64,000 bases of DNA from an uncultured Clostridia bacterium (GTDB lineage: Bacteria; Bacillota; Clostridia; TANB77; CAG-508): positions 143,758 to 207,757 of the forward strand of contig CALXET010000003.1 in the NCBI GenBank assembly GCA_944387405.1, read 5' to 3'. A program made the translations under genes and the position numbers. This document shows, piece by piece, positions 1 through 64,000 of this stretch. Within the stretch, counting starts at the first letter, position 1; each line of letters starts with the position of its first letter. The notes beneath the pieces were generated by a model, which did not search any database, was not told the DNA's origin, and was given only the letters and a program-made list of their open reading frames with translations.

Positions 1-112
1 CTTCTTTTGCCTTATCATATATTTTTCTTACTTCTTCAAAACTTTCATATAAATCTTTTCCCATTCCTACTGTTTGAGCACCTTGTCCTGGAAATACAAA
101 TCCTAATTTCAT
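1..112 (-). CDS. fabD: Malonyl CoA-ACP transacylase, N-terminal fragment (the gene continues beyond the window start)
   Basis: Reverse translation from the ATG at 110-112 gives MKLGFVFPGQGAQTVGMGKDLYESFEEVRKIYDKAKE, which carries the FPGQGAQ acyltransferase signature. An RBS (GGAGGA) lies at 118-123. The gene sits downstream of fabH in the usual fabH-fabD order. Confidence 0.8.
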   Translation of the reverse strand, partial: MKLGFVFPGQGAQTVGMGKDLYESFEEVRKIYDKAKE

Positions 113-177
113 AATATCCTCCTGACTCTAATTTACTTTATTTTTATTAATTATTATTTTCTCTTGAATTTTTTAAA

Positions 178-1110
178 TTATATTTCTAGTAAAATACAAC
201 TAATATTTAATCCACCGCCATAACCTAGCAAAATTATTTTATCATTTTTATTAATTTTATTTTGATTAAAAATTTCGCTAAAAGCAATAGGTATACTTGC
301 ACAAAAAGTATTTCCTACATTAGATAAATTTGTATATACTTTTTCTTGAGGTATATTTAGCCTTTTGGAAATGCTATCTAATATTCTTTGATTAGATTGA
401 TGTGGAATAATATATTTAATATCATCGATATTTAATTTGTTCTCTTCTAATATTTCTTTTATTATTCTAACTGTTTCTGTCACAGCAAATTTATATATAG
501 CTGTTCCGTCCATATAAATTTTTTTATTTATATTATCACATGTTAGGATGTCTGAATTTTTAGAAATATTTCTTATCTTACTTTTATATAATTTATCTTT
601 GTTTTCATCTTCTTTACCTATAAGTATGCATCCAGCTCCATCTCCAAATAATATAGAAGTATTTATATCATCATCATTTATGTAATCTGACAATTTTTCT
701 ACTCCAATTACTAGTGCTTTTCTCGCTTCACCTAATTCTATATACTTTGCCGCAATATCAAAAGCATTTGGATATCCACCACATCCTGCTAAAATATCTA
801 AGCAAATACATTCATCTATGTCTAGTTTTTTTTGAATATAATGAGATATTCCTGGCATTAAATTATTTGTACTAGTAGTTGCTACAATAATTAAATCTAT
901 CTCATTAACATCTTCTAAATTTTTCACTATATTTTTGCATGAATTATATGCCATTAATTCTATCTTCTCATCTGCAAAAAATCTTGTTTTTATTCCTGTT
1001 CTCTTTTCAATCCAATTTTCATCTAATTTAAATTTTTTATTAAAATAATCATTATTTATCTTATTGTTTGGTAAATAACTATCGCTTGCCAAAACTTTTA
1101 TTGAATTCAT
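178..1110 (-). CDS. fabH: 3-oxoacyl-ACP synthase III (KAS III)
   Basis: 310 aa. The active-site Cys context AGCGGYPNAFD and the C-terminal NVGNTFCASIPIAF...LLGYGGGL motif are typical of FabH. The gene is adjacent to fabD. Confidence 0.9.
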   Translation of the reverse strand: MNSIKVLASDSYLPNNKINNDYFNKKFKLDENWIEKRTGIKTRFFADEKIELMAYNSCKNIVKNLEDVNEIDLIIVATTSTNNLMPGISHYIQKKLDIDECICLDILAGCGGYPNAFDIAAKYIELGEARKALVIGVEKLSDYINDDDINTSILFGDGAGCILIGKEDENKDKLYKSKIRNISKNSDILTCDNINKKIYMDGTAIYKFAVTETVRIIKEILEENKLNIDDIKYIIPHQSNQRILDSISKRLNIPQEKVYTNLSNVGNTFCASIPIAFSEIFNQNKINKNDKIILLGYGGGLNISCILLEI

Positions 1111-1171
1111 AAAATTTATCTCCTATACACTAGTACATATTTTATATTTTTTTGCTAAAAATTTCATTAGT

Positions 1172-1183
1172 CTGACTGGTCAG
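1172..1183. promoter_or_regulatory. Perfect 12-bp palindrome (CTGACTGGTCAG, with TAGT/TT flanks) about 60 bp upstream of the fabH start. It is a candidate operator for a fatty-acid-synthesis repressor of the FapR/FabT type.
   Basis: The inverted repeat ctgac-tg-gtcag is visible in the fabH 5' region. No regulator gene is present in the window, so the family is not assigned. Confidence 0.3.
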
Positions 1184-1293
1184 TTTTGTTTTGGGAAATT
1201 TAAACTAAATTTTAATCTATATATAAAAATGATTCTTTCTATTATAATATTTTTTTCATAAAAAGAACCATTTTTAATATTTTTTATCTATTA

Positions 1294-1860
1294 TTAAAAT
1301 TCACTATCTATTTCATTTATTATATTAATTAACACTTTTTCTATGTCTTCTTTTCTATTTGTTTCCTTATACATAGAAGTTGCTATATCCACTATTTCTT
1401 CATCAAAAACATCTTGATTTATATTAATTCCTATTCCTATATAAAGATTTTTTACTAGTTCACCTTTTACTTCTGTTTCTGTTAAAATGCCACAAACTTT
1501 TTTATTATTTATAATAATGTCATTTGGAACTTTTATATCTGCTGTAATATTATAAATATTTTTAATAACATGAATTATTTTTTCTGCTAATTTAATTGTC
1601 AAATATTCATATTCATTTACACTTTTATTTGGTTTTAAAACAATTGTAAAAGTTAGATTTTCATTTTTAGTAGAATACCATTTTTGATTTTTCGTTCCTA
1701 TTCCTTTTGTTTGATTATTCACTAAAATAACTGTACCACTATCAATATTATTAATATTTTCTTTTGCATAAATCTGAGTAGATGGCAATTCTTCAAAAAA
1801 TACTAGTTTGTTTATTGTTTTATTTTTGCTTATTTCTTTTTTTATTTCTTCAATATTCAT
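1294..1860 (-). CDS. Biotin/lipoate protein ligase family protein (BirA-like catalytic domain only, glycine-rich motif degenerate)
   Basis: 188 aa. The layout resembles the BPL_LplA_LipB catalytic domain. The motif KGIGTKNQKWYS stands in the position of the BirA GRGRxGRxW motif, and most of the arginines are replaced. Confidence 0.45.
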   Translation of the reverse strand: MNIEEIKKEISKNKTINKLVFFEELPSTQIYAKENINNIDSGTVILVNNQTKGIGTKNQKWYSTKNENLTFTIVLKPNKSVNEYEYLTIKLAEKIIHVIKNIYNITADIKVPNDIIINNKKVCGILTETEVKGELVKNLYIGIGININQDVFDEEIVDIATSMYKETNRKEDIEKVLINIINEIDSEF

Positions 1861-1892
1861 AATTTAATCTTCACCTTAATTTTATTTATTTA

Positions 1893-3656
1893 TTATTTTT
1901 TTAAATCTTCTAAATCTTCTTTAAATATATTAAATGATTCTTCATACAATTTTTCATCTAATGGATCTACTCCAGCTATTTTAAGTGATTCTACTGGGCT
2001 TTTTGTACATCCCAATTTTAAGAATTTAAAATAATTTTCAAGCTGTTTTTTATCATTATTTCTTAGTCTGTTTGCAATTACAGTAGCACAGCACATTCCT
2101 ATTGTATACTTATATACATAGTAATTATAATAAAAATGTGGTACTCCATAACAAGAATATTTTTCATACTCATGAAGTTTTACTTTTCCGCCGTAATATT
2201 CATTAATTAATTTTTCATATAAAGATGTAATTACTTCACTAGAAAGTCCTTCATTATTTTCTACCATTTTATGAAGTTTATCTTCAAAGTTTGCAAAAAA
2301 TGGTTGTCTATAACAAGTTCCAACAAATTCATCTAACTTTTTATACAATAAATATTTTTTCTCATCATCTGATGCAGCATTATCTATTAAATATTTCATC
2401 AGAAGCATTTCATTTGTCGTTGAAGCTACTTCTGCAACAAATATCCTATAATCACTATCTACATATGATTGATTATTATGAGCTAAATATGAATGAACAG
2501 AATGACCAAGTTCATGTATCATAGTAAATACTGAATCCAAATCTCCTGTAAAGCTCATTAAAATATATGGTCTTGTGTCATAACATCCACTAGAATATGC
2601 ACCATGTCTTTTTCCTTCATGAGGCATATAATCAATCCATCTTTCATTTTTTGCTTTTTCTAATATTTCTCTATATTCAGGTCCATATACTTCAGTAACT
2701 TTGAATATCAAATCCCATGCTTCATCTATTGTGAATTTTCTAGACTCTTTTTCTTTTACTGCTGGGTATCTTACATCATATGAATCAAGTTTTTCTTTTC
2801 CAATTAGTTTTGCAGATAGTTCCATAAAATCTACAAAGTAATTATGATATTTTTTATTTGCAGTATCTAATATCATATAAAATAATTTCTCATCTACTTC
2901 ATCGCTAAATGTTGCAGCTTCTAAAGAATCCTTAAATTTTCTTACTTTAGAATAAAAAACATCTTTTTTTAAGTTTCCTTCCAATGTACATGCAAAAACA
3001 TTTTCTCTATTTTTATATTCTATTTTAATATTTTCATAAGCTTGTTTTCTTATACTTTCATCATCATTTTTATAAAATACTCTTGCTGTTTCTTCATTTA
3101 AAAACTCTTCTTTTCCGTTTACAATTACAGGTTTAAAATTAGGTCTTATATTTGTATATGTTTTGTAAGATGAATCTAAAGCTCCTCCAGCTAATGCTAA
3201 AACTTCCTCTACCTCATCAGATGCCATATGTGGTTTCATTCTTAAAGTATGTTTAATCATTCTTTCATATTCTTTAGCTTTATTATCTTTAACAAATTCT
3301 AAAACCTTTTCAGAATTTTTCAAAATCATTATACGTACAAATACAGTTTTATTATTATATTCTTCAATTAATCCTTGAACATTAGAATATAATCTCTGTT
3401 TTTCTCCATTTGTTGGTTCTGTATCTATACTTAAATGCGTATAAGTGTACATCTTTTCTAATTTTCTATCAATACTTTCTGAAAATTTCATAAAATTCAC
3501 AAATGAATCAACATCATTTAAAAAAGTATCTTTATATTTTTCTATATCTTTAATTTTATCTTTTACTTCACTAAAATCTTTGTCAAATTCTTCAGAATTT
3601 TGATATATATCTTCTATGCTCCATTTATACTTTTGCTCAATCTCTTCTCTTTTCAT
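1893..3656 (-). CDS. pepF: Oligoendopeptidase F (M3 family metallopeptidase)
   Basis: 587 aa. The HEXXH zinc motif is present in IHELGHSVHS, and the overall length and composition fit PepF/M3B. Confidence 0.9.
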   Translation of the reverse strand: MKREEIEQKYKWSIEDIYQNSEEFDKDFSEVKDKIKDIEKYKDTFLNDVDSFVNFMKFSESIDRKLEKMYTYTHLSIDTEPTNGEKQRLYSNVQGLIEEYNNKTVFVRIMILKNSEKVLEFVKDNKAKEYERMIKHTLRMKPHMASDEVEEVLALAGGALDSSYKTYTNIRPNFKPVIVNGKEEFLNEETARVFYKNDDESIRKQAYENIKIEYKNRENVFACTLEGNLKKDVFYSKVRKFKDSLEAATFSDEVDEKLFYMILDTANKKYHNYFVDFMELSAKLIGKEKLDSYDVRYPAVKEKESRKFTIDEAWDLIFKVTEVYGPEYREILEKAKNERWIDYMPHEGKRHGAYSSGCYDTRPYILMSFTGDLDSVFTMIHELGHSVHSYLAHNNQSYVDSDYRIFVAEVASTTNEMLLMKYLIDNAASDDEKKYLLYKKLDEFVGTCYRQPFFANFEDKLHKMVENNEGLSSEVITSLYEKLINEYYGGKVKLHEYEKYSCYGVPHFYYNYYVYKYTIGMCCATVIANRLRNNDKKQLENYFKFLKLGCTKSPVESLKIAGVDPLDEKLYEESFNIFKEDLEDLKK

Positions 3657-3782
3657 TTTATCCCTCCTAATAAATATTCTTAATCATTGTATCACAATTA
3701 TTCTAAATTTCATAATATTATCTAATATTTTTGAATATATATTAATATCTGTTATTTGTATTTTTTTATTTAGGAGGTTTTT

Positions 3783-3950
3783 ATGGAAAAAAATAATGAA
3801 TGGCCATTTGACATGCAAGACCCTTTTAACCCACTTTCACAATATGAACAAGGATATATGTATTATAAGTTTCTAACTCAACAAATAGAATATAAAATTA
3901 AATGTAAAGAATTAGAAAATTTAAATTATAATTCTAAAAAAGTTGGTTAA
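3783..3950 (+). CDS. Small hypothetical protein of 55 aa (MEKNNEWPFDMQDPFNPLSQYEQGYMYYKFLTQQIEYKIKCKELENLNYNSKKVG)
   Basis: A strong RBS AGGAGG lies 5 nt upstream of the ATG at 3783. The frame is open to the TAA at 3948-3950. It is followed 20 nt later by a palindromic terminator. It falls below the 60-aa cutoff of the ORF track. Confidence 0.35.
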   Translation: MEKNNEWPFDMQDPFNPLSQYEQGYMYYKFLTQQIEYKIKCKELENLNYNSKKVG

Positions 3951-3970
3951 ATATTTATAATACAAAAGAT

Positions 3971-3996
3971 CTAAGATAAGTTATAACTTACCTTAG
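3971..3996. terminator. Bidirectional intrinsic terminator hairpin (ctaagat-AAGTTATAACTT-accttag) followed by a T-run
   Basis: There is a perfect 12-nt core palindrome with extended arms and a T-rich tract on both sides. It sits just after the anti-sigma gene stop (minus strand) and after the 55-aa ORF (plus strand). Confidence 0.5.
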
Positions 3997-4019
3997 TTCT
4001 TTTATTATTTTTATAATTA

Positions 4020-6080
4020 TTATAATTCAATTTTATCTACTACTTTATATGTATCCATATCTATAATATTTATATTTGTATCTGCAAGTGTATATAAATA
4101 ATCACCAATATAAATTATTCTTCTTATTTCATCATTATATTTATATGATGAATTTTCTGATTTTATTTTTTCACTCTTTACTTTTATCTCTTCTATAAAT
4201 TTATTATTTTCTAAATCTACTTTAAATATAATTGCTCCATTAAATGTATCATCATAACTTTCATCAGAAATATTAGCTGGCAAAGCTAGCAACTCTTTTT
4301 CTTTTGAACATAGCACTGCTTTATGATTATTTAAAGCTTCTGAATATCCGTAGTTTTCCCCTAATATAGTATTAAATAATTCTTTTGGATTATTTAAATC
4401 ACTTACATCAAACATACTGATCTTGATACCTTTTGTTGTTACTGATCCATATTTAGTAACTTCTGTATTCATTCCTATACCAATTATATGAGTATCATCA
4501 TAAGGATGCAGATAGCTACTATATCCTGGAATTTTTAATTCTCCTTTAATTTCTGGATTTACTGGATCTTTCAAATCTATTACAAATAGTGGGTCTACTT
4601 GTTCAAATGTTACTACATATCCAATATCATTCATAAATCTAACTGAATATATTTTCTCTCCTTCTGCTAAACCTTTAAGACTTCCTACTTCTTTTAAATT
4701 CTCATCTAATATAAATACATTATTTACTGTATCATTTTTTTCATTATATCCTGTAGTCGCAATTCTAAAATATCCATTATATTCATCCATAGAAAATTGA
4801 TTTAATACTGTTCCATCTACTGTTCCTTTTCCTAAAAATTCTATATTATTATCTAGTAATTTAAATTTAAATATGTCAGTCTCTGAATTATAATCATAAG
4901 TTCCAAATACTCTACTGTATTGTGAATCATATTTTGCTTTTGTTACATATATATTATTTTCACTACAATAAATTTCATTCCCAAGTCCTAAAAATGTTTC
5001 CACATTTGCTTCTTCATTTTTATTAATATTTACAGCTGTAACTAATGTATATGAAGAATCTTCAGAACCTTTAATATAGTAAATATCTGTACATTCTATA
5101 GTCTTATAGTCATCTCCTGATATAGTATCTTTATATGTTGGAAGTTCTATCTCTACCTCTTGTTCTTCATAATTTCCAGTTACATCATTATATACATAAT
5201 TATACATGTTATTATATTTTTGTGAAATTATATATAAATTATCTTCTATCATTCTTGAATCTGTATAATCACCTACTGATATAACTTCTCTTTCTTTTTG
5301 TATATTATCTTTATTTTCTATATTATAAATCACAGCTACTGTCTCTGTTGTAGATTCTTTTTTCTCATCTTTATTGTTTACTCTTGTTTCCATTACAATT
5401 AATTTATTGTTGTATAAATACATTTCACTGGCATATAAATATTTATATCCTTCTTCATTAATATTAATTTCAGAAATAACTTTTCTTGAATCTACATCTA
5501 TTATTTTTATCACATTCTTATTTTCATAACTTTTTGTATTTGAATGATTTATTAGATAATAAATATATTTTCCATCTGTTTTTACAATATCTGCTTCATC
5601 TACATTTTCATGTTGTACATTTGTCTTAGAAAAATCTGTAGAGCTATTTGATTCTTCTTTTGTACTTTCTGTAGTTGTAGTAGCATCATTAATAATTACA
5701 CTTCCTTCTAGAGCAGAATTATAATATCTATCATTACTTGACGCATCTTTTATTATCTTTTCTAATTCTTCTATATTTTTAATTTTTTCTATACCAGCTT
5801 CTTGAAGGTCAGCTTTAGCTATTATTTCATGATTTTTAACTATATTTTGATTAAGATTTTCATTTTCTGTTTTATTTAATTTTAACTTATTAGTTGCTAT
5901 AAATGCTCCAGTAAGTATTACTACTAAACAAGCTGCACAAGAAATTAATCTTTTTAAAACTATTTTTGATTTATTATTTTTATTGTAATTTTCAATAGAG
6001 GCTTTTATGACTTTTTCTTTTAAATCTTCAGGAGCTTTTATTTCATTTACTTTTTTTATGTACTTTTCTTTATTATTCAT
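4020..6080 (-). CDS. Membrane-anchored anti-sigma factor with a large extracellular beta-propeller-like domain
   Basis: 686 aa. It has a short N-terminal cytoplasmic region, one TM helix (LISCAACLVVILTGAFIA), then a long Asn/Tyr-rich extracellular domain. Its start overlaps the stop of the ECF sigma gene by 8 nt, which suggests translational coupling. Confidence 0.55.
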   Translation of the reverse strand: MNNKEKYIKKVNEIKAPEDLKEKVIKASIENYNKNNKSKIVLKRLISCAACLVVILTGAFIATNKLKLNKTENENLNQNIVKNHEIIAKADLQEAGIEKIKNIEELEKIIKDASSNDRYYNSALEGSVIINDATTTTESTKEESNSSTDFSKTNVQHENVDEADIVKTDGKYIYYLINHSNTKSYENKNVIKIIDVDSRKVISEININEEGYKYLYASEMYLYNNKLIVMETRVNNKDEKKESTTETVAVIYNIENKDNIQKEREVISVGDYTDSRMIEDNLYIISQKYNNMYNYVYNDVTGNYEEQEVEIELPTYKDTISGDDYKTIECTDIYYIKGSEDSSYTLVTAVNINKNEEANVETFLGLGNEIYCSENNIYVTKAKYDSQYSRVFGTYDYNSETDIFKFKLLDNNIEFLGKGTVDGTVLNQFSMDEYNGYFRIATTGYNEKNDTVNNVFILDENLKEVGSLKGLAEGEKIYSVRFMNDIGYVVTFEQVDPLFVIDLKDPVNPEIKGELKIPGYSSYLHPYDDTHIIGIGMNTEVTKYGSVTTKGIKISMFDVSDLNNPKELFNTILGENYGYSEALNNHKAVLCSKEKELLALPANISDESYDDTFNGAIIFKVDLENNKFIEEIKVKSEKIKSENSSYKYNDEIRRIIYIGDYLYTLADTNINIIDMDTYKVVDKIEL

Positions 6081-6558
6081 CTTCGAATCCTCCTTTCAAT
6101 CTTTCTTTTAGGATTTCTCTTGCTCTATAAAGCCACGTCTTTACTGTACCTTCTTTTTTCGAAATAATCTTAGATATCTCATTTACCTTATAACCTTCAT
6201 AGTAATACAAGTAAATGACAAGTTGATAATCTTCTGGTAATTTTTTCACTTCTTCTAGTACATTATCCATATTTTCTATTTTCTCTTCTTCGTATTTTAT
6301 ATTTTCATCTAATTCAATATTTCTTTTGTTCCATGGAGCTTTAAGATAATTATTTGATGTATTTATTGTTACTCTTATAAGCCATGCTTTTTTGTGTTCT
6401 TCTGATTTAAATTTTGGAAGTTTTGAACTAAATTTTAAAAACACATCTTGATATATATCTTCAGCTATATCTTTTGTTTTTACTCTTGTAAGGGCAATTC
6501 TATATACCATATCAGAATACATATTAATTGTATTTACAATATAATCTTGACTAGTCAT
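6073..6558 (-). CDS. ECF-type RNA polymerase sigma factor (sigma-70 regions 2 and 4)
   Basis: 161 aa. Region 2 is DVFLKF...AWLIRVTIN. Region 4 contains the HTH EGYKVNEISKIISKKEGTVKTWLYRAREILKERL. Confidence 0.8.
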   Translation of the reverse strand: MTSQDYIVNTINMYSDMVYRIALTRVKTKDIAEDIYQDVFLKFSSKLPKFKSEEHKKAWLIRVTINTSNNYLKAPWNKRNIELDENIKYEEEKIENMDNVLEEVKKLPEDYQLVIYLYYYEGYKVNEISKIISKKEGTVKTWLYRAREILKERLKGGFEDE

Positions 6559-6799
6559 TTTTTACCTCCTTACTATTAATACAATCTATTTTAATCTTTG
6601 GTTTCAACTTTCTTTGTTTTCTTTCTATTTTTTAAATTTTACTTCTATTTTTTATTTTTTATTTTTAATTTTTAATTTGAAGCAATTTAAAATAAATTCA
6701 TAAATTAATAAATTCACAAAAAATAAAAGCATTATAAATTACTTTTCAGCAATCACTAATAAATTACTGTAAGTTTTTATAATGCTTATACAATATTTT

Positions 6800-8596
6800 T
6801 TATTCTTCCTCAGATTTATATTTTTCTTTCATTCTAACATATCCAAGCTCAATCCACTCATTGTATGCTAAATTCAATTTAAATAATAATTTAGGTTTAG
6901 CGCCTGCTCTGTTTTTATCTACTACGCAAACATAATATCTTAAATCTGGATCATCAGAATCTTCTAAATCATGACATTCTATAAATCTATCAGAATCAGA
7001 ATATTCATATTCAGAATAATTTCTTCTATGAATCTGCTTAAATAAAGAAAGTGTATCAAATACTTCTTTTACATTTTTACTTACAGATAAATCATTAATT
7101 GTTAAGTTTATAGGTAATGTAGTATTTTCTAATAACTGAAGTGATGCTCCAATAAATATATTAAATTTTTGTGTAAGTTCTGATAGTAAAGTAGCTGTTT
7201 TCTTAAGTTCTTCATAATTTCCAATATTATTTACATCTGTTTTTAATGTATCATAAAATACATATTCAATACCATCTTTATACATGTAGTTAGATATAAC
7301 TTCATGAAGGTCATTATTTGTATATTCTGTTAAATGAACAAAATATACAGAATTATCTATTTGCTCATTAACCCAATTTGTAACTTCCATAATTTGATTA
7401 AATTCTGAAGATTCTTCTGCTAATCTTTTTATAAAATCTGTATGTGATTCATTATCTAATTTCTTAATAAAACCTTGTTCATCTAATAAAACTTCTTTTG
7501 GATTGTCAGCTCTAAATTTAAATTCAAGTAATTCTCCTTCATTTTTTCTCATTACTTGTTTATGAAATTTTTGCATTTCCGGGTTATTAATAATAGTAGT
7601 AAGCAAACAAAGTCTCATTTTATCTTCAGTCATTTCGTTTGAAACTATTAAGACTTTTTTCTTATGCAAGAATGCAATATTTGCTGCTAAATTTACTGCG
7701 AACCTACTTTTACCAGCATTAGATGGCATAGCATATGCCATAATTTCACCTTTTCTAAATCCCTTAAAAACTTTAGTCATAATAGGAAATGGAGTTGGTA
7801 TACCTTCTCTTAATTGATTTTTATCATCAAGCCAGAATTTTGCTATATCTTTATTTAATACAGCTTGGCTTAATCTATTTGTTACATTTAATTGCTTTAT
7901 AGCCGCTTCAACTTCTTCTGCAGTCATATCTTTATATCTATCATAACTTTTGATTTCAAGAATCTTTTCTTGCATTACTCTTGTTGGAGCTTTCATATAA
8001 TTTTTCTTTAAAATAAATAATTTCTTTAATTCCCTATATATTAATTCAAAATCGTATTTTTGATCTAATGGAGCCTGTGCCATTGCATATTTTATATCAT
8101 ATAATTCTGGAATAGCTTTTGGAAAGTTAAACTCTTCTTTTAATTGTGGTGGGGCACTTTTTTCTCCTTCTTTGAAGATTACACTTTTATATAAATTCAT
8201 TATAATTATACTTGAAAAGAAACATGTGTCTTTCTCAAAATAATATTTTGATATTGCATTTGGTGTTCCATATAAAAGAGCAATATATAATGTTTCTAAT
8301 GTCATATTTTCAAGCTCTTTTGGAAATTCTATGTCTGGAATATCTTCTGGTATTCCAACATTTGACATCTCTTGAGCTTTTCTTTCTCTTTCCTCTAAAA
8401 CATTAATTTGACCTTGTATCTGATATATAAATTCATCTTTGTCAAATTCTTTTTCTTCTACTTCTTCTTTTTTTAACCTTTCAGCTTCTTCTTCAGCTTT
8501 TCCTTTATTCAATATTTTAGTAAGATTCATCTCTAGTTCTTTATATTTTCTTTGTTCTTCTGTTTCTTCTTCGTATCTCACTCTTACTTCCTCCAA
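6800..8596 (-). CDS. DnaB-family helicase C-terminal (RecA-like) domain protein with an uncharacterised charged N-terminal region of about 300 aa
   Basis: 598 aa. The Walker A resembles DnaB (GEIMAYAMPSNAGKS), the H2/Walker B motif is VLIVSNEMTEDKMRL, and the C-terminal VCVVDKNRAGAKP resembles the DnaB KNRNG motif. There is no DnaB N-terminal domain. The gene lies 11 nt downstream of pdp. Confidence 0.6.
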   Translation of the reverse strand: MEEVRVRYEEETEEQRKYKELEMNLTKILNKGKAEEEAERLKKEEVEEKEFDKDEFIYQIQGQINVLEERERKAQEMSNVGIPEDIPDIEFPKELENMTLETLYIALLYGTPNAISKYYFEKDTCFFSSIIIMNLYKSVIFKEGEKSAPPQLKEEFNFPKAIPELYDIKYAMAQAPLDQKYDFELIYRELKKLFILKKNYMKAPTRVMQEKILEIKSYDRYKDMTAEEVEAAIKQLNVTNRLSQAVLNKDIAKFWLDDKNQLREGIPTPFPIMTKVFKGFRKGEIMAYAMPSNAGKSRFAVNLAANIAFLHKKKVLIVSNEMTEDKMRLCLLTTIINNPEMQKFHKQVMRKNEGELLEFKFRADNPKEVLLDEQGFIKKLDNESHTDFIKRLAEESSEFNQIMEVTNWVNEQIDNSVYFVHLTEYTNNDLHEVISNYMYKDGIEYVFYDTLKTDVNNIGNYEELKKTATLLSELTQKFNIFIGASLQLLENTTLPINLTINDLSVSKNVKEVFDTLSLFKQIHRRNYSEYEYSDSDRFIECHDLEDSDDPDLRYYVCVVDKNRAGAKPKLLFKLNLAYNEWIELGYVRMKEKYKSEEE

Positions 8597-8607
8597 TATA
8601 TAAAAAA

Positions 8608-9915
8608 TTATTTTGTCATAACTGCTAAAATTGCACTTCCTTTACTAAACATCTTTTTACCTATCATATAAGATTCAATTATATTTTTTGAAGCTCCATT
8701 TATTTTTGACTCATCATTTGTATAAATATACGCAATAGTATCTCCTTCTTTAATGTAATCATCCATTTTCTTTTCTAGTACTATACCTGATGTATAATCC
8801 ATTTCGTCTGATGCAGTTTTTCTTCCAGCACCTAGATATATAGCAATATTTCCTATTCTCTCTGCATCTAGCATTTGAACATATCCAGAATAAGGTGATT
8901 TTACTTCGAATTTATATTTTGCCTCTCCTAGTTTTGAATAATCTTCAATAAAAGATATATCTCCACCTTGTATTTCAATAAGTTTTTTAAATTTCTCGAG
9001 TGCTTTTCCTGATTTAATTGCTTCATCTATCATTTTTTTTGCATCTTTTTCATTTTTTGCTATACCATACATTAATATCATTTGACTTCCCACAGTATAA
9101 ACAACTTCTTTTACATCTTTTTCAAAGTTTCCTTTTAAAGCCTCTACAGCTTCTATTACCTCTAATGAATTACCAATACTCTTTCCTTGTGGTTCATACA
9201 TTTTTGATATGACGCACCTTACTTCTTTTCCAGCTAATTTTCCCGAATCCATTAATAATCTTGCAAGTATTCTAGCATCTTTATAATTTTTGATTGAAGA
9301 GCCATATCCACATTCGATATTTATTAGTAATTTATTTGCTCCAGATGCTATTTTTCTACTCATTACACTTGCAGCAACTAAATTTAAATTATCCATGCAA
9401 TCAATTTTTCTTCTTAAATCATATAGTCTTTTCTCTGCTGGTGCTATATCTAATAAATTAGTAGTTACACTAATTTTTTCATCTTTTAGATTATCCTTAT
9501 ATTCTTCAATTGTTATATCTGATCTAAATCCAGGAATTGATAATAGTTTGTCTCCTGTACTTCCACCAAGTCCAATTCCTTTTGATGTAAGCTTTCCAGC
9601 AGGAATATCTAAAGATGCAAGTATAGGAAGAAGTATTAATGTTACTTTATCTCCAACTCCTCCTATAGAATATTTTTCCACAAAGTTTTCTGAAACCTCT
9701 GACATGTCAATCTGATCACCAGACTCAGCCATTGCTATAGTTAAATCTTTTATTTCTTCTTTTGTAAGTCCATTTATACACATTGCCATTACAAGTCCAG
9801 TAGCTTGATAATCTTCTATATTTCCTTTTCCATATTCTTTAACAAAGTATTCTATTTCTTCTTTTGTCAATATTCCTTTTTTTCGTTTCTTCGTTAGTAA
9901 ACTAATAATATTCAT
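8608..9915 (-). CDS. pdp: Pyrimidine-nucleoside (thymidine) phosphorylase
   Basis: 435 aa. It has the glycosyl transferase family 3 layout, the N-terminal LTKEEIEYFV...ATGLVMAMCINGLT and the SIGGVGDKVTL phosphate-binding motif. Confidence 0.9.
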   Translation of the reverse strand: MNIISLLTKKRKKGILTKEEIEYFVKEYGKGNIEDYQATGLVMAMCINGLTKEEIKDLTIAMAESGDQIDMSEVSENFVEKYSIGGVGDKVTLILLPILASLDIPAGKLTSKGIGLGGSTGDKLLSIPGFRSDITIEEYKDNLKDEKISVTTNLLDIAPAEKRLYDLRRKIDCMDNLNLVAASVMSRKIASGANKLLINIECGYGSSIKNYKDARILARLLMDSGKLAGKEVRCVISKMYEPQGKSIGNSLEVIEAVEALKGNFEKDVKEVVYTVGSQMILMYGIAKNEKDAKKMIDEAIKSGKALEKFKKLIEIQGGDISFIEDYSKLGEAKYKFEVKSPYSGYVQMLDAERIGNIAIYLGAGRKTASDEMDYTSGIVLEKKMDDYIKEGDTIAYIYTNDESKINGASKNIIESYMIGKKMFSKGSAILAVMTK

Positions 9916-9939
9916 ATTAGAAACCCTTTCTCTATAATT

Positions 9940-10572
9940 TTATTTATTTATAAAATTTTTAATAAAAGTTTTTCTATGTAACATACATGGTCCATATTCT
10001 TTGATAGCTTCAATATGTTTTTTTGTACCGTATCCTTTATGTCCTTTAAATCCATACTCCGGAAACACTTCATCCCACTGCCTCATTATCCTATCTCTTG
10101 TAACTTTTGCTATTATTGATGCTGCAGCAATACTATATTCCTTAGCGTCTCCTTTTATTATAGATTTATAAGGAATTCCTAAAGTATCTATATTTGTAAG
10201 TGCATCAACTAATATTAAATCAGGTTTAACTTTAAGTGAAGATATTGCCATTGTAACAGCCTCTTTTGTAGCATTTAATATATTTATTTCATCTATTCTG
10301 TTTTGATCTACTATTCCTACTCCCCATGCAATAGCTTCATTTGTTATTTCATCATATAATTTTTCTCTTTTCTTTTCAGAAACTTTTTTTGAGTCATTAA
10401 CGCCTTCAATCATTGAGTCTTTAGGCATTATTACTACGCCCACAACAACAGGACCAGCTAATGGACCTCTACCTGCTTCATCTATTCCTGCTATATATTC
10501 AATATTCTTTTCATGTAATTTTTCTTCATCTGCCTTTAATAATTTTAATCTTTCTTCTTCTTTTTCTTTCAT
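9940..10572 (-). CDS. rnhB: Ribonuclease HII
   Basis: 210 aa. The catalytic motif GIDEAGRGPLAGPVVVGVV and the DSK...E residues are present. Confidence 0.9.
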   Translation of the reverse strand: MKEKEEERLKLLKADEEKLHEKNIEYIAGIDEAGRGPLAGPVVVGVVIMPKDSMIEGVNDSKKVSEKKREKLYDEITNEAIAWGVGIVDQNRIDEINILNATKEAVTMAISSLKVKPDLILVDALTNIDTLGIPYKSIIKGDAKEYSIAAASIIAKVTRDRIMRQWDEVFPEYGFKGHKGYGTKKHIEAIKEYGPCMLHRKTFIKNFINK

Positions 10573-10573
10573 T

Positions 10574-11053
10574 TTATGACTCCAAATCTTTTAATTTTCC
10601 TAAAGTATAATACATATTTCCATTTGTACTTTCATATCCTCCTGAATAATATACATCAATTGGATCAATATCTTCTTTATCTACCCCTTCTTCGCTATTT
10701 TCTTCTGTTAAATCATATTTAACACAATAATAATATTCATCTGTTGGAGTAAAATCTATTCCCATACTCTTCATATCTTCACTACTTAGTTTATACCATT
10801 TTTCATTTCTTATTTCATCGCCTTCATTTAAAGTAACTTCTTGTCCTAATAATTTTGAACCCTTGTATAAATGTTCATTATATATTTCTTCTGCTTTTGC
10901 TTGTATTAATTGCATTTGAGAAACTCTATCTGCAAGCTCTGTCTTTTTCCTTAAATTACTACCTGCAGTCATCGCAATACTTGCTACTACAACCATTACG
11001 ATTACAGTAATTATAAGCATTGCCATAGTAACGCCTTTTTCATTTCTTAACAT
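10574..11053 (-). CDS. Hypothetical protein with a prepilin-like N-terminal hydrophobic segment
   Basis: 159 aa. NEKG-VTMAMLIITVIVMVVVASIA resembles a class III (type IV pilin) leader but lacks the conserved Phe at +1 and Glu at +5. It is immediately upstream of rnhB. Confidence 0.3.
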   Translation of the reverse strand: MLRNEKGVTMAMLIITVIVMVVVASIAMTAGSNLRKKTELADRVSQMQLIQAKAEEIYNEHLYKGSKLLGQEVTLNEGDEIRNEKWYKLSSEDMKSMGIDFTPTDEYYYCVKYDLTEENSEEGVDKEDIDPIDVYYSGGYESTNGNMYYTLGKLKDLES

Positions 11054-11400
11054 CTTAATCCTCCGTACTTTACTTTTTATCTTTTATTTTATCTTTTATT
11101 TAAGTTATATTTAACATTATAATTGTATTATATATTTACATTATGATTTTTTCAACAAAAAAACACTTTATAATTTAATTTTTTAAACTTAATTATTTTA
11201 CTCGTATTTTTATCGTTTTTAATTAAATTTATTTACAATTTTTAATATAATTTTAATTTTACAAATATTATAATTAAATTATAGAAAAAATTATTTATTA
11301 ATTTATTAATTTTAATTTTATTTTATTTTTGTATATGATATTATTTATAATATAGATTATAATATTGTATAAAAATATTATTTAAATTCTTAAGGAGGAT

Positions 11401-12708
11401 ATGAATAAAATGGATAATGATTCAAACAATAAAGAAGTAAAAGATGATGTTTTTGTAAATTCAAGTTCAGATAACGGATTTCAAAAAGTAAAAATGTCAG
11501 ATAAAAAGAAAAAATCAGTAAATTCATATTATTCTGGAAAGCCAAAAAGTGGATTTATTAAAAGCGTTTTTGTTCCATTTGTAAGTGGTATTGTTGGAGC
11601 ATCTCTAGTTCTTGGAATTTGCCTTTACGTTCCAGCAGTAAATGAAAAAGTATTTAATAAATCTACTTCAGGAGATAATAAAAGTGCTGTAATCAATTAT
11701 CAAGCTGGTAAAGTTTCAAACAGTGTAAATTTAGCCGATTATTCAAATACTGCAATATCTGTTGCAAACAAGGTATTACCTTCTGTTGTTAGTATAGAAA
11801 TTGAATATACTGTAAGTTCTCCATCATTTTATGGAAGAGGAACTAATTCGTCAACTTCTGTAGCTTCAGGATCTGGTGTAATAATCACAACTGATGGTTA
11901 TATTTTAACTAATAATCATGTAGTAAGTGAAGATTCTTCTAATTCATACTATCAAGTATCTACTGCAAATAAGATAACTGTACATTTATATAATGATGAT
12001 AAATCTTATGAAGCTCAAATAGTTGGAACAGACGATGTTACTGATTTAGCTGTTTTAAAAATTGATGCTACAAATTTAACTGCAGCCGAACTTGGGGACT
12101 CTTCAGAACTTTCAGTAGGTGAATTTGTAATGGCAGTTGGTAATCCATTAGATATGAACAATACAGTTACAGCAGGAATTGTAAGTGCTTTAAATCGTGA
12201 AATTACTGATGAAAACAATACAACTTATAACTTAATTCAAACTGATGCAGCTATTAATGCTGGTAATAGTGGTGGTGCTCTAGTAAATGCTGATGGTAAA
12301 GTTATAGGAATAAATACTTTAAAATTATATGGTACTTCAGTTGAAGGAATGGGATTTGCTATTCCAATAAATGATACTTTAGATATTATTGATCAATTAA
12401 TTACTTTTAATAAAGTAAAAAGACCTTATATAGGAATTTCAGGAAGTGATATTTCTGAAGAATACTCAAAATACTACGACCTTCCACAAGGTGTATATGT
12501 TAATAGTGTTGAAAAAGATGGTCCTGCTGAAGCTGCTGGATTAAAAACTGGAGATATTATTACTAAATTAAATGATACAGAAGTTAAGAATATGACAGAA
12601 CTTACAAAAGCAAAAAATGAATGTAAAATTGGAGATACTGTTTCTATTACAATCAATAGAAATGGCAAAAACCAAACTCTTACATTAACTTTAGGTGAAA
12701 CACCTTAA
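11401..12708 (+). CDS. htrA: HtrA/DegP-family serine protease with a C-terminal PDZ domain
   Basis: 435 aa. The catalytic triad contexts are TNNHVV (His), DLAVLKI (Asp) and GNSGGALVN (Ser). There is an N-terminal TM anchor and a C-terminal PDZ-like domain. The RBS AAGGAGGA lies directly upstream of the ATG at 11401. Confidence 0.9.
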   Translation: MNKMDNDSNNKEVKDDVFVNSSSDNGFQKVKMSDKKKKSVNSYYSGKPKSGFIKSVFVPFVSGIVGASLVLGICLYVPAVNEKVFNKSTSGDNKSAVINYQAGKVSNSVNLADYSNTAISVANKVLPSVVSIEIEYTVSSPSFYGRGTNSSTSVASGSGVIITTDGYILTNNHVVSEDSSNSYYQVSTANKITVHLYNDDKSYEAQIVGTDDVTDLAVLKIDATNLTAAELGDSSELSVGEFVMAVGNPLDMNNTVTAGIVSALNREITDENNTTYNLIQTDAAINAGNSGGALVNADGKVIGINTLKLYGTSVEGMGFAIPINDTLDIIDQLITFNKVKRPYIGISGSDISEEYSKYYDLPQGVYVNSVEKDGPAEAAGLKTGDIITKLNDTEVKNMTELTKAKNECKIGDTVSITINRNGKNQTLTLTLGETP

Positions 12709-12746
12709 TAAATCAAATATATTTTTAATTTATTATTAATCAAAAT

Positions 12747-12774
12747 AAAAGCTGATATTTAAATATCAGCTTTT
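12747..12774. terminator. Bidirectional intrinsic terminator (aaaagctgatattt / aaatatcagctttt) with flanking T-runs
   Basis: A perfect 14-nt inverted repeat is followed by TTTTTATTTT. It lies between the convergent htrA (+) and the membrane protein gene (-). Confidence 0.6.
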
Positions 12775-12862
12775 TATTTTTTCTATATTATATTATTTTT
12801 TATTTTATTTTATTCTATTCTATTTTATTATATTATATTTTATTTTTTTATTTGTTTTTTAT

Positions 12863-14140
12863 TTAAATTTTTAGAGTTCTCTTTCCTTCTACTATATTAT
12901 CAGACTTAACCTTATAAATTGCTTTATCTTTATAGAAAAATGCAAACACTATAGAACTTATAGGAATTACAAATACTATTCCAATGAAACATGATATCAA
13001 ACTCATTATTACTGGACTAACTATTCCAGAATTAATTAAGTCAATAAAACTTGATGAAGATTTCATTGAAAAGACTATTGATGTTAAAAGAGTTCCTAAA
13101 TAAACAAATAATAAAGTATATAAAATGTTACCTATCTCTTCTCTTCCTATTTCCATTCCGTTTTTAAATAAGTCTTTTAATCCCATCGTTGGATTTTCTA
13201 TCTTTATTCTGCCTAGATTATTTACTATTTTTAATGATAAACTTATGCATCCACCAAGAGCAGCTATTAATGTTCCAGAAACATATAAACTCATCATATT
13301 AATTCCTTCATCCATTTTGAATAATGACATAAAGTACATTGTAAGATCTCCATCTAATCTTGCAAAATACCATACTAATAACATAAGTCCTGTAGCAATT
13401 ACTATTCCGCTACCTGTCCCTATAATTCCAGATAAAGCCATTTTATTTAATCCTATATTAATAAAGAATATAAGCGCTGTTATGACTATTGCTGTAATTA
13501 AAGAAAATAATATTGCATTATATCCTTTTGAAACATTAAGTCCATATATTAAATAGATTGCTAAAAATATTATTGCTAAACATATTATAGGTTTTATAGC
13601 TTTTTTTCTGCATATAGCTATAATGCTAATTAAAAATATTGCTAAAAGTCCTAACAAATAATATTGTCTTACATAATCTCCAACTTGTATATTTGAAATT
13701 TCTCCATCCTTTTCTATATATCTAATATATACAATATCACCCTCATTTAACTTTCTTTCGTCTTTTTTGTTAATAGAATCATATTCTATTTTCTTTGTTG
13801 TTTCTACTTTTTCTTCTTTTCTATTTCCATCTAATATTCTTAATGTCAAGTCTTGATATTTTCCATTTATCCCATTTTCTTCTTTTTCGTAAACATCCCC
13901 TGCTTCTATAATTTTTGCCCTAACATTTACTGAATTTTCATTAGATTCAAATATAAAAGTAGATTCTTTATTATCATTTTCATTATTTTCTTTATCTTTT
14001 GTTTCTTCTTTTTCTTGTGACTTAGAACTCTCCTCTTTTTTATCTTCCTCTTTCTCATTTGCTGCATATGCTTGACCAATAAATATTTGTAATATTATCA
14101 ATACTATTACTAATATCTTGGAAAATGTCTTGGTTTTCAC
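12863..14140 (-). CDS. Polytopic membrane protein with an N-terminal signal peptide and an acidic extracellular domain (YibE/F-like topology)
   Basis: 425 aa. The signal peptide ends at AYA-AN. A Lys/Glu-rich soluble segment follows, then about 8 predicted TM helices. No catalytic motif was recognised. Confidence 0.35.
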   Translation of the reverse strand: MKTKTFSKILVIVLIILQIFIGQAYAANEKEEDKKEESSKSQEKEETKDKENNENDNKESTFIFESNENSVNVRAKIIEAGDVYEKEENGINGKYQDLTLRILDGNRKEEKVETTKKIEYDSINKKDERKLNEGDIVYIRYIEKDGEISNIQVGDYVRQYYLLGLLAIFLISIIAICRKKAIKPIICLAIIFLAIYLIYGLNVSKGYNAILFSLITAIVITALIFFINIGLNKMALSGIIGTGSGIVIATGLMLLVWYFARLDGDLTMYFMSLFKMDEGINMMSLYVSGTLIAALGGCISLSLKIVNNLGRIKIENPTMGLKDLFKNGMEIGREEIGNILYTLLFVYLGTLLTSIVFSMKSSSSFIDLINSGIVSPVIMSLISCFIGIVFVIPISSIVFAFFYKDKAIYKVKSDNIVEGKRTLKI

Positions 14141-14159
14141 TTCTTTTCCTCCTTAAATT

Positions 14160-15014
14160 TTAGTATACTAATACATCTAGTTTTGTATCATAATTATAAA
14201 TAATATATATATCGCTTTCATTCGAAACTAGAAAGTTATTTGTGTTTTCTATCTTATACATATCACTATTTAAGTCTCTCACTACAGATGCATATCCTGT
14301 TTCAGCCTCTTTTTCATTTAAAGCTTTTAGTTTATTATTAATATCTATTTGTACATTATCTGGAGTTAATCCTTTTGCATTCATTACATCACTTAATGTT
14401 ACACTTGTCTGTTTTGATAAATTATAATTATATGTTTTTAATATTATAGTTTGATTAGCATTATCCCCTTGTTTATAATGAGTTGCTTTAATTGCTAAAG
14501 ATAATAGATCTCCATTTACATATGAAATATAATCTACTGTATATACTGTATATAGCTCTGTACTTCCTTTAATTTTGGCAATTTCATCACTGAAAGTTTT
14601 AGCTATATCATCATTCATTGATTTTGCAGTATCATTATTAATATTGATAACTGGAATTTGAGCATTTATATTATATAACCCTTCTGAATTTTCTACTACA
14701 TCTTCACTTGTATACACAAGAGCTTGGCTTTCATCAATTTTACTCACTCCAATTTCTGTTTGACCTATTAATTGATTTGTAAATATAGTATCAAAACTAC
14801 TAGCTAACTTATCCTTTTCTTCCTCTTCTTTTGCATTTGCCACAGCACCAAGCATAAATGGATCAGCATCTGAATATTTATAAAAAAATTGTGCATATAT
14901 ACCGACACATATTGAAAGCACACATAATAGTGCAACAATTACTAAAAATAAAGTTCTATTAAGTCCTAAAACTTTATCTGATTCATTCTTTGGATTATTA
15001 ATATTTGTATCCAT
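14160..15014 (-). CDS. Membrane-anchored hypothetical protein (single N-terminal TM helix, extracellular domain)
   Basis: 284 aa. TM helix LFLVIVALLCVLSICVGIYAQFF. The overall layout resembles DUF3298/DUF4163-type extracytoplasmic proteins but has no cytoplasmic anti-sigma domain. Confidence 0.3.
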   Translation of the reverse strand: MDTNINNPKNESDKVLGLNRTLFLVIVALLCVLSICVGIYAQFFYKYSDADPFMLGAVANAKEEEEKDKLASSFDTIFTNQLIGQTEIGVSKIDESQALVYTSEDVVENSEGLYNINAQIPVININNDTAKSMNDDIAKTFSDEIAKIKGSTELYTVYTVDYISYVNGDLLSLAIKATHYKQGDNANQTIILKTYNYNLSKQTSVTLSDVMNAKGLTPDNVQIDINNKLKALNEKEAETGYASVVRDLNSDMYKIENTNNFLVSNESDIYIIYNYDTKLDVLVY

Positions 15015-15133
15015 ATTTATAGTCCTTTCTTCTCATTTGTACTCATAAAATTTTAATTTATTATATCATTGTTAATAAATAATTTCAAACCTTAATTTTT
15101 ATTAAAAAATGAATAGTTTAGAAGTTTTTGTTA

Positions 15134-15162
15134 TTGACTATTAAACACTTTTGATGTATTAT
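15134..15162 (+). promoter_or_regulatory. Sigma-A-type promoter for clpE (TTGACT, 17-nt spacer, TATTAT)
   Basis: TTGACT at 15134-15139, a 17-nt spacer, TATTAT at 15157-15162, about 60 nt upstream of the clpE start. No convincing CtsR heptad repeat was seen. Confidence 0.4.
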
Positions 15163-15219
15163 ATTATGTACGAAAAAAAGGTTTTTCGTAAGTTTAATTT
15201 AAGGAGTGTAAAAAAATAT

Positions 15220-17640
15220 ATGTTATGTTCAGTATGTAATAAAAACACAGCAGTTATTTTTATTAATAAAATAGAGAACAATAAAAGTAAAGTCGAAGGT
15301 CTTTGCTATAATTGTGCTAAAGAAAAAGGCATCAATCCTCTAGAAGTTCTTGCAAAACAAGCTCATTTATCTGACGAAGAATTAAATGATATGTCAGAAC
15401 AACTAGAAAATATATTTAATGATATTTCTGAAAATTTATCTGAAGAAGATTTGGAGAATTTCGATAAAAAAGATCCTTCAATTGGGCCATTTTTAAATTC
15501 AATATTCGGATTTAATAGTACAAACAATCAAGACTCAACTTCAGCAGAATCTGCTTCAGATCAATCTAGAGAAAGGAAAAAAGTAAAAACAGAAAAAAGA
15601 CCTAAAGATAAAAAGAAAAAATTTTTAGATTCTTTTGGTACTAACCTTACAGAAAAAGCATCTCAAGGTAAATTAGATAAAGTTATTGGTAGAAATAAAG
15701 AAATTGAAAGAATTACACAAATATTAAATAGACGTTCTAAAAATAATCCTTGTTTAATTGGTGAACCTGGAGTTGGTAAAACTGCAATTGCACAAGGTTT
15801 AGCAATTAGGATTGCTGAAGGCAAAGTTCCTGCTAAATTACTTAATAAAGAAGTTTATCTTTTAGATATGACTAGTATTATAGCTGGAACACAATTTAGA
15901 GGTCAATTTGAAGCTAGAATGAAATCTTTAATAGATGAATGTAAAACTTATGGAAATATCATTTTAGTAATAGACGAGATTCATAATATTATAGGTGCAG
16001 GTGATGCAGAACATTCTATGAATGCTGCAAACATTTTAAAGCCTTCTCTTTCAAATGGTGAAGTTCAAATTATAGGTACTACAACATTAAAAGAATATAG
16101 AAAATACATAGAGAAAGATTCAGCTTTAGAAAGAAGATTTCAACCAGTTTTAGTTGAAGAACCTGATATTAATGAAACAATAGAAATAATAAAAGGAATA
16201 AAAAAATATTATGAAGATTTTCATAAAGTTTTAATTTCTAATGACGTTATTGAAAAAACAGTAAAAATGTCTGAGAAATACATTCATGACAGATTTTTAC
16301 CAGATAAAGCAATAGATTTAATAGATGAGGCTTGTTCAAGAATTAATTTAAATAACAAAGAATTATATGAAATTCAGATAATAAAAAATAAACTTGCAAA
16401 AATAGCAGAAGAAAAAGAAGAAGCTGTTTCTTCTGATTCAATTGAAGATTATCAAAAAGCAGCTGATTTAAAAACTAAAGAATGCAATTTGAATGATAGA
16501 TTAACAGAACTTACAGAAAATTTAAAACTAACAGAACTTACTGTTCAAGATATAGCAGAAGTTATTGAAAGTTGGACTAAAATTCCTGTTACAAAAATAA
16601 CTGAAGCTGAAACACAAAAATTATTAAATCTAGAAACAAATCTACATAAGAGAATAATCGGACAAAATGAAGCTGTATCTGCTGTTGCAAAAGCAATTAG
16701 AAGAAATCGTGCAGGACTTCAAAGCACAAAACGTCCACCTTCATTTATATTTGTTGGACCTACTGGTGTTGGTAAAACAGAACTTGCAAAAGCTTTAGCA
16801 TATGAAATGTTTGGTGATGAAGATTCAATAATTAGAATAGATATGTCTGAATATATGGAGAGTCACTCTACTTCTAAATTAATTGGTTCTCCTCCAGGAT
16901 ATGTAGGATATGATGATGCAGGTCAATTAACTGAAAAAGTTAAAAGAAAACCTTATTCAATTATCCTTTTAGACGAGATTGAAAAAGCTCATCCAGATGT
17001 ATTTAATATTTTATTGCAAGTATTAGATGATGGTAAATTAACAGATTCTCAAGGTAATACTACAAACTTTGAAAACACTATAATTATTATGACTTCTAAT
17101 GCTGGTTCAAATTTAAATACAAATTCAATTGGATTTGCTAAAGATACTGTAAGTAAAAATAAAATTAATGATGCTCTAAAAGAATTATTTAGACCTGAAT
17201 TTTTAAATAGAGTTGATGAAATTGTAACATTTGATAGCTTAACTAAAGATGATTTATTACAAATTGTTGATTTATTATTAAAGAATACTGAAGAAGCTCT
17301 TGATAATAAAGAAATCAAATTTCAAATTTCAAAAGCTGCTAAATTATATATTCTTGAAAAAGGTACAGATTTAAAATATGGTGCTAGACCTTTAAGAAGA
17401 GCTATTCAACGTTATATCGAAGATGAAATATCTGATATGATATTAAGATCAGAAGTTTCTGCTGGTGATACAATATGTGTAGATTTTAAGAAAGATAATC
17501 TAACATTTAAAGTAAAAAAGAATGTAGATATAAAAAGACCTACTAGAAAAGAAACATTAAAAGAAATGGTAAAAGAAGAAAATAAAAAGAATTTAGAAGT
17601 TCAAGAAAAATTAGAAGATAAAGAAACTAAAAATAAATAA
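15220..17640 (+). CDS. clpE: ATP-dependent Clp protease ATP-binding subunit ClpE (N-terminal zinc finger, two AAA+ modules)
   Basis: The likely start is the ATG at 15220, 9 nt after the RBS AGGAGTG. The track ORF begins upstream at 15151. The N-terminal C4 zinc finger is CSVCNK...CYNCAK, which marks ClpE rather than ClpC. D1 has GEPGVGKT and D2 has GPTGVGKT. The linker is LKTKECNL...LTEL. Confidence 0.8.
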   Translation: MLCSVCNKNTAVIFINKIENNKSKVEGLCYNCAKEKGINPLEVLAKQAHLSDEELNDMSEQLENIFNDISENLSEEDLENFDKKDPSIGPFLNSIFGFNSTNNQDSTSAESASDQSRERKKVKTEKRPKDKKKKFLDSFGTNLTEKASQGKLDKVIGRNKEIERITQILNRRSKNNPCLIGEPGVGKTAIAQGLAIRIAEGKVPAKLLNKEVYLLDMTSIIAGTQFRGQFEARMKSLIDECKTYGNIILVIDEIHNIIGAGDAEHSMNAANILKPSLSNGEVQIIGTTTLKEYRKYIEKDSALERRFQPVLVEEPDINETIEIIKGIKKYYEDFHKVLISNDVIEKTVKMSEKYIHDRFLPDKAIDLIDEACSRINLNNKELYEIQIIKNKLAKIAEEKEEAVSSDSIEDYQKAADLKTKECNLNDRLTELTENLKLTELTVQDIAEVIESWTKIPVTKITEAETQKLLNLETNLHKRIIGQNEAVSAVAKAIRRNRAGLQSTKRPPSFIFVGPTGVGKTELAKALAYEMFGDEDSIIRIDMSEYMESHSTSKLIGSPPGYVGYDDAGQLTEKVKRKPYSIILLDEIEKAHPDVFNILLQVLDDGKLTDSQGNTTNFENTIIIMTSNAGSNLNTNSIGFAKDTVSKNKINDALKELFRPEFLNRVDEIVTFDSLTKDDLLQIVDLLLKNTEEALDNKEIKFQISKAAKLYILEKGTDLKYGARPLRRAIQRYIEDEISDMILRSEVSAGDTICVDFKKDNLTFKVKKNVDIKRPTRKETLKEMVKEENKKNLEVQEKLEDKETKNK

Positions 17641-17704
17641 AATTATTTATACTTTAAATAACTAATTTAATTAATTAAATAACTGCAAAAAATAAGAAAA
17701 AAAT

Positions 17705-17729
17705 AAATGTAGCTTTGCTACATTTATTT
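17705..17729 (+). terminator. Intrinsic terminator after clpE (aaatgtagc-ttt-gctacattt, then a T-run)
   Basis: A 9-bp perfect stem is followed by TTATTTTTTATTT. Confidence 0.6.
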
Positions 17730-17843
17730 TTTATTTCTATTTAATTTAATTTTTATTTTATTTAATTTCTATTTTATTTTTTTGTTTCTATCCTGTTTTT
17801 ATCTTATTTTTATTTTCATATTATCATAATATTATTAAATATT

Positions 17844-18423
17844 TTACTCATAATTTTCAAGAAGAGCATTCAAATTTGAATATCCCTCTACATTAATTCC
17901 TTTATATAGTTCCTCTCTATCTTCATCAGTTAAATATTCTATATCTATATCTGTTTTATCATATAATTTTTTTTCATTATTTTCATTCAAGTTATAAATT
18001 ACAATATAACCATTCTCAACTCCGCACTAAATAATGCTCATTACATATTCCATCAAATTCTTTAAACAAAGATATTTTATTTTCAGAAAACTCAACAATT
18101 CTCCATCCAGCATATTGTTTTTCTAGTTCTTCTTTTGTTAAATTAATCATATCATATGGAACATCTACTGAACTTGTAATTGTATGTTTGCATTTTTTAT
18201 AATACTTATTTAGTATTATCGTAGCCGAATGTGAAATCTTCTTTTCTTCAGACGAAGTCTCTAAAGTAGTTTCATTAACTTCATTTACAATATTTTCTTC
18301 TACCCTATTATTTATAGAAATAGAATTATTGTTATCCCCTTCTGGAATAATAAATTTATAAATCAAAAAAATAAAAATTAAACATATTGAAAAAAAACAT
18401 GTTACAATAAAAAACTTTTTCAT
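17844..18423 (-). pseudogene. Frameshifted gene for a small membrane-anchored protein (the 135-aa ORF plus about 60 codons in the +1 frame)
   Basis: The ORF at 18016-18423 ends in ...CNEHYLVRS*. The adjacent +1 frame stays open for 60 codons with a protein-like sequence (VENGYIVIYNLNENNEKKLYDKTDIDIEYLTDEDREELYKGINVEGYSNLNALLENYE) to the TAA at 17844-17846. That frame has no start codon. An open stretch of 60 codons by chance at about 75% AT is unlikely (roughly 0.4%). Confidence 0.4.
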
Positions 18424-18495
18424 AATACCAATCCTCTTTTTTCTTATTATTGGTATTATTTTCTTTTATTATTCATTTTATTATTATTATTTTTT

Positions 18496-20883
18496 TTACT
18501 TATATTTTTCTATTTTCTCAATAATTCCATATTTATTTACTATAATTATAATTTCACCATCTAAATCTGTCCTATATATTTTACTTTTTAACTTTTTTAA
18601 CCTTTCTAAAACAGAACTACTTGGATGTCCATAATTATTGTTTTTTCCTACTCCAATTAATGATATTTTAGGAGATACTAAATCTATTAATTTCTGTATA
18701 GACGAAGTATCTGCACCATGATGAGCTACTTTTAATACAGTAGACTTAAAAGTACCTTTCGAACTTTTATATTTATCAATTATTGCATTTTCTGCTTCAT
18801 ACTCTATATCTCCTGTAAATAACATACTAAATTTTTCATAATTTAATTTAAATACTAATGCATTATTATTAATACTATTTTCTAAAACTTTATTTTCTTT
18901 ATCTGGCCATAATACATCAATATATGTTTCTTCATCAAGTAAAATCCTATCCCCTGCATCTAGTAATATTAATTCTATATTATTTTCTTTTATTTTTTCC
19001 ACTAGAGAAATCAAATTATTACTCTTTTCAAATTGAATTGGTAATATTATTTTATCTACTTTGATATAATCTAATAAAGTTATAATTCCTCCTACATGAT
19101 CATAATCTAGATGAGAAATAATTATATAATCTAGTTTTTTTATTTTTCTTTTTAAAAAATATGGTTTTAATATTTTTTCTCCAATGTCATAGTTTTCATT
19201 TCCTCCGCCATCTATTAAAATTTTTTTAGAATTTTTTGTTTTAATAAATGTACAATCTCCTTGTCCTACGTCTATAAAAGAAATCTCCATTTTATTTTGA
19301 ACGAATAATATATTTTTACAATGGAAAAACATATAAATAAAACAAGGAATAAATATGGATAATATAATTATTTTAGAAAGATTTTTATTTATGCATGTTA
19401 AAAAATATTTTTTTATTTCTTCTATTTTAGATATTAACTGTTTTTTTGAATATTTACTTAAAATAATATAAAATGCTAAAATTCCAAGATAAAAAATAAA
19501 AATTTCTAAAAGATTAAAACTAGAAATTGTAATAGATGATAATGGTATTTTCGAACAAAATAGTGCTATATAATCTACAAGATATAAAATTAATTCTATA
19601 GAAAAATTTAAAAGAAAGAAATTTGGAAAAATCAAATATATTATTCCTAAAATCTCCAATAAAATAACTAGTGGTCCTATAAGTAAATTTGGTATTATAT
19701 ATGTAAAAGAAATAGTATTCATGCTGTAACTCATAATTGGAATAATCATAATATTAGCACTTATACTAATTATTACTGAGATTTTAATATACTCTTTAAT
19801 TTTATATATAATATTTTTTCCTTTAATTTTTGAAAACATTTTTTCTATATTTGAAGAAAACATAATTATTCCCATAGTAGTAAGATATGATAATAAAAAT
19901 CCCATATCAAATATAAAATATGGATTAATAATTAATAAAATAACTCCTGAGAGCAATAAATTGTTTAATACATCACTCTTTCTATAAAAAAGTTTACTAA
20001 GTAATAATAATATTCCCATAATAACAGCTCTTGCTACCGATGCTGAAAATCCTATTATATATAAAAACATTATCAATATTATAATTAAAATTATTTTCTT
20101 AAACTTATAATTATTTATAAACTTATCAATTATGACTCCGACAAAAACTATTATAAATGATACATGTGTTCCTGAAACTGCAAGAATATGAGATATATTA
20201 CTTTTATTAAAATTTTCTACTACTTCATCTTCTATTAAATCTGTATTTCCAATCAATATGCCAATCATAATTCCCGGATGAACTCTAATATTCTTTGTAA
20301 CTCTGTCTATAACAAAATCTATAATCTTATATCTATATAAGATTAACTTGTTATACTCTTTTTCTATAATTTTAATATCTTGACTTTTTTCTATATTAAT
20401 ACTTCCATATATATTTTTCCTTTTCATATAATCTTCATAATTAAATATTTTAAAATTATTATATGATGATATAGTATCTAATTTTCCCAAAATGCATACA
20501 TAATCTCCTGGAAATATGTCAAGAATCTCATTTTTGTTTATGTAACTATTAAACTTTACATTTTTATCTTTGAAATTAATAATATTATCTTTATCAATTA
20601 CTATATAATCTACTCTAATTTCAAATGATGCTTTAAATTCTGATGTAGTAATATTACTTACAACTTCTCCATAAAAAAATATATTCTGATAATCTTTTTC
20701 TACTATATTTTCAATATTTGCTTTTAAAATAGATTTACTATTTTCTATCATAAAAAAATATATATTACTAATCATTATAATTATCAGAAAAAAAATTACG
20801 CCTTTAAATAAATAAGATCTTATATTCTTTTTAATATTTACTATAATTATTAAGATTATGATTAATATAATAATTAAATTCAC
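18496..20883 (-). CDS. comEC: DNA internalization-related competence protein ComEC/Rec2 (competence domain plus C-terminal metallo-beta-lactamase domain)
   Basis: 795 aa. There are many TM helices. The C-terminal MBL motif is HLDYDHVGG ... VAHHGADTSS. The true start may be internal, because a terminator hairpin lies only 13 nt upstream of the annotated start. Confidence 0.85.
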   Translation of the reverse strand: MNLIIILIIILIIIVNIKKNIRSYLFKGVIFFLIIIMISNIYFFMIENSKSILKANIENIVEKDYQNIFFYGEVVSNITTSEFKASFEIRVDYIVIDKDNIINFKDKNVKFNSYINKNEILDIFPGDYVCILGKLDTISSYNNFKIFNYEDYMKRKNIYGSINIEKSQDIKIIEKEYNKLILYRYKIIDFVIDRVTKNIRVHPGIMIGILIGNTDLIEDEVVENFNKSNISHILAVSGTHVSFIIVFVGVIIDKFINNYKFKKIILIIILIMFLYIIGFSASVARAVIMGILLLLSKLFYRKSDVLNNLLLSGVILLIINPYFIFDMGFLLSYLTTMGIIMFSSNIEKMFSKIKGKNIIYKIKEYIKISVIISISANIMIIPIMSYSMNTISFTYIIPNLLIGPLVILLEILGIIYLIFPNFFLLNFSIELILYLVDYIALFCSKIPLSSITISSFNLLEIFIFYLGILAFYIILSKYSKKQLISKIEEIKKYFLTCINKNLSKIIILSIFIPCFIYMFFHCKNILFVQNKMEISFIDVGQGDCTFIKTKNSKKILIDGGGNENYDIGEKILKPYFLKRKIKKLDYIIISHLDYDHVGGIITLLDYIKVDKIILPIQFEKSNNLISLVEKIKENNIELILLDAGDRILLDEETYIDVLWPDKENKVLENSINNNALVFKLNYEKFSMLFTGDIEYEAENAIIDKYKSSKGTFKSTVLKVAHHGADTSSIQKLIDLVSPKISLIGVGKNNNYGHPSSSVLERLKKLKSKIYRTDLDGEIIIIVNKYGIIEKIEKYK

Positions 20884-20895
20884 TGCAACAAAAAA

Positions 20896-20918
20896 GACTA
20901 TACTTTTAAAGTATAGTC
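20896..20918 (-). terminator. Intrinsic terminator of the upstream P60 gene (gactatactttt / aaagtatagtc, then a T-run on the minus strand)
   Basis: An 11-bp perfect inverted repeat. The run A6 on the plus strand at 20890-20895 gives a U-run on the minus-strand transcript. Confidence 0.5.
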
Positions 20919-20982
20919 CAATAATAATCCCAATAATAAATCCCGTCGCTAAAATTTCTATATTTTTAATATTTATCTACTC

Positions 20983-22293
20983 CTATTTTATTATTCTTCT
21001 TGCTTCTTTATAATTTCTTACATAGTAGCTATCAGATAAACTTGTTATCTTAACTCCATCTGATGGATTTGATGCATGTATAAATTTATTATCTCCAATA
21101 TATATTCCAACATGTCCTGTAAATATTAATAAATCTCCAACCTTCAAATTAGATTTCTTAACATATGTTCCATTATTTGCTTGTGCTGATGAAGATCTAT
21201 TTAATTTATATCCAAAATGTCCATATACATATTTAGTAAATCCAGAACAGTCAAATCCAGTCTTTGGAGAAGATCCTCCACTTACATATTTATAACCTAA
21301 ATATTTTTTTGCATATGCAACTAATTCTTTTCTCTTTTTATCTGCTGAAGAAGATGATGATGAACTTGTTTCTTTTTTAGTAGTATCTTCTTTTTTTTCT
21401 TCTTTAGAAGACTCTTTTTTATCTTCCTCTTCTAATTTATTTAAATCTACTATTTCAATTTTTCTTGATCCAGATCTAGAAGTTCCTTTGACATCATCTA
21501 ATGTAACTAATGATTTTAATACATATCCTTCTAAATCATCTGATGTTTTTACCTTATACCACCCATTTTCCTCTTCTAATACTGTAAAAACTTCATTTTC
21601 TGCTAAACCACCTATTGATTTATACTCAGTACTTGGTCCTTCTCTTAAATTAGCAGCACTTGCAGATAAATATGCTGTTTTATTAATTTCTTTAGTTGAA
21701 GATTCTTCTTTGCTATCTTCTTCTGTATTATTAGTAGATTCTAATAATTTATAATTTGGCATCCAACCTGATAAATTTTTATAAGTAATATATGACCAAT
21801 TAGATATTGTTTTCTCAACTTTTATTTTTGTGTTACTTTTTATTTGGCCTATCTGTGAAGATGATAATGTAGGCATTAAATATAAATTAGAATCTGAATT
21901 TACTGTATCTCCTATTTTAGTATCTTCTTCTGTATCTGTTTGCTCGCTTTTTTCTTCATCTTCATTATTGTTATCCACATTTTCTTCACTTTCTGTAGTC
22001 TTGTTTTCAGAAGTATCATTCTCTTCTTCAGTATTCTCAACTTCTACATAATCTTTATGAATATATCCGTCTTTATCATCATAACTTACTTTGTAAAAAT
22101 CTCCTTCTTCGGAAATTACTTCTACTTCTGTATTTTTGGATACTGTTTCTATTATAGATGAATCTGTACTTGCTTCTTCTCTTATACGTACTGAATTTCC
22201 AGTAACTTTTCCTGTTGCTGCAAAAACTGTTGAAGTACTAATTGCGCATGTCATAGCAGCTCCTAATAAAGTTATAGCTATTTTTTTATTCAT
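20983..22293 (-). CDS. Secreted cell-wall hydrolase with three SH3b domains and a C-terminal NlpC/P60 endopeptidase domain
   Basis: 436 aa. The signal peptide is MNKKIAITLLGAAMTCAISTSTVFA. There are three repeats of the SH3_3 pattern (G.V....NLREGPST...G...E.FTV.EE.NGWYKV). The C-terminal catalytic Cys context is TGFDCSGFTKYVY and the His context is HVGIYIGDNKFIHA. Confidence 0.85.
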   Translation of the reverse strand: MNKKIAITLLGAAMTCAISTSTVFAATGKVTGNSVRIREEASTDSSIIETVSKNTEVEVISEEGDFYKVSYDDKDGYIHKDYVEVENTEEENDTSENKTTESEENVDNNNEDEEKSEQTDTEEDTKIGDTVNSDSNLYLMPTLSSSQIGQIKSNTKIKVEKTISNWSYITYKNLSGWMPNYKLLESTNNTEEDSKEESSTKEINKTAYLSASAANLREGPSTEYKSIGGLAENEVFTVLEEENGWYKVKTSDDLEGYVLKSLVTLDDVKGTSRSGSRKIEIVDLNKLEEEDKKESSKEEKKEDTTKKETSSSSSSSADKKRKELVAYAKKYLGYKYVSGGSSPKTGFDCSGFTKYVYGHFGYKLNRSSSAQANNGTYVKKSNLKVGDLLIFTGHVGIYIGDNKFIHASNPSDGVKITSLSDSYYVRNYKEARRIIK

Positions 22294-22375
22294 ACTTTAT
22301 TAAAACCTCACTTTTTTATTAACAGATTTAGTATATATTATTTCTTATCTCTTTGTCAATCAGCATAAATCAAAA

Positions 22376-22420
22376 AACTCATAGCATTCTATCAAAATAC
22401 TATGAGTTTCTTCGTTTTTT
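22376..22420. terminator. Intrinsic terminator downstream of aspS (aactcatag ... ctatgagtt, then a T-run), bidirectional in appearance
   Basis: A 9-bp stem with a 15-nt loop is followed by TCTTCGTTTTTT. An A-run lies on the other side. Confidence 0.5.
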
Positions 22421-22432
22421 ATCATCTATTTA

Positions 22433-24223
22433 TTAATTTTCATATTCTTTAGAATCTTTTACATCTTCTAAATCAAGTTTAATATGAACATCTTTTAATT
22501 GTTCTTCTGTTACTTTAGAAGGAGCTCTCATTAATAAATCTCTTGCTTTCTTATTTTTTGGGAAGGCTATAACTTCTCTTATATTATCCTCTCCTGCAAT
22601 AAGCATTACAATTCTATCAATACCTGGAGCTGCTCCTGCATGTGGAGGTGTTCCATAACTAAATGCATTATATAAAGCACCAAATCTATTTTTTACATCT
22701 TCTTCTTTATATCCTGCAATCTCAAAAGCTCTAATCATAATTTCTTGATCATGGTTTCTAACAGCACCTGAAGCTATTTCATATCCATTACATACCAAAT
22801 CATATTGATATGCATATATATCTAATGGATCTTTAGTATTTAATGCTTCTAATCCTCCTTGAGGCATTGAAAATGGATTATGATTAAAATCTATTGTTCC
22901 TTCATCTGATAATTCATACATTGGAAAATCTACTATCCAACAGAATTTGAATATATCTTTTTCTATTAAGTCTAATCTTTTTCCAAGTTCTATTCTAACA
23001 TTTCCAGCTATTTTTTGAGCTTTTTCAAATTCATCTGCGACAAAGAATATAGCAGAATTTTTACTAGCACCTACAAGATTCATTAATTTATTTTTTTGTT
23101 CTTCTGTAATAAATTTAGAAATACCACCTGTCAAATTAGATTCTTCATCTACTTTAACCCATGCTAAACCTTTAGCTCCAAATTCTTCTACCGCATATTC
23201 AGACATTTGATCAAAGAACTTTCTTGGTCTATCTTGCATATTATCTGTTTTTATCACTTTGATTGTCTTTCCTTTAAAAGCATTAAATTCAGTATCTTTA
23301 AAAATCTCTGTAGCGTCTTCTATTACTAAAGGATTTCTCAAATCTGGTTTATCTGTACCGTACTTATCCATAGCTTCTTTAAATGGAATACGTACAAATG
23401 GAGCTTCAGTAATCTTTAATTTACTATTTTTCTTAAATACATTTGGTATTACCCTTTCTAGTACTTCAAAAACATCTTCTTGTGTCGCAAAAGACATCTC
23501 TAAATCTAATTGATAAAATTCTCCTGGTGATCTATCAGCTCTTGGATCCTCATCTCTAAAACAAGGTGCAATTTGATAATATTTATTAAATCCAGATATC
23601 ATTAATAATTGTTTAAATTGTTGTGGAGCCTGTGGAAGTGCATAAAATTCTCCTGGATGCAATCTACTTGGAACTAAAAAGTCTCTTGCTCCTTCTGGAG
23701 ATGAATTTGCTAAAATTGGTGTTTGTATTTCAGTAAACCCTTCTTTATCCATTTCATCTCTCATTGTTTTTAATATTCTAGATCTAAGTAAAATATTTTT
23801 ATGAATTTTATCATTTCTTAAATCTAAAAATCTATACTCTAATCTTAAATCTTCTCTTACAGAACCTTCATTTTGCTTTTGATTTATCTCAAAAGGTAAT
23901 ACATTTCTACATTTTCCAAGTACTCTTACATCAGAAGCAATAATCTCTATATCTCCTGTTGGAATTTCTTTATTTTTACTACTTCTTTCTGATACTTTCC
24001 CAGAAAAAGAAACTGCACATTCTGTTGTAAGATCTTTAGTTTTCTTATCCATTTCTTCATTATCAGAAATAATAATTTGTGTAATTCCGAATTCATCTCT
24101 TAGATCAATAAATTTCATTTTTCCTAAATTTCTAATTTTTTGTACCCATCCTGCAAGTCTTACTTCTTGTCCTACATTTTCAATTCTTAATTCACCGCAA
24201 TTATGTGTTCTGTATTCGTTCAT
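22433..24223 (-). CDS. aspS: Aspartate--tRNA ligase
   Basis: 596 aa. Class II aaRS motifs are present: FRDEDPRADRSPGEFYQLDLEMSF, GGLEALN...GxGIDR and the C-terminal GAAPGIDRIVMLIAGE. There is an N-terminal OB-fold anticodon-binding domain. Confidence 0.95.
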   Translation of the reverse strand: MNEYRTHNCGELRIENVGQEVRLAGWVQKIRNLGKMKFIDLRDEFGITQIIISDNEEMDKKTKDLTTECAVSFSGKVSERSSKNKEIPTGDIEIIASDVRVLGKCRNVLPFEINQKQNEGSVREDLRLEYRFLDLRNDKIHKNILLRSRILKTMRDEMDKEGFTEIQTPILANSSPEGARDFLVPSRLHPGEFYALPQAPQQFKQLLMISGFNKYYQIAPCFRDEDPRADRSPGEFYQLDLEMSFATQEDVFEVLERVIPNVFKKNSKLKITEAPFVRIPFKEAMDKYGTDKPDLRNPLVIEDATEIFKDTEFNAFKGKTIKVIKTDNMQDRPRKFFDQMSEYAVEEFGAKGLAWVKVDEESNLTGGISKFITEEQKNKLMNLVGASKNSAIFFVADEFEKAQKIAGNVRIELGKRLDLIEKDIFKFCWIVDFPMYELSDEGTIDFNHNPFSMPQGGLEALNTKDPLDIYAYQYDLVCNGYEIASGAVRNHDQEIMIRAFEIAGYKEEDVKNRFGALYNAFSYGTPPHAGAAPGIDRIVMLIAGEDNIREVIAFPKNKKARDLLMRAPSKVTEEQLKDVHIKLDLEDVKDSKEYEN

Positions 24224-24412
24224 AAAAATTCCTCTTTTCCACTAAAATGTTGATTAAAATTATATACCAAAAACACTAATATATCAATACTTTTATAAAC
24301 TTATTAAAATTCATTTAATTATTTTATTAATTTTTTGTATTGTACATTATTTTTATTATTTGTTATAATATATTTGTAGTTTTACACATTTATTTAAAAG
24401 GAGGAGAACATT

Positions 24413-24985
24413 ATGAAGAACTACGAAATTGCTAATGAGGAAAGAGTTTTTAAGACACCGAGGATGGAAGGCGTAAAGCGGACTTTGAGAGCTGCTGACG
24501 GTGATGAGTTCACTCACACTATCATCAAATCTCAGCCCAGCGTGGCAATTATCGTCCGCAAGGATGGTAAGATTGCATTCATTCGCCAGCTCCGGAGCAC
24601 TACAAATCAGTATTACATTGAAATTCCGGCCGGACTTTTAAATGAGGGTGAAGACTCCATTCTGGACGCTGCAAAGCGTGAAGTCCGTGAGGAAACTGGT
24701 CTTATTGCTAAGAATGTCAAAATTCTGGTGCAGGGGCCGTCTCTGCTGGATCCGAGTAAGTCTGATGAGGACTTCGGAGTTGCAATTGCTGATGTCTGCG
24801 GTCATAAAAAACAGATTCTGGACGAGAACGAACGTATCGATTCTGAGCTGATTTGGCTGCCTGAAGACGAGGTCTTCTCCAGGCTCCGCCAGCAGATGAA
24901 CGAAGGCGTGCCGTTCTACGATGGACTGTTCCTTTCCGGGCACACCATGTACGCACTTCTTGCGTACAGCTTCCTGCGCAAATAA
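24413..24985 (+). CDS. Nudix hydrolase (ADP-ribose pyrophosphatase-like); the gene is strongly GC-rich relative to the genome
   Basis: 190 aa. The Nudix box is GLLNEGEDSILDAAKREVREETGL (G-x5-E-x7/8-REVxEExGL). The CDS is about 50% GC, against roughly 25% around it, by eye. The 5' UTR and RBS (AAAGGAGGAGAACATT-ATG) are native-looking and AT-rich. Confidence 0.8.
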   Translation: MKNYEIANEERVFKTPRMEGVKRTLRAADGDEFTHTIIKSQPSVAIIVRKDGKIAFIRQLRSTTNQYYIEIPAGLLNEGEDSILDAAKREVREETGLIAKNVKILVQGPSLLDPSKSDEDFGVAIADVCGHKKQILDENERIDSELIWLPEDEVFSRLRQQMNEGVPFYDGLFLSGHTMYALLAYSFLRK

Positions 24986-25009
24986 CGCGCTTACGGAAGT
25001 GGTCCTTTT

Positions 25010-25046
25010 CGAGGCTTGGGTCTTCCCGAGCCTCGCCATTTTTATT
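25010..25046 (+). terminator. GC-rich intrinsic terminator of the Nudix gene (cgaggcttgg-gtcttc-ccgagcctcg, then TTTTTATTTATT)
   Basis: A 10-bp stem with one G-U pair and a 6-nt loop, followed by a T-run. It has the same foreign (GC-rich) composition as the gene. Confidence 0.6.
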
Positions 25047-25116
25047 TATTATTTAATTATTCTTTATGTTTTTGGTTTTATAATTTTTAACATTTCTATA
25101 ATTTTGTTTTTATTAT

Positions 25117-25668
25117 TTATTTAATTTTTTCTAGGCACTCTATTAAACATTCTTTAGTAAATCTATTTAGTTCATTAAAATCTTCACTAGATTTATATTT
25201 TTTTATTATGTTATCCTTAACACAATATGCTAATTTATAATCTTCTTTCGTTATTTCTCCTCTATCTAAAGATTCTTTTAATTCATCCTCATCTAATATT
25301 ATAAAATTATTCTCTTTTGTTTGTACAACATCTAAATATAAATCTTCTGCATATGGCACATCTTCCATATATATTTTTCTTGCTATATCAAAATATGTTT
25401 CTACAAAATTATTATTTTCGTCAAATATTGCACTAACAACAACATTAGATTCTAAACCATATATTTGTAACCATCTATATCCATCTGCGTGCATACATTC
25501 TTCTCCGTCTTTTCTTGGAACATACCACTCTTTTTTTACCTTATCTGAAATAACAAGGTAAGCTATTATATTTTTTTCATTATAGTTTTTTTCTATTTTA
25601 GAACATCTCTTACTTATTATATTTTTATGATTTCTATAATCTGCATATTTTATTTTCATATTAATCAT
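25117..25668 (-). CDS. DUF402-like protein (possible Ntdp-type nucleoside tri/diphosphatase)
   Basis: 183 aa. The segments WYVPRKDGE...YGLESNVVVSAIFDENNNFVETYFDIA...YAEDLYLDVVQ...IILDEDEL resemble the DUF402 fold signature. This is a weak recognition. Confidence 0.35.
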   Translation of the reverse strand: MINMKIKYADYRNHKNIISKRCSKIEKNYNEKNIIAYLVISDKVKKEWYVPRKDGEECMHADGYRWLQIYGLESNVVVSAIFDENNNFVETYFDIARKIYMEDVPYAEDLYLDVVQTKENNFIILDEDELKESLDRGEITKEDYKLAYCVKDNIIKKYKSSEDFNELNRFTKECLIECLEKIK

Positions 25669-25785
25669 CTCTTTTTTATTTTTCAGTTATTAATTTTTAA
25701 ATTTTCTTTTTTATTTATTATTTAAAAAAAGTTAAAGCAAGTAATAATATTTATTACCTGCTTTAAAAATTAACTATAGAAATTA

Positions 25786-27393
25786 TTATTCAACTATTGT
25801 CATTATCATTCCAGCTTGATCTACATAATTATCTCCATCTTTAATAGAAAATCCATCTTCATATAAAGTCATTGATTCAGCATTATATAATTTTTGACCT
25901 TTTTCATCACATACGTATTTATCAAATCCTGTATCATTAGAATATGAAATAAAGAATCTTCCTTCACCTAGATATGTGCATTCTTCAGCACCTTTTATTG
26001 GATCAAATTGTTTATTTCCTTCTTTATCACATATTGTAACAAATTTTGTTCCACTATCATTTGAAGTTATGACTCCATAATAGCCTTCATCAGACATAGT
26101 TGTTAATGATTCAACATTTTCCTCTTTTATAGAAACTTGTTTTTTACCATTTACATCATAATATCCATAACTTATATCATAATCTCTAGTTTTATCATTG
26201 TATTTTCTAATTTTTACTGCTAATAAATCATTATTAAGTTTTCCATATACTGAATCTACATTTTTTACTATAGTTGTTGTTTTTCCTGATTCTTCGTTAA
26301 TTTTTACTAATTGATCATCATAATCTAATATTATTATACTATCATCATCTTCTGCTATTATTTCTTTAATCAATCCTTTAATTGTTACATTTTTAGCAAC
26401 ATCAACTAAATAAACTTTATCATATCCATCTGTAATTATGTTTTCACCAATACCTTCCGTCATTTTATTTAATTTTTCATTATCTGCAGATAATTTTAAA
26501 ATCCAATTTCCTTCAAAATCTATTATTCCATATTGAGTTTCTGCTTTATCATACTCATCTATTTTTTTACTTACAAGAGCACAATCAGCAAGAGCATCTT
26601 CAGAAATGATTTCATCAAAAGCTTCATTATTTTCATCAGTTGTTATTATTCTTCCTGTTTTATCTATAATTGCTTTTTTATAATTATTTTTTGTAATTAA
26701 AGCAAATCCTTCGTCTGAAAAGTCAGTAACTTGTTCATATTCTTCTGGTAATTTAAATACTACTTTTCCTTCTGTATTTATACATACCCACTGATTATTT
26801 AATTTGCTCCATGCCACATCATTTCTAAATTCTCTTTTATCAGTAGTAACAATTGTAGTAGGAGTAGATTCTGTTACAGTATTTTGTACAGAAACATTTT
26901 CTTCCATATTTCCAGAAATATCATTCATCGCTTCTTCTACGTCCTCTTCTAATTTGTCACTCTTTTCTTCATTTTCAAAATACTCTTCAATCTCTTCTCT
27001 AAATACTAGATAAAATCCTCCTGCTAAAAGAATTAATATTATGATTATGATTAAAAAAATCTTTAATTTTGATTTTTTCTTTTTTGGCTTTTCTGAACCT
27101 GATTCTTTTTTTACTTCTTCCTTCTTAGGAGTTTCTGAAATTGCTTCATCTTTTTTAGGTTCTTCTTTTACTTCTTTTTTTTCTTCTTTAGTTTCTTTTG
27201 GCTCTATTTTTTCATCTTCCTTAGATTCTTCTGTAGTTTCAACCTTATCATTATTTTCTTTAACATCTTCTGAAATATTTTCAACTTGTTTTTCTTCTTT
27301 AGGTTCATCTACTTGTTCTGATAATTTTGATCCACATTTTGTGCAAAACAAGCTGTTTTCTGGTACTTCTTCTCCACATTTTTTACACTTCAT
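25786..27393 (-). CDS. Membrane protein with an N-terminal zinc-ribbon, a Lys/Glu-rich linker, one TM helix and extracellular WG-like repeats
   Basis: 535 aa. The zinc ribbon is CKKCGEEVPENSLFCTKCG. The TM helix is IFLIIIIILILLAGGFYLVF. Repeated motifs include KAIIDKTGRI / YGIIDFEGNWILK / YDVNGKKQV. Confidence 0.4.
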   Translation of the reverse strand: MKCKKCGEEVPENSLFCTKCGSKLSEQVDEPKEEKQVENISEDVKENNDKVETTEESKEDEKIEPKETKEEKKEVKEEPKKDEAISETPKKEEVKKESGSEKPKKKKSKLKIFLIIIIILILLAGGFYLVFREEIEEYFENEEKSDKLEEDVEEAMNDISGNMEENVSVQNTVTESTPTTIVTTDKREFRNDVAWSKLNNQWVCINTEGKVVFKLPEEYEQVTDFSDEGFALITKNNYKKAIIDKTGRIITTDENNEAFDEIISEDALADCALVSKKIDEYDKAETQYGIIDFEGNWILKLSADNEKLNKMTEGIGENIITDGYDKVYLVDVAKNVTIKGLIKEIIAEDDDSIIILDYDDQLVKINEESGKTTTIVKNVDSVYGKLNNDLLAVKIRKYNDKTRDYDISYGYYDVNGKKQVSIKEENVESLTTMSDEGYYGVITSNDSGTKFVTICDKEGNKQFDPIKGAEECTYLGEGRFFISYSNDTGFDKYVCDEKGQKLYNAESMTLYEDGFSIKDGDNYVDQAGMIMTIVE

Positions 27394-27485
27394 ATCTCAT
27401 ATCTCCTTTATAAGATTTAAAATTTTAAAATATAATTTTTAATAATTATATAATAAAACTATATTAAATTCTACTACTCTAATAA

Positions 27486-29135
27486 TTATTTTATATTATT
27501 TTTATTCTTATTATATTCTTTACTTGCTTTTATAAAAGCTACAAATAAAGGAGCTGGTCTATCTGGTCTTGATTTAAATTCAGGATGAAATTGTCCTGCT
27601 ATAAAAAATGGATGTTTATTATATTCTACAATTTCTACTAATTCACCATCAGGTGATGTTCCTGAGCAGATTAATCCTTCTTTTTCAAACATTTCCTTAT
27701 AGTCATTGTTATATTCATATCTATGTCTATGTCTTTCTTCAATATTTTCTGTTTTATATATTTTATATGCTAATGAATTTTTCTTTATTTTGCAAGGATA
27801 TTTTCCAAGTCTCATTGTACCACCTTTTTTAGTAATTCCTTTTTGATTTTCCATTATATGAATTACAGGATGTCTTGTATTTTTATCAAATTCAGCAGAG
27901 GAAGCATCTTTTAAATTTAGTACATCCCTTGCAAATTCAATTACTGCAAGTTGCATTCCAAGACATATTCCTAGAAATGGAACATTATTTTCTCTTGCAT
28001 ATCTGATTGCTTCTATCTTACCTTCTATTCCCCTATTTCCAAATCCACCTGGAACTAAAATTCCATCATATTTTCCAAGTATTTCTTTTACATTATCTTT
28101 ATTAATTTTTCCAGAATCGACAAATCCAACTTTTACATTCACATTATTTGCAAATCCACCATGTTTTAAACTTTCTGCAACTGATAAATAAGAATCTTCA
28201 AGTTTCATATATTTTCCTACAATAGCAATATTTATCTCATCTTTAATCTTTCTAATCTTATTTATCATTGATTCCCATTTGTTATTATCTGGTTTTGTTT
28301 TTTTAAGCTTTAGCTTTCTGCATATTGCATCTCCTAATCCTTCTTTTTCTAACATTAATGGTACAGCATATAAATTATCTGCAGTTAAGTTTTGAATAAC
28401 ATCTTCTTTTCTAACATTACAAAATAATGCAAGTTTCTCTTTGATTTCCTCTGGAATTTTTTCATCAGATCTACAAACTAATATATCTGGTTTAATTCCC
28501 ATTGATTGTAAGTCTTTAACTGAATGTTGAGTTGGTTTAGATTTTATTTCTTTTGAACCTGAAATATAAGGAAGCAATGTTACATGTACATATGCAACAT
28601 CACCATCTTCTTTTTCAAGTCCTATTTGTCTAATAGCTTCAACTAAAGCTAATCCTTCAATATCTCCAATAGTTCCACCTAATTCAACTATTGAAATATC
28701 TATATCTGTTCCCTCTATTGAATATATATTCTCTTTAATTTCATTTGTTATATGTGGTATTACTTGAATTGTTTTTCCTAAATATTTTCCTTCTCTTTCT
28801 TTATTTATAACACTTTGATAAATTTGACCTGAACTAACTGATGATTTCTTGCTCAAATTTTCATCAATGAATCTTTCATAATGTCCCAAATCTAAATCTG
28901 TTTCTGCACCATCATCAGTAACAAATACCTCCCCATGCTCATAAGGGCTCATTGTTCCAGGATCTATATTTATATAAGGATCAAATTTTTGTATTGTTAC
29001 CTTATATCCCCTATTTTTTAGTAATCTTCCAAGTGATGCCGCAGTAATACCTTTTCCTAGCCCTGATACTACTCCACCAGTTACAAATACGTATTTTTTG
29101 TTCATATCGTAATACCTCTCTTTCTCCAAAAACAA
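27486..29135 (-). CDS. pyrG: CTP synthase
   Basis: 549 aa. The N-terminal synthetase domain starts [15 protein letters not shown]. The C-terminal glutamine amidotransferase has the catalytic triad contexts GICLGMQ and GQFHPEFKS. Confidence 0.95.
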
Positions 29136-29137
29136 AA

Positions 29138-29177
29138 AAACAGATTAAAAAAATTGGTTTTTTTTTTAATCTGTTTC
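29138..29177 (-). terminator. Hairpin plus U-run in the pyrG 5' leader; a candidate transcription attenuator (and/or terminator of the upstream gene)
   Basis: The minus-strand RNA reads aaacagattaaaaaaaaaaa-cca-atttttttaatctgttt followed by TTTTGTTTTTGG, then the RBS GGAGAAAGAGAGG, and then the pyrG ATG about 35 nt downstream. Confidence 0.4.
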
Positions 29178-29253
29178 GCACAAAATTAATATGAATTTAT
29201 CTTAACACTTAATATAAATTAATTCAATAGTTTTATAAAATTTATTTTTAAAT

Positions 29254-29844
29254 TTAATTTACTTGTAACATTGCATTCTTATCTATAGTAAGAATCTCAT
29301 TTCCGTTTTTTCCGATTGAAAATGAAACATTATAAGTTCCTCTATTTTGTTCAGCTTCTATTTCAGCCATATAACTTCTTATTACATTAACATATTCTTC
29401 TGTTTTATCTTCTGGAGTAATTTTTGAAAATTCTATTGCCAATATATCTCCATCTGAAGCGATATCTGCTATATCTTGATCATACTCATTTATTACAAGT
29501 TCCATTAATTCTTTTGTAATATCATAATTAATATTTGTACCTTCATAATTTTTAAGTGCTGATAAATCTATTGCTCTATTTTCATTTAGTACATATTCTC
29601 CTGTCCCATTTGTAACTTCATTTGAAGCAGTATTTGTCTCATTTGATACTTCATTTACTTGTGAAGTTGAATCAGCTGCATCAGATGTTTCTTCATTTTG
29701 ATCTTGATTGCCTTTTATATATTCTATTACTTCATTAAAAGAATATCCTTGAACAACAATTTTAAATCCAAAAAAACCTATAATTCCTACTATTAAAATT
29801 ATAATTAAAACTAAAAATATAGTAATAAGTCTATCTTTTATCAT
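29254..29844 (-). CDS. Membrane-anchored hypothetical protein
   Basis: 196 aa. The N-terminal TM helix is ITIFLVLIIILIVGIIGFFGF. An acidic Ser/Thr/Asn-rich linker is followed by a small C-terminal domain. Confidence 0.35.
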   Translation of the reverse strand: MIKDRLITIFLVLIIILIVGIIGFFGFKIVVQGYSFNEVIEYIKGNQDQNEETSDAADSTSQVNEVSNETNTASNEVTNGTGEYVLNENRAIDLSALKNYEGTNINYDITKELMELVINEYDQDIADIASDGDILAIEFSKITPEDKTEEYVNVIRSYMAEIEAEQNRGTYNVSFSIGKNGNEILTIDKNAMLQVN

Positions 29845-29934
29845 AATTAATTCCTCCTTAAATAAATTATTAAATTTATTTTAATTATATTTTTTTAATT
29901 ATTTTTAAATCATTTTATTATTTTTAATTGTTAA

Positions 29935-30798
29935 TTAATTTCTGTTTCTTTGTTTTACCGCTTCATAAATAATTATTCCTGCTGAAACTGAAGCATTTAA
30001 AGAAGTAATTTTTCCTTTCATAGGAATCTTTACTAGCATATCACAATTTTCTTTTACAAGTCTACTTATTCCAAAACCTTCACTTCCTATTACAATAGCT
30101 ATATCTCCTTTTAAATCTTGATTATAATAATATGTATTAGTATTCATATCTGTACCAATTATCCATAAACCATGTTCTTTTAATTTTCTTATAGTCTCAT
30201 TAATATTATTAACCCTAGCAATTTTCATATGCTCTACAGCTCCTGCTGATACTTTGCTTACTGTGCTATTTACAGTAACAGATCTTCTTTTAGGAATAAT
30301 TATACCATGTACTCCTGCTGTTTCTGCAGTTCTTATTATAGATCCCAAATTATGAGGATCTTCTATACCATCTAATATTAGTACGAATGCATCTTCATTT
30401 CTTTGCTTAGCTAAATCTAAAATATCTTCCACTTCACAATAATTAAATGGTGGTACTACAGCAATTACTCCTTGATGATTATTAGTTTTTGACATAAAAT
30501 CCAATTTTGATTTTTCAACTTCTGTAACTACTACTCTATTTTCTTTTGCAATGGCAATAATCTTATTGATTGAACCATGTTTTTCTCCTGCTTGTACAAA
30601 TATCTTATTTATATCCCTATCTGAATTTAGTAACTCTAATACTGCATTTCTTCCTTCCACAATATCATCATATGAATTTTCGTCATTTTCATAATAATTT
30701 CTTTTTTCATTATTATCATATGATTTATGCTTTCTATATCCATTATCATTTTGTCTTTTCTTATTTTTGCCTTCTTTAATATTATTTTTCATAAACAC
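29935..30798 (-). CDS. rlmB: 23S rRNA (guanosine-2'-O)-methyltransferase, SpoU/TrmH family (RlmB-like)
   Basis: SpoU motifs are present: LILDGIEDPHNLGSIIRTAETAGV, IVIGSEGFGISRL and KIPMKGKITSLNASVSAGIIIYE. There is a Lys/Asn-rich N-terminal extension. The ATG at 30792, 5 nt after the RBS AGGTAGAGG, is a more likely start than the GTG at 30798. Confidence 0.8.
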   Translation of the reverse strand: MFMKNNIKEGKNKKRQNDNGYRKHKSYDNNEKRNYYENDENSYDDIVEGRNAVLELLNSDRDINKIFVQAGEKHGSINKIIAIAKENRVVVTEVEKSKLDFMSKTNNHQGVIAVVPPFNYCEVEDILDLAKQRNEDAFVLILDGIEDPHNLGSIIRTAETAGVHGIIIPKRRSVTVNSTVSKVSAGAVEHMKIARVNNINETIRKLKEHGLWIIGTDMNTNTYYYNQDLKGDIAIVIGSEGFGISRLVKENCDMLVKIPMKGKITSLNASVSAGIIIYEAVKQRNRN

Positions 30799-30804
30799 CT
30801 CTAC

Positions 30805-31192
30805 CTATTTTTTAATTTGTTTAAAAGCTAAATCTAAATCTCCTTTTAAAGGAATTACATCCCATCCAATAAGTTCTTCTTCATATGGTTTATATATATC
30901 ATTTTTTAAAAAAACTTTTTTTCCGTTTAAAGAAGCCCATTGCAACTTCTGCAAAGCTATTAGCACCTATATAATTTTCTAAATCACCTTTTGTCTCATT
31001 TACGACTAATACTGCATCAGTTCTATCATCTGATATTTCTTTAAAATGTAACATTGAAGCATCTTTTTTACTCATGTCTACAATAAATTCTCTTGGCACT
31101 ACTGCTTCATATCCTCTATTTTTTAATTCTTCTCCTAGTCTTAATACTTCATCTTTAAATCTCTTACTTCCACATAAAACAACTCTTTTCAT
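30805..31192 (-). pseudogene. Small Rossmann-like protein (nucleoside 2-deoxyribosyltransferase-like fold, tentative) interrupted by a frameshift in an A7-G-T7 homopolymer
   Basis: The 97-aa ORF (MKRVVLCGSKRF...YIGANSFAEVAMGFFKRKKSFFKK*) stops inside the run AAAAAAAGTTTTTTT at about 30903-30917 (minus strand). The adjacent frame continues with a protein-like sequence (...NDIYKPYEEELIGWDVIPLKGDLDLAFKQIKK) to a TAG at 30805-30807, 10 nt before the rlmB RBS. Confidence 0.4.
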
Positions 31193-31195
31193 ATA

Positions 31196-33055
31196 TTATT
31201 CCTCCTCATCTAATTTTAGTACTGATAAAAATGCCTCTTGTGGAATTTCTACATTTCCAATTTGTCTCATTTTCTTCTTACCTTTTTTCTGCTTTTCTAA
31301 TAATTTTTTCTTTCTAGTTATATCTCCACCATAGCATTTTGCAAGTACATCTTTTCTCATTGCAGATAATGTTTCTCTTGCAATTATTTTTCCACTTACA
31401 ACTGCTTGGATTGGAATTTCAAATAGTTGTCTAGGAATTACTGTTTTTAATTTTTCTGCCATTTTTCTACCTCTTGTATAAGCAGAATCTTTATGAACAA
31501 TAAATGAAAGCGCATCTACTGCTTCATTATTAATATAAATATCTAATTTAACAAGCTCTGCTCTTCTGTACTCTTTAAATTCATAATCTACCGATGCATA
31601 TCCTTTTGTTTTTGATTTTAATGTATCAAAAAAGTCATATATTATTTCATTTAGAGGAAGTTCATATTCTAAAGTTACTCTATTTGAATCTAAATATTTC
31701 ATATCTATGTATTTTCCTCTTCTTTTTTGACATATATCCATTACATTTCCAACAAACTCTTTAGGAAGCATAATTTCTGCCTTTACTATTGGTTCTTCTA
31801 TATAACTTATTTCTTGAGTAGGAGGAAGATCTGTTGGATTATACAATTCTATAATATCACCATTGGTTTTATGTACTTTATATATAACAGATGGTGCAGT
31901 CGTAATTAGACCTAAATCAAACTCTCTTTCTAATCTTTCAATTACAATTTCTAAGTGTAACAATCCTAAAAATCCACATCTAAATCCAAATCCAAGTGCT
32001 ACAGATGTTTCTGGTTCATATTCTAATGCAGCATCATTTAATTTTAATTTTTCTAAAGCTGTTTTCAAATTCTCATATTCACTACCATCTAATGGATACA
32101 TTCCGCAATATACCATTGAATTTGCCTTCTTATATCCAGGAAGTGGTTTATCTGCTCTATCTAACTTATGTGTTATAGTATCTCCAACATGCAAATCTGA
32201 TACAGTTTTAACACTAGCCGCTATATAGCCTACTTCACCTGCTTTTAATTCTTTTGCAGGAATATATTCTCCTGCACCGAAATATCCTACTTCAGTAACA
32301 GTAAAAGATTTATTAGTTGCCATAAATAAAATTTCGTCTCCTTCTTTTACAGTACCTTCTTTTACTCTTACATAACTTATTGCACCTTTATAATTATCAT
32401 AAAAAGAATCAAATATTAAGCATTGTAATTTTCCATTCTCGTCTCCATCTGGTGGTCTAATATCAGTAACTATTCTTTCTAGCACTTCTTCAACATTTAG
32501 TCCAGATTTTGCAGATATACATGGTGCATCTTCTGCTGGAATTCCTATTATGTCTTCAATCTCTTTTTTTACTTCATCAGGCCTTGCGTTTGGCAAATCA
32601 ATTTTATTTATAACTGGAAGTATTTCTAAATTATTATCTAATGCTAGATATACATTTGCAAGAGTCTGTGCTTCTACACCTTGACTACTATCTACTACTA
32701 AAATTGCTCCTTCACATGCAGCTAAACTTCTTGATACTTCGTAATTAAAATCTACATGTCCTGGAGTATCTATTAAATTTAATATGTAAGTCTTTCCATC
32801 TTTTGCTTTATACTCCATTCTTACAGCTTGTGATTTAATAGTAATTCCTCTTTCTTTTTCTATATCCATATTATCTAACACTTGACTTTCCATTTCTCTT
32901 TTAGATAATACTCCTGTCATTTCTATTAACCTATCTGCTAAAGTTGATTTCCCATGATCAATATGTGCTATTATACTAAAATTTCTGATTAACTCTTGTT
33001 TATGCACTTTATATCCCTTTCCTTGATTTAAACTTTTGCTATTATATTTTAACAT
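31196..33055 (-). CDS. lepA: Elongation factor 4 (LepA)
   Basis: The G domain motifs are [17 protein letters not shown] and NKID. The LepA-specific C-terminal domain is present. The annotated ORF probably starts about 20 codons too early. Confidence 0.9.
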
Positions 33056-33087
33056 AGTATTTCGATAAATGGCAATATATCAATAAT

Positions 33088-33139
33088 AAATAAAAATAAA
33101 AATATTCTAATCATATTTATTTATAATTAGAATATTTTT
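33088..33139. terminator. Inverted repeat (aaaaatattctaat ... attagaatattttt) with a 24-nt loop; a possible terminator between the 190-aa gene and lepA
   Basis: A 13/14-bp AT-rich stem. The long loop makes a functional call uncertain. Confidence 0.3.
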
Positions 33140-33178
33140 ATTTAATTTTATCTTATTTTCTTATTTATTTTTACCAAT

Positions 33179-33751
33179 TTATATTATAAACCAAATTGCC
33201 CCACTTGGAATTGCATATAATACCCATCCAGCTGCAACAACCCAAGCCCAACCTGGAATATTATAGTCATTAACATCTATTGGTTTGAATCCTTCACTCT
33301 CATCAATTAAAGATTTAATTTTATCAATTGCATCATCTATAATTGTTCTTTCAATTGGAGCTTCATCAGTAAAGTCTACCTTATAATTATCTATTCCATC
33401 TGCAGTAAATTTTGTTGTAAATTCCCTAGATTCTCCTGGTGCTATATCATTTACTGTCATATATCTTGTTTGAAGTAATATATCTCCATCATAAGCTCTA
33501 ATTCTAATATATTTTCTTGCAATTGTAGAAGATGAGGTATTTACTACTCTACCTGTAAAACTACCTTGTCTTCTATTTGCCTTTACCTCCACTGTTTCTA
33601 CATTTAATCCTTCTTCTGATTTTGTAATTTCTGTAGTGTTTGACAAATTATTATATGAATTATTAAGGATTACATCTGCTGCAAATGTTGAGAAAAAGAA
33701 AAACGCTACTACTACAAGTACATATGTCCCCAACGTTTTTAATCTACTCAT
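33179..33751 (-). CDS. Secreted or membrane-anchored hypothetical protein
   Basis: 190 aa. There is an N-terminal signal/TM segment (LGTYVLVVVAFFFFSTFA) and a C-terminal hydrophobic Trp-rich tail (GWAWVVAAGWVLYAIPSGAIWFII). Confidence 0.35.
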   Translation of the reverse strand: MSRLKTLGTYVLVVVAFFFFSTFAADVILNNSYNNLSNTTEITKSEEGLNVETVEVKANRRQGSFTGRVVNTSSSTIARKYIRIRAYDGDILLQTRYMTVNDIAPGESREFTTKFTADGIDNYKVDFTDEAPIERTIIDDAIDKIKSLIDESEGFKPIDVNDYNIPGWAWVVAAGWVLYAIPSGAIWFII

Positions 33752-33888
33752 AAAAACTCCTCCCGATTTTTTCCAAATACTATTTAATTATACCACACTT
33801 TTACCTATTTTTCAATAATTTTACTTTATACACGTAGTATATTAGATATTGTTTTATATTTCTCTTTATTTCTCTTTAATTTTATAAT

Positions 33889-36800
33889 TTATATTAATTT
33901 AATTTCTCTACTTTGTGAAATAGAATAAATATATACATCCTTAATTTCAGTACTTAAAGCACTTTCAAGAGCCTTTCTATAAAGATCTAATTGAATTTTA
34001 TATTTTTCTTTTATTTCTAAATCATCTTTAAAATAATCAGTCTTATAATCAACTAAAACAATATTACCATCTTTTTCTTTAAAATATAAATCAATAATAC
34101 CTTGAACTAATATATTTTCTTTAGAATTATTTTCAAAAACTTCAGAAGCTTTAACATATGTATAAAAAGGTTTTTCTTTTTCTATAATTTCTGCTTTTCT
34201 TATTCTTTCTGCAAAGTCTGAATTTACAAATTTATATATTTTATCTATTTGTATAGTATTTTTTTCTTCTTCTGTAATTATTTTATCATGAACCATTTTA
34301 TTAACAAACTCTTTTATTTCGTCTAAAGAATATTTTCTTTTTAAATCTAACTTTTGAAAACATAAATGCATCAAAGTACCTCTCTGTGCTGCTGTAATCT
34401 TACTATCTTGCATAAATTTTGGTTTAATCTCTAAAACTTCTTTTTCAAATTTATCTATTACATCATCACTTAAGTTTCCTATATTGCTTTCTAGTTCATC
34501 TTTATTTTCTAAACTTTCCTTTATAACTTGTTCTTTATTTTCTGCATTTATTATTTCTTTAATCTTTGTAATTGAAGTTTTACTAGGAATAAGTGTATCT
34601 TCTATATTTTCATATTTCCAATTCAAAAGTTCATCTACTTTTTCAAGATTTTTATTATCAGAAAAAGCTATTCTAGTAATACTTTTATTCTCTTCTGTTT
34701 CAAAAGTAATTTCTTTTTCATTTATAACTTTAAGATCTATATAATCTCCTATATTATCTTTATTATTTAAATAAACAAGCTCTATCCAATCTAGATATGA
34801 AATATATTTTTGAATTAATAAATGATTAATCTTATTATTATCATTTTCGTAAATATTTAATAATTCCTTTTTATTTTCAAAGTCTTTTTCGAAATCGTTT
34901 TTTACTCCTGTAATAATTAGTTTTTCTTTTGCTCTTGTTAAAGCAACATATAAAACTCTCATCTCTTCTGATATGCTATCTATTTTAGATTTTAATCTGA
35001 TTGATTCTCTAGCTAAAGTATTATATTCAATCTTTCTTTCATAATTTATATATTTAGGTCCAAGCCCTATATCTTGATCTAATAAAATATTTTCATTTAA
35101 AGACCTCATATTAATTTGTTTGTCACTTCTTGCTAAAAAAACTACAGGGAATTCTAATCCTTTACTTTTATGGATACTCATTATTCTTACTACATTTTCG
35201 TTTTCTCCAATAATCTTAGCAGCTCCCATATCATTATTTGATTTCTTTATCTTCTCTAAATATTTAATAAAATTAAATAATCCTTTAAAACTTACTTTTT
35301 CATAATCTTTAGCTTTCTCAAATAAAAGTTTAAGATTTGCTTGCTTTAATTCTCCATTTTTAGTAAGCCCAACATAACTATAATATCCAGTATCTATATA
35401 TATTTTCCAGATAAGTTCATTTAAACTTAGATATTTTTCTTCTTCTCTCCATTTTCTTAGATTTTTGATAAAATTATCAATTTTTGTTTTAGTTATATTT
35501 TCTATATCCTTACTATTTAATGCTTCTTCTAATGAAGTATAAAAATAACAATTTCTATTTACTAGTCTAATTGATGTAATTTCATCATCAGAAAAATCAC
35601 ATATTGGTGATCTTAGTACAGATAAAAGTGGAATATCTTGATATGGATTATCTATTACTTTTAAAAGTGAAATTACCTTTTGTATCTCTAAAGATTCTAA
35701 ATAGTCATCACTTGTATCACTAAAAACAGGGATTCCAATATCGTATAATTCTTTTTCAAAAATATTGCTAACAGAAGATGTTGCTCTTAACAAGATTACA
35801 ATATCTCTATATTTTATATTTCTATATCCTTCTTTTTTATCAAAAACTTTATAATTGCTATCAATTAATTTCTTTATTTCGTAAGCAACATATTTTGCTT
35901 CAAGTTCTGCCTTTTCTAGTTTTCTTTCTTCATTGCTTTCATCTACACTTATAGAATCTTTTATTTCTTCATCTTCTAAGTCTTTATAAATATCTTCTTT
36001 TTCTTCGTCTTGTTTTAAATCTATTACATGTAATTCTACTTTTCCTGCATAATTAATATCTTCTTCAGGATCTTCAAAATTAGCTGAAAAATTAAGATAT
36101 TCTTCTTCATTATAATCAATATCTCCTAAACTTTTACTCATTATATTGCTAAAGATTAAGTTTGTAATATCTAATATAGATTTTCTACTTCTAAAGTTTT
36201 TAAAAAGCTGAATTTTAGTTCCATACTCATTTGTATCTACACCATATTTTTCGTATTTATCTAAGAATAATTCTGGTCTGGCTTGTCTAAATTTATAGAT
36301 ACTTTGCTTTACATCTCCTACCATAAATATATTTTTTCCATTAGAAATTGATGTTAATATATATTCTTGAACTAAATTACTATCTTGGTATTCATCGATT
36401 GCTATTTCTTCAAATTTATCTCTTAATTTTAAAGCCACATCACTTGGTTTTCTTTTTCCTGAATCATCTTTTTTCATCAATATATTTAATGCACTATGTT
36501 CAATATCACCAAATTCCATTATGTTTTTTTCTTTTTTCTTCTCATTATAAATATTAGTAAATTTATTTACTAATTCTCCTATTGACTTTAAAGTACTATA
36601 CATTGAATATATATCCTCATAAGCTTCTTTTGATTTATATACAAATGTTTTTCCTGTTATTTTTTTAAATTTATCTTTTATGTGATCTCTTGCAGATTTT
36701 GCAATATCTTTTATATCCATAACTATTTTCTTATCTGAAGGCCAAGTTTTAAATTTTAAATTATTTACAACTTCATAAGCTTCATCCCATGAATATAATG

Positions 36801-37587
36801 AATTCACTACATTTTCTAAAGATTCTATATCATCTAGAAGTACTAATACATATTTTTCAAGTTCTGCGTATTTGGAAATTTTTGATTTAATCAATTTCAA
36901 ATTATTAATTTCATCTATAATTTCATTCTTATAATTTTCAATTAAAATTTTACCCCAAATAGAATCTATAAAATCTTTATCTATTTTACTTTCAACATTA
37001 AATTCTTCAATTTTAGAATTCAACCATTCTTCAGGATATGGATTACTTTGTATTTGATCATATATTCTAAGTACTAAATCTTTTAAATTTTCATCTCCTC
37101 TATATGTTGCATATGTATTAATTAAGTCAATAAAGTTATTATCTTTGTTTAAATATAATTCTTCAAATAAATCTTCTAAAGCCTCTTGCTTTAGAATTTC
37201 TAATTCTGTATTATCAGCAATTCTGAAATTAGGTGATATTCCTATTTCATAAAAATTATTTTTTACTATATCTAAGCAAAATGAATCTATAGTACAAATA
37301 CTTGCTTTATTTAGAAACACAATTTGTCTTTGTAGATGTATATTGTTAGGATCTTCATCAATTTTCTTATATAGAGCATTTAAAATTCTCTCTCTCATCT
37401 CTGATGCCGCAGCATTAGTAAACGTTACAATTAAAAGTTTATCAATATCTATTCTATTATTTATAATTTTCTGAATAATTCTCTCTACTAATACTGTTGT
37501 TTTACCACTTCCTGCAGCAGCTGCTACTAAAATATTAGAACCATTTTCTTCAATTGCTCTTTTTTGTTCTTTAGTCCACTCTGGCAT
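33889..37587 (-). CDS. addA: ATP-dependent helicase/nuclease subunit A (AddA; UvrD-like helicase with a C-terminal PD-(D/E)xK nuclease)
   Basis: 1232 aa. The N-terminal region is TKEQKRAIEENGSNILVAAAAGSGKTTVLVERI. The UvrD motifs are present throughout. The C-terminal nuclease motif is GIIDLYFKEKDGNIVLVDYKTD. Confidence 0.9.
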   Translation of the reverse strand: MPEWTKEQKRAIEENGSNILVAAAAGSGKTTVLVERIIQKIINNRIDIDKLLIVTFTNAAASEMRERILNALYKKIDEDPNNIHLQRQIVFLNKASICTIDSFCLDIVKNNFYEIGISPNFRIADNTELEILKQEALEDLFEELYLNKDNNFIDLINTYATYRGDENLKDLVLRIYDQIQSNPYPEEWLNSKIEEFNVESKIDKDFIDSIWGKILIENYKNEIIDEINNLKLIKSKISKYAELEKYVLVLLDDIESLENVVNSLYSWDEAYEVVNNLKFKTWPSDKKIVMDIKDIAKSARDHIKDKFKKITGKTFVYKSKEAYEDIYSMYSTLKSIGELVNKFTNIYNEKKKEKNIMEFGDIEHSALNILMKKDDSGKRKPSDVALKLRDKFEEIAIDEYQDSNLVQEYILTSISNGKNIFMVGDVKQSIYKFRQARPELFLDKYEKYGVDTNEYGTKIQLFKNFRSRKSILDITNLIFSNIMSKSLGDIDYNEEEYLNFSANFEDPEEDINYAGKVELHVIDLKQDEEKEDIYKDLEDEEIKDSISVDESNEERKLEKAELEAKYVAYEIKKLIDSNYKVFDKKEGYRNIKYRDIVILLRATSSVSNIFEKELYDIGIPVFSDTSDDYLESLEIQKVISLLKVIDNPYQDIPLLSVLRSPICDFSDDEITSIRLVNRNCYFYTSLEEALNSKDIENITKTKIDNFIKNLRKWREEEKYLSLNELIWKIYIDTGYYSYVGLTKNGELKQANLKLLFEKAKDYEKVSFKGLFNFIKYLEKIKKSNNDMGAAKIIGENENVVRIMSIHKSKGLEFPVVFLARSDKQINMRSLNENILLDQDIGLGPKYINYERKIEYNTLARESIRLKSKIDSISEEMRVLYVALTRAKEKLIITGVKNDFEKDFENKKELLNIYENDNNKINHLLIQKYISYLDWIELVYLNNKDNIGDYIDLKVINEKEITFETEENKSITRIAFSDNKNLEKVDELLNWKYENIEDTLIPSKTSITKIKEIINAENKEQVIKESLENKDELESNIGNLSDDVIDKFEKEVLEIKPKFMQDSKITAAQRGTLMHLCFQKLDLKRKYSLDEIKEFVNKMVHDKIITEEEKNTIQIDKIYKFVNSDFAERIRKAEIIEKEKPFYTYVKASEVFENNSKENILVQGIIDLYFKEKDGNIVLVDYKTDYFKDDLEIKEKYKIQLDLYRKALESALSTEIKDVYIYSISQSREIKLI

Positions 37588-37638
37588 TTTTATCTCCTTA
37601 CTCTAAAAATCATGCTTTTACTAGCTTAATTCATAACA

Positions 37639-37866
37639 TTATTTATCTTTTTTTAACATGTCTTTTAACTTTTTTAATTTCTCTCTTCTTCTTTTTGTTT
37701 CTTCTTTATCAATTGTAATTATATTATCTTCTGAAACAGTTATAATATCTCCATCTTTTGCTTCTTTTGGAAAGTTTGTTCTTTCGATATTTTCTATTTT
37801 TCCTGTATTATAATCTTCTACTACTGCAAAATTTTCTTCAAATCTATCTATTATATATTTTTTCAT
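37639..37866 (-). CDS. DUF3006-family small protein
   Basis: 75 aa. MKKYIIDRFEENFAVVEDYNTGKIENIER resembles the DUF3006 N-terminal pattern. Confidence 0.4.
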   Translation of the reverse strand: MKKYIIDRFEENFAVVEDYNTGKIENIERTNFPKEAKDGDIITVSEDNIITIDKEETKRRREKLKKLKDMLKKDK

Positions 37867-38004
37867 AATATTTTAAATCTCCTTAAATATTATTTATCCT
37901 CATTTTATATCTAAATTTCCTAAACTTCTTTTTCACATTATACTTTATTAACTTTATTTTTTCAATTTATTATTTTTTAATCTAATATCTTATAAATATG
38001 AAAT

Positions 38005-38027
38005 GGGTTCCCTGAACCAGGGAACCC
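38005..38027 (-). terminator. Perfect GC-rich hairpin (gggttccctg-aac-cagggaaccc) 8 nt downstream of the HNH gene stop
   Basis: A 10-bp perfect stem with a 3-nt loop. It is GC-rich in an AT-rich background and is followed by a T-rich stretch on the minus-strand transcript. Confidence 0.5.
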
Positions 38028-38035
38028 ACAAGAAG

Positions 38036-38695
38036 TTAACGCAACTTCACGAAAACATTGTCCAGTTTTATAACTTGGACATACTCAAAACCGAAATCAA
38101 CAGCAACCCAATAAATAGTGTTTCCTTCAAGTAGCACATCATTTGCAGAAACAACAATTGGATTTGGCAAATGACCATACCTCTCAACAAAGTGAGTAAC
38201 TCTTTGGTACTTTTTCTGGTTTCTACCATCATCTGGGATTGGTCTTGCGATGATATCTTTAATATCCATCGAAGTTGTCCAATTCCTTGGAAGATCAAAA
38301 CCTCTTTGAAATCTAATCTTTCTTTTTTTCCGATAGATGCTCATTCTGTAGCGTTTTCCATCTTTTTCGTTCATAGTCCTAAAAACCTTAAACTCATAAT
38401 AGTTCAAGTCGCTTTTTTTATTATTGCAACTCTTACATGCTGGAGTCAGATTTGTAGGAATAGATACACCTCCAAAGAACCTAGGAAACATATGATCCAA
38501 AGTCATCTTTGATTTTTTGACGGTCTTTCCACAGTAAGTGCACACTTTTCTACCATTCAGAGCATAACATAAATCATACGCCAACTTTTCCCAAGAAATT
38601 AAGCCGTTAATATATAAGGTATTTTTTCTTACATAGGCACTTGCGGTCCGGTCATTGGTATAATATATGAATTTGCTCGGTAAAGGTATTTTCAT
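38036..38695 (-). CDS. HNH endonuclease family protein (GC-elevated, probably horizontally acquired)
   Basis: 219 aa. The HNH/zinc motif is CTYCGK...LDHMFPRFFGG...CKSCNNKKSD. The CDS is about 38% GC, above the roughly 25% background, by eye. Confidence 0.75.
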   Translation of the reverse strand: MKIPLPSKFIYYTNDRTASAYVRKNTLYINGLISWEKLAYDLCYALNGRKVCTYCGKTVKKSKMTLDHMFPRFFGGVSIPTNLTPACKSCNNKKSDLNYYEFKVFRTMNEKDGKRYRMSIYRKKRKIRFQRGFDLPRNWTTSMDIKDIIARPIPDDGRNQKKYQRVTHFVERYGHLPNPIVVSANDVLLEGNTIYWVAVDFGFEYVQVIKLDNVFVKLR

Positions 38696-38863
38696 ACATT
38701 ACCACCTCTTTCTATTATTTTCTGCTTGCATAGTATCACGTTTTTATTTTTAATTCAACAATATTCGTCATTATTTTTAATAAAACTTATTAAACAATTT
38801 CTTTTGTTGAATTTATTATAAATTTATAATATACTCTTATATATTTATTATGGAGGAAAATTA

Positions 38864-39502
38864 ATGAACAATTTTGACTTATCTATTTATAATTTTATAT
38901 ACGGATTAAATAGTCCAGGTTTAACAATGTTTATGAGAGTAATTTCCAGTCTTGGATCTGCTATTGTAATAATTACTGCACTTTTGTGTATTTTTTTACT
39001 ATTTAAAGATAAAAAAATATTTTTACAATTTTTCACCTTAACAATAGTTACTAAAGTAATTAATCATATAATTAAAATTATCGTAAAAAGAGAAAGACCT
39101 AATGTTTTAACTTCTATATCTGTAGAATCGGGATATAGCTTTCCTAGCGCTCATACTATGATTTCTACAGTATTCTATGGCTTTATTATTTATTTAATAA
39201 TGAAAAATGTAAAAAATAAAAAAATAAAAAATATTTCTATTATATCTCTTTTTATAATTATATTCTTAATTGGTATTAGTAGGATTTATTTAGGTGTACA
39301 TTATGCAACAGATGTTATCTTCGGATTTATTTTTGGATTTATAATTTTATTTATATTTATAAATTTAATTTATAAGAAAAGTAGAAAAAATATTTCATTT
39401 GAATTAAATAATGATTCAAAAAAATCTGAAAACATAAATAAAATTAATAGAACAATAAAATCAAGTAACAAAAGGGAAAATAAAATTAAGAATAAAAAAT
39501 AA
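38864..39502 (+). CDS. PAP2-family membrane phosphatase (undecaprenyl-diphosphate phosphatase-like)
   Basis: 212 aa. The PAP2 motifs are KxxxxxxRP (KIIVKRERPN), PSGH (SFPSAHT) and SRxxxxxHxxxD (SRIYLGVHYATDV). There are several TM helices. Confidence 0.8.
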   Translation: MNNFDLSIYNFIYGLNSPGLTMFMRVISSLGSAIVIITALLCIFLLFKDKKIFLQFFTLTIVTKVINHIIKIIVKRERPNVLTSISVESGYSFPSAHTMISTVFYGFIIYLIMKNVKNKKIKNISIISLFIIIFLIGISRIYLGVHYATDVIFGFIFGFIILFIFINLIYKKSRKNISFELNNDSKKSENINKINRTIKSSNKRENKIKNKK

Positions 39503-39526
39503 AATTATTAGGCATATATTTCTAAT

Positions 39527-39568
39527 CAAAAAAGAAGATTATAGAATGTTAATCTACAATCTTCTTTT
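39527..39568. terminator. Bidirectional terminator between the PAP2 gene (+) and the M23 gene (-): agaagattatag ... ctacaatcttct
   Basis: A 12-bp stem with one mismatch. There are A/T runs on both sides. Confidence 0.5.
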
Positions 39569-39572
39569 TATT

Positions 39573-40340
39573 TTATTTCCAATATGTTGTTGGATTAACA
39601 TTTTGACTATCTAATAACATTTCAAAATGAAGATGTGGCTCATCCACAATCTCAAAGGCTCCACTACTTCCAACAGTACCAATTGTCTGTCCTTTTTTAA
39701 CACTATCACCTTGTTTTATAAACTCTGCAGATAATAAATTTGAATATACAGTTTCAAAGCCTTGACCATGATCTATAGTAACAGTTAGCCCATATCTTGG
39801 ATCATCTTTGATTGATTTAACTTTTCCATCTTCTGAAGATGCTACTGCACTTCCCTTTTCTGCTTTTATATCTACGCCATAATGAGTTGTCCATTCTTCT
39901 AAAGTCTCAGAATATATTAAATTTGTATCAGAATAATCTCTATATATTTCTCCTTCAAGAGGAACTTCAAATGAAAGTTCTTTTTTCTCCTCTTTTGCTT
40001 TATCACCTTCACTTTTTTTATCTGATTTATTCTCTTCAGTATCTACACTCTTTACTTCATTTTCAACTAGGTTTTCCACTTTTTTTTCACTAGATGTATT
40101 TTCAGTCGTATTTATTTCATTTATTCCCTTATCAGTACTAGATGTCGTACTTTCAATTATTTCTGTTTCCATTGAATTCATCTTTTGTGCCGCTATTTGT
40201 TTATCTGCATCTAATTTATTTTGATATAAAGAAAGTACAAATACAAGTGCTATGGCAGTTATAAATAAAACTATCCCAGAAATATATAAAATAGCTTTTA
40301 GCTTATTTTTATCTTCTACATAATACCTTTTTCCGCTCAT
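39573..40340 (-). CDS. M23/LytM-family peptidase, membrane-anchored; SpoIIQ-like by synteny with spoIID
   Basis: 255 aa. The N-terminal TM helix is ILYISGIVLFITAIALVFVL. The LytM motifs HYGVD (HxxxD) and HLHFEM (HxH) are intact. The gene is immediately downstream of spoIID, as spoIIQ is in other Clostridia. Confidence 0.55.
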   Translation of the reverse strand: MSGKRYYVEDKNKLKAILYISGIVLFITAIALVFVLSLYQNKLDADKQIAAQKMNSMETEIIESTTSSTDKGINEINTTENTSSEKKVENLVENEVKSVDTEENKSDKKSEGDKAKEEKKELSFEVPLEGEIYRDYSDTNLIYSETLEEWTTHYGVDIKAEKGSAVASSEDGKVKSIKDDPRYGLTVTIDHGQGFETVYSNLLSAEFIKQGDSVKKGQTIGTVGSSGAFEIVDEPHLHFEMLLDSQNVNPTTYWK

Positions 40341-40419
40341 TTAAATCCTCCTTATATATTCTAATTTTAATTACAGTATTTGCACTTTTTTATAAAATAT
40401 TCAATTTAACAAATAAATT

Positions 40420-41418
40420 TTAATAACTTGCATTTTGAACATCTACACCTGAATAAAAATGTTTTATTATTTCAATATAATTTTTCCCTTGCTTTGCTAA
40501 TGTGTTACTCCCTGTTTGACTAAGTCCAACTCCATGCCCATATCCTTTAACTATAAATTTAATATTATTCTTTCCTATATCTATAGAAAAATTTGCAGAT
40601 CTTAATTCAAATATTTTCCTTACTTCCACTCCACTTAATGTCTTATTTCCTATCTTTATTTGCTTAATTCTATCTCCTTCTGTATATGAAATAATTTTTA
40701 TACAATCTTTATCATTAAAATCAATTTTAAAATCTTTATATTCTTTTTTCATTTTTTCTATAAATTCATCTTTTTTTAATGAAACTTCTGATGAATATTG
40801 TTTATATGTATCTTCTCCTGAAGTCTCTACACTCTGCAAATATGGATATCCTTCTCCACCCCAAACGTATAATGGTCTTTCAGTTTTTCCGCCGCTATTA
40901 GAATGAAAAAAAGCATTTATCACTTTACCTTTATAAGTTATAATTTTTCCTTTTGTACTATCTACAGCCTCTTTTATTTTCTCCCATTTTTTATCTTTAT
41001 CTGTTTTCCAAGCTTTATATCTTTCGCCTTTAGAAATCCATGCTTGACAACATCCTGAATCATCGCAAATATCAGCATTTTTATGTTTAGATGAATTAAT
41101 TATCTTATATAATGTATATGTCCTTGCTACTGTAGCTTGTGCTTTCAATGCTTCTATTTCATAGTCTACTGGCATTTCAGCTGAAACCACATTATACAAA
41201 TATTCATCTATATTTACACTTTCTATTTTCCCTGTATCAGAATGTAATAATTTTATTTTTTCATATTTTCCATAGTCATAACTTCCATCTACTATTCCCT
41301 CACCGTAATTCTTATTTGCTATTACTTGTTCTATTTTTTCAAATCTAGAAGTAAAAATTATTGGAATCAAAAAAAATAAGATTATTACAATAATCATATA
41401 TATTAATAATCTTTTCAC
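40420..41418 (-). CDS. spoIID: Stage II sporulation protein D (SpoIID-family lytic transglycosylase)
   Basis: 332 aa. There is an N-terminal TM helix and a SpoIID/LytB-type domain. It is positioned 3 nt downstream of sigF. Confidence 0.65.
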   Translation of the reverse strand: MKRLLIYMIIVIILFFLIPIIFTSRFEKIEQVIANKNYGEGIVDGSYDYGKYEKIKLLHSDTGKIESVNIDEYLYNVVSAEMPVDYEIEALKAQATVARTYTLYKIINSSKHKNADICDDSGCCQAWISKGERYKAWKTDKDKKWEKIKEAVDSTKGKIITYKGKVINAFFHSNSGGKTERPLYVWGGEGYPYLQSVETSGEDTYKQYSSEVSLKKDEFIEKMKKEYKDFKIDFNDKDCIKIISYTEGDRIKQIKIGNKTLSGVEVRKIFELRSANFSIDIGKNNIKFIVKGYGHGVGLSQTGSNTLAKQGKNYIEIIKHFYSGVDVQNASY

Positions 41419-41421
41419 TTC

Positions 41422-42129
41422 TTAAATTATCTCCTTTATATCTTCTCTCATTTTTTGAAGTATTTTTTTCTCTAATCTTGATACCTGTACTTGGCTTATT
41501 CCATATATTTTAGCAACTTCACTTTGTGTTTTTTCCTTAAAGTATCTTAATAAAATAATATTTTTTTCTTTTTCATCAAGTTTTTTTAGTGCATCTTTAA
41601 TCATAATTCTTTGAACTATATTATTTTCTGGATTTTCATTTTTTTCTATTATTATTTTTTCTTCTTTTTCTTTTATACTATTTGTAAAACAATACTCATT
41701 AATTGATTCTACACTACTATTAATATTTTGAGCTAATATAAAATCTTCTTTTGATATTTTTAACTCTTTAACAATCTTATCCATTGAAACTTCTTCATTA
41801 TTTTTTTCATACTTTTCTTCTAATAATTTTATCTTATAATTTAACTCTTTTAATCCCCTGCTTACTTTAATCATTCCATCATCTCTTAAAAATATTTTTA
41901 TCTCTCCTATTATATATGGAACTGCATACGTAGATAATTTTGTATCATAAGATAAATCAAATCTCTTTACTGCTTTAATAAACCCTATTGCTCCTATTTG
42001 AAATAAATCATCTAATTCATATCCTCTATTTTTAAATCTTTTTACAATACTCCATATAAGTGCAGAATTTTCTGATACTAGCGTTTCTAAATCTTTTTCT
42101 GTAATATTCTCATCACTTACATTTTTCAC
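41422..42129 (-). CDS. sigF: Sporulation sigma factor F (SpoIIAC)
   Basis: 235 aa. Sigma-70 region 2 is DLFQIGAIGFIKAVKRFD and region 4 is TQSEVAKIYGISQVQVSRLEKK. The gene follows spoIIAA-spoIIAB. Confidence 0.85.
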   Translation of the reverse strand: MKNVSDENITEKDLETLVSENSALIWSIVKRFKNRGYELDDLFQIGAIGFIKAVKRFDLSYDTKLSTYAVPYIIGEIKIFLRDDGMIKVSRGLKELNYKIKLLEEKYEKNNEEVSMDKIVKELKISKEDFILAQNINSSVESINEYCFTNSIKEKEEKIIIEKNENPENNIVQRIMIKDALKKLDEKEKNIILLRYFKEKTQSEVAKIYGISQVQVSRLEKKILQKMREDIKEII

Positions 42130-42153
42130 TAGTTTCTCCTTAAAATTTTATCT

Positions 42154-42624
42154 TTATGTACATAGATCAGTATCTCTTTCAAATTCTTGATCTATTTTTG
42201 AAATTTTCTTTTTCATAGTAATCTTAGTTCCAAGACCAACTATTGATTCTATTTTTAATTCATCCATAAAATTTTCTACGATTGTAAACCCCATACCTGA
42301 TCTCTCCAGCTCAGCTTTCGAAGTATATAAAGGCTTTCTTGCAAGTTCTACATCCTCAATGCCCTTTCCTGTATCTGAAATTTCAATTACAATTGTATTA
42401 TCAATAATTTTAGATATTATCTTTATTATTCCATCAGATGTATCATATGCATGAATAATAGAATTTGTTACAATTTCAGATACTGAAGTTTTAATATCAG
42501 ATAATTCTTCAATAGTTGGATCTAACTGAGAAGCAAAAGCTGCAACTGTTATTCTTGCAAAAGCTTCATTACAAGACTTACTTATAAATTCTAGTTTCAT
42601 TTCATTGTCATACTTATTCTTCAT
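42154..42624 (-). CDS. spoIIAB: Anti-sigma F factor, serine kinase (SpoIIAB)
   Basis: 156 aa with a GHKL ATPase fold ([36 protein letters not shown]). It overlaps spoIIAA by 11 nt. Confidence 0.85.
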
Positions 42625-42952
42625 TACTAACCTCCTCTATATTTAAAGTAGTTATTGGAATAATTTTTAAAACTCCTGTCATCTCAAAGATTCTTCTTAT
42701 ATTTGGCTTTACATTTATCATTTCCATTTTTGCACCTAACATTGCAGCTGTTTTATATCTTCCAATTACCATTCCGATTCCGGCACTATCCATGAAGCTA
42801 ACACTATTAAAATCAAGTATAACTCTTTTAGGATTTCGTCTTTGAATCTCATAATCTGCATCCCTCCTTAATTTTTCTGCCATATGATGATCTATTTCTT
42901 CTGTTATTTCTAAAATTAAAAGCTTGTCCTTTTCTATATATCTCTCGTTCAT
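42614..42952 (-). CDS. spoIIAA: Anti-anti-sigma F factor (SpoIIAA, STAS domain)
   Basis: 112 aa with a STAS fold. The phosphorylatable Ser context is [18 protein letters not shown]. Confidence 0.85.
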
Positions 42953-42992
42953 ATTTTCCCCCTTTAATATTAGAAATTCTTTTATTTTTATT

Positions 42993-43019
42993 ATTCTTTT
43001 ATTTACATTATTTTCCTTT
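42993..43019 (-). promoter_or_regulatory. Candidate sigma-H-type promoter upstream of spoIIAA (AAAGGAAAAT ... GAAT)
   Basis: On the minus strand, AAGGAAAAT (-35-like RNAGGAWWT) is followed about 13 nt later by GAATAAT (-10-like GAAT), roughly 45 nt upstream of the spoIIAA ATG. Confidence 0.3.
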
Positions 43020-43084
43020 GAAGAAAAAATAGAAGTTTTGCCGAATTATGAGAAGTTTTCGACAAAATATTTGATAGATAAATA

Positions 43085-43124
43085 AAAAGAGATAGAATTA
43101 ACTATCTTAACTCTATCTCTTTTA
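43085..43124 (-). terminator. Intrinsic terminator downstream of valS (aaaagagatagaatt ... aactctatctctttt)
   Basis: A 9-bp perfect core stem (agagataga / tctatctct) with extended arms and flanking T/A runs. Confidence 0.5.
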
Positions 43125-43151
43125 ACTTATCTAGTCTTTATTTATCTATGC

Positions 43152-45800
43152 TTATTTTAATTTTTCTAATCTTTCTTTTACTGCTTCTAACTTTTCCTTA
43201 TAATTTGCAAGTTTTTCTTTTTCTTCATTAACTTTAGCTTCAGGTGCTTTTGAAATAAATCCTTGATTAGAAAGCATTTTTTCTCCTCTTAATACTTCTG
43301 CTTCAAGCTTTTTCTTTTCTCCTTCTAATCTTTCTATTTCTTCTTTAATGTCAACTAAATCTCCTGAAGGCATATATACTTCAATTCCACTATTTACAAT
43401 AGCAATAGCATTATCTGGAATATTTTCTTTTTCTTCTTTTACTTCTAATGAACTTCCAAATCCTAGCTTTAATAAAAATCCTTCTGATTCTTTTATTTCG
43501 TCTTTATATTCTTTAGTTACAAATATTAATTTAGCTTTTTTACTAGGATGAGCATTCATATTTGCTCTAACATTTCTAATTTCAGTAATTATATTTTTAA
43601 GAATTTCTATTAAATATTCTTCTTTTTCAAATATGAAATTCTCTGAATAATCTGAATAATTATCAATCATTATACTTTCTTTTACATCATATAATTTTGT
43701 ATAAATCTCTTCTGTTATAAACGGCATAAATGGATGTAATAATTTTAAAGCAGATTTAAGTACTCTGTTTAAAGTATATTGAGCAGCATATCTTGACTCA
43801 TCTTCTTTGTTATATAATCTAGTTTTTACAATCTCTATATACCAATCACAAAACTCATTCCATATAAATGAATATATCTTATCTAAAGCTACTCCTAAAT
43901 CATAGTTATCAATATTATTTTCCACTTCTTTCATAAGTTTTGTTACTTTACTTAATATCCATTTATCTTCAATTTTTAATTCTTTTAAATCTATTTTACT
44001 TAAATCTTTAGCATCTTCTAAATTCATTAAAACAAATTTTGAAGCATTCCATAATTTATTTGAAAAATTTGCTGCTTGTTCTAATTTTTCAGGCATATAT
44101 CTTATATCATTTCCCATTGTAGTACCAGATAAAACTGAAAATCTTAAACTATCTGCACCATATTTATCTATAACATCTAAAGGGTCCACACCATTTCCAA
44201 GAGTTTTTGACATCTTTCTTCCTTGACTATCACGAATAATACCGTGAATTAATACATCTTTAAATGGTTCTTTACCAGTAAATTCTAAGGCCTGAGTCAT
44301 CATTCTAGATACCCAGAAAGTAATAATATCAAATCCTGTAACTAATGTATTAGTTGGATAAAATCTCTTGTAATCTTCATTTTCTGTATTTGGCCAACCA
44401 AGAGTTGAAAATGGCCATAATGCTGAACTAAACCATGTATCTAATGTATCTTCATCTTGTTTTAGATGTGTGCTTCCACACTTTTCACATTTTTCTGGTT
44501 TCGTTTTAGCAACATTAATATGATTACATTCTTCGCAATAATATGCTGGAATTCTATGTCCCCACCATAATTGTCTTGATATACACCAATCTTGTATATT
44601 ATCAAGCCAGTGAAAATATTGTTTCTCATATCTTTTTGGAATAAATCTTGTTTTATCCTCTCTTACACTATCAGCAGCTCTTTTAGCTAAATCCTTCATT
44701 TTTACAAACCATTGTGTAGATATCTTAGGTTCGATTGTATTTTTACATCTTTCACATTTTGCAACATTATGAGTATAATCTTCTTCTTTTACTAAAGCTC
44801 CTATTTCTTTTAATTTTTCTACTATTTTTTCTCTTGCTTCCAATAAATCCATTCCTTTATATTCTGGAACTAAATCACCCATTTTAAAATTATCATCAAA
44901 TACACTTACTATTTCTAGATTATGTCTTAATCCTGCTTGATAATCATTCATATCATGAGCTGGTGTTATTTTAACACATCCTGTTCCAAAATCTTTTTCA
45001 ACAAAATCATCTGCTATAATTGGAATTTCTTTATTCATTATTGGTAATATACATGTTTTTCCTACTAAATCTTTATATCTTTTGTCATCTGGATGTACTG
45101 CTACTGCTGTATCACCAAGCATAGTCTCTGGTCTTGTTGTTGCAACTACAATATACTTATCCTCATCTTTTATCTTATATCTAATATGCCATAAATGAGA
45201 TGGTTCTTCTTTATATTCAACTTCTGCATCAGATATAGATGTATTACAACTTGTACACCAATTAACCATTCTTTTGCCTTTATAAATTAATCCTTTTTCA
45301 TATAATCTAACAAATTGTTCTAATACCGCATCTGACATGCCTTCATCTAAAGTAAATCTATTTCTATCCCAATCACAAGAGCATCCTAGCTTTCTTTGTT
45401 GTTTTTGGATAATTCCACCATATTCATGAGTCCAATTCCAAGCTTCTTCTAAGAATTTTTCTCTTCCTAAATCTTGCTTTGTTTTTCCTTCTTTAGCAAG
45501 TTTTTGTACAACTTTCATTTCAGTAGAAATAGCTGCATGATCTGTACCTGGAAGCCAAAGTACATCATAACCTTTCATCCTTTTATATCTAATTAAAATA
45601 TCTTGTATAGTTCCATCTAATGCGTGCCCCATATGAAGTTTTCCAGTTACATTTGGTGGTGGCATCATTATACAATATGGTTCTTTTGTTTTATCCATAC
45701 TAGGTTTAAAATAACCTTTCTTTTCCCAATTTTCATAGATTTTGTCTTCAAAATCTTTTGGATTAAATTTGTCATTTAATTTATGTTTGTTTTCTTCCAT
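43152..45800 (-). CDS. valS: Valine--tRNA ligase
   Basis: 882 aa. The HIGH motif is PPNVTGKLHMGHAL and the KMSKS motif is GRKMSKTLGN. There is a C-terminal coiled coil. The zinc knuckle is CTSCNT...CEKCGS. Confidence 0.95.
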   Translation of the reverse strand: MEENKHKLNDKFNPKDFEDKIYENWEKKGYFKPSMDKTKEPYCIMMPPPNVTGKLHMGHALDGTIQDILIRYKRMKGYDVLWLPGTDHAAISTEMKVVQKLAKEGKTKQDLGREKFLEEAWNWTHEYGGIIQKQQRKLGCSCDWDRNRFTLDEGMSDAVLEQFVRLYEKGLIYKGKRMVNWCTSCNTSISDAEVEYKEEPSHLWHIRYKIKDEDKYIVVATTRPETMLGDTAVAVHPDDKRYKDLVGKTCILPIMNKEIPIIADDFVEKDFGTGCVKITPAHDMNDYQAGLRHNLEIVSVFDDNFKMGDLVPEYKGMDLLEAREKIVEKLKEIGALVKEEDYTHNVAKCERCKNTIEPKISTQWFVKMKDLAKRAADSVREDKTRFIPKRYEKQYFHWLDNIQDWCISRQLWWGHRIPAYYCEECNHINVAKTKPEKCEKCGSTHLKQDEDTLDTWFSSALWPFSTLGWPNTENEDYKRFYPTNTLVTGFDIITFWVSRMMTQALEFTGKEPFKDVLIHGIIRDSQGRKMSKTLGNGVDPLDVIDKYGADSLRFSVLSGTTMGNDIRYMPEKLEQAANFSNKLWNASKFVLMNLEDAKDLSKIDLKELKIEDKWILSKVTKLMKEVENNIDNYDLGVALDKIYSFIWNEFCDWYIEIVKTRLYNKEDESRYAAQYTLNRVLKSALKLLHPFMPFITEEIYTKLYDVKESIMIDNYSDYSENFIFEKEEYLIEILKNIITEIRNVRANMNAHPSKKAKLIFVTKEYKDEIKESEGFLLKLGFGSSLEVKEEKENIPDNAIAIVNSGIEVYMPSGDLVDIKEEIERLEGEKKKLEAEVLRGEKMLSNQGFISKAPEAKVNEEKEKLANYKEKLEAVKERLEKLK

Positions 45801-45810
45801 AAATAACCTC

Positions 45811-46659
45811 CTAAAATAATTTTACTTTATATTCACTTTTAAATATTTTTCCTGGTTTTAATTCAATTAGATCTTCTTTTTCTTCAAATATTCGATTTGA
45901 ATCTATTTTATCTGCTGTATTAAACCATGGTTCAATACAGACAAATGGAGCTCCTTTTTTAGACCATATTGCAAGATAAGGAAATCCTGTAAAATCAAAT
46001 TCTAAAATCTCTTTATCTTCTTTTTTATTAATTAATTTTAATTTATTTGATTTTATATTTGTCATAATAATCGCATCTTTATCAAAAGTATCTTTTCTAA
46101 GTTCTATAATATTATTTTTTATAATACTTCTTGCATCAATGCTAGTATTATTTATTAATCCATCTGTTAATTGCTCTATTTTAATATTTTCATCTTCATG
46201 TTCTTCTTCAAATTTTAAATAATAATCTCCTGAAGAATAATCACATTTAAAAGCAGGATGAGCACCAAGTCCGAATATTATCTCTTTGTCATCTATATTT
46301 TTTACTTCATAAATTGTACTAATACTGTTTTCTAAATTATCTATTTTATATGTAATATTTAATTCGAATTTAAATGGGTATTTTTTTAAGGTTTCTTCAT
46401 TATACTTTAAACAATATTTTACTTCGTCTTCACTTTTAAAAACTTCTTCGAACTTCATATCTCTTGCAAAACCATGTTGTTTCATTTCATATGTGTTTCC
46501 TAAAATACTAGTTTTATTATCTTTAAGCATTCCTACTATTGGAAATAATATTGGGGCATGTCTATTCCAAAATTCTTTTCCATCATGAAGATATTCTTTT
46601 CCATCTTTTTTTATAGAAGTTAATTCTCCTCCTTCTTTTTTTGACTCTATTTTAATCAC
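45811..46659 (-). CDS. Aldose 1-epimerase-family protein (GTG start)
   Basis: 282 aa. The mutarotase-like pattern is FWNRHAPILFPIVGMLKDN...HGFAR...GAHPAF...FVCIEPW. The gene is 10 nt upstream of valS and directly downstream of the T-box terminator. Confidence 0.5.
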   Translation of the reverse strand: MIKIESKKEGGELTSIKKDGKEYLHDGKEFWNRHAPILFPIVGMLKDNKTSILGNTYEMKQHGFARDMKFEEVFKSEDEVKYCLKYNEETLKKYPFKFELNITYKIDNLENSISTIYEVKNIDDKEIIFGLGAHPAFKCDYSSGDYYLKFEEEHEDENIKIEQLTDGLINNTSIDARSIIKNNIIELRKDTFDKDAIIMTNIKSNKLKLINKKEDKEILEFDFTGFPYLAIWSKKGAPFVCIEPWFNTADKIDSNRIFEEKEDLIELKPGKIFKSEYKVKLF

Positions 46660-46680
46660 TTTTTTCCCACCTTTCTATAA

Positions 46681-46990
46681 ACAAAAAAACCTCACCCAGA
46701 AATAAGGGCGAGGTCTAAATCGCGGTACCACCTTAATTATATATTTTTTTATAAAACTAATATAATCAAAATTTCTATAATTAAAAATAATAATATCAAT
46801 TTTATTTTAATATACATCTTAAATTAGATTTTAACGTATCTTACACGGATATATTTACTAATAATTCAATATATCAGCTCCAAAGCTACTTCAATTTATC
46901 TTTTCTACTAGAAGCTTCCAGCGTAATCACTTCTATTCTCTATTAGATAGTGTTAAATTTACTACTCTTTTTCATTGCTTTTTTATTAAT
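46681..46990 (-). promoter_or_regulatory. T-box riboswitch leader (probable Val specifier) controlling the epimerase-like gene and valS
   Basis: The minus-strand RNA contains the T-box consensus AATTAAGGTGGTACCGCG (plus 46720-46737) immediately followed by the terminator acctcgccc-ttatttct-gggtgaggt plus a U-run (plus 46681-46714). Candidate specifier codons GTG or GTA (Val) lie in the stem I region. An AGAGTAGTA-type stem I element is present. Confidence 0.65.
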
Positions 46991-46997
46991 ATAAATA

Positions 46998-47026
46998 TTT
47001 ATAGCATATAATTATGCAATTGTCAA
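46998..47026 (-). promoter_or_regulatory. Sigma-A-type promoter for the T-box leader (TTGACA, 17-nt spacer, TATAAA)
   Basis: On the minus strand, TTGACA (plus 47021-47026), a 17-nt spacer and TATAAA (plus 46998-47003). Confidence 0.45.
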
Positions 47027-47063
47027 CGTTATGTTTACTTTGTAATAACTAATTTTTATTACT

Positions 47064-48782
47064 TTATTTATAAATTCTATAAATCTTATTATTTATATCT
47101 TGCACTTCTCCAGGTTCTATTAATACTTCATATTTATCAAATCCTGTATAATCTAATACTGTTTGTAAAACCTGTTCATCGTTTGCAGCAGTAACTTCTA
47201 CTCCTAAAATAAATTCATCTTTATTCTTTAATTCTTCATCATCTTTAATCCACCATAAATCTTCTTGTGCCATAAGCATCGTGTTTTCATAAGTCATAAA
47301 TTCTGGTAAAAATTGAATATGATTAAATAATAAATATCCTACATATACATAATCACAATCTCTGTGTTCCTCTGCAACCTCTAAATACTTATTATATCCT
47401 TCATACAAATAAGATGGTTTTTGTGTAATAAATCCATATCCAGTAAGTCCAATAACCATTGCAGCTACAAGTAATATCTCATAAGTCCTGTTATCAAACA
47501 TACTTCCTACCATCATTACAACAAATATTGTTGCTATTGGAAGTACATTCATTATATATCTAAGTTCGACATATGGAGCAATTTTAGCAATTATCATTAT
47601 ATAGCAAACTACTGGTATTGATATTAAACAAAATATTGGTAAGTTTTCTTTTTTCTTAACAATTATTACTACAAATATTGATAATATTATAAGTGCAATT
47701 CCAATAATATTATTAGCTCCAAAATTATTTAATATTAATTCTGCAAAAGCTTTTAATCTTGGTCCATATAATTCATTAGCGAAAAATCCAACTCCTCTTT
47801 CACCAAAGAACATATGATATAAAGACATTGGGAATATTAAAATTCCTATAATAGCTGAAACTGCAAATATTCCAACATATTTTGCTAGTTCCTTATATTT
47901 TTTCTTTATTAAGAAAATTATTCCCATTATAATAACAACAAGCAAAGCATAGAAACAGAAGAAATACTGTGTTAAAAATCCTCCCACCGTCGTTAATATC
48001 AGTTCTATAATTTTTCGTTTATCTATATGATAATCATTTTTTACAATCTTAATATTTAAATATAAAAATACTATTGTAAAAAATGTAAGCATCATATACA
48101 TTCTTAAAAACACAACTGTTGAAATTCCTGCAATACTTAAGCCATATAATAATACAGTAAGTATTGAAAGTTCTTTCTTATCTATTTCAATTAATATTTT
48201 TCTCATAAAATATGCTGTAAGTATAAAAAATGCAACATTTATACCAAAAATAATATATTTACTACTATTATTTTGAAATATTGAAGAAACCGTATTCACT
48301 ATTAAATAAAATAGTGGGGGATGAACATCACTTATTTGATTCCAGTATACAGATGAAAAATTAAATGCATCTCCATTTCCTGTTACCTGCATATAATCTA
48401 TTGCCTCTTCCCTTGTTCTCCAAGTATTTTCTTGTTCATCTGCTTTTTCTTTAATTAACCTGTCCTTTTCTTCAGTATTGTCTATATAATATTTTTTAAC
48501 ATTTCCTATAATGTCAAAAATATTTCCTTGCATTATATATTCATCAAAGAAAACTTTTTCAGGATCTATTTTCCAATCTGAATAAAACACATTTGAATAT
48601 GTTGAATTTGATGATCCATATGAAAATATTTCATCACAATGGAAACCTTCTTTTTTATTTATAAAGAAAAGCATTACTAATAATATTAAAACTAGTGAAA
48701 CACCAAATAATATTCTTTCAATTAGTACTGCTTTTGTTTTTACAGCAAGGCTCTCTTCTTGCTCTTTGTTTATCTCTTCCAT
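47064..48782 (-). CDS. GT-C-fold membrane glycosyltransferase (ArnT/PMT-like)
   Basis: 572 aa with about 12 TM helices. The early DE motif is FHCDEIFSYG and the HPPL motif is HPPLFYLIVN, both typical of the PMT_2/ArnT families. Confidence 0.5.
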   Translation of the reverse strand: MEEINKEQEESLAVKTKAVLIERILFGVSLVLILLVMLFFINKKEGFHCDEIFSYGSSNSTYSNVFYSDWKIDPEKVFFDEYIMQGNIFDIIGNVKKYYIDNTEEKDRLIKEKADEQENTWRTREEAIDYMQVTGNGDAFNFSSVYWNQISDVHPPLFYLIVNTVSSIFQNNSSKYIIFGINVAFFILTAYFMRKILIEIDKKELSILTVLLYGLSIAGISTVVFLRMYMMLTFFTIVFLYLNIKIVKNDYHIDKRKIIELILTTVGGFLTQYFFCFYALLVVIIMGIIFLIKKKYKELAKYVGIFAVSAIIGILIFPMSLYHMFFGERGVGFFANELYGPRLKAFAELILNNFGANNIIGIALIILSIFVVIIVKKKENLPIFCLISIPVVCYIMIIAKIAPYVELRYIMNVLPIATIFVVMMVGSMFDNRTYEILLVAAMVIGLTGYGFITQKPSYLYEGYNKYLEVAEEHRDCDYVYVGYLLFNHIQFLPEFMTYENTMLMAQEDLWWIKDDEELKNKDEFILGVEVTAANDEQVLQTVLDYTGFDKYEVLIEPGEVQDINNKIYRIYK

Positions 48783-48866
48783 TTTATTCTCCTAGTTTTT
48801 TTATTTTTTTGCTATTTAAAGCTTTTTAAATTATACTTTTTTATTTTACCACATATTTTAAAATAA

Positions 48867-51800
48867 TCATACTATTTCAACATTATTTTCTCCAACAATT
48901 TCTTTAAATACATTTACAATCTCTTCTGTTAAATAAATTGCTCCACATGGTTTTACTTGAGCTTTGTCTACAACTTGAACTTTAACATTAACTCTATCTC
49001 CACTAAAGAACTTAATTGCCCCTCTTAATCTTTTTTTAGTTTTTTCATCTAGTTCAGTAATATCTATTTGCATTGTTGTATATCTTTTCTTTTGTTTATC
49101 AATTTCGTTTTCATTAAATTCTCTTATGTCTCTTACTACAATTTTAGGAGTATCATCTTCTTTTATACTTAATCTTCCATCTATTAATACAATATTTTCA
49201 TCAAAAAGAATATTACTTACTCTATTATATACACTATCGAATATTATTATTTCTACACTTCCATATAAATCTTCTACCGTAACAAATGCCATAATTGTAT
49301 TCTTCTTAGTATATTTTTTCTTTACAGAGGTTATTGTTCCAGCATATTTTACATTTTGTCCATCTTTAAAATTTGTATCACTGTCGTTATCTCCTATTTT
49401 CTTTAAATCTAATGAATTAATATTAGTATTTTTAATAATACTTTCTCTAATTGAATCTAAAGGGTGTCCTGATATATATATTCCAAGCATTTCTTTTTCT
49501 TGTGATAATAATTCTTTTTTATCAAGTTCTGGTAAAACTGTATAATTATATTTTATCTCATCTGACGCCTCATCTGATACTATATCAAACATAGTAACCT
49601 GATTTGCTAGCGAATTTCTATTCTGATTATTTATTGTATCTAATATTCCCTCAAATGAAGCTAAAAGAGTGTTTCTTGTCTGTTCCATATCATCAAAACA
49701 ACCTGCTTTAATAAGAGATTCTACACACTTTTTATTTATATTTTCATCTTTAATTCTTTCACAAAAATCAGTAAAACTCTTAAACTCTCCATTCTTATTT
49801 CTTTCATTTACAATATTATTTACAGCAGCTACACCAACATTTTTAATACTTCCCATTCCAAATCTTATCTTTCCATCTTGTACTGTAAATTTAGTAAAAC
49901 TTTTATTTATATTTGGTTTTAATATTTCTATATTTAATCTTCTGCATTCATCAATATATACAGGAACTTTATCTAAATTTCCTAAAAAACTATTTAATGT
50001 TGCTGCCATAAATTCTTCAGTATAATAATATTTTAAATATGCTGTCCTATATGATACTACAGAATATGCAGCAGCATGTGATTTATTAAAAGCATATTTT
50101 GCAAACTCTGCCATCTCATCAAATATCTTATTAGCAGATGCTTCATCTATACCGTTTCTTATACACCCTGGAACTATAATATTTCCATTTTCATCTACTT
50201 GTCCATGAATAAAATATTCTCTTTCTTTTGCCATTACATCTAACTTCTTCTTACCCATTGCTCTTCTTACTAAGTCAGCTCTACCTAGAGAATATCCTGC
50301 TAAATCTCTTACTATTTGCATAACTTGTTCTTGGTATACCATACAACCATAAGTTACATTTAATATTGGTTCTAATGCTGGATGAGTATATTCATTATGT
50401 CCTGGATGTCTCTTTCCTTTAATATACCTCGGAATTTGATCCATCGGACCTGGTCTATATAATGAAACACCAGCAATTATATCTTCTAAACAATCTGGCT
50501 TTAATTCTTTCATGAAATTAGTCATTCCTGCACTTTCAAATTGGAATATTCCGCATGTATTTCCATCTGCCCATTGTTTATAAACATTTTGATCATTCAT
50601 ATCTTTGTCAAATTCAACATTTATGCCTCTTGTTTGTTTAACAAGTTTTATACAATCTGATATAACAGTTAAAGTTCTTAATCCTAAAAAGTCCATCTTT
50701 AAAAGTCCAAGTTCTTCTAAAAGAGTCATTGTATATTGTGTTGAAACATTACCATCGTTCAAATATAGGGGTACATACGTATCTACTGGATCTTTTGTAA
50801 TTACTACTCCACAAGCATGTGTTGAAGCTTGTCTTGGAAGTCCTTCAAGTGAAATTGCAATATCTATTAATTGTTTAACATTTGGATCTGAATCATACCA
50901 TTCTTTAAGCTCTCTATTTTGCTCTAAAGCTTTTTTAATCGTTATATGAATCTCCATTGGAATCATTTTTGCAAGTTTATCTGTCTCAGAATATGGAAAA
51001 TCTAACACTCTTCCTACGTCTCTAATTACCATTCTTGCTGCCATTGTACCAAATGTTATAATTTGTGATACATGATCATTTCCATATTTTCTCCCAACAT
51101 AATCTATAACCTCTTGTCTTCTTTCATAGCAAAAATCAACATCAAAATCTGGCATACTAATTCTTTCAGGATTTAAAAATCTTTCAAAAATTAAATTATA
51201 CTTTATAGGATCTATGTCAGTTATTCCAATACAATATGCTGCCATAGAACCTGCACCTGATCCTCTTCCTGGTCCTACTGGAATTCCTACACTTTTAGCA
51301 TAATTTATAAAATCCCAAACTATTAAGAAATAATCTACATATCCCATCTTTTCAATTATTGAGATTTCATACTCTAATCTATCTTTTAATTCTTTAGATG
51401 GATTTTCTCCATATCTATTTTTAAAACCATCATAGCAAAGTTTTTTAAAGTAATCTGCATGTGTTGCAAACTCTTCTGGAACATCATAATTTGGAAGTTT
51501 TGTAACACCAAATTCAAAATCATAATTACATTTTTCTGCTATTTTTACTGTATTTGATACAGCTTCTGGTATGTTTTCAAAATAATCAGACATCTCTTCT
51601 TTAGATTTTATATAAAATTCATCTGTCTCAAATCTCATTCTGTCTTCATCAGACATCTTTTTACCTGTCTGAATACATAATAAAACTTCATGATTATATG
51701 CATCTTCTCTTTTTAAATAATGTGCATCATTCGTGCCAACTAATGGAATATCTAATTTTCTTGCAAGTTCTATTAATTTTTGATTTACCATTATTTGCTC

Positions 51801-52340
51801 TCTTAGTCCATTATTTTGAATTTCTATATAATAATCATCTTTAAATAAATTTTTATACCATAAAGCAATCTCTTCAGCTTTTTCCATATTATTTTGAATA
51901 ATAGCTTGTGGCACCTCTCCCGCTAAACATGCACTTAGACATACTAATCCTTCACTATATTTTTCAAGAATTTCTTTATCTATTCTTGGTTTATAATAAA
52001 AGCCTTCAACAAAAGAAAGGGATACTAGTTTAATTAAATTTTGATACCCTTTTTTATTTTTTACTAACAATATTAAATGATTATATCCTGCATCAATTGA
52101 AGCTTCTTTATCAAATCTAGTTCTTCTTGCTACATAAACTTCACATCCAATAATAGGTTTTATATCATTTTTCTTGCATTCCTTATAAAATTCAACTGCA
52201 CCATACATTACTCCATGATCAGTAAGAGCAATAGCATTCATACCAAGTTCTTTTGCTCTTTTAGGTAAATCTTTAATTCTACTCATTCCATCTAATAAAC
52301 TATATTCACTGTGGACATGTAAGTGCACAAAATCAGACAT
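48867..52340 (-). CDS. dnaE: DNA polymerase III alpha subunit (DnaE type)
   Basis: The N-terminal PHP domain starts HLHVHSEYSLLDG. The polymerase core and the C-terminal OB domain are present. The likely start is the ATG at 52338-52340 (MSDFVHLH) with the RBS AAGGAGAAGG. The track ORF extends upstream to 52373. Confidence 0.9.
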   Translation of the reverse strand: MSDFVHLHVHSEYSLLDGMSRIKDLPKRAKELGMNAIALTDHGVMYGAVEFYKECKKNDIKPIIGCEVYVARRTRFDKEASIDAGYNHLILLVKNKKGYQNLIKLVSLSFVEGFYYKPRIDKEILEKYSEGLVCLSACLAGEVPQAIIQNNMEKAEEIALWYKNLFKDDYYIEIQNNGLREQIMVNQKLIELARKLDIPLVGTNDAHYLKREDAYNHEVLLCIQTGKKMSDEDRMRFETDEFYIKSKEEMSDYFENIPEAVSNTVKIAEKCNYDFEFGVTKLPNYDVPEEFATHADYFKKLCYDGFKNRYGENPSKELKDRLEYEISIIEKMGYVDYFLIVWDFINYAKSVGIPVGPGRGSGAGSMAAYCIGITDIDPIKYNLIFERFLNPERISMPDFDVDFCYERRQEVIDYVGRKYGNDHVSQIITFGTMAARMVIRDVGRVLDFPYSETDKLAKMIPMEIHITIKKALEQNRELKEWYDSDPNVKQLIDIAISLEGLPRQASTHACGVVITKDPVDTYVPLYLNDGNVSTQYTMTLLEELGLLKMDFLGLRTLTVISDCIKLVKQTRGINVEFDKDMNDQNVYKQWADGNTCGIFQFESAGMTNFMKELKPDCLEDIIAGVSLYRPGPMDQIPRYIKGKRHPGHNEYTHPALEPILNVTYGCMVYQEQVMQIVRDLAGYSLGRADLVRRAMGKKKLDVMAKEREYFIHGQVDENGNIIVPGCIRNGIDEASANKIFDEMAEFAKYAFNKSHAAAYSVVSYRTAYLKYYYTEEFMAATLNSFLGNLDKVPVYIDECRRLNIEILKPNINKSFTKFTVQDGKIRFGMGSIKNVGVAAVNNIVNERNKNGEFKSFTDFCERIKDENINKKCVESLIKAGCFDDMEQTRNTLLASFEGILDTINNQNRNSLANQVTMFDIVSDEASDEIKYNYTVLPELDKKELLSQEKEMLGIYISGHPLDSIRESIIKNTNINSLDLKKIGDNDSDTNFKDGQNVKYAGTITSVKKKYTKKNTIMAFVTVEDLYGSVEIIIFDSVYNRVSNILFDENIVLIDGRLSIKEDDTPKIVVRDIREFNENEIDKQKKRYTTMQIDITELDEKTKKRLRGAIKFFSGDRVNVKVQVVDKAQVKPCGAIYLTEEIVNVFKEIVGENNVEIV

Positions 52341-52426
52341 AATCCTTCTCCTTTTTTTACGTAAATATATCACACTATCCCCAATTTATCAACATAATTT
52401 GGAAAGTTACAAACACTTAATTTTTC

Positions 52427-52455
52427 TTGACAATGTTATATTTCTGTATTATACT
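52427..52455 (+). promoter_or_regulatory. Near-consensus sigma-A promoter on the plus strand (TTGACA, 17-nt spacer, TATACT)
   Basis: TTGACA at 52427-52432, a 17-nt spacer and TATACT at 52450-52455. The reverse complement of the same region contains TATAAT, which could serve dnaE on the minus strand. Confidence 0.45.
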
Positions 52456-52461
52456 TAAGCT

Positions 52462-52676
52462 CCAATAAGTAAGCCTTACCACATCTAAAAAAGGTGTTTA
52501 AATAAGGAGGCATTGCTTTTGTGATAGTTGCTTAGCAATCCCATGCTACACCCTGCGACTATTACAAGTATATATTTTTGAGAAATAATATTCTAGTTGA
52601 ATTTATTTTTTATAATATATATTTAGGAGCAATAAACCGACCTCTTGGATCTTTCCAAGAGGTCTTACCTTTTTAT
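52462..52676 (+). ncRNA. Candidate small RNA of about 215 nt, of unknown family
   Basis: It is bounded by the plus-strand promoter above and by an intrinsic terminator (gacctcttgga-tctt-tccaagaggtc, then TTACCTTTTTATT) at 52639-52676. There is no plus-strand CDS for more than 5 kb downstream. The interior contains a GGAGG element and several short hairpins (attgct...agcaat). Confidence 0.3.
52639..52676. terminator. Bidirectional intrinsic terminator (11-bp perfect stem) shared by the S4-domain gene (-) and the candidate sRNA (+)
   Basis: gacctcttgga / tccaagaggtc with a 4-nt loop. The T-run is on the plus side. The stop codon of the S4-domain gene is at 52680. Confidence 0.6.
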
Positions 52677-52679
52677 TAT

Positions 52680-52916
52680 TTATAATAATTTTATTATATC
52701 TGAAATATTTCCATTTTGAACTTTTGGAATCGATATAATCTCAAATTTAGATACTTTGTCTCCAAATTGTATTTCTACAACATCTCCAACTTTTACATCA
52801 AAACTTGGTTTAACAACCTTTCCATTAATTGATACTCTTCCCATATCTATAACCTCATTTGCAACACTTCTTCTTTTTATTACTCTACTCATTTTTAAAA
52901 ATTTGTCTATTCTCAT
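52680..52916 (-). CDS. S4-domain RNA-binding protein (Hsp15/YabO/RqcP-like)
   Basis: 78 aa. The S4 fold pattern is [49 protein letters not shown]. Confidence 0.6.
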
Positions 52917-52953
52917 ACATTCTCCTTTATTCTTTTAATAATAAATATTAAAT

Positions 52954-53694
52954 TTAATATTCAACCTTTACTAGATATAATCCATGTGGTGGCAAGGTCT
53001 TACCTGCTCTTTTTCTATCTTTTGATTCAATAATTTCAGGAATAGATTTTTCATCTATTTTTCCAAGTCCTACGTCTACTAGTGTCCCAGCAATTATTCT
53101 AACCATATTATATAAAAATCCGCTTCCCGTTAAAGAAATTATTATTCTATCTCCATCTTTTGTAACATCTGCATCAAAAATAGTTCTAACACTGCTTTTA
53201 CTACTTGTACCACTAGCTTTAAATCCTTTAAAATCATGTTCTCCTATAAAATGTTTTACTGCTTTTTTCATTTCTTCTACATTTAATTTTTGTGGCACAT
53301 GATATTCTAAGGCTCTATATATTGCTGTTCCAGTTTCTGAATTATTTATTACATATTTATATGTTTTTGATTTAACACAATATCTACTATGAAACCTTTC
53401 ATCGACTTCTTCTGCTGATTTTATTACAATACTCTTTTTTAATTTTGAATTAATTGCTATAGCAAATTTTTCTATTGGAATCTTATCATTATTAGTTACA
53501 AAATTTGCTGTCTGACCAAAACTATGTACACCTGCATCAGTTCTTCCAGAAGCTATTAAATTTACTTTTTCATCCCCTGTAACTTCGCAAATTGCCCTTT
53601 CAATTTCTCCTTGTATATTCAATTTATCTGGCTGTTTTTGCCATCCATTAAAATTCTTACCATCATATTCTATTATTAATTTAATATTTCTCAT
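52954..53694 (-). CDS. truA: tRNA pseudouridine(38-40) synthase
   Basis: 246 aa. The catalytic Asp context is IASGRTDAGVHSFGQ. The C-terminal LYNMVRIIAGTL is present. Confidence 0.9.
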   Translation of the reverse strand: MRNIKLIIEYDGKNFNGWQKQPDKLNIQGEIERAICEVTGDEKVNLIASGRTDAGVHSFGQTANFVTNNDKIPIEKFAIAINSKLKKSIVIKSAEEVDERFHSRYCVKSKTYKYVINNSETGTAIYRALEYHVPQKLNVEEMKKAVKHFIGEHDFKGFKASGTSSKSSVRTIFDADVTKDGDRIIISLTGSGFLYNMVRIIAGTLVDVGLGKIDEKSIPEIIESKDRKRAGKTLPPHGLYLVKVEY

Positions 53695-53870
53695 TTTATT
53701 AGTACCTCATATTTTAAATCTATCAAAAGCTATTATATTACATATTTATACCATTCTTAAGTCATTTTGTAAACAAATAAAAATTACAAATATCGTAATT
53801 AATTTATTTTAAGATAATAAATAAATCATCGGATCACCTTCTCTTGGCGACCCGACTTTATTCATCACAT

Positions 53871-54287
53871 TTAATGAATAATTTTATCAATGTAGAAATT
53901 TTTTAAATCTATAATATATTCCACATTGACAGGAGTTGATATTGCGCACTCTCTGAGCACCGCTTCGAAAAAACCAGTTTCTGCAGTAATACTGAGTTTG
54001 TTTTTTTCTCTTCCAAAAAATCTTTTTCTCGGATGAAACTTCTTGTTTTCCGGAGCATCTGCATTCTGCATTATTGACAGAACCTCACTATAGACGACTT
54101 TCTTTACAATAGAAGGTTCTTTCTTCATCCTCTGATTCCAGTACTCCACTTCACCTAAGTCATCCATAGCAGTTGCTCTCCAGAATTCGAGATTTTCTAA
54201 ATGATTCCGGCTAACACATTCTGCAAAAGCAGTAGCTACATCTTCTAAAGACTTTCCTTCAAAGATTCTTCCTTCTCTTCTTTCCAT
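53871..54287 (-). CDS. Hypothetical protein with a GC-rich N-terminal two-thirds (last gene of the three-gene cassette)
   Basis: 138 aa. The RBS is AAGGAGAAGG. The first roughly 300 nt are about 40% GC, against roughly 25% around it, by eye, and the 3' end reverts to AT-rich. No recognisable motif. Confidence 0.5.
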   Translation of the reverse strand: MERREGRIFEGKSLEDVATAFAECVSRNHLENLEFWRATAMDDLGEVEYWNQRMKKEPSIVKKVVYSEVLSIMQNADAPENKKFHPRKRFFGREKNKLSITAETGFFEAVLRECAISTPVNVEYIIDLKNFYIDKIIH

Positions 54288-54369
54288 ACATCCTTCTCCT
54301 TACTAAAGCATCTCTGTGACATGATTATTATATCATCAATACAATTTTTAATCAATTATGTAAACAGCT

Positions 54370-55068
54370 TTACTTGCTTAATATCCAATCTACAATTACT
54401 TTTTTTATTTCATAGTATTCTTGTTCTGTAAATTGCATATTAGCAATACAAAATCTTCTACTTGATATGTGAGAACAAAACATACATTCATATAAATTAT
54501 TACAATCTTGAATAAAATATGAATTTACTATTTTAGCAGAACATATTACATTATAACTATTAGAACAAGCTGTGGAATCATCTACTCTAATACAATTTAT
54601 TGAATTTCCTGTTCTTTGAGAAGCAATTACTCCTTCACAATCTCCACATCCATCTGAGAAAATCATGTTTTTACATTTTCTGCAATCTGTTGATCTAAAT
54701 ATATTTTCCGAATCATATATAGTATCACTTTCAGATACATTTATTGAATTATATATTCTCTCTGTCGTTGTAAAATTAATTCTATTCCATATATTTATTA
54801 TGTCTTCTAAAGACTTTATTTCTCTTTTAGAAACCATCCACCCTTTCGCTTTATCATATTTTCTCATTGTATCTTGCTTAATATATTTTTTAGAATTTTC
54901 CATTTCAGACCATGTTATTTCTCCTGTCACGCTGTCTTTAACTTGTTTTGGGAGTTTAACATCAAAAGCAAATTTTTCCTCTAGTTCCTCAATTGTAAAT
55001 GGACATTCTCTTCCAAATATATTAAAAAATACCTTTGAAATTTCTTTTTCTACTTCTAATCTATTCAT
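54370..55068 (-). CDS. Cys-rich hypothetical protein (multiple CxxC pairs in the C-terminal half; possible metal-binding domain)
   Basis: 232 aa. The C-terminal roughly 100 residues contain 14 Cys, including CRKC, CGDC and CMFC. The start ATG overlaps the stop of the upstream ATPase gene by 8 nt (ATGAATAG). Confidence 0.5.
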   Translation of the reverse strand: MNRLEVEKEISKVFFNIFGRECPFTIEELEEKFAFDVKLPKQVKDSVTGEITWSEMENSKKYIKQDTMRKYDKAKGWMVSKREIKSLEDIINIWNRINFTTTERIYNSINVSESDTIYDSENIFRSTDCRKCKNMIFSDGCGDCEGVIASQRTGNSINCIRVDDSTACSNSYNVICSAKIVNSYFIQDCNNLYECMFCSHISSRRFCIANMQFTEQEYYEIKKVIVDWILSK

Positions 55069-56947
55069 ATCTTATTTTTCTCCTACTCGTAGATTGTGAT
55101 TCCATTAATTTTTTTATATCAAACTTATTATCACCAATTTTAAATCCTATATTTTTTAATAACTTATTTTTTCTGTTATCATCTTTAGCATCTGGCTTCA
55201 TTAATATTTGATTTTTATTTTTGGGGATTGGTTTAAAATCTATTGTTCTAGCTCTAAATGCAGGAATAAGAACTCCATTTTTAGTTATTCTTACTATACA
55301 ATCTCTATTTGGTAGTTCTGTTAAAAGTTTAATCCTATTATGATATGTATTTTTTACCGCCATTTCCATTTGTAATTGATTATTTAAAATCATAGCATCT
55401 TCTCTAGAAATTCTAAATGAATAATAATTCATTACATTTGAAAAAATCGCATCTTGTAAATCTTCACTTATTTGTCCAAAATATTGCCCTGCAAGTATTA
55501 TTGACAAATTATATTTTCTAGCTTCAGAAAGTAAATTTTTAAGTATTGGATTTTCTACTACAGCAACTTCATCAATTATTAAAATTAAATGTTCTAAAAA
55601 AGCATGTCTTTGAACTAATTGAAATATTACTCCCATTATAAGTCCCGCTATTGTTTTAGTAACTTTTTCTCCAAGTTCTGCTTGATTTAAAGAAAATATA
55701 GTTAAAAAATTATTTCTAATCTCATTTTCAATGTTTTTTTCATTTTTTTCTCTAAAGCATGGCAACATTTGCATTTCATCAATAAGAGCAATTATCGGAG
55801 ATATAGCTTCAGTATATGAATTTGTCTTTATCTCATTAAAATCAGAACCAAAAAACTCTTTGATATGTGATTCTACATCATCAGATTCTCTTAACAATTT
55901 ATTTCTAAATTCAGTATCTATTATTAATTTTCTTAAATTTTCAAAATCTAATTTCTCCTTTTTAAGTAATAAATAAATACTATGTCTTAACACTCTTTCA
56001 AGCTTTGAATTAAATTCTTCTCCAAACACACTTTTTAATACAGTAAGTAATATTTCTGTTCCACTACTTACATTTTTATTTGAATTAATTAGGAGGTCAA
56101 CACTACTAGATTTTTTCTTCATATCAATTACTTGTGTTTCATCCAATCCACCTATATCATTTTCTATTGAACTATGTGGATCTATCATCACAATTTTGTA
56201 ATCTGCTTTAAAATTTTTATTATCATAAATATTTTTTATCATTTGCGCTATAAGTTTAGATTTTCCAGTTCCACTTCCACCTACTATCAATGAATGTTTA
56301 TCAAAATCATAATTTTCAATATTTAAAAAATATTTATTCTGTGAATATGGAAAAGTATTTACTTCTAGCATATTGTCTTTCTTTTCATCTGTTTCAAACA
56401 TATGTATAGATTTTTGAATTTGCAAATATTTACTTCCTTCTTTTACATATGAAAATCTAGTATGCTTTGAAAAATCAACACTAAGTTGAATATGAGGAAT
56501 AAAAAATATAGTTCTTCCTTTTGATTTATTCCCCCTTTCATGTTCAAAATATAATTTAGCCTTAGTAAAATAATTAGTTTTAGAAAAAGATGTAAAAGTA
56601 ATTTCAACTTGCTTTAAAAACTGTCTATATTTTGATTCATTTCTATCATAAATATCTACCAAGTTGTTTTCATATTTTCTTACTAAATATAAATATTCTA
56701 TTAAAGTCTTTTCTCTCTTAAAAGAATCTATTTTTTTTATCAGAAAACTACCTGAACAACTAAGAACAGTAGGAAGTTTTTTTCTAGATACTATATAATA
56801 TTTAATTACACTTCTTTCGATTTTTACATATAACTTCCAACTTCTAAAAAATCCATTTAGATTTGAAATCTCTAATAAAAATTTTAACCATTCATTTTCA
56901 TCTATATAGTCAGAAGTTAAATATATTTCATACATATATCTCTTCAT
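55061..56947 (-). CDS. P-loop NTPase of the FtsK/HerA/TraG (AAA-like, DUF87-type) superfamily with an uncharacterised N-terminal domain of about 220 aa
   Basis: 628 aa. The Walker A is SLIVGGSGTGKSKLI (about residues 220-234). The Walker B is HLILIIDEVAVVEN. No TM segments. Confidence 0.6.
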   Translation of the reverse strand: MKRYMYEIYLTSDYIDENEWLKFLLEISNLNGFFRSWKLYVKIERSVIKYYIVSRKKLPTVLSCSGSFLIKKIDSFKREKTLIEYLYLVRKYENNLVDIYDRNESKYRQFLKQVEITFTSFSKTNYFTKAKLYFEHERGNKSKGRTIFFIPHIQLSVDFSKHTRFSYVKEGSKYLQIQKSIHMFETDEKKDNMLEVNTFPYSQNKYFLNIENYDFDKHSLIVGGSGTGKSKLIAQMIKNIYDNKNFKADYKIVMIDPHSSIENDIGGLDETQVIDMKKKSSSVDLLINSNKNVSSGTEILLTVLKSVFGEEFNSKLERVLRHSIYLLLKKEKLDFENLRKLIIDTEFRNKLLRESDDVESHIKEFFGSDFNEIKTNSYTEAISPIIALIDEMQMLPCFREKNEKNIENEIRNNFLTIFSLNQAELGEKVTKTIAGLIMGVIFQLVQRHAFLEHLILIIDEVAVVENPILKNLLSEARKYNLSIILAGQYFGQISEDLQDAIFSNVMNYYSFRISREDAMILNNQLQMEMAVKNTYHNRIKLLTELPNRDCIVRITKNGVLIPAFRARTIDFKPIPKNKNQILMKPDAKDDNRKNKLLKNIGFKIGDNKFDIKKLMESQSTSRRKIRYE

Positions 56948-56987
56948 ACAGAATCACCATCTTAATATTACTACACAAATTAAAAAT

Positions 56988-57023
56988 AAGACTGACTTTT
57001 TCTGTATGAAAAAAATCAGTCTT
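56988..57023. terminator. Intrinsic terminator downstream of the AraC/GyrI gene (aagactgactttttc ... aaaaaaatcagtctt) that insulates the ATPase cassette
   Basis: An inverted repeat of about 14 bp with flanking T-runs on both strands, 40 nt upstream of the ATPase start. Confidence 0.5.
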
Positions 57024-57058
57024 AAATTTTTATTTATCATCTTTAATTTATTTTATAA

Positions 57059-57868
57059 TTAATTTTCTATTGGAATTAAAAACTCTACTATATTATCATG
57101 ATAATACTCTAGCTCTGGAAGCTCTCTAAATTTATATTTAGTACTAGGAATAAACTCTTTATAAAATCGTTGTGTCACATTTTGAATATCTTCAGTTTCT
57201 TGAGAGTTTATTTTAAATACAATCCATTTAGATTTTGGTATTACTATTTTAGAAAATCCTTTTTTATTTATTTTTTTATCAGTCAATACCCAATATGCAC
57301 ATTCTTTTTGATTAAATCTATCTTTATACGATGTCATCCCATAATTAAAATTATCATATATATCTTTATATTTCTTTTCTAAGTCTATCCATAATCTAGG
57401 AGCTATCTCTTTTATATGTCCTATATCTGTTTTTTCGCAAACACCATATAATATAAATTCATCCTTTTCTATAATACTATATTCTATACTCTGTCTTTGT
57501 TCTACGTTTTCATTAAATGATATTCTTGAAAAAACTTTTAATCCATCAGGATGTTTTTTTACCTGACTTGGTTTTATACCATGATATTTTTCAAATGCCC
57601 TTGAAAATGATGTTGCATTATTGTATTGATATTTTATTGCAATATCCATTACTGTTTCATTCGTATTATATAAATCATATCCTGCATTTGATAATCTTCT
57701 TTTTCTAATATATTCTGATATTGATATATTACACAAAACATAAAAAATATTTTGAGCAGAATATTCATTCATCTCTAAAATTTGTGATATTTTTTTATAA
57801 TCAATCTTATCTTCCAAATTACTTTCTATATAGTCTATTGCTTTGTTTAATAAAGTATAAATATTCAT
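57059..57868 (-). CDS. AraC-family transcriptional regulator with a C-terminal GyrI-like effector-binding domain
   Basis: 269 aa. The N-terminal AraC HTH is ISQILEMNEYSAQNIFYVLCNISISEYIRKRRLSNAGYDL...YNNATSFSRAFEKYHGIKPSQ. The C-terminal half fits the GyrI-like fold. Confidence 0.7.
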   Translation of the reverse strand: MNIYTLLNKAIDYIESNLEDKIDYKKISQILEMNEYSAQNIFYVLCNISISEYIRKRRLSNAGYDLYNTNETVMDIAIKYQYNNATSFSRAFEKYHGIKPSQVKKHPDGLKVFSRISFNENVEQRQSIEYSIIEKDEFILYGVCEKTDIGHIKEIAPRLWIDLEKKYKDIYDNFNYGMTSYKDRFNQKECAYWVLTDKKINKKGFSKIVIPKSKWIVFKINSQETEDIQNVTQRFYKEFIPSTKYKFRELPELEYYHDNIVEFLIPIEN

Positions 57869-58060
57869 TATTCTTCTCCAATTTTTATAACTTTTTTCTC
57901 TAAAAATTAATTTTATTATCTTTTATTTTTTCTTTTATTCTTTTTTAATTAATTTTACCAATTTATAAATAATTGATAAAATTCTAATTCTATTGTATAA
58001 TTATACAATAATAATTAATAAAAATCTATAAATTATAAAAATTAAGAGAGGATAAAAAAT

Positions 58061-58927
58061 ATGGCTATCAAGTTAATCGCAAGCGATTTAGATGGTACTA
58101 TTATAGATGAACATAATTTTATATCTCCTAGTAATCTAAACGCTATTAAAGATATAAATACTAAAAAAATTAACTTTGCTGTTTGCACTGGAAAGTCATA
58201 TTCTATCGGCAAATCTCTATGTAATAATTTTAATGCTACCTATGGAGTATTTGGAAACGGTTCTCAAATTGTTGATCTTACTACTGGGAAGTCTATATAT
58301 AAACATGTCATTCCAAATGATGATATAAAACTTTGTATTGATATTGCTGAAAAATATAATTTACATGTACATGCATATACTGATAAAGAAATTATAACAA
58401 CAAACTTAAAATATATGGATCTTAGAAATTATAAATTAAATCCTACTTCTGGATCAAAATTTTTAATTACAGATAATTTATATAAATGTATTTTAGATAA
58501 TAATTTAGAAATACTTCAACTTATAATCTCTAGTGATAATCATTTAAATATTGTAAGAAGTGAAATAGAAGATTTGTCAAACTTATCTATTACTACATTT
58601 TCTAAATTTGGCAAATATAAAGATATGATAATAAATAAAGAATATGAATATTTATCTATTGCTCCTCAGAATACAAATAAAGAAGAAGCATTATCATTTT
58701 TAAAAAAATATCTGCATTTATCTAATGATGAAGTTATGGCTGTGGGAGATAATTTAAATGATTTAGAAATGCTAAAAAATTCTGGAATAAGTATTGCTGT
58801 CGCAAACGCTTATGATGAAGTTAAACAAATTGCAAAATATACTACTCAAAAAGATGTTTCTCAAGGAGCTTTTGCTGAAGCTGTTTATAAATTTATTGAT
58901 TTTGATAATCCAAATATTACTACATAA
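58061..58927 (+). CDS. Cof-type HAD-IIB family phosphatase
   Basis: 288 aa. HAD motif I is LIASDLDGTIID, motif II is AVCTGKS and motifs III/IV are GDNLNDLEMLKNSGISIAVANA. Confidence 0.8.
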   Translation: MAIKLIASDLDGTIIDEHNFISPSNLNAIKDINTKKINFAVCTGKSYSIGKSLCNNFNATYGVFGNGSQIVDLTTGKSIYKHVIPNDDIKLCIDIAEKYNLHVHAYTDKEIITTNLKYMDLRNYKLNPTSGSKFLITDNLYKCILDNNLEILQLIISSDNHLNIVRSEIEDLSNLSITTFSKFGKYKDMIINKEYEYLSIAPQNTNKEEALSFLKKYLHLSNDEVMAVGDNLNDLEMLKNSGISIAVANAYDEVKQIAKYTTQKDVSQGAFAEAVYKFIDFDNPNITT

Positions 58928-58992
58928 GTTTTTAAAATCTTTACATTATTTTTTTCTTATCAAAATAAAAAATTAATACGAAAAATATAAAA

Positions 58993-59017
58993 AGCAGATG
59001 ATTTAATTTCATCTGCT
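58993..59017. terminator. Bidirectional intrinsic terminator (agcagatga / tcatctgct) between the Cof gene (+) and cdaA (-)
   Basis: A 9-bp stem with a 7-nt loop, followed by TTTTATTTTTAC. Confidence 0.6.
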
Positions 59018-59048
59018 TTTATTTTTACTACTTTTCATATTTTTTATT

Positions 59049-59939
59049 TTAATCTTGTGATTGCTTTGGAAGAGCTTTTTTCTTTTTGTCGTCATTTTCT
59101 TTTGGTTCAACAATTAAATTTTTAATTAATATTTTCTTTAAAGTCTCATCTTTTACATCTGCAATTAAAGTTCCATCTTTTGCAATTGATATTTTTCCTG
59201 TTTCCTCAGAAACTACTACAACAATAGCATCTGATTCTTTTGAAATACCAATAGCTGCTCTATGTCTCGTTCCAAGTTCTTGTGGAATACTTGGATCATT
59301 TGAAAGTGGAAGCATACAAGATGCAGCCGCAATTTTATTATTACTTATTATTACAGCACCGTCATGTAGTGGTGTTCTAGTAACAAATATATTACATAAT
59401 AATTGTGGAGATATTTCTGCATTAAGTTCAATTCCCGTATTAATTATATCATTTAATCTTATATCTCTTTCAAAAACTATTAAAGCTCCTGTTTTTGTAT
59501 TAGACATCTCTTGAGCTGCTATTACAACTTTATATATTTGCTCTTTAGTTCTAATTTCTTTATCTTTCATTTCAAGCTTGAATATTTTTCTTATGCTACC
59601 TGTTCCAAGCTCTTCTAACACCCTTCTAATCTCTGGTTGAAAAATAACTACTATTGCAAATACAAAACCTGTCATAAATTGTGTTAATATAAAATTAACA
59701 ATTGTTAATTTTAATATTCCACTTATTACTGTTGCAATCAATATTATAATGATACCCTTTATTAATTGCCACACTCTAGTATCTTTTATAAAAGTTGCCA
59801 TTTTCAATATACAAAATACAACTATAGAAATATCTAATATAAACATAGCAAGTTCAAATGGATGGCTTAATAAATTTTGCACATATCCTATTATATTAAC
59901 ATCTACAAATTTCTCGAAATCATTTATAAAAGACTCCAT
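59049..59939 (-). CDS. cdaA: Diadenylate cyclase CdaA (DisA_N/DAC domain, membrane-anchored)
   Basis: 296 aa. There are three N-terminal TM helices. The DAC motifs are HDGAVIISNNKIAAASC (DGA) and GTRHRAAIGISKESDAIVVVVSEETGKISIA (RHR). Confidence 0.85.
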   Translation of the reverse strand: MESFINDFEKFVDVNIIGYVQNLLSHPFELAMFILDISIVVFCILKMATFIKDTRVWQLIKGIIIILIATVISGILKLTIVNFILTQFMTGFVFAIVVIFQPEIRRVLEELGTGSIRKIFKLEMKDKEIRTKEQIYKVVIAAQEMSNTKTGALIVFERDIRLNDIINTGIELNAEISPQLLCNIFVTRTPLHDGAVIISNNKIAAASCMLPLSNDPSIPQELGTRHRAAIGISKESDAIVVVVSEETGKISIAKDGTLIADVKDETLKKILIKNLIVEPKENDDKKKKALPKQSQD

Positions 59940-59962
59940 TATACACCTCTTTTACTAATTTA

Positions 59963-60073
59963 TTATCTTAAATATATTACAAGTGGATATACAATTGATG
60001 CAATTAATCCTAATACTAATATACCTATAATTATTCCTGATACGATTTTTGTAATTAATTTTCTTTTATCCAT
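59963..60073 (-). CDS. Small hydrophobic peptide of 36 aa (MDKRKLITKIVSGIIIGILVLGLIASIVYPLVIYLR) immediately upstream of cdaA
   Basis: The RBS GAGGGAAAG lies 7 nt before the ATG (plus 60071-60073). The peptide has a single predicted TM helix. The stop is 24 nt before the cdaA start. It falls below the ORF-track cutoff. Confidence 0.3.
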   Translation of the reverse strand: MDKRKLITKIVSGIIIGILVLGLIASIVYPLVIYLR

Positions 60074-60305
60074 ATTTACTTTCCCTCTTTCTTATGTATA
60101 TAAATTCACATCATATAAAATTTATATCATATTACATATATTTTTTCAATAGTATTTACTTGTTATTTCTGCCTATTTTTGTTACTTTTAGGATTTAAAA
60201 ATACTTTAGAAAATAAAATTTAAAATTCTCAAATTTAATTAAATTTTTATATTTTTTTATCATTTTTTTGTATTTTTTATTTTTTTCTACGTTTTTTATG
60301 GATGT

Positions 60306-60334
60306 TGTCTTTTAAAAAGAACTATGCTATAATG
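60306..60334 (+). promoter_or_regulatory. Sigma-A-type promoter for pflB (TTGTCT, 17-nt spacer, TGC-TATAAT)
   Basis: TTGTCT at 60306-60311 and TATAAT at 60329-60334 with an upstream TGC, about 140 nt before the pflB ATG. Confidence 0.45.
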
Positions 60335-60476
60335 TGTATGCTTAAATTTGTGCCTTGAAAATTTAATTATAAATATTAATAATTTTCTTAAAATATTTCA
60401 TAGTTAATTTTTCATGTATAAATTATAAATTGTATATAAAACTATTTATATAAATAATTATTTAAGGAGGTTTTTT

Positions 60477-62711
60477 ATGAAATTTGACGAATGGAAAGAC
60501 TTCGCAGGTGGCGAATGGCAAGATGAAATTAATGTTAGAGATTTCATTCAAAAAAATTACACTCCATATGAAGGAGATGCTTCTTTCCTAGCAGATGCTA
60601 CTGAAGCTACAAAGAAATTATGGAATGAAGTTTTAGATCTTTACCAAAAAGAAAGAGATAATGGTGGCGTACTTGCTATATCAAGTGATGTTGCTTCAAC
60701 AATAACGAGCCATGGTGCTGGATATATTGATAAAGACTTAGAAAAAATAGTTGGACTTCAAACTGATGCTCCTCTTAAGAGAGCAATCATGCCAAATGGT
60801 GGTATAAGAATAGTTGAAAAATCTTGTGCTGCTTATAATCAAAAAGTTTCAGATAAAATAGAAGAAATATATCACAAATATAGAAGAACTCATAATGATG
60901 GTGTATTTATGGCGTATACTCCAGAAATAAGAGCTTGTAGATCAGCTCATATTTTAACAGGTCTTCCTGATGGATATGGTCGTGGAAGAATAATAGGAGA
61001 TTACAGAAGAGTTGCTCTATACGGTATTGATGCTTTAATAGAAGATAGACAAAAAATATTTGCTGATACTATTGCAAATGACTTAACAGAAGATATCATA
61101 AGAGAAAGAGAAGAAATTGCTGAACAAATTTCTGCTTTAAACGAATTAAAAGAAATGGCTCAAATGTATGGTATAGATATCTCTAAACCTGCAAAAGATG
61201 CAAGAGAAGCTGTTCAATGGTTATACTTTGGTTATTTAGGAGCTATTAAGCAACAAAATGGTGCAGCTATGAGTATTGGTAGAACTTCTACTTTCTTAGA
61301 CATTTATTTTGAAAGAGATATTAAAGCAGGAAAATTAACTGAAGCAGAAGCTCAAGAAATAATGGATCATTTTGTTATGAAATTAAGACTTGTTAGATTC
61401 TTAAGAACACCTGAATATGATGAATTATTTAGTGGTGATCCAGTTTGGGTTACAGAATCAATCGGTGGTATGGGAATTGATGGTAGAACATTAGTTACAA
61501 AAAACTCATTTAGAGTATTACACACATTAACAACTTTAGGACCTGCTCCAGAGCCAAACCTAACAGTTCTTTGGTCTACTCGTCTTCCAGAAGGATTTAA
61601 AAATTATTGTACAGAAATGTCTATAAAGACAAGTTCAATACAATATGAAAACGATGACTTAATGAGAGAATACTGGGGAGATGATTATGGAATTGCTTGT
61701 TGTGTATCTGCTATGAGAATTGGTAAACAAATGCAATTCTTTGGTGCTAGATGTAATTTAGCTAAAACTTTATTATATGCTATAAATGGTGGTAGAGATG
61801 AAATTACTGGAAAACAAGTTTCTCCAAGATTTGAACCTATTACATCTGAATATCTAGATTATGATGAAGTTATGGCAAAATTTGATACAATGATGGATTG
61901 GATAGCAAGAGTTTATATAAATGCTCTAAATATTATCCACTACATGCATGATAAATATTGTTATGAATCTCTAGAAATGGCTCTTCATGACAAAGACATT
62001 TTAAGAACTATGGCTTGTGGTATTGCTGGTCTATCTGTTGTTGCTGATTCATTATCTGCAATTAAATATGCAAAAGTAAAAGTTATAAGAGATGAAACAG
62101 GTTTAGCTACAGATTATGAAATTGAGGGAGATTTCCCTAAATACGGTAATGATGATGACAGAGTTGATCAAATTGCTGTAGATATTCAAAAGAGATTTAT
62201 GGATAAATTAAGAAAACAAAAAACATATAGAAATTCAAAACCAACAATGTCAATATTAACAATCACATCTAATGTTGTATATGGTAAGAAAACAGGTAAC
62301 ACTCCTGATGGAAGAAGAGCTGGTGCTCCATTTGGACCTGGTGCAAACCCTATCCATGGTAGAGATGTAAATGGTGCTTTAGCAGTATTAAACACTATTG
62401 CAAAACTTCCATACAGACATTCTGAAGATGGTATCTCATATACATTTGCTATTACTCCTGCTACTCTTGGAAAGACAATGGAAGAAAGAGTTAAAAACTT
62501 AACTGCTTTATTAGATGGTTACTTTGTACAATTAAGTCACCACATAAATGTAAATGTATTTGATAGATCTTTATTATTAGATGCTATGGATCATCCAGAA
62601 AAATATCCTCAACTTACAATTAGAGTGTCTGGATATGCTGTTAACTTTGTAAAATTAACAAGAGAACAACAATTAGATGTTATAAATAGAACTATTCATG
62701 AAAAAATATAA
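60477..62711 (+). CDS. pflB: Pyruvate formate-lyase (formate C-acetyltransferase)
   Basis: 744 aa. The glycyl radical motif is [14 protein letters not shown]. The active-site CC is GIACCVSAM. The RBS is AAGGAGG. Confidence 0.95.
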
Positions 62712-62893
62712 GATATTATACTTTAATAACATTTGATTAATAAAAATAATTTTTATATAATATGAAGTGTCTTCTTATATTAGGACACTTCATATTTTTT
62801 AATTAAGTATATTTAAATTTATTAATAAAAAAACTAGTAAAATAAATAATTATCAAAATGTATTTAATTAAGAAATATTAGGAGGATTTTTTT

Positions 62894-63622
62894 ATGGGAA
62901 TATTAGATACAACATTAAAGGTTCATTCATTCGAAAGTCTTGGAACGGTTGACGGTCCTGGTCTTAGATATATTATTTTTCTTCAAGGATGTCCTTTAAA
63001 ATGTAAATTTTGTCACAATAGAGATACTTGGGAATTTAAAAATGCTGGTACGGAATATTCTATATCTTTTTTAATTAATAAAATAAATAGATTTACAAGT
63101 TATATAAAAGCCTCTAATGGTGGTGTTACAATATCTGGTGGAGAACCTTTACTTCAAGCTAAAAATTTAACAGTATTATTTAAGACATTAAAAAAGATGG
63201 GAATACACACTTGCCTTGATACTTCTGGAGCACTTCCTATAAATGATGAAATTAAAGAATTACTAAATTATACTGATTTAGTGTTATTAGATATAAAACA
63301 AATAGATGATGAAAAAGCGAAATCTTTAACAGGTGTATCTAATAAAAATGAATTAGCATTTGCAAGATATTTAAGTGATAATAATATACCAATGTGGATT
63401 AGACAAGTCTTAATTCCTGGATATACTGATGATGAAAATGATTTATTAAAATTAAAAGAATTTATTAATACTTTATCTGGTGTTGAAAGAATTGAACTTC
63501 TTCCTTACCATGATTATGGCAAGTTCAAATGGAAGGAACTTGGCGAAAAATATGAATTAGATGATGTAAAAGCCCCTACTCAAGAAGAAATTGATAGAGC
63601 TAAAAAAATATTAGGAATTTAA
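62894..63622 (+). CDS. pflA: Pyruvate formate-lyase activating enzyme (radical SAM)
   Basis: 242 aa. The radical SAM cluster motif is CPLKCKFCHN. The RBS is AGGAGG. The gene is directly downstream of pflB. Confidence 0.9.
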   Translation: MGILDTTLKVHSFESLGTVDGPGLRYIIFLQGCPLKCKFCHNRDTWEFKNAGTEYSISFLINKINRFTSYIKASNGGVTISGGEPLLQAKNLTVLFKTLKKMGIHTCLDTSGALPINDEIKELLNYTDLVLLDIKQIDDEKAKSLTGVSNKNELAFARYLSDNNIPMWIRQVLIPGYTDDENDLLKLKEFINTLSGVERIELLPYHDYGKFKWKELGEKYELDDVKAPTQEEIDRAKKILGI

Positions 63623-63688
63623 GTTATTTTAAGAAATAAAAAAATAAAATTATTATTAAACAAAATATTTTATAAATATAAAAGTATA

Positions 63689-63720
63689 AAGACTAGGCAC
63701 CCGCATGGGTGCCTAGTCTT
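63689..63720. terminator. Perfect GC-rich palindrome (aagactaggcaccc-gcat-gggtgcctagtctt) between the convergent pflA and the 77-aa gene; it overlaps that gene's stop codon
   Basis: A 14-bp perfect stem with a 4-nt loop. The TAG stop of the minus-strand ORF (plus 63713-63715) lies inside the 3' arm. Confidence 0.5.
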
Positions 63721-63946
63721 TATAGCATATAAACATATCATATATGCCTTCATTATTTAATTTTTTCATTTGTTTAAATTCCCGAATATTCGCAGCTTCC
63801 AAGAATTCTCTCCGCCGTACTCGAACAATTACGTTCTTTCCACTTTCAATCATCTCGCAAGCCTCTTCTTCAGAAATTTTAGTTAACCTACCTTTTTTTG
63901 TATCAATTTCATCGTAGGTTGTCGCTCTCATATTCAACCCTCCCAT
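63713..63946 (-). CDS. Small hypothetical protein of 72-77 aa with GC-elevated composition
   Basis: The likely start is the second ATG (plus 63928-63930, MRATTYDEID...), preceded by GGGAGGG. The body is about 38% GC, by eye. No recognisable motif (…VIVRVRRREFLEAANIREFKQM…). Confidence 0.4.
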   Translation of the reverse strand: MGGLNMRATTYDEIDTKKGRLTKISEEEACEMIESGKNVIVRVRRREFLEAANIREFKQMKKLNNEGIYDMFICYKD

Positions 63947-64000
63947 TGGATGTAAATATTTGAAGCTTGGTTTATACGTTTCTGACAGTATTATACATTC

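Follow-up and report, generated by a model that had tools for sequence, protein, structure and literature searches.

An undescribed, probably regulated module of an ATPase and a predicted beta-solenoid protein from an uncultured Clostridia bacterium

ATPases of the HerA/VirB4 clade drive processes from DNA repair and conjugation to secretion, and they power many defence systems; VirB4-, VirD4- and EssC-type ATPases act on protein substrates or pilins. To our knowledge, a new mechanism has come to light with each new partner of these ATPases so far. The closest described systems are the two-gene HerA modules (HerA-NurA, HerA-Sir2/Nezha, HerA-DUF4297), the VirB4/VirD4 ATPases (TrwB, TraG) and DndH/DptH, SspH and mad8. 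GyrI-like domains, as in BmrR, Rob and SbmC, are multidrug/effector-binding modules. Here, a locus from a 64,000-nt stretch of an uncultured Clostridia bacterium (the window) is described, which probably is an undescribed regulated ATPase/beta-solenoid module. The ATPase/beta-solenoid pair was not found described in the full-text literature, and profile and PDB searches agreed with an earlier note on the window that neither protein matches a described system.

Extent and conservation of the unit

The earlier note, made from the sequence alone, had proposed that three genes form a cassette complete in itself and inserted between truA and the gene of an AraC/GyrI regulator. An ORF check recovered its three minus-strand ORFs of 628, 232 and 138 aa with exactly the same coordinates (Table 1), but the boundaries of the unit lie elsewhere: what is conserved includes the AraC/GyrI gene and leaves out the 138-aa ORF. 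In 80 species-level genomes, the only same-strand neighbours kept together were the genes for the AraC/GyrI regulator, the ATPase and the "Cys-rich" protein (the partner). Around the pair, 82 loci yielded 81 members of the Cys-rich family, 80 ATPases and 69 AraC-type regulators, and every further neighbour family occurred in at most 14 loci, those scanned with Pfam being housekeeping genes. The expected co-localization of the trio in other genomes was found for the first two genes, in Firmicutes as well as in distant relatives, but not for the third.

Nor was the term "inserted" borne out, as the regulator taken for a boundary is itself conserved with the other two genes and present in 69 loci, which makes it the third member of the unit. 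The order AraC-ATPase-Cys-truA is syntenic in relatives with protein identities of about 60–90%, which points to inheritance, not insertion, and the synteny of the module with truA, cdaA and Cof is kept as well. Protein identity to relatives is 61–74% for the module versus 70–88% for the flanking housekeeping genes, and the two track each other. The GC content and GC3 of the AraC, ATPase and partner genes equal those of the genome. These sequence comparisons point to a chromosomal, probably vertically inherited module. In 4.5 kb, a terminator scan yielded 2 terminator-like sites where 0.3 were expected.

Table 1. Features of the locus, with positions in the window
Feature	Coordinates	Strand	Basis
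Regulator, 269 aa: AraC-type HTH and GyrI-like/Cass2 effector-binding domains	57059..57868	-	Pfam and synteny
Conserved palindrome/hairpin AAGACTGAT-N-GTCAGTCTT with T-run	56987..57024	-	Terminator scan, conservation
-10-like hexamer TAATAT, predicted promoter of the ATPase operon	56965..56970	-	20 nt downstream of GTCAGT
ATPase, 628 aa: soluble P-loop ATPase of the VirB4/TrwB/HerA/DptH clade	55061..56947	-	Motifs, fold match
Partner, 232 aa: N-terminal domain of ~100 aa, Cys/Ser-rich predicted narrow beta-solenoid (~99-213), C-terminal helix	54370..55068	-	
Lineage-specific orphan gene, 138 aa: same transcription unit here, outside the conserved module	53871..54287	-	
Intrinsic terminator that closes the unit, upstream of truA	53828..53856	-	11-bp stem, 6 GC pairs, T-run

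The 138-aa orphan ORF differs from its neighbours in composition. Its GC content is 0.357 overall and 0.373 over the first 300 nt, versus 0.26 for the window, and its GC3 is 0.30 versus 0.11–0.15 in the neighbours. The GC-rich start of about 300 nt that had been noticed before is a real compositional oddity, albeit at about 37% and not 40%. The ORF is preceded by a promoter-like site of its own (54355-54327, TTGATT-17-TATAAT with TG). Among 5.8 billion proteins, homologues were confined to its own 99% cluster, and it is absent from all other loci except that of the closest MAG (L009). The homologue there is an intact ORF of 52% identity with an in-frame 6-nt indel, which argues for a real coding gene. 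A structured RNA under the ORF was rejected, as there was no Rfam match over the whole window at gathering thresholds and only a chance CsrB match at E<=1 over 53650-54420; tRNA or tmRNA genes were not found. Judged by its sequence, the orphan appears to be a recent, foreign and unrelated addition in the host species.

The order of ATPase gene and beta-helix gene is also kept in distant relatives, the named ones being Micrarchaeota, Patescibacteria and Dojkabacteria. Often, seven to nine paralogous beta-helix genes stand beside one ATPase gene, and tandem-duplicated partner forms of 525 aa exist. In CPR-like genomes, the pair adjoins rpoBC and the str operon. At one CPR locus it is adjoined by a MerR-family regulator, in the C-terminal region of which a GyrI-like domain was not detected. 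Two archaeal loci have toxin-antitoxin-like genes (HicA; a weak AbiEii match) beside the arrays, an arrangement that would fit a conflict system, against the reading preferred below. Hundreds of species have intact ORFs for the module, which are under selection. In summary, an ATPase gene with one or more predicted beta-solenoid genes forms an ancient core shared by gut Firmicutes with small genomes, bacteria of candidate phyla and archaea of the DPANN group. The adjacent transcription factor differs by lineage and is another one in each of the named distant groups.

The ATPase and its coupled partner

The assignment of the ATPase to the P-loop NTPases of the FtsK/HerA/TraG superfamily stood, with profile and fold matches in agreement. 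Walker A (GGSGTGKS, residues 223-230) and Walker B (LILIIDE, residues 454-460) were found as claimed, the latter with the DE of the FtsK/HerA superfamily (Pfam DUF87/HerA central domain), followed by the arginine-finger motif EARKYN at residue 475, which fits the pattern E-x-R-K-[YF]; the profile score exceeded the curated cut-off. The catalytic motifs are intact here and invariant across the family, and the C-terminal tail SQSTSRRK at residue 617 is conserved. A structure search of the model matched the fold to VirB4, DndH, TrwB and HerA, with DptH, HerA-DUF, HerA-Sir2, TdpA, DotL and Cag5 as further structural neighbours. By sequence, the resemblance to individual families is narrower: the PDB search matched the HerA P-loop only, the Pfam profile TrwB_AAD_bind was above cut-off but confined to a 31-residue P-loop region, TraG-D_C remained subthreshold, and NCBIfam HerA_antiphage scored 21.8 bits versus a cut-off of 800.

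The N-terminus had been called an unrecognized stretch of 220 aa, about 160 of which (residues ~1-160) form a separate, confidently modelled alpha/beta domain. A signal peptide or transmembrane segment was not found in the ATPase, nor was an N-terminal transmembrane anchor, the maximal 19-residue Kyte-Doolittle mean of 1.52 lying at an internal core helix (433-451). The protein is basic (pI 9.4). From its motifs and fold it is predicted to be an active, DNA-pump-like enzyme of the hexameric VirB4/HerA-clade type.

The ATG start codon of the partner overlaps the ATPase stop codon by 8 nt (ATGAATAG, 55061-55068), as had been reported, and is preceded by an AGGAG ribosome-binding site. Across the loci, overlaps of -8 or -4 nt are more frequent than any other arrangement, in line with the coupling proposed before, and the partner is predicted to be translationally coupled to the ATPase. 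Among relatives, its identity of 57–78%, versus 47–72% for the ATPase, indicates strong purifying selection.

The cysteines of the partner required a recount. In place of 14 in CxxC pairs in the C-terminal half, the whole protein has 12. Of these, 11 lie in that half, and no more than three CxxC pairs exist (C129/132, C141/144, C195/198). Among 38 family members, C207 is the one invariant cysteine, C198 is conserved in at least 90%, and the other cysteines alternate with serine; in the 525-aa forms, the named members of which are archaeal, the consensus at the C207 position is alanine. A conserved set of four Cys/His ligands, as in a zinc ribbon or zinc finger, was not found, and the free exchange of cysteine and serine across the family rules out a CxxC zinc protein. 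The same exchange makes a disulphide ladder unlikely.

The partner was modelled as a narrow beta-solenoid with 12 residues per turn. The pLDDT of the model is 63.7, with values below 50 for residues 172-205, and its best structural match is the antifreeze protein of Tenebrio molitor (TmAFP); we have moderate confidence in the predicted beta-solenoid. The C-terminal helix is conserved and amphipathic. Pfam, PADLOC and NCBIfam gave no family match, pentapeptide-repeat and hexapeptide (LbH) repeat profiles did not match, and nothing was found in the PDB by sequence. Profile, PDB-sequence and structure searches brought up neither the fold nor a motif of a nuclease, Sir2, TIR or another effector, and neither a signal peptide nor a transmembrane segment was found. 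The solenoid is only mildly acidic (pI ~5), with 13 acidic and 10 basic residues. A role as DNA mimic was discarded on charge and coil width; a solenoid of this narrow type is too thin to imitate B-DNA.

Regulator, palindrome and promoter

The regulator has the dual-HTH domain and the effector domain of Rob-like AraC/XylS proteins with a GyrI-like domain. The Pfam matches were HTH_18 (7e-15; 55.5 bits, cut-off 33.6), HTH_AraC (27.0 bits, cut-off 26.6), GyrI-like (1e-11; 45.4 bits, cut-off 26) and Cass2 (6e-12; 46.4 bits, cut-off 27). An orthologue of 46–68% identity lies directly upstream of the ATPase gene on the same strand in 69 loci.

Between the two genes, the terminator expected upstream of the ATPase was found, a hairpin with a stable stem, a U-run and pairing that is kept in relatives. 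Its sequence is a palindrome, AAACTGAC-N18-GTCAGT (ACTGAC-N18-GTCAGT), with the right half-site GTCAGT at 56996-56991, and its spacing is fixed in 66–68 distinct loci. Of 75 loci, 60 have the 9-mer AAAGTCAGT at this position, versus about 11 unrelated matches in 1.03 Mb. At a fixed +20 nt from GTCAGT, 56 of 66 loci have a -10 consensus TAtAaT with T/G enrichment just upstream. Here, the hexamer TAATAT at this position is inferred to be a promoter element of the ATPase operon; it is followed by the ribosome-binding site GGTGA (56958-56954).

The palindrome stays with the ATPase promoter at three loci where inserted genes displace the AraC gene (L043, L079, L082). Three other loci (L026, L029, L031) keep it with no adjacent AraC gene, so that its link to the regulator as an AraC operator is circumstantial. 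Across relatives, the helix is 88% paired and the core of 6 bp is never broken. C-to-U wobble was seen in 14 of 42 sequences. One arm admits G-U pairs, and at one pair the changes are compensatory (AU/GC). Because this is the behaviour of an ordinary RNA hairpin, it would also be compatible with a pure terminator role. A search for a known RNA family in the hairpin gave chance matches only. Taken together, the palindrome serves the regulator gene as terminator and is a candidate operator of the ATPase promoter.

Proposed working and relation to known systems

The whole can be explained, with a probability of roughly 0.6, as a vertically inherited unit of a Rob-like regulator, a palindrome and an operon of coupled ATPase and beta-solenoid genes. 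The palindrome would end the regulator transcript and overlap the -35 position of the promoter that is driven by the -10 element. The GyrI-like domain would bind a small molecule, and the regulator would then act at the palindrome and turn the operon on. ATPase and beta-solenoid would assemble in fixed stoichiometry, and the ATPase might spend ATP on the transport or remodelling of a polymer, either DNA or protein. The beta-solenoid would then be its adaptor or work together with it.

The earlier note had seen a resemblance to anti-phage defence of the HerA-ATPase-plus-effector type, in which the ATPase would sense foreign DNA and the beta-solenoid would be effector or sensor. The top matches in defence libraries are mad8 (the best PADLOC match, 2e-17) and HerA models, DndH/DptH, HerA-DUF, HerA-Sir2 and TdpA are structural neighbours, and the archaeal and CPR paralogue arrays, two of them near HicA or the weak AbiEii-like gene, resemble diversifying conflict systems. 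However, MADS is an operon of 8 genes including a methyltransferase, and no other mad gene lies beside the ATPase, the neighbourhood of which has only three conserved genes. NurA, Sir2 or DUF4297 were not found next to it, the partner has no effector fold, and it is under strong purifying selection. At the examined loci no defence-island, phage or plasmid context and no other conserved defence gene was found; neighbours are housekeeping genes that differ between lineages, including rpoBC and the str operon in CPR-like genomes, the position is conserved among relatives, and the composition is native. We regard defence as unlikely. The note's second idea, a remnant conjugative coupling module, taken here as a VirD4/TraG coupling protein in decay among residual genes of a conjugative element, has the TrwB_AAD_bind and TraG-D_C matches and the neighbours TrwB, DotL and Cag5 in its favour, but the first match covers the P-loop only, and N-terminal transmembrane helices are missing. 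T4SS, relaxase and integrase genes were absent from more than 80 Firmicute loci, and no relaxase or T4SS on a plasmid or ICE was found in the 82 Firmicute loci or the distant loci. Phage and plasmid tblastn searches gave no match for partner or orphan, a BFVD fold search gave nothing significant, and plasmid matches of the ATPase are remote (at most ~26% identity, the best on a Sulfitobacter plasmid of uninformative context), which speaks against a phage or plasmid origin. With all this, and with ORFs intact under selection in so many species, a conjugative remnant is effectively refuted. Both ideas are poorly supported, and in genome annotation the locus should not count as a defence island or mobile-element remnant.

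If the ATPase were instead a motor that loads, exports or polymerizes beta-solenoids, which may make up a filament, a needle or something secreted, it would be clear why one ATPase serves arrays of up to 7–9 paralogues. VirB4-, VirD4- and EssC-type relatives that handle proteins or pilins, the 525-aa forms and the C-terminal helix, which could serve as recognition signal, are consistent with this view. Against it, neither protein has a signal peptide or transmembrane segment, the examined loci have neither a membrane channel nor any further component conserved in the vicinity, and in Firmicutes there is just one partner gene; this view seems improbable. Still more doubtful is an inducible target protection or detoxification, by analogy with MfpA/MfpB and Qnr, in which an NTPase-assisted beta-helix would shield a DNA enzyme from a xenobiotic sensed by the GyrI-like domain. 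The drug-binding type of that domain, the modelled beta-helix, the basic ATPase and the MerR-family gene at one CPR locus would fit, but the solenoid is too thin and too mildly acidic for a B-DNA mimic, is not a pentapeptide-repeat protein by Pfam, and the MerR protein has no GyrI-like match.

Beyond the preferred reading of a regulated, coupled operon, a broader proposal is tentative and rather unlikely. The pair may be an unrecognized cytoplasmic machine of reduced-genome prokaryotes (Patescibacteria/CPR, DPANN Micrarchaeota, gut Firmicutes), in which a VirB4/HerA-like motor would assemble, remodel or deliver beta-solenoid subunits, with arrays of up to 9 paralogues taking up more than 1% of some sub-megabase genomes. 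It would be induced by small molecules and serve a host- or community-dependent lifestyle. A partner family without an entry in Pfam or other libraries is anciently and tightly tied to such a motor in bacteria and archaea, and the few named distant relatives belong to lineages whose genomes are very small; genes kept in such genomes tend to be important. With its predicted ligand-sensing regulator and sharply defined cis-element, the Firmicute version offers an experimental handle, which makes the function testable.

Compared with the known systems, the ATPase lacks the membrane anchor, T4SS, relaxase and pilin genes and the plasmid/ICE context of VirB4/VirD4 (TrwB, TraG). It lacks the companions of DndH/DptH, SspH and mad8 (dndFG, dptFG, ssp, mad1-7, methyltransferase), and it is far smaller than DptH and SspH. 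Its sequence resembles that of HerA in the P-loop region only, and its N-terminal domain shows no HAS barrel that could be recognized by sequence. The partner has no sequence relationship to TmAFP, other narrow Cys-ladder beta-helices, bactofilins or TBCC/CAP/RP2; in contrast to TmAFP-type proteins it is cytoplasmic, comes from an anaerobe and has extra N- and C-terminal elements. In contrast to the two-gene HerA modules, the partner here is a predicted beta-solenoid without a nuclease or NADase fold, and the unit keeps its place on the chromosome and has an AraC/GyrI regulator of its own. The regulator shares the architecture of Rob-type AraC/XylS proteins, HTH_18/HTH_AraC with GyrI-like/Cass2, and, as at class II Mar/Sox/Rob promoters, its candidate site would overlap the -35 region. 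The Rob marbox is asymmetric, whereas the candidate site here is a palindrome that doubles as a terminator.

Composition and inheritance of the module

An earlier note had described three minus-strand genes, for an ATPase, a Cys-rich protein, and a small protein, as one self-contained cassette inserted between truA and an AraC/GyrI regulator gene. The coordinates of all three ORFs were exactly confirmed. The second gene, whose product is called the partner below, has an AGGAG before its ATG, and this ATG shares an 8-nt overlap with the ATPase stop codon; the two genes are coupled, as had been suggested. A scan for hairpins with T-runs yielded two terminator-like sites, compared to 0.3 in shuffled sequences.

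Features of the locus and its surroundings in the window
Feature	Position	Strand	Remark
AraC/GyrI regulator gene	57059-57868	minus	
Hairpin + T-run	57024-56987		terminator-like site
ATPase gene	55061-56947	minus	628 aa
Partner gene	54370-55068	minus	232 aa
Antisense ORF	54665-55099	plus	144 aa, antisense to the partner gene; probably an artefact of AT-rich sequence
Orphan ORF	53871-54287	minus	138 aa
Hairpin + T-run	53856-53828		terminator-like site
dnaE	48867-52373		single ORF, 1168 aa, GTG start

Homologues of the ATPase (more than 1,700) and of the partner (967) were mostly full-length, 50–66% identical, and derived from uncultured gut Bacillota. With one genome per GTDB species, 401 genomes contained a relative of the partner, and the best approximately 80 loci were analyzed by tblastn and ORF clustering. 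Exactly three families were conserved, i.e., the partner (81), the ATPase (80), and the AraC/GyrI regulator (69), and any further family occurred at no more than 14 of these loci. Less frequent neighbor families scanned with Pfam were housekeeping families, for example SAM synthetase, DAG kinase, and ABC transporter. The order regulator, ATPase, partner on one strand was retained in close relatives that also kept truA, cdaA, and Cof, and in a 51%-identical relative in which all other neighbors were different. The adjacent regulator was absent at four loci, and at three loci one or two genes were inserted between regulator and ATPase. Co-localization across genomes was thus found for the ATPase and its partner, but not for the 138-aa gene. 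The finding is real and merits follow-up, but the boundaries have to be redrawn to 54370-57868, which includes the regulator, a cis-element, the ATPase, and the partner, and excludes the 138-aa gene.

Synteny in the relatives and two further results speak against the claimed insertion. The three module genes share the composition of their own genome, and between relatives they have diverged in step with the housekeeping genes that flank them. In the closest relative, a 1.8-Mb circular MAG (OZ006973.1), the flanking proteins are 90–96% identical. Such a pattern indicates vertical inheritance rather than insertion. At dnaE, a related species has two gene calls instead of one (a 204-aa PHP domain and 929 aa, separated by 71 nt; locus L002, 12550-16024), and three or four assemblies made independently agree on this split.

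The 138-aa ORF has a foreign composition. Its GC content is 0.357 over the whole ORF (window, 0.26) and 0.373 over the first 300 nt, for which about 40% had been noted, and its GC3 is 0.30 versus 0.11–0.15 in neighboring genes. Rfam and tRNA scans revealed no RNA gene that would account for the GC-rich stretch. Among 5.8 billion proteins the only match was its own 99% cluster, and no phage or plasmid homologue was found. The ORF was missing from every other surveyed locus except the closest MAG (L009, 8772-9209), where an intact ORF of 52% identity differs by a 6-nt indel that keeps the reading frame. Such a low identity amid flanks of 90–96% points to very rapid evolution or to an allelic replacement. 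The gene has a promoter-like site of its own (TTGATT-17-TATAAT with a TG), and no terminator was found between it and the upstream operon. We read it as a real, fast-evolving orphan gene, probably acquired, that occupies the slot before truA as a passenger. In 61%-identical relatives this slot contains no ORF (L002, 10585-10953; also L003, L004, and L011); a promoter-like site (TTGACA-17-TATAAT) is followed by a GC-rich hairpin and a T-run, and the slot may therefore encode a small transcript.

The element upstream of the ATPase gene

The hairpin with T-run upstream of the ATPase gene, which had been described as a terminator, was found, and it is a conserved cis-element. Upstream regions from 66–68 distinct loci were aligned with GTCAGT as anchor, and the consensus was AAACTGA(C/T)-N18-GTCAGT with fixed spacing and a T-run behind it. 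TCAGT in the right arm did not vary (66/66). In 56 of 66 loci a -10 box TAtAaT, often with TG before it, came next at a distance of exactly 20 nt, and after it the ribosome binding site GGTGA and the ATPase start codon. The 9-mer AAAGTCAGT was present at this position in 60 of 75 loci, against a background of about 11 unrelated matches in the 1.03 Mb of DNA from the loci; the 64-kb window contains one further copy at another place. As RNA, the element forms a good hairpin (88% paired, core never broken), with C-to-U wobbles in the left arm and one pair with compensatory AU/GC changes, and hence termination of the regulator's transcript is very probable.

Beyond termination, three observations suggest that the element is recognized sequence-specifically, the site overlapping with the -35 position. 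The sequence stays invariant across genomes with proteins only about 50% identical, a subgroup keeps the distal ACTGAC at fixed spacing although a second, closer ACTGAT copy pairs, and at loci where inserted genes separate the regulator gene from the operon (L043, L079, L082) the element stays with the operon promoter. The adjacent Rob-like AraC/GyrI protein is the natural candidate for binding it. ACTGAC-N18-GTCAGT was also kept at three loci that have a DAG-kinase-like gene upstream instead of the regulator gene (L026, L029, L031), and one locus (L063) lacks both regulator and element.

The ATPase, the partner, and their distant relatives

The proposed HMM searches with the ATPase yielded matches to DUF87/HerA and, for the P-loop only, TrwB (Pfam, both just over the cut-offs), to mad8 (PADLOC, 2e-17, with weak HerA matches), and to PHROG 5156 (1e-16); a PDB sequence search retrieved the P-loop of HerA only. 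Walker A (GGSGTGKS, residue 223) and Walker B (LILIIDE, residue 454) were present as described, and both are invariant down to orthologues of 24–31% identity, as are the arginine-finger motif E-x-R-K-Y, the N-terminal W20, and the motif R-E-C-I-V-R...P-x-[FK]-K-A-K-T. The Firmicute ATPases have, in addition, a conserved tail at the C-terminus, M-x-SQSTSRRK. The protein is basic (pI 9.4), and no transmembrane segment was predicted. Therefore, it is soluble, probably active, and belongs to the VirB4/VirD4/HerA/DptH clade, in which it forms a family of its own.

For the partner and ten diverse relatives, no family was found in Pfam, NCBIfam, or PADLOC. An exhaustive HMMER search yielded 359 clusters at 50% identity, including tandem-duplicated forms of about 525 aa. 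Instead of the 14 cysteines in CxxC pairs claimed for its C-terminal half, the whole partner has 12, with only three such pairs. In a 38-member alignment, C207 was invariant and C198 nearly so, while the others alternate with serine; this alternation, and the alanine that takes the place of C207 in the consensus for the 525-aa forms, leave a CxxC zinc site without support. With moderate confidence, the partner is predicted to start with a domain of about 100 aa, to continue as a narrow beta-solenoid lined inside with Cys/Ser, and to end in a helix. The protein is mildly acidic and cytoplasmic; neither signal peptide nor transmembrane segment was predicted.

One 525-aa form, P0315 from a Micrarchaeota MAG, is directly preceded by an orthologous ATPase of 559 aa (28% identity, E 8e-46) and accompanied by two more paralogues; upstream of this group a double AsnC-type regulator is encoded. 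A metagenome scan for this form yielded 453 loci, and ORF analysis revealed tandem arrays of up to 7–9 paralogues. About 20 of 81 loci analyzed, most of the longer arrays among them, have one DUF87/TrwB-type ATPase next to the paralogues, and HTH_10 and AsnC regulators occur within or beside the arrays. Six loci have 6–9 paralogues of 250-aa and 530-aa forms beside one ATPase, with HTH_10 embedded (L109, L114, L118, L129, L135, L177), and some contigs carry two separate arrays (L123 and L163; L158 and L171). Of three further loci assumed to be CPR-like, one, on a 1.22-Mb contig, has flavodoxin, ATPase, and beta-helix genes in this order beside rpsG/rpsL/rpoBC; the second has an HTH protein, an ATPase, and then seven tandem paralogues; and the third has a divergent MerR gene, an ATPase, and a beta-helix gene with a 4-nt overlap, beside rpoBC. 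In three CPR-like genomes (L175, L179, and L091), the pair, or the beta-helix gene alone, adjoins rpoBC or the rpsL-rpsG-fusA region, which suggests a conserved core-genome position there as well. Thus, the ancient core consists of one ATPase and at least one beta-solenoid protein, and the family of the adjacent transcription factor varies. The single-domain distant forms came from Candidatus Dojkabacteria, a Patescibacteria group bacterium (CPR), Micrarchaeota (two), and 'uncultured archaeon' (two); as only these six relatives are named, a connection with lineages of reduced genomes can be taken as no more than a lead.

Possible functions

We favor, with a probability of about 0.6, an inherited module of ATPase and beta-solenoid protein under regulation, rather than a defense system or a mobile remnant. 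A small molecule on the GyrI-like domain would control the operon via the palindrome, and ATPase and beta-solenoid protein would assemble as a complex. The motor would act either on DNA or on a polymer of protein, and the solenoid would be its adaptor or its substrate.

The resemblance to HerA/FtsK anti-phage modules seen in the earlier note makes defense an alternative, and it has exactly two points in its favor, the ATPase family and the paralogue expansion in archaea and CPR; the module does not lie in a variable island, has no effector domains, and is not foreign in composition, as would be usual for such systems, and we consider defense improbable. A motor with a cargo or filament is about as improbable, and target protection is more doubtful still. 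Least credible is the remnant conjugative coupling module that had also been proposed, since a transmembrane anchor, T4SS or relaxase genes, and a plasmid context are all lacking. A phage origin was ruled out by phage searches of proteins and folds.

No published description of the ATPase/beta-solenoid pair was found by full-text literature searches. MADS does not apply, as its other seven genes are all absent. From HerA-NurA, HerA-Sir2, and HerA-DUF4297 the module differs in its partner, and we classify it as a HerA/VirB4-clade ATPase with a dedicated partner.
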